Made by a program: the position numbers and the translations under genes. Source: Stylophora pistillata (Eukaryota). From it: a DNA stretch of 64,000 nucleotides. Under the pieces are notes generated by a model, which saw only the letters and a program-made list of their open reading frames with translations, had not been told where the DNA came from and ran no database searches. The stretch spans positions 295,422-359,421 of the forward strand of contig NW_019217875.1 of assembly GCF_002571385.2 (NCBI RefSeq), read 5' to 3'. Position 1 is the first letter of the stretch. Each line of letters begins with the position of its first letter. Below are positions 1-64,000 of the stretch, piece by piece.

Positions 1-38009: not shown

Positions 38010-41000
38010 ATGAAGAAGAAGTGTCGTGGATACTTGTTTCAATCGCTTGTGACTGTCCTATCGTTTGGCCATATTTTAAGTTCGTTGGCGACGCCAGCAG
38101 GTGAGATGAATATTTGATTCTATTTAATCATGGATCAGTTTGATCTACTGGATCATTTACAGAGCTGACGATTGTTGTCCTAAGCGGCTGCCTCCAGCGG
38201 CGCTTTCTTATCGATTATCTGGGGTACATGCACGTTTGACGGAGCACCACGTGGTTATTTCTCACTCTGCTGATAAACTGAACATGTCGCTGGTACATGC
38301 ACGTTTGACGGAGCACCACGTGGTTATTTCTCACTCTGCTGATAAACTGAACATGTCGCTGGTATCACTACACAGTGAGGTTTGAGAAGTAAAATCGTTT
38401 CGAAACAAGAAAGTCACCAAGTGGCGCTGTATATCGGTTTAATAGTTAAGAATAACGCCGTTTGTCTTCTTCAAACTCCGTCTGTCTGTCTGTCTGTCTG
38501 TCTCGTCTGCTCCCATGTTCTCGCGGGCCGTTGGCAGCTTTTAGAGCGTCATTTTGTTTTTTTGAGATGTGTGGTAATACGGGATCTAACAATAGAAGAA
38601 GATTTTCAAAATCATAGGATTAATTAACAACCTGATTCCTTGCGGAAGTCTTAAAGTTTTTGCTATTTTGATGAACTCTGATGAGATTATGTGAAGATAA
38701 ATCATCTGTAAGCGTTTTGTTTTTTCCTTTCAGAAAAACTTAAGAAAGGGGGTACTGGTCTGACTTATTGCCAACGCAATTTTTGATTATTCTCAGTGTT
38801 CTCGTGAACAAAAATTTCCTCTACCGAAGGGAGAGCAGAATCGAAAATGTTTATTTTCCCGTGCATTAATTTTTATCGATTGAACAAGGAGCTAATTTAT
38901 GATAATTGATGCCGTGCAGCCGAATACCACACGCTCTGCATCAAAAAGAGCAAGTCGTCCTTATGAGAAAGCTTCCCGCAAATTTTTTGGCTCTCCAGCC
39001 CCATTGTAAACTTTTTTTTTCATGCTGTTGTTTTTAAGGATTTCGCTGGTGTTGTGTTTCGGAAGCAGAAGTTTCTAAGTGCTTACACTTGGCGAATGTG
39101 ACATCACAGATCGCCTGGTTCCGGGGGATGATATGTATCCATGGAAACAACGTTACAAAATGTGTCAAGATGGTTGGTCATGGAACGGCCGATTTCATCA
39201 CTTTAGGAGAGGAGAATATTTATCAGGCTGGTAGGTCATTGTAAAATTTTAAAAAGCTGTATAGACGCTGGCAATTGGCAATGTAGTTTTTGTTAACAAT
39301 AGGGGCCAGGAGCCTCTTGGGGCCAAAAAATTGAAATAGCGAGCGCGAAAGTTTATGAAAAGGTCAAAGGGGCAAGGGACTTCTGGGCAAAATTGCTTCC
39401 GCTCTCTCCCCGCTCTTTTTCTGCGAACTCCTACCAAATTTTGCACGGTCGCTTTTCCGATTTTCTCCGCACCGACCCATAGAACTGAACTATACCTTTC
39501 AATAAAATTTATTTTTGACGCGGTTCTCGCCCCTCAGATCTGAAAGCTAACTCCCCTCACTGAAAATCACACATTTACTTGTGGTCAGCCTTAAGACTTT
39601 TAAGCTAAATGCAAACAACATCTGCGTCACCTTAATTCTTATCCCTCGTTTCTTTGACACAATTATGTCAAAATTGTCAGAATTAGCGTATCGATGACTT
39701 CCGAGACTGAAAGGGCTCAAGCCCACTTGAAATATTAAATTTTTGAAATCTTAAAGCAATTTCATCAATGTTTGTGGATCTTTACGAAATTCCAGTAGTT
39801 TGCATCACGTCTTAATGCGTCCTTTAATCTTAAACATCCCTGTTCCCTTTTTTTTATTTAATTCGTCATTGTTCTTGGCTACTGTTAGTCCCCTTCGCAG
39901 CAATTGTTTGGTCTCCTCACACAATGCGTTATGTTCCGTGACTAAACCAAACAACGGCTGCGAAGGAGACTAGGTTAACGTTGCAAATTATTACTGTCTA
40001 AAGGTCTCCGTCAATGGCAATGTTCGACGACCCAAAGTACAATCAAAATATCGCCACGTACCTCCCCTATGATTAAATGCATGGAAAGCAATCGATCTAG
40101 GTCATTTCACATTTAACTAGGTTCCAAACATGGTCTTGTGCCAGTGGTAGCGGAGGACTATGGCAAACAAGAAGAAGGTCTAGAAAGCTATTCCGTTGCC
40201 CTTATTAGAAGCAATCTGTCGGAAGGTGTCTCAATGAATTCGCTAAAGGACACCAAATCTTGTCACCCTGCCGCGGGGGACTCAGTCGGGTGGACAGCTC
40301 CTGTTGGACTGCTGATTGGAAGAGGAGTGATTCAGTGGAATGGTTGCAATACTTACCAGTCCACTGGGGAGTATTTTGACCAAAGCTGCGTCCCAGGTTT
40401 GTGGTTTATATAAGACTGAGTTGGAATCACTTCAAAATTAATTCTGTCGACTTGCGTTCGGCTTATAAGTTAAAAGTGCTGTTCTTTTTTTAAAGGATCA
40501 GTAAATTCTTTAGTAAATAAAAAAAAAAAAAAAGAATATTCATATAATAAGGGTCAGGCTAGTTCATAGATCTGTATGGTTTTGCTGATTTTAACTGAAG
40601 GCGAAGAACCAAAAAAGCGAAAGTATCGTCGTATCACTTAAAAAACATCACGGGACTGAGGGGGGTTGGGGCCTAATTTGTAAAGGTTACACGAGGGACT
40701 TGAATACGCATACTGGGTTTAATTAGAAAAATTGCAATTTCCATGATCGGGCTTTGTTTAAAAAAAGTTCCTATTTCCACTTATTCATTTGCCAAGTTGT
40801 TTCAGGAAGTTTATTTGTTATCGGACAGTTTTTTTTATCGGACAGTTTGTTATCAGACAGTTCAATAAGCCAATCACATTCTAAGTTGTATTTAAAAATC
40901 AACCAATCACAACATCAAACAATTTACGCCTTCTTTGTCAGTCTTTTAATGCAAATTTTCCCTTTCTTTCATAATTTGGTTATTCTTCTTTTTCTGGAAA

Positions 41001-42428
41001 ATTATAATCTTTACGACTAATTGGTAATGAGACTTCGTGCCGTCCAATTCGGTCTGTAATCATACTCCTGATAAACAAATTGGACTCCCGTTGCGCGATC
41101 GTCCGATTTTGTTATCATTCGTATGATTACAGACCTAATTGGACTCCACTCAGTCCTATTATCATGGGCTGACATGCAGTGCTCTAGGACTGAAAACATT
41201 GAATGCCCATTAAAGCGCTTATAAGTAATACTTACCCTGGGATCCATCACTGTTCGTAATTGCATCTTATGTGTTCATCTTTAGGGGCTCTTTCGAATGA
41301 ATACAACCCACAAAACAGCAATCCCACGGGTCTGTGTGCGATTTGCACTAATCAGAAGACTTGTCCACGAAATGTTTCCGAACGGTACTTTGGTTATCAT
41401 GGGGCGTACCGCTGCCTGACGGAAGGCGCTGGGGATGTAGCTTTTGTCAGCCATCTCACGGTGTTCCTACACACTGGAGTGGAAAATGATTTTAATCCAG
41501 GGAGGGATTTCAAATTGCTTTGTTCCGACGGAACTCGAGCAGGTAATGTAGAATAGGTCTTAATCGCAATTCTAGATATGATCGGCCAAATAAATTACTT
41601 TCTAGAGGGGAGTTAAAGTGGCCCTGTGGTTGACGTTTGATTTCGATTTAACTTGAGAAGTTTGGGCTCGAGCCACTACCGAGATCACTGTGCTAATTTC
41701 TTCGCCTCTCACCATTTCAAGGCGTAAATGGTCCCCAGCAAACTGCCGGGAAAATCTATCGGTTTAACCTGTGATATACTAGCATCCCTTTCCGAAGGAG
41801 TAGCAAAAGGCCCAGTCATCATTTTACGGTGGTGGCAATCGGTATAAACTCTGCTGGCATGAACCGTGTTCATGGCTCGTGTGCAGGTTTTCTTGTTTAT
41901 TCCTTTCATAAAACTACATCATTGTTATACTACCCACCCAAACTTAATCAGCTGCAGCAAAGCGATTTACAATATGCAGCCGTCCATTTTACTCCATGTC
42001 TCACCATATCTTATACAATAGATGTTGGAACCTTTCAAACATGTAACCTGGCCAGGATTCCTTCTCGTGTCGTCATGGCACGGCCCGGAGGCATGGTAAA
42101 GAGTTTAAAACAGTGGCTTCTTCGCTTAGATGAATATTGTCGGACAAATCCGCACTTTTTCCAAATGTTTAATTCTTCCACGTACGGTGGTAAAGACTTA
42201 TTATTTGCAGACTCCACGGTCAAGCTTATAGATGTGAAAGAAAAGAACACGACCCAGACTTGGCTTGGTGAAGAGTTCTATTTCGCTCTTCAGTCACTCA
42301 GCTCCTGCCCAGAGGTACTTGTAGCATCTAGATCACTTACGGTCAGAATCGAACCGAGAAGGACTGGGCAGTTTATATCAACTGAGTTCATCTCCTTAGT
42401 CCTTACTCTTTATTGCTGCCTGACATAA
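38010..42428 (+). CDS. Single-lobe transferrin-family protein (TF-A), 407 aa, degenerate iron site
   Basis: Exons 38010-38100, 39039-39230, 40121-40396, 41285-41542, 42022-42428, all phase-1 introns. Signal peptide, FRWC, KSCH..GW, SCVPG, YFGYHGAYRCL..GDVAFV, LLC, DLLF.DST, hydrophobic C-terminus. Confidence 0.9.
38223..38364. repeat. Perfect 69-bp tandem duplication in TF-A intron 1
   Basis: GGTACATGCACGTTTGACGG...AACATGTCGCT occurs twice. Confidence 0.95.
39886..39972. mobile_element. 87-bp MITE derived from the AcademH-type element
   Basis: Same TIRs (TAGTC(C/T)CCTTCGCAGC ... GCTGCGAAGGAGACTA); decayed 9-bp TSD GGCTACTGT/GGTTAACGT. Confidence 0.75.
41017..41162. repeat. Palindromic interspersed repeat
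   Basis: GTCCAATTCGGTCTGTAATCATAC ... GTATGATTACAGACCTAATTGGAC inverted arms. Confidence 0.7.
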
Positions 42429-44743
42429 AACCAAACGGAAATGCTAACACTCGGCGGCGTGGTTTAAAAGTATCCCGGTCAAAACATCGACAGCATTTGG
42501 TTTCACATACGGAATCTAGTAACAGCTAGTGTTGATGTGCGAGTGCATCTCTAAGGTTTGTGTGCCTGAATCAGCATACCATACCGTTACCGAGATCGGT
42601 CAATTATCAAATCATCAACCTTACTCTGGGAGACATTCTTCTCACGCTTGAAAAAGAGTATCGGTCGGTTCTATAGACGCCGACGGACTCCTTTAATTTC
42701 ACTTTTCTTCGAATTAAACGGTTTTAAATCATCTGCGTTGGTTCAAAAAGGCACAGATATTTCGAGGTACTTCACAAAATTTAGGAAGGGGAGAAACAAT
42801 CCTGATTATCTTCAAATTGCATTGAAATATTTCTTAGTAGCAAGGTGTCTAGTCTCTAAAACTAAACGCAACTAATTATAGAACTGGTTAAAAAAGTGGA
42901 AACTGCAAATGAAAAGGAAAACGGAAAAAATGAGAATCAAAGAAAAAACAAGGAATGAGTGACTAAAAAGTAAATGAACGAACGAGCGAACGAATGCATG
43001 AACGAGTGAAAGTGTTCTTGGCTCCCGTGATCTTCTATAATTAATTACATCAGAAAGCTAAATTGCATTGGAGATCACCGAGACAATCTGAATGGTGTAC
43101 AGCAATGAGCTCAGGAAGAAGAGAGGCCCCTAAAAGGATATGATCTCACTTGCATTAAATTGTAAACCGAATAACATTGTCCGTGTGTTATTTAAATGCT
43201 TGCTGTTTTTCGTATTTTGCACAAAATGCTAACAATTTGTCACTTAATTGCACATATATCTTTGTAAAAAATTGTATTTCGAAATCTTTGTTTTCTTTAC
43301 TCGAATCCTGCGACAATTTGACAAACGATCCGATTTTCGCCGAGTTGTAGTTGAGAGTTCGCTTTCTGACGTGATTTGAGGCTTATTATGCGAAATCACC
43401 TTGTACAAAAAAGAATTTGGTAGAAAAAAAAGGAAAAACAAATAATCAATGTAAAAAAGAAATCGAAGCATTTCACCAAGTGGTATCAAACAAGAAACTC
43501 ACATCTTTCCAACCAACTTTGGCATGCGAAATAATAGTGACTGGCACGGTTCGTGAGGTCTTACTTTAGGCCGAGTCTTGCTTACTTACTTTCTTACGTA
43601 TGCTTACTTAATTATTACATACCGGCTGGCATAGGGCTTATCTGGCTATAAGCCAATAAGCTAAAAAAAACACACAAGTACACCGAGCGATTAAGAACAA
43701 AAACTTTATTTCGAGATCTGAAGCCACTGATAGTTCAAATGTCTTACTTTCTAATCTCTTCTAGTGTTTCTTGTGCTTAAAAGAAATTTTTTTTCCATCT
43801 TGTTTTCTACGTACATCGTCACGGCCCAGTGGCCTGGAATCATGTTAAAACTGAAAATACCGCGGGGTAAAACTTTTTCTCTGACTGCCTTTTATGTAAC
43901 ATCTCGATACACAATCTGAAACTGACATGGTGTGCTACGAAAACTGGAGACATAACGTAATCAAGAGATTTTGCGCTATATGGCTGTTGATTTTGTTGCT
44001 CTAAAACACGCACAGCAGCTGGATCACGAGTGTAGCCCCCGCGGAACGGGTCCTGGCGGAAACAGAAGCTGTGAAATAAGAGAAAAGCTAGCAAAAACAC
44101 GCGAGGTAAATTTGGGAGAGAGACTGGAGAGAGCCACGCTTGTCTATCATCGCGTGAGGTTCTTTCACACGTAATAATAGGACATCAGACGAGAGCTTAC
44201 CAAGCCGAACAAAAGATCTGACCGCAATCAATTCGACACTAATACAGTCATGCGCGGTGATTTCTTTGAAGCTGGCTGGATTATATGATTAAAGAACTGC
44301 ATTGAACGCTAAAAGCAAATTTTACAAGGAAGCAAAGTTGACTCTGAAAAGTGGAGACATTCCTTGGTAATGCAAAAAATATTGATGGCTACCTATTTGA
44401 TCTTTATCCTCTCGATCTTTTCCAGTGTTTTAAACTTGTCGATCTCTCAATAAGCAACACAAAATCTACTCTCAAACAATGACAGGCAAAACTGAATGAG
44501 TTTTGAATGGTATAGCCCCCAAAAAAGGAAAGGATAATCTGGGCTCAACAACATTTTCCTTGCTTTCGCAGCTACGTTTTGACAAGAAAGGATAAAAGCG
44601 CGGCTAGAGCTCACAATGGCCATGGTCTCCCTCTGCTAACTTTTCAATTACCGTTCACGAACTAGAAAAAGGACTACCCTAATGACCTAACGACTTATTA
44701 ATAATCAGCTTCATCACTACCTAAGCACGCTTCAAAGCTCGCG

Positions 44744-47700
44744 TTATATGAGCATGTTCAGCAAGGCTGTGAAAAGCAACAGCGGGTAGACGGGCAGGAA
44801 CACCGTAGAAGCGGAGAGGGTTGTAGGCGCGGTGGTTGAACTGTAGTCGCACTGAGTCAGGGAATCCACATTTTCCCCATACTTTTTTCCAAGGTAGTCC
44901 ATGAAGTCCTGCTTATCTGCAGCTTGAGCTTTCAATGAGGTTGTTGAATCTTTAAAGAGCAAATTGCTGCCGCCGTACTTCGAGGAGTTGAATAGCTGGA
45001 ACTTATTCCAGTCTGTCTGGTTCTCTCCATACTTTTCACACATGGTTATCAAAATTTTGACGATGACTTCGATGTTAGGGTTGTCCTTCTTTGTGACCAC
45101 AGCATGGGCAGGATTTGCTCCGAGGTGGCATTCCTTGTGCTCTCCAACATCTAAAGAAAAAAAAAGTGCATTACATTAGTACTTTCTCAACATTAAAATT
45201 TAACGTGGTTAATAAAGTAGCAATTCTAAGGTGCATGAGCATCTATGTTATCATTTTAAAATTTAGTCAGCGTTCCTAACAGTTCTCTTATGTTATGATT
45301 GTGCCAGTGGGCCAGGGCCCGCGGGGGGAATTGTAAGAAGCCGAACATCGCTCTGCCAAGTAGTTGATTATGCTTGTTAGTTTGCAGTCTTAAAACAACA
45401 GTTCAAAAGCACACCAAAATGGAAACAGGTTTGTATCGCACGCGCTGTAAATAGGAGAACCATATTTGAATACATTACCCTTTCTTCCTCCATCAGGGCA
45501 AAGATACTGGTAATCTCCCGGTTTCCCGTATTTTCCTCCATCAGTCACCTCCTTTGTGGTTGTGTATTTCACAAAAGCAACGTCACCTTTTCCATCCGCC
45601 ATGCACTTGAAGGCTCCATGATAACCGACGTATTTATTTTTTTCCATGTTTATAGTACACTTGTCACTCTCCGGGCCAGCACATAGATTACAGAGGTTAC
45701 TAACCTTTTCATAGACGCTTGCCGACACTTTAGCTTTGGTACCTTAAAGACAAACCGCTTCAAGAATGAAATTTTACCTCTTCAGTGTTTGAATTAGACT
45801 GAAATTCTCTGTTTACTGCGTACGTCTTGAGCAATGCATAATAGGTATCGTGCGGGCTACAAGGTGTTAGCTTGTCACTTGGTGCAGTGAAGCATTTTTT
45901 TCCTGCAATTATATATAATTTTTACATACTCCGACACTTCGCTGCTCTGTATATCTAGTGTCATTAATCTAATATTCTCTATAATGAATACGTAATTTAA
46001 CTATGATGACCATGTAGAAGACCTATTTTAAGTGGATTGTCTAAGGTAAAACAGAGTTTTACTTTGGTTTCACTTTTGCTTATTTTTCCCTGCATTCGAG
46101 ACAGTTAATCATTTTTTAATAGAGAGTCTTCATCGACTCCTCGTGTCTTTTACAGTGACCAGATAGGCCGATTTGGTAACTAAAATAAATCACGTCTACG
46201 ATCAACTGAAATATTTGTAACCTGTGGATGAGAGTCAAACAAATAAGTGAACCTCGCAGGTGACCTGCAGTGAAACAAATTGTGGAAAAGAAGACTGAAA
46301 AAAAATCCATGCATCAACTGATCTCCGATGCCAAATATTGGGAGCGAGGCGAGTTCTGCAGTGTAGCGAATCAATTTGTTGAGTCTTCTTTTCTGAAATT
46401 TTTCCAAGCCCTTTACCTCCCATGAGTGACCAAGACAGAATTTCTCCTTACGATATCTATACAATATCAAGCAGACAAGTGGTGAGAGTAAAGAAAAATA
46501 ACGATTAGGGGATTATTAGTTGATCGATTACCAAAATCTCTCGACTAACGTTGTACGAATTATATGGCAGACAGAGAGGAGAATTACTCACAAGATCCTG
46601 AGAGTAAAAAGGTTAATCGCAGCACATTTTCGAGGACCATTTATTTTCAAACTGCGCTCTAACTTTAATGTGGAAGCCTTACCTGGAACACAACTTTCAC
46701 TGAAGAACTTTGCAGCCGACAAGTAAGAGTTGTACTCATCTCCACAGGCCACAGACGGCATAATCTTTACCCGAAGCAAAAATCCTACCGGCACTTTCCA
46801 ACCTGCGGTTCTTCCAGCTCCAGTGTGACAAGACTTCTTCCCTTTGAGGCTCTTTATGTCAAAGCCTGTGTTTTTCTTTCTTACCACAGCGACTGCAAAA
46901 TACTTAACCCCGTATTCTCCGTACTGTTCAGCAACAATGACTTTGAAACCGTGTAATTTCCCTGTATCGAGAGAAGATGACGTTAAGATTAGAAAACATC
47001 TGAATTAAAGACCTGCTGTTGATTATCGTGGGTTTCCTAATGACGTTGAGGTTTCCAGTGGTATTTCTCCTAACAATCTGCAGTAAACAGACTAGCTCAA
47101 GCCGAATTTTTATGGAAAGAATAAACAGCAGAGAATATCGCGGAAAAATTTTATTCTTGCGGAGATGACGACTTCTTTCCAAGCTCTACTCCGTTAACCC
47201 TTTGAATACGAAAAAGAGCATATTTTTTCAGTTGTAATTTGGCGATACAGACTTAACCTCACTTCGTTGGTCCTTCTATGGATCATCCGTTACAATATTT
47301 GCGGTTTTAAGACACCATGGGCTCAGACGTTGGGGTCACATGACTTAGATCAACAGTTCGTATTTGGATGCGTTCAAATCGATTCGGTTTCTCGCTTTTC
47401 TGGCCGTTTATAAGTGTTTCTCGAACCATTTTCCCTCTACAGAAGCCCTCACGACGGCATCATTAAGATGGAATGTGGGTAGAGGCAAGCCTCTGAAGGA
47501 AAACAGAGGTGAGAGATGGTTTATTGTAGACTGGACCGCCAACGATGCTTTACTGCCAGCTTGGCGAGTTCACAAGTGAAGTTGTCTCTCGGGTCCATCT
47601 GTGGATGGCTTCCAGGACCTACCAAGGCTATGTGGCCAAGTTTTGACCGGTAAAAATTTCAATCGATGCGATATTTTGCTGGTAGGACTGGATGGCCCGA

Positions 47701-50700
47701 CACGATTCTAATAATTCTTTGAAATGGAAATGATAGGAATTGCCTTTTCGAATTATGGCGGAATTACCCTGAACTCTTTTTGAGCATGAACAAGGCAACG
47801 GTTGTGTTCGCGCCACTGGCTTTCATCAAATGGAAAAACAAGGGCTGGCAGATAAAGTGAGAAGGAATTTTCTTGCCAAACTCCAAGATCTGGCCCCGAG
47901 GTGTGATTTGAACGCAAACTTTTGATTTTTTTCTAGCAAGTTTTTATCTTAAAAGATCGACATGTTTTTGGTGTTGCTCTTGGAGCAAAATGCTGGACTT
48001 TGGGATTTGTTGCCATACGAACGGTTCACTGCAATGAAAGTCAGGAATCATTGTGGGCGTTTTAGGTTGCAATAGGTGTCACATCAATGAGCCGGTACAA
48101 TTTACACACTTACATAATGTTGTGTCTTAAGTTCAACAAGAAACAAGTATCAAAAGTAGTAACGGTATTATCTGGACATATCTGTTCACTTAGTATGCAA
48201 AGGGTTAACTTAGCGTGATCTTTAATTAGTTCTTAGGCGACGAACAGTACCTCCTTTTAAGCGAAGTCCGTCAAGCGGTTCGAAAAAATCAGCGAAAAAA
48301 AAACAGATTGTGGCTAACGCCGAGTGGAACTCTGGAATGACGAGAGAAGCCTCACTCCCGTGATCCCAGAGCTCCGCAGGATACGCTGGCCACCATTTGA
48401 TTTTTCCCCTGATTTTTTCGGACACACGAAAAAGAGGAAGGACTACTCGAAGTCTATCTAATTCTTTTAAACTAGCTCGACGATCTCACTCTAGTCTGTT
48501 TATTTCGACGTATTGACTGATGTATTTTCTGTGTGTTTTTACAAATGCCTTGCAATTTCGAGATCTGAAAGCCTAAGCCCATTTCAAAGTTTGAACTCCA
48601 GTTTCTTACATCGAATTCTGGATCCAAATCATAAATGAATTTGTCGAATACTTCATCGAACAGAAAACTTATTTTACAAATCCACGCGTGATATGCGGGA
48701 CACAAAACGTCTGACAGGGTTCGAAAGTTAAATATTTAGTGTCGGAATTAAGTGGCGATTGATTCAGTCTCTACAAGGAAAAGGCAGCCTACTAAAAACT
48801 TACCAGCCGCGTAAATGTCTCCACCATCCAGGGTCACCAGGTCGGCCTCGTCGTTGTTGATTTTTTGTATGCAATCGTCGGTGCTACTTCCGTCGACGCA
48901 GCTTGCATTCACTGACAACGTCAGGTTTTTAGCCACCGCCATTACCTTATCTTTAAATTCATTACACTTGTCTTTCTCAGCAGACAAGGCGCACCATCTA
49001 AACTTGATTTGGTCTGAAAAATAAAAAGCTGTGATAATCGCATCCCTGTATAGTTTTTTCTTCTCTGGTCAAGCAAAAGTATTAATTCCTGTGGGTCTAG
49101 CAAATGCACAAATGGCACAAATGGAAGGTGGGACACGCGCGAGGGCAGGAGCATGCGTCTTGCTCCTCGTGATCCTCGCGCGTTTTCCTCATGCTTCCCT
49201 TTGTTCTTCAAAAAGACATCTGTTCTGCAGGCGAGCTTTATTTTCTTGAAGACTGACTGCCGCACTTGAGATTAACTCAGCATCAGTGAAAAGCTTATTT
49301 GCTTAAGCATCAACGACAGAGCGGAAATGTATTAGTTATATTTAACTCCCCTTCGTGATTGGTCAAATTGGAAAAATCGTGCCATCCAGTTGAACAATCA
49401 GGAACACACTTTATGTCAGTAGGTCGCGTCAACGACCTACTGGGTTCAGAATGAACATGTTGTTTCGCACGACCACAATCCTTTTTGGTGTTTTATAACA
49501 TGGAGAGCCAAAAAGGCTTCGCAAATTCTTTTAAACTTGTCGGTTTTTCGAAATTCGCGCTTGATAGCAACCAAATATTTTCCATAGTCCAACTTCAAAT
49601 TAGTCTCCTTCGCAGCCGTTGTTTGGGCTCGTCACACAACGCTCCCTCCCCCACCAACCGGATGCTTAAACCCGAGCCACATTCCTTTCCCTGGTTTTAG
49701 CCAATCACGATTTCGCTCATATAATTCTGTGTAAGTCCCGTATTCTATCTATTCTATTAGCGGCTCATTGAGCAGAGAAAATGGCAACTCTCAAAGAAGC
49801 TTTTGTTTCGACCGCTTCCAAGTTCAAAATTCCCAGTTTAAATGAACCCCAGAAGCTGGCATTGAGAAAATTCTTTTGCAAAAAAAAAAAAAGATGTATT
49901 TGTAAACCTGCCAACAGGGTTTGGAAAATCCTTGATTTATCAAGGTAACATCACGAGTAACCGATTAACCTTTCACCTATCTTTCGCCGTACGTGATGCC
50001 GTTAGGTTATTTTAAATACTTAGTAACAAAAACATCTACGTTTACGGATTTTGACCTCTTTATAGAATAAAGACGTAAATAAGGAACGTTATCATCTCCA
50101 GTCCTTCTACGAGTTTCCTGAGCCCAAGGATGATAGATAATAGATCTCTGCAGTAGGCATCAAATACTGTATCCATACTTAAACTTGAGCTTCAGATCTA
50201 ACTAGATTATCTTTTTCGTTATTGCCTCTAATTTAATAGATGCAGATTAGTAGACAGATAAAGCCGCCGGAATATTAATCTATGGGGGAGTTAGGATACA
50301 TCCTTAAAAAGCTGGTGATTTTTTTGGCACAAATCTCAAACTAGAACGGGCTTGCATTATCGTTTTCAAAAACTGCAAATGATGCCAAAATAACTAGGAA
50401 ACCGACCTTGCTCATCATGAAGGCGGCATCTACTTTACATGAAAGACGCTTAAAATGCATTTTTTGTAGCCTAGAGGCTCCTCCGCGAGATCAGGCAATT
50501 TTCAAGCTTCAAAGTTGTTATTGCGACCTCGTTATCGAGTGTGCACGCGAACAAAGTTTTCTGCACGATCTTTACTTCAATTTTTCGCTGCTATATTGCA
50601 AAGTTTCAAACCAAGTTGAAGCTTGCATTAATTGCAGGCGATATCTGATTCAACTGATGCGAGGACGTTGCGGTTTAATCTGTCTATCTTTCGCAAGGAT

Positions 50701-51620
50701 TTGATGAACAAGCGCAAAACCAAACAGCCATTGAAACCTAGCCTGCGTTGCAGCCGAACGTGTCACAAAATCCCCGGCAGAGTCCTGCTAAACAGGCCGT
50801 TTAGACTGTGCAAAGCAGGCTATTATTACGCGAGCGTGGACTTGTAATTATAATATAAAAGAGGAGCCCGTAATGTAGCTCTGGAACATGCTTCCGTGTA
50901 ATTAGCTGAGCTGATGAACCGAGCAATGAAACGACAACTCCTGTAGAGTAATTGTAAAATCACCTTCGACATTCATTCCTATTTTGCGGTAGTTTATCCC
51001 TCAAATGAAACACTTCCGGCAGAGGTACGTAGAAGGAGGAAGATAACCCAAAAGGAAAGGAGACAATAAGGAAGAAAACTCAATGATGGCACCCCATTAT
51101 TGAAACCTTTGTGAAAATTGTAACAATTCCCTCGCGCCATCCGTATTACGACACACTCGTACAAAATTATTGTTAAGTTACATGGTTGGAAAGAGATCTT
51201 TGAAATCACTGTTCATCGGGGCGACCGTGGCACGGAAATTGCGCGCTGAAATCGCAACTGAGTTGCGCGAATAACTTTCAACTCACCGCTTTAGAGCTGT
51301 AAAAATTGCATAGAATGAGCGACAACAATCGCTGGCATGAATTGTCGCATCGAAAATTGCAGCGCGAGACTAGCAAATATTCTTGATGAAAACATGTAAA
51401 CATAAAGAAGTTCAAAGCTTTTAAATAAATGTCGAGCGACAGAAAAAAGTGCTGTTTGCTACGGCCTTTAAAACATATCTAAGAGGCTTAGTTAACAGAA
51501 GTGACTTACAACGCAACCATAAAAATGAGATTCAAGGCAAAGATGAAGGTTTAGCTTACCCGCTGAATATGCATAATGGATAGTGGTAAAGAGCAACAAA
51601 ACGATCAGAATCCTCTCCAT
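44744..51620 (-). CDS. Single-lobe transferrin (TF-B), 406 aa, complete iron/carbonate ligand set, probable GPI anchor
   Basis: Exons 51620-51560, 49013-48804, 46961-46683, 45742-45479, 45150-44744. Signal peptide MERILIVLLLFTTIHYAYSA; LDGG (Asp), YFAVA (Tyr), SCHTGAGRTAGW (Thr/Arg), YVGYHGAFKC (Tyr), PAHAVV (His); S/T linker plus hydrophobic tail. Confidence 0.93.
47198..48203. mobile_element. ~1-kb non-autonomous piggyBac-like element in TF-B intron 2
   Basis: TTAA|CCCTTTGAATAC ... GTATGCAAAGGG|TTAA. Confidence 0.7.
49425..49944 (+). repeat. Direct copy of 52001-52520 (176-bp flank plus left end of the AcademH-type element) in TF-B intron 1
   Basis: Near-identical sequence at offset 2576; twin 71-aa ORFs in the track. 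Confidence 0.9.
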
Positions 51621-52356
51621 GTTTGCTGAAGCCGTTGAAACACCCAGAAAACGCCTTGAAATTTCTCAAAGTGAAACCGACGCTTCTAGTGAAATCTAAT
51701 ATGGAAATGTTAGAACTGTCAGCAGGATATGTGATCGTTAATGACAGTTAAGGCCACATTGCGACGCCTTCCTAACACCTAGGCTTTCAAGGGTGTCAAT
51801 CATAGCACTGAGGTTACTGTCAACGAAATCTGCTCAAAATTTCGGTTTTTCGCTTTTTAGTTAGAGGGAGCAGTTAAGTTAAATCTGTCAAAAAAAAATT
51901 TACAAAATCTTAAAAAGAACGCAAAATACGGCTGTAAGAATGTTTTTAAAGGGTTAGCTTATCATCTGCTAAGTGATACCGTCCAGTTTCTTTGGATGTC
52001 CGCGTCAACGACCTACTGGGTTCAGAATGAACATGTTGTTTCGCACGACCACAATCCTTTTTGGTGTTTTATAACATGCAGAGCCAAAAAGGCTTCGCAA
52101 ATTCTTTTAAATTTGTCGGTTTTTCGAAATTCGCGCTTGATAGCAACCAAATATTTTCAATAGTCCAACTTCAAATTAGTCTCCTTCGCAGCCGTTGTTT
52201 GGGATCGTCACACAACGCTCCCTCCCCCACCAACCGGATGCTTAAACCCGAGCCACATTCCTTTCCCTGGTTTTAGCCAATCACGATTTCGCTCATATAA
52301 TTCTGTGTAAGTCCCGTATTCTATCTATTCTATCAGCGGCTCATTGAGCAGAGAAA

Positions 52357-52830
52357 ATGGCAACTCTCAAAGAAGCTTTTGTTTCGACCGCTTCCAAGTT
52401 CAAAATTCCTAGTTTAAATGATCCCCAATGATCCCCATTGAGAAAATTCTCTTGCGAAAAAAAAAAAAAAAGATGTATTTGTAAACCTGCCAACAGGGTT
52501 TGGAAAATCCTTGATTTATTAGGCTCTTCCACTCGTGTGCGATCACATCAACAATCTTGCTGGGCATATAGTTGTTATTGTTTCTCCGCTCGTAAGTCTT
52601 ATGGAGGATCAGGTCAATTGCCTGCAAAGTATTGGAGTCAGCGCGGTAAAAATTAGTTCCCAAGAAGGGATTGACCGCCCTAGTATTGAGTATGGAAAAT
52701 ATTCGTTAGTTTTTGGCTCACCAGAAGCATGGCTCAGGAATGATCGTTGGCGATCGATGCTAGGAAATGGTGTATACCGTGCGAGGTTATGTGCTGTGGC
52801 TATCGATGAAGCACATGTTATAAGACAGTG
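52357..52830 (+). pseudogene. RecQ-like SF2 helicase N-terminal fragment (transposon-borne)
   Basis: DVFVNLPTGFGKSLIY* (Walker A), VSPLVSLMEDQV (Ia), GSPEAW (Ib), AIDEAH (II); stops and frameshift; ends at a GTAAG donor. Confidence 0.85.
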
Positions 52831-53109
52831 GTAAGTCAAGAACCAATTCCTTACTTCTCTTAACGTGCCATTTTAGCTTCGTCTTATGTTATTTAAGTTT
52901 ATATATATTCCTTTTACAATTAAGTCGAGTGGTTAACAACAGGAATGTTTTCTCACTTTCTCGAGGGCATTTGCAAAGCAGATGTGATAGACGTAAGCTT
53001 AATTTTACTTCATGTTTCGCGTTCGAAATGTTGCGATTTATGTAGAGAAATATATTCGTAGTCATAACAGACTACGTTAATGGTGAACTGTAGTCTTGGA
53101 AATGTATGA

Positions 53110-53493
53110 TCATATAGGTGTTATCGTGTTCACAGTCCTGTCAAAGAGCTCTTGTTCACCGACATTATTCTCCTCGTCCGTTCGCAGCAGTCTCTTTGCC
53201 CTAGGATTTTCTCTTGTATTGAAGACCTCTTCTATTTCTTTCTTGATTTCTTTCAGTTTATCCGATGCCTTCTTAAACTTTATCAAAAGCTGGTGGCATT
53301 TCTCTCTAAAAACAAACAATTTGCTCTTCTCCGCGTTGCGATGCACGTCAACAGCGAGCGAAGAACGAATTAGTTCAGTAAAATCAAATGAACTTTTACC
53401 GAAAATGTAAATTTTATCCTTTGTGAGTGAAATCGAGGAACAAATGAAGCATCTCTAACTACTTTCTACCAATTTCTTCGGAGTTACATCCAT
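53110..53493 (-). pseudogene. Disrupted N-terminal ORF at the transposon's other end (CxxC plus coiled coil)
   Basis: MDVTPKKLVESS*RCFICSS...KCHQLLIKFKKASDKLKEIKKEIEE, resembling a ZAD-like zinc-finger start. Confidence 0.5.
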
Positions 53494-53782
53494 GGGAAAT
53501 TTTTTAGATGACTGGCAACTCCAGAAAGCGCCGATGAATTTACCCGGGGAACTTACGTCATTGAAATTTGATTGGTTTTATCGTGAAACCAAAGGCGACG
53601 TGTGATTGGTGCAAACGCGCATTATCACCTGCAGTCACCGTGGTGGGAGAGGGAGCGTTGCGTGACGAGCCCAAACAACGGCTGCGAAGGAGACTAACTT
53701 CAAATAGGATTTTCTCGGGAACCAATGGGAATATCAATAAAGCTTGTTTTTTTTTTGGCATACTAGTGACACAAACTAGTTT

Positions 53783-54352
53783 ATTTTTTTCAGGTCTGAT
53801 TTTCGCTATTGCATAAATAGCGCTATCTACTGCGAAGGATCGTGCATCATACGTATTTAATACCGCAGTTCAAAATATATGAACTTCATATATTCATTGT
53901 ATCTGATTTATCATCACGGGTTTATTACGAATCAACTTAACGGCCTGCTCCCAGTTGGCTTGTTAGCTCAATTGGTAGAGCGCTGCACTAGTATCGCAGA
54001 GGTCAGTGGTTCGAATCCCGTACAGGCCTGATTTTTTTTCAGGTCTGATTTTCGCTATTGCATAAATAGCGCTATCTACTGCGAAGGATCGTGCATCATA
54101 CGTATTTAATACCGCAGTTCAAAATATATGAACTTCATATATTCATTGTATCTGATTTATCATCACGGGTTTATTACGAATCAACTTAACGGCCTGCTCC
54201 CAGTTGGCTTGTTAGCTCAATTGGTAGAGCGCTGCACTAGTATCGCAGAGGTCAGTGGTTCGAATCCCGTACAGGCCTGATTTTTTTTCAGGTCTGATTT
54301 TCGCTATTGCATAAATAGCGCTATCTACTGCGAAGGATCGTGTATCATACGT
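53783..54352 (+). repeat. Tandem array (~2.3 x 249 bp) with tRNA-Thr(AGT)-like cloverleaves at 53957-54029 and 54206-54278; 12-bp TSD
   Basis: ACAAACTAGTTT at 53771-53782 and 54353-54364. Acceptor and D arms pair; T stem is mismatched; a T-tract follows. Confidence 0.85.
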
Positions 54353-55309
54353 ACAAACTAGTTTGTTTGGATTACCGGGGTAACGCGGAGGCTGGTAAAT
54401 ACTCAAGTATGTTAAGGCCTGGCTAGCTAATAATATTACGAAATGCAATTTAGAATGGTTAGGTTTAATCTGTACTCCTAAAACCTGTATTACTAGTGTA
54501 ACTTATCGTCCTTAGAAAAAAGGGATCTAATCTTGCCCAGCCGATGACTATGCAAGTAAAATAGATCTTATCAAAGCAAGGGCTATCAAAATCTTACAAA
54601 AAACATTGGGGGTAGCCGCGCAATATTCCAAGATGATTGGGTTTGAAATAAAAAAAAAAATTCCTGGCGTTGCATGATTTTTAAAAGTGGAGAAAAAAGA
54701 TTTTCCCGTCAATTCCATTTGAATTTAATTTTTTGAAAGAAAAATCAATAGCATATTAAAAAATCTTTAAAATAACAAGCAAATACGATCCCTAGAACAA
54801 GGCAATGTAAGTTTTTATTATCAAAATGACTGCATTGAGGCCATTTGTAACCCTGATCACTTTCACTTGCCCAGCGAAAAATACTTGTTAATAGGTTTTT
54901 CATTGGATGAAATATTAACTGTGTGTTTTATGGACTTTTTCTTTTTGTTTGATGTCATTAAAAACAGGGAGTTATTTCGTTATTTTTTTTTAAATCAAGC
55001 TTTCCTGACACCTCCCCTACAAGTAAGCACATTGACACCAGCGTAGCGCGATTGTCTAGCGCGAGATATGCTATTCCCCTACCCTCCTATCTTAAGTAGT
55101 ACTAATGCATTTGTAGATTGGGAATTTGAATCAGACAAAGAATTGCAAAGTACAGATCCTAAATAGCTTGTCGATGTACTCCAATAAACAGTGAAAGTTG
55201 AATGATATCGCAGAATTTTATTTCTTCATAGTGTTCTTGAGTGTCCATGATTAAGAACATTTCGTAGTCAACAGTAATCAACATGTGCACAGACATTTTC
55301 CCTTTAGTG

Positions 55310-56186
55310 CTACTCTAAGTCGGAAGATCTACAGAACAGCCTCTTCACTGCTCGACGGAATTTTGGCATCCTTAGCGAGTATAAAACCGGATTAAGAGCA
55401 GAGTTAAGGAGGCCAAGAAGTAGAACACCGTAGAACGTGTCATCAGTCTCAGTACTCCGACATTTATACACGATAGTATTGACGACAATTGATGGAAGCC
55501 AGCACAGTACAAACGCGCCATAAAAGATAAAAATTGCTTTTGCGACTTCGTGCTCTCGTTTACGCGCTGAAAGCAACCCTCTTCAGGTTGCATGAGTGGT
55601 TGATGAATTCCTTGTGCGAGGAGAGCTTTGTTAAATTTTCGGATGATTTTGAACATTCGAATATGTAAGCAAAGCATGAAAATTAACAGGAGAAATCCGA
55701 TACCACCAAAGAAAAAGAAGCAACAGTATTCTTCTTTATTTCAAAGGAGAAGTAATGGTATGCTCACGGTAAGCCCAGTTAACCAAATGAAAAGATGTAT
55801 GTCTTCATAGCATTTACGCGGAACAGTCTTCCATATCGCAAAGGCATTTCCAAGAGGATATACCTTTCAATTGTCAGAATTAGCACTGTTAAATTCGAAA
55901 TTTCAACAGCCACAGTTCTCATTACGGCCACAGATTTCAATAACTTGGATCCAGCGTTATCCTTCTCCTCATGTTGCAAGACAACATGTAAAGCCGAAAG
56001 TGGTTCAATTACCATCCGGATAAGGATATCTGCCACGGAAAGGTTCACCACAAGATAGTTAGAAACGCTCCGCAACTCTGGGTCTTTATACACAGCCACG
56101 ACCACCAATAGATTACCTATTGTGGTTATTACGGCAAGCGCAACCATCAGGATCATTTCAATAGTCCACATCGAGACTTCTGTCAT
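55310..56186 (-). pseudogene. Rhodopsin-family (class A) GPCR pseudogene
   Basis: GNLLV, NLSVAD, IERY..PLRY, CWLP and NSALNPVLY spread over three frames. Frameshifts near 55795 and 55575 plus in-frame TGA at 55741-55743. Confidence 0.85.
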
Positions 56187-56801
56187 CTTATCAACCACTG
56201 TAACGAATGCCCAACTATTCCCTTTACATCAATGTCACTAAAGTGTAAAAGGATGAAATAAATGAATAAATAAAAGAACTTTTAAAAAGTAAATACTATA
56301 ATTATAGATCAATAGATATACTGCACACGAGTTCGATCCAGATTATATTTCCTCTCGCTCCCTTAAGTTATATCCAACTATTTATTTATGTAACTCTCGC
56401 ACATTGCGATACCACATTGTGAATGGTAAAATATACATCACTTGAATTGCATGCTTTGTTGCGTTTACTTTCTCCTTCTTCTCCGCTGCACTCACTGCCG
56501 TGACCTTGGTTGATTGTCAACACTTTTTGATCAAATAGACGTATTGCATCTGGATATTCTGAATATGTGGATTAAGTCGCTCGGTGGACTATTTGCCAAT
56601 GGAGAGTGGTGAATGAAATCTCGGCCGATCTGGGTCTGTCAGTCTCGTCTTAAAACTCAATTGACTTTGAGGCATTCTGGAAATTCACTCTGCTCAAGGG
56701 ACCGGAAGGTGTTTTAATCAGCGAGCTTTGCTTCTTTGTTCGTCATCTGCATCTTTCTTTACTGATCAAGTCTGATCTGGCCAAGGGTGTAGTAACATAA
56801 A

Positions 56802-57039
56802 TGAATAAAGGCTGATAGTTTCGAAAGAAACTGTTTGGGTGTGCGTCGGTGGGAGTAACGAAATAATTTGGATATATCAACAAAGTTGAAATGGTAAATT
56901 GGCCACCGTAACGATAACAAAAGCTGACGTTTCGAGCGTAAGCCTCACGACGAAGGGCTAACGTTCGAAACGTCAGCTTTTGTAATCGTTACGGTGGCCG
57001 ATTTACCATTTCATTTTTATTGATATATCCAAATCATTA
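56802..57039. mobile_element. Palindromic Penelope-like terminal fragment with 14-bp TSD
   Basis: TGTAGTAACATAAA at 56788-56801 and 57040-57053; ~75-bp inverted arms (56866-57035) centred on hammerhead-like GACGAAGGGCTAACGTTCGAAACGTCAGC. Confidence 0.78.
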
Positions 57040-57554
57040 TGTAGTAACATAAAGTCTAGTCAAAGCCGCTGACCACTACGAAGGGCAGCGGACTGTAAGG
57101 GGGGGCGGATCGAATTTATGAAAAAATCTGTTGTGTTGAGTGGTGTCGTCTCCCTTACTCGTTAGAGAACGTAACAAAAGGCCCAGTGAAATAAAAATCC
57201 CTCTGTTGATATAAACTTCAACTTGCCTGTCCGCATCTTTTACTAAATCATAGACGTATTCAGTTCACGCTCTTTCACTTTCGCGCTCCAACCGAACGAC
57301 TCTTCTTTATTCTTTCGGCATCATGGTCGTTTAGCAATAGAACCTCAATAACTGTCGTCTTGAATGAAGGATTTCAAGATCTCGGCACTTAATTAGTTTT
57401 GCTCACGATCCGTTTCGTGTGAACTTCGTTTCCATGGTGGTCTGCTCCGTTTCCATAATGACTTCAAGACTGAAGTAAAATAACGTCGTAGCATGGATCC
57501 GAATACTGAAAATCTTTGCTCATGAGTCCTAACCAGATTTTCTAACATATCCAN

Positions 57555-58255
57555 AGCGCTATTTATGCAATAGCGAAAATCAGACCTGAAAAAAATCAGG
57601 CCTGTACGGGATTCGAACCACTGACCTCTGCGATACTAGTGCAGCGCTCTACCAATTGAGCTAACAAGCCAACTGGGAGCAGGCCGTTAAGTTGATTCGT
57701 AATAAACCCGTGATGATAAATCAGATACAATGAATATATGAAGTTCATATATTTTGAACTGCGGTATTAAATACGTATGATGCACGATCCTTCGCAGTAG
57801 ATAGCGCTATTTATGCAATAGCGAAAATCAGACCTGAAAAAAAATCAGGCCTGTACGGGATTCGAACCACTGACCTCTGCGATACTAGTGCAGCGCTCTA
57901 CCAATTGAGCTAACAAGCCAACTGGGAGCAGGCCGTTAAGTTGATTCGTAATAAACCCGTGATGATAAATCAGATACAATGAATATATGAAGTTCATATA
58001 TTTTGAACTGCGGTATTAAATACGTATGATGCACGATCCTTCGCAGTAGATAGCGCTATTTATGCAATAGCGAAAATCAGACCTGAAAAAAAATCAGGCC
58101 TGTACGGGATTCGAACCACTGACCTCTGCGATACTAGTGCAGCGCTCTACCAATTGAGCTAACAAGCCAACTGGGAGCATGCCATTAAGTTGATTCCTAA
58201 TAAACCAGTGATGATAAATCAGATACGATGAATATATGAACTTCATATATTCATC
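57555..58255 (-). repeat. Second 249-bp tRNA-like tandem array, inverted relative to the first (cloverleaves 57598-57670, 57847-57919, 58096-58168)
   Basis: Reverse complement of the 53783 array unit; starts right after a single N at 57554. Confidence 0.85.
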
Positions 58256-61099
58256 GTATCTAAAGATCTCTAGTTCATACATACAGGTTTTGTCTGAATA
58301 ACGAAACAACTGCCGATGTAAATTGTCTAAAAAATAACTGAAACTGTTGCCGAAAGATTAAACAGGATCTGAAAAATTCGTATTAGTGTTTTACCTTCAA
58401 ATTCCATTGACATCTATTAAACTGCCAGCTGGTGTTGTCCAAGCTATAATTATTTATCTTTAATTTACAACTGGAGAAGCTAGGCTAGGTTCAAATTTCC
58501 AGAGAGTAATTCCAAATATCTAGCTTCAAGAGGTCGATGAGGCTTTCAAACGCTTTATGGCTTTCAATCAGTTACCCTTTCACAGTCAACCAGAGTTGCT
58601 GTTGATTTCCCGGAAATTGTCTTTGATTATCTCTTGTCCTCTTGGGATGTCACATGTGATCACGAGAACGGAATGTTAATATTTAACATGTTTGCACCCA
58701 GTAACGTAACGTCACGTTACCAAGTGGCGCATTATTCTTGTCCTAAAAATAATGATAAGTATTATTATCTAAATCAGCAGCAGCATTATTAACTATTATC
58801 ATTATAATCAGGTTTCAGTGTTTTTTTTTTTGTTGTTGTTTAACCACAGCGGCATTATTCGTCAAGCTGTAGTCACATTTTTTGTCAGCAACAAACCTCG
58901 TGTGATCAATCGACACAAATCGAGAGAAACAACAGCAGCATAGCGTCTATGAGACCGATCTGATAACTCTCATAATTTGGATCAAGTTGAAACAACCCAC
59001 AACCACGTCACAGTTTCACATTTCGCCATTTACATCCGCGTGACAAGCTAAGAGCCATGCAGTCTAGTCTGTTTGCGGCTGAACTCTCGGTCCAAACCCC
59101 CTTCGGTTTGGCAAGACTGGTTTTGTGGTGAACGGTTCTCCAAAGAGTCGCCAATTCTGCATCATAGAGTTTCCTAAAGAAAAAACTGACTAGCCTTTTT
59201 CCTCGACTGTTTAACCCTTCAATGTTCGAAGGGAAAGACTTACTTTCAAAGGACTCCAACATCCTTAAATTGAACTGAAAGCTCGGTGAAAGAAAATAAC
59301 AAGCTCGAGCCCAGCCGCCAGCTTGATGCGAAGTCACTTTACTATTCGTCCCAGAGGTGCCTCATAACGCTCATGATCTGACTCGAATCCATATATATTT
59401 TTTCTTTTTCTTTTTTTGCACAAGCCACAAGTCTTTCTGGCTATCATGTACGCCTAAGACATTTTTAATTGTTACCACTAAGTAGAATTATTCCACTTGG
59501 TTCTGGTTAAAACATCAACAAATTTGAAAATTCTGGTTCAAAAGTAGACTCCAGTGATGTACTGTTTCTTGGGCCTGTTGTAAAGAAGAATCTTAAGCGA
59601 CCAGAACTACAGATTCAGTCGTTCCGGGAATGACACAGCAGAGGGCCAATTATATTTGCACACAGGGGTGGAATCGAAGGGTCGAAGCTAGAGATCCAGT
59701 CAGAGTCATTACATTGCGTTCTTATGTAGACCTAATGATGCTCTCGAAGTCCAAAAAAAATACTTAAAGAAATGCTAGGAGGGTTGTCTTCGATGGAGCA
59801 GAAACAGCAGGAGCATTCTATCGATTCCGGGTTTTGTGAATCATTCTAACTTGTAAGTACATTAGCGTTAAACAATAATAATTATAATAATAATAATAAT
59901 TGAAATTTATATAGCGCAAATTCCATATACATGATCAAATGCGCTTTACATGAAAATAAAGAAAATGTAGGGGAAAAAAAAATTTATATATATATAAAAT
60001 TACAATTTTCCTAATGAGATAAGAAATTAAAAAGCCCTAACCAAATGAGATAGAATATTAAAAAGCACTAGGTTAATGAGATGGAAGATTAAAAGCCCGG
60101 GTAAAAAGGTAGGTTTTAAGATTACGTTTTAAACTAGAGAAGGAGTGAAGGCCAGTGAAGATAAAAATTATTTCAAGATTACAATGAGATAAAGGTTATT
60201 TAAAGTTGGCAGCAGTTTAACATTGGATTAAATGGTTGTAGGGTTTGTTTCTGCCATTGGATGGCTGACAGTAATCAACAAAGTTTTTTTCAAAATGTCA
60301 AAGTTCGCATGTCATTGAAAGGCGAGGTAAAAGAAATATTTCAAGAAATCTAGATTTGTCGTGATTAAAAATAAAATCACGACAAATTTACGTTTGTCTA
60401 CGTATCACAGTTACGCGGCTGAAAACTTTTGAAAACTAAAGTAATGACTGACGAACTATCCTCTACTTTCTCCTGAATTATTATTGTCTATGGCCAGTCT
60501 TATAACATGGTTGACCGGCACATTGACGCTGCAATAAAGCGTCTAAAGAAAGGCGGTTTGATCATGGTGATCTAGACGATGCGAAGCTCTCGCAACGGCA
60601 AGATTGGTTGTTGTGAGATAAGTCGGACTGCGCGCGAAATCGCGTACTGAGTGAGGAAAGGGACTGCACAGACCTGCCAAGTGGATCACAGGGCACCAGA
60701 CAAGTCATGATACCGGTCTTCATATAACAAACGACCTTTTGAATAAGGTGCCAGTCTATCACAGGCTACCTCGCAGCATTTCGTCACTCCGGGCTTCTCT
60801 GACAGTTCTCCGCTAGCCATTCAGTTTACCCTGGGTGGAGAATAGCATTGGGAAGAAGCAATTTGGCAATTTGATATGCTTCTGCCGTCGATTGCTTTAA
60901 AGCGACCGGCCAAAACAATGTTGCTTTCAACAACACGTGGGCAGTGGCGTTTTGTCGAAAAAAGGGTGATTAGAGCTCAGAGAAAAACGATTATTTATTG
61001 GGAACAACGGTTTCCATGAACGGCTCACATGAAACTTGCTTTCAAAATCTAACCTCAGAGCTAACTATGACGGTTATCACGCTCGTTCCCCTTCAGTTC

Positions 61100-63531
61100 C
61101 TACATTAGCAGAGCGTTCAGCACAGCTGTAATCAGCAAAAACGCGGTGACGGGCGAAATCATAGTAGATGTAGAGCTCAGGTGATCGCAGGATGTCAGCG
61201 CCTTCACATCTTTGCCATATACGTCTCCAAGGTAACCCATATAGCTCTGATCATCCGTCGCTATACCTTTGAGTGCTGTGGTTGCATCTTTAAAGATCAA
61301 ATTTTTCCCGCCGTCATATTTCGTGGAGTTGAAGAGCTGGAAATCATTCCAGTTGGTCTGTTTCCTGCCGTACTTGTCACTCATGGCCGTTAATATTTTG
61401 ATGATGTCTTCGATGTCAGAGTTTTCCTTCCTCGTAACCACTGCATGTGCAGGACTTGCGCCGAGATTGCATTCTTTTTGGTGTCCAATTTCTGAAAATG
61501 ATTGAAAAAATTGTACATGATATTGACAAAAACTCTATCAAGTAGAATGCGTCCCCCAAACTCAATGCCTATAGACCTTTAAATAGCCAGTTAAGAAGAA
61601 GCGTTTCTTATGTTTCTTGATATTAATAGAAACAAAAGTGTGGATTTACTGATGTTGTGAGGGCCAAGAATTTGACCGCAAAGTAATGGTGATGGGAAAA
61701 TGGGTTCGAAGTTAGAAGGAGGAAAGAAGGAGGAGTGACAAATGTCCGAGGTTCTTCGTTTCCATGGTAACCGTTAGTTCGGAGTAGCAGTGTATCGTGC
61801 CTTACCTGGTGAACAAATTACTCTGAATTTTGGGATAATTAGCCCTAGAAATCTATTCATACTGGTTGCCCGAGCAGCGGAGGTGGACGACGCAGAGACA
61901 TCTTAATTGAAGTGTAACAATTCAGGATGAAGCTATTTGCATGTATATAGGGGAGATCAAATGATTAGAACAGACTACCGGTTTCTCAACTCACGCTGGA
62001 AAAATTGAAGGGTTTTATTCTTTTCTATCTCTTCCAATTATTTATCTTCATCTGATATTATCATTATTTTTGTTTGAAAGGAATATAAATGGGCGCTGGT
62101 AAATCATTAGGAAAATTAGAGGAAATACGGCGGATTACCTGTTGTGGACCAGCATTCCGTGCATGATAAAAAGCAATTCCTCACTTCTTGACACGCAAAT
62201 ATTTTAAGCCCGAGAAGAAGCTGCACAAGTCAACTGCGTATAAGAACTACCAGACCTCAAAAAGGATATACGTAATGCATACATTACCCATTCTCCCTCC
62301 ATTCGCGCACAAGTACTGGTATGCGGTCTTGTTAGCCTCATCATAGAAAGGCTTTGGTGAGTCCATCTCGATTTTCACAAAAGCCACGTCACCCTTGCCA
62401 TCCTTCATGCATTTGAAGGCCTCTTTATGGTAGTCGGAAGAGCTTACAGTGCACTTGTCATCTTCAGGACCGTCACACAGACTGCAGAGGTTTTGGACCT
62501 TCTGGTAGACGTCTGCACTTACTTTACATTTGGTACCTTGCAAACCGAACGAAAGAGAATTGATTGCTAAATACAATGAAACTAAAATCGAAGACATATT
62601 TCTGGAGAAGGAGCTCGAACCCGTCTGTCCAAGATATTTAATGGTTGAACGCAACCATAACTGAGCAAAGAAGCCTCATGTTGTGAAGGCAAATGTTTTT
62701 GGGTTCTTGGTTCCCTCCTGATTACTTTTAAAAAATAAGCATAGTTTTTTTCTGTTCAGACAGGGTATCCAATTTTTTATTTTTTTAAATTTTTTTTATT
62801 ACTCCTACTCCTACCCTTCTCCCTTCCCCCCCCCCCTAATCCCGGTCGAATGATGGTAAATCAAACATTTTATCTCAATATTTTGAAAGGAATGAAGGAA
62901 CTGTGCTGCCTTACTGATGATACTGATATACCGATATATGCTAGACACTCTAGTCTTTTTGGATGAAGAGAAAAATCCGGGTAGTTTTCTCTTGCACTAT
63001 TATTATCAGGAACCCACTCATTATTCGAAAAAAATGAAAATATAGGTCGGAGTTCCCCATCTTCAGGTCTTTCTTTGTGAAGGATTTAAAAATTGACGAA
63101 TAGAAGCGGTTTGAGGCGACACAAAGTACTTAGTCTCTGTCAGTGCATAGAGAAGACATCGCGAGGTAGGAAATTGATGAATATCCAATATTCTACCAAG
63201 CCTATCAGTATAACAATAGAAGAGAGTTTTAATCACACATCTTCGCTCTTACGTGGGACACAGCTCTCACTGAAGAACTTTGAAGCTGACAAGTATGACT
63301 TGTAAGGGTTCGCACAATCCACGGGGTCCATAATCCCTGAGCGTAACAAAAATCCCACGGAAATTTTCCAACCTGCATTCTTATCAGCTTGAGTGTGGCA
63401 AGACTTCTTTCCTTTAAGAGTCTTCAAGTCGAAGCCTGTGTTTGCCTTTTTCACAATGGCAACAGCGTAGTATTTCACATCGTACTCGCCATACTGCTCA
63501 GAGACAATGACCCTGAAGTCATATTTTTCAC
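61100..63531 (-). CDS. Single-lobe transferrin (TF-C), last three exons; 5' exons lie beyond the window
   Basis: Exons 63531-63253, 62536-62288, 61491-61100 with the same intron positions as TF-B. YYAVA, SCHTQADKNAGW, EAFKC..GDVAFVK, PAHAVV, hydrophobic tail. Confidence 0.9.
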
Positions 63532-64000
63532 CTGTAAGAATGTGAAACAACTCAGACATGAGCTATCAATTTCTAAGCAAAAATATCAACCATTGAATAG
63601 TAGTATACACTAGCAAAGCGGATGATGTCGAAGGCACTCTCTGCGGATTGGCTACTTAAACTCCGAATATCCTTTGCTATTCACCTCCGAGCAATGCGCG
63701 CAGGATTTGCACCCGAAAATATTGTTATCGTTGCAAGAATAAGTGAGTTGAAATCATCTTTTTGTGCTATATTATCTCACCGTTTTAGTTTATACTGAAA
63801 CAAGTATTAGGCCGTTCCGCGTGCCCACCAGTTTTGAATATGGTATTCTTAAATGAAAAAAAAGGGCTCAAGAAGAAATCAAAATACAATCAAAAAGAAG
63901 ACAGAAAAATATTCATTGAAGCGAATTAGCTTTTCACCGATTTGTTTTTAAGGAAATCTATACATCTAAGCTCAAAAACCATCTTTCTTACTGATCAGAA

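Follow-up and report, generated by a model that had tools for sequence, protein, structure and literature searches.

SINEs are textbook parasites of LINEs. For Penelope-like elements (PLEs), sections of Craig et al. (PMC8557442) report that tandems are partial, that an inverted copy is truncated at its 5' end and that a tail of 30-40 bp is found on one side only, and present MRC1 as a non-autonomous, head-to-tail PLE with a Chlamys partner; the Naiad and Chlamys clades are also reported there to be without canonical hammerheads. In vitro, a PLE protein acts on both strands of AT-rich DNA, cutting and extending each, two internal reverse transcription (RT) starts on the RNA define the tail, and hammerhead cleavage is not required for activity, according to parts of Frangieh et al. 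(PMC11167929). Inverted pseudo-LTRs (pLTRs), TSDs of 8-10 bp and mobilisation in trans are described in part of Arkhipova et al. (PMC3846280). The window analysed here is a stretch of 64,000 nucleotides from the coral Stylophora pistillata (contig NW_019217875.1) that carries an array of a 249-bp unit. We consider it quite probable that this unit is a tandem retroelement that is non-coding and has a tRNA head, and that the reverse transcriptase/GIY-YIG endonuclease of a PLE likely copies and inserts it in trans.

The focal array (Table 1) is called as a tandem repeat of period 249 at 53784-54353, with 2.3 copies and 99% matches, and the 12-bp TSD ACAAACTAGTTT flanks it on both sides. An earlier reading of the window from its letters had described about 2.3 units of 249 bp between a 12-bp direct repeat, which is confirmed, and had proposed insertion of the multimer in a single event, which is supported. 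Units 1 and 2 are identical, and the partial third unit differs by one C>T. With phase 1 of the unit set at the tRNA G1 (53957), the insertion is truncated at its 5' end at phase 75-77, and its 3' end at phase 147-148 is typical of the "short" end zone of the family. The tRNA-like parts are identified as Thr(AGT) by ARAGORN and match Rfam RF00005 with 48.9 bits. They contain what we take to be Pol III A and B boxes, assigned against the consensus. A possible likeness of the head to tRNA-Ile was probed with one pattern, which gave 0 matches. A T8 tract directly follows the cloverleaf, as had been noted, and the minimum free energy (MFE) fold of the monomer (z = -4.1) contains the three hairpins named in the sequence-only reading (CGCTATT/AATAGCG, ACTGCG/CGCAGT and a third). 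Hairpin H1, the second array and the imperfection of the cloverleaf are features beyond that reading.

Table 1. Features of the focal insertion and of the second array (position 1 is the first letter of the window)
Feature	Position	Strand	Basis or remark
TSD, left copy (12 bp)	53771..53782	+	direct repeat
Focal insertion, 2.29 head-to-tail units	53783..54352	+	
TSD, right copy	54353..54364	+	direct repeat; first A common to element end
tRNA-like head, copy 1	53957..54029	+	ARAGORN, Rfam
Presumed A box, in tRNA-like head copy 1	~53964-53975	+	sequence compared with Pol III consensus
Presumed B box, in tRNA-like head copy 1	~54009-54019	+	sequence compared with Pol III consensus
tRNA-like head, copy 2	54206..54278	+	ARAGORN, Rfam
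Hairpin H1, T8 tract in loop	54023..54047	+	fold, family alignment
Hairpin H2	54053..54071	+	family alignment
Helix H3 (ACTGCG/CGCAGT), nearly invariant	54078..54118	+	encloses short 3'-end zone
Short 3'-end zone, phases 144-149	54100-54105	+	inside H3
Hairpin H4, followed by long 3'-end zone	54123..54143	+	family alignment
Long 3'-end zone, phases 192-199	54148-54155	+	3' of H4
Second array, 2.8 units	57555..58251	-	3' end lost at 1-N assembly gap, 57554
Short inverted arm of second array (head-to-head)	58231..58261	+	ends near long zone

The focal insertion lies between a DEAD/DEAH helicase fragment (52523-52834, + strand) and a 7tm_1 GPCR gene (55310-56228, - strand). Just to its left, 53641-53709 is a short high-copy repeat with more copies at 49588-49656 and 52164-52232. 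In a search for the empty site, contigs of four runs on 53560-53802 give cover that reaches only ~53748, short of the insertion point, and no unoccupied allele was found in them. The T8 (249-bp) haplotype is rare, with 5 units (3 of them within the window) compared to 65 units with T7. Both window arrays have it, and this may reflect local hopping or shared assembly reads. Elsewhere in the window, two tandem peptide deformylase ORFs (PF01327; 12419-13207 and 14812-15495, - strand) are ~75% identical in DNA.

An exact 16-mer of the unit has 5,122 matches in the genome, and the reversed control has 0. Searching with the unit gave 933 candidates, and the 40 that were scored are mostly 98-100% identical and form dispersed arrays of 1-10 units. 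The family is young and abundant and occupies thousands of places in the coral genome, where it inflates tRNA-Thr calls and breaks assemblies. Older subfamilies in the genome have 67-90% identity, and further subfamilies are present at a minimum of 120 metagenome loci. At one locus (L043; G000 C34:1114000-1120900), a 33-bp piece of the unit has been amplified together with flanking DNA to a 54-bp minisatellite of 9 copies, which sits at the 5' junction of an array.

Family counts are based on 60 insertions taken by position; they come from 97 of the 100 places that head the list of 16-mer matches (contigs C1-C3). This sample was used instead of the 44 best-scoring clusters, which are biased to long arrays and have TSDs of at least 9 bp in 10 of 25 clean insertions. 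Every sampled insertion reaches phases ~130-145 because sampling needs the 16-mer there. Outer 3' ends free of N fall into two zones ~50 nt apart in 81 of 85 cases, at phases 140-156 (n = 43) and 185-206 (n = 38), which together make up 16% of the unit. Where a TSD sets the border, these ends are at 144-149 (one at 152) and 192-199 (one at 188). Counted from the 3' end of the tRNA, the zones lie ~70 and ~120 nt further downstream. The 3' ends are smeared over 6-8 nt, and their last bases are often non-matching. Among the metagenome matches listed, many subfamilies stop, by eye, at the same two places.

The 5' ends (n = 66) are uniform round the unit (chi-square p = 0.45). Four are within 8 nt of the tRNA G1, and nine are just after the tRNA (phases 70-92), where ~6 are expected. 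The sequence-only reading had pointed out that the array begins just after the tRNA-like part. This is true of the focal copy and does not extend to the family; because family 5' ends are uniform, the focal start is due to chance. The same reading had taken the phase as a sign of cutting by RNase P/Z or by a ribozyme. The data speak against this: the fixed ends are 3' ends, smeared and of a short and a long kind, as a PLE enzyme explains, and 5' ends have no peak at the tRNA 5' end or just after the tRNA.

Head-to-head insertions account for 29 of the 60. When both flanks are clean, a short end is paired with a long end in 26 of 27 such insertions, and 23 of the 27 have a TSD of at least 9 bp. 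Over all 49 clean insertions, 31 have a TSD of at least 9 bp (mode 12, mostly 12-14 bp); the 18 without one count against the PLE reading. The tally omits 11 insertions that have N in a flank. By comparison, a match of at least 9 bp occurs in 9 of 2,352 mismatched flank pairs. The TSDs of the family are 75% A+T. This tabulation of phases and TSDs in the sampled insertions, of the kind that had been suggested as a check, shows that TSDs are frequent and that copies do not all start at the tRNA 5' end. The arms have lengths compatible with an exponential distribution (mean 225 nt, KS p = 0.29), and an arm of at least one unit is present in 26 of the 60 insertions, at least two units in 6. In 46 of 85 cases the arm continues beyond tRNA position 1 into the next unit upstream; therefore, the template is a tandem/multimeric or a circular tRNA-sense RNA.

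These ends bear on two conventional explanations. One is that the arrays are true tRNA-Thr genes or a satellite that recombination has spread, as the tRNA calls of ARAGORN and Rfam would allow. Against it, the insertions mostly consist of incomplete units that have TSDs and end at fixed 3' positions, the anticodon is not constant (AGT in the focal unit, GGT in a large number of related families), and 18 of 20 family members leave A31-C39 unpaired. We give this explanation almost no weight. The other, a LINE-dependent SINE in tandem arrays, with inversions by L1-type twin priming, would account for the tRNA head with A and B boxes, the TSDs and the 5' truncation. Twin priming yields one 3' end and one internal end; however, both outer ends of the inverted copies are 3' ends at two different fixed phases in 26 of 27 cases. 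The family also has no poly(A) or simple-repeat 3' tail at its junctions, and the head is not its 5' end, which supports the earlier statement that it is not a conventional SINE. The window contains a conventional tRNA-headed SINE at ~11460-11827 (- strand), whose 5' start is fixed and which ends in a short simple-repeat tail. It differs from the unit in that 34 of the best 40 matches among 2,194 genome candidates start at query position 124, beside the tRNA head. Dependence on a LINE is thus highly improbable.

PLE families of the host genome have ends of the kind seen in the 249-bp family. Nep133 has two ends ~93 nt apart, and all 3 of its complete inverted copies combine a short and a long end, with TSDs of 11, 11 and 12 bp. 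NepB has 25 of 43 ends at 484-497 and 16 at 545-550 of the reference, and its complete inverted pairs are short plus long in 5 of 6, with TSDs of 8-16 bp. The tail of the family (~50 nt) exceeds the published 30-40 bp, a point against the PLE reading, although tails of the host PLEs are ~58 nt (NepB) and ~93 nt (Nep133). Because the insertion ends match PLE-type ends, the unit is likely a ribozyme-free parasite copied by a PLE enzyme. Within the window, a NepB 3' end is inserted head-to-head at ~56788-57052 with short and long ends, a 14-bp TSD and a hammerhead-like core; this insertion of the same anatomy is 2.4 kb from the focal one.

The search for a partner scored 150 of 1,590 GIY-YIG and 150 of 1,395 RT candidates. 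Among 90 PLE loci and nine PLE 3' UTRs, no autonomous PLE was found that shares the 3' sequence of the unit. Comparison of the nine UTRs with the unit gave no significant similarity (36 comparisons, best 4/200 shuffles, uncorrected), and a profile of the 3' part of the unit, run on the 90 loci, matched only the repeat's own copies. Similarity to the NepB UTR reached 4/200 shuffles for one subfamily and was not repeated in three others. NepB is a candidate partner on tail length and predicted layout only. A likeness of the Nep133 UTR to the unit, noticed by eye, is not significant (16/200 shuffles) and was set aside.

Retrozymes derive from pLTRs, as stated in part of a recent preprint (10.64898/2026.07.22.740005), and in keeping with this the unit could be the pLTR of an autonomous PLE, amplified as solo tandems. 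The upstream flanks of 31 insertions share only repeat copies, a local duplication and one unrelated repeat pair; the lack of a common body argues against a pLTR of a frequent autonomous element. In addition, the unit is not the end of any PLE 3' UTR among the 90 loci, and short-motif searches in portions of the Naiad, Chlamys and Hydra consensus files (Craig et al. supplement) found no such unit; the Naiad_Amil 3' end is unlike it by eye. We therefore regard a pLTR origin of this kind as very unlikely.

RNA structure was evaluated in an alignment (A2) of 20 diverse family members picked for reaching H4. Hairpins H1-H4 are 90% paired in A2, and 39 cells are altered on both sides; none of 500 shuffles was as high and slid controls gave at most 12, although relatedness of the sequences inflates both the counts and the shuffle test. 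H2 has changes on both sides at 5 of 7 pairs across families. H3 and H4 are nearly invariant and say little on covariation, so the signal is mainly from H2. Covariation of the hairpins, which had been put forward as a check, is thus found across related families. The cloverleaf is 88% paired with one covarying pair (7:66), and the acceptor stem is 94% paired, with compensation at 7:66 in 8 of 20 sequences. The T-stem of the young active subfamily is weak (3 of 5 pairs).

H1 takes the 3' strand of the acceptor stem; therefore, the two exclude each other. In folding predictions, which leave out tertiary contacts and modified bases, mean acceptor pairing falls from 0.69 in an RNA ending at the U tract to 0.06 in a read-through RNA, and 19 of 20 read-through sequences favour H1 over the acceptor stem. 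H1 is thus predicted to mask the acceptor stem in the multimer and to shield it from RNase P/Z, contrary to the processing by these enzymes that the earlier reading had proposed.

Searches of the focal region against Rfam at E up to 10 found the tRNA alone and no ribozyme match, and no CUGAnGA hammerhead core is present on either strand of the unit, in agreement with the earlier reading. In 6 further loci, a single HDV-family match (E 0.14) was rejected as chance because it is far below the gathering score and overlaps the flank. In four raw RNA-seq runs from two studies, 0.05-0.09% of reads fall on the unit, in both directions about equally, and no site has many molecules starting or ending. 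These libraries are fragmented, so they are unable to detect a circle, and an ~80-nt RNA would be lost from them, which limits the search for Pol III start and stop peaks. At 54104 and 54143-54155, loose read ends adjoin a variety of flanking sequences, which is what copies within host transcripts should produce. Unit-junction reads are present, and a circle and an array give the same reads.

A further explanation keeps the PLE as the enzyme and has tRNA enzymes or a ribozyme cut the multimers; monomers would then be circularised, and rolling-circle RT would make the arrays. Uniform 5' ends and border-crossing arms fit such a circle. Because the mean arm is less than one unit, something must regenerate tandems, and this counts in its favor. 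The well-paired acceptor stem with its one compensatory pair and the circles formed by coral hammerhead retrozymes of like size (part of PMC7229834) also agree with it. Among 28 arrays with at least two full units, 17 are internally uniform, some of them for minority haplotypes. However, one circle should give uniform arrays, and 11 of the 28 are mosaics of haplotypes found in other arrays (9 without cases of T-tract length only), although unit order in these is not fully reliable since the assembly has many N gaps at arrays. The lack of a ribozyme match and of a hammerhead core, ends that do not cluster at tRNA processing sites, the defective T-stem of the active subfamily, the predicted masking of the acceptor by H1, and RNA reads without defined ends and about equal on both strands also argue against it. 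On balance, this explanation is rather unlikely. Under the PLE reading preferred here, a circular intermediate and release by RNase P/Z are possible but unnecessary.

In the proposed mechanism, the H2-H4 region of a tandem RNA would be the binding site of the PLE protein, which would cut the two target strands ~12-13 nt apart. Each cut end would start a cDNA inside the unit, one at phase ~147 and the other at ~196, and copying would run upstream via the T tract and across unit borders to a random stop. Joining of the two cDNAs would give a head-to-head insertion, and a negligible second arm would give a single array such as the focal insertion. H1 would form after the U tract is passed, and by masking the acceptor stem it could protect the multimer from RNase P/Z. 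In our judgement, a linear read-through of an existing array, transcribed by host Pol II or, starting at the tRNA boxes, by leaky Pol III, is just on the probable side as the template. A circle is judged rather unlikely, and template jumping between monomers unlikely. Pol III transcripts should stop at the T tract, ahead of the proposed binding region, and the linear model assumes that Pol III reads through this tract. A broader "PLE-SINE" reading describes a coral-wide class: a Pol III tRNA promoter would replace the retrozyme hammerhead, a conserved switch of the acceptor stem against H1, which spans the terminator, would set the outcome, either a short, dead-end mimic of a tRNA or a read-through RNA, host tRNA enzymes would cut and circularise the latter without a ribozyme, and a Penelope RT would roll round the circle. 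Taken as a whole, it is unlikely.

The thousands of young copies record PLE integration, with both start sites paired in 26 of the 27 inverted insertions and a stagger of 12-14 bp. With the family, an open question about how PLEs work gains a defined 250-nt substrate for in vitro experiments. The literature listings searched contain no description of a tRNA-headed, ribozyme-free PLE parasite; Repbase or Dfam may class the family otherwise.

Animal non-LTR retrozymes, in the sections of Cervera and de la Pena (2020; PMC7229834) and of the preprint by Li et al. (10.64898/2026.07.22.740005) that describe them, are like the unit in being non-coding, head-to-tail repeats of ~220-250 bp, present in corals as dimers to multimers, with TSDs of >4 bp and a proposed dependence on PLEs. 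The unit has the tandem units of 150-450 bp, low GC and long TSD by which retrozymes are recognised, and the likeness to them drawn in the earlier reading holds as a kinship in kind. It lacks the type I hammerhead and has instead a tRNA-like head, Pol III boxes and a T tract. Retrozymes produce abundant unit-length linear and circular RNA, whereas the unit is known from fragmented RNA-seq reads, and no similarity of the unit to a pLTR was found.

MRC1-type PLEs share with the unit a non-coding, multicopy head-to-tail organization and PLE anatomy (parts of PMC8557442). They generally have 3' sequence in common with an autonomous family, and none was found for the unit; the parts of that account dealing with them report no tRNA head. 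EN+ PLEs, including PAc (parts of PMC11167929), Pen2a_Av (parts of PMC3846280) and the Neptune-type Nep133 and NepB, resemble the unit in their two 3' ends or tail, inverted 5'-truncated arm, AT-rich targets and TSDs of comparable length. NepB has a tail of ~58 nt compared to ~50 nt, and in both the predicted layout places the short end inside a 6-bp helix and a hairpin ahead of the long end. Unlike EN+ PLEs, the unit has no ORF and no hammerhead, and its tandems consist of full units, where those elements, which are long, form partial tandems. tRNA-derived SINEs are similarly non-autonomous with a tRNA head and A and B boxes; in contrast to them, insertions of the unit do not start at the head (4/66), its T tract is internal, and its signature is PLE-like and not LINE-like. 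Our best reading is that the unit is a non-coding tandem PLE parasite that works like a non-LTR retrozyme or MRC1; it lacks the hammerhead of retrozymes and the head-first start and simple-repeat tail of SINEs.
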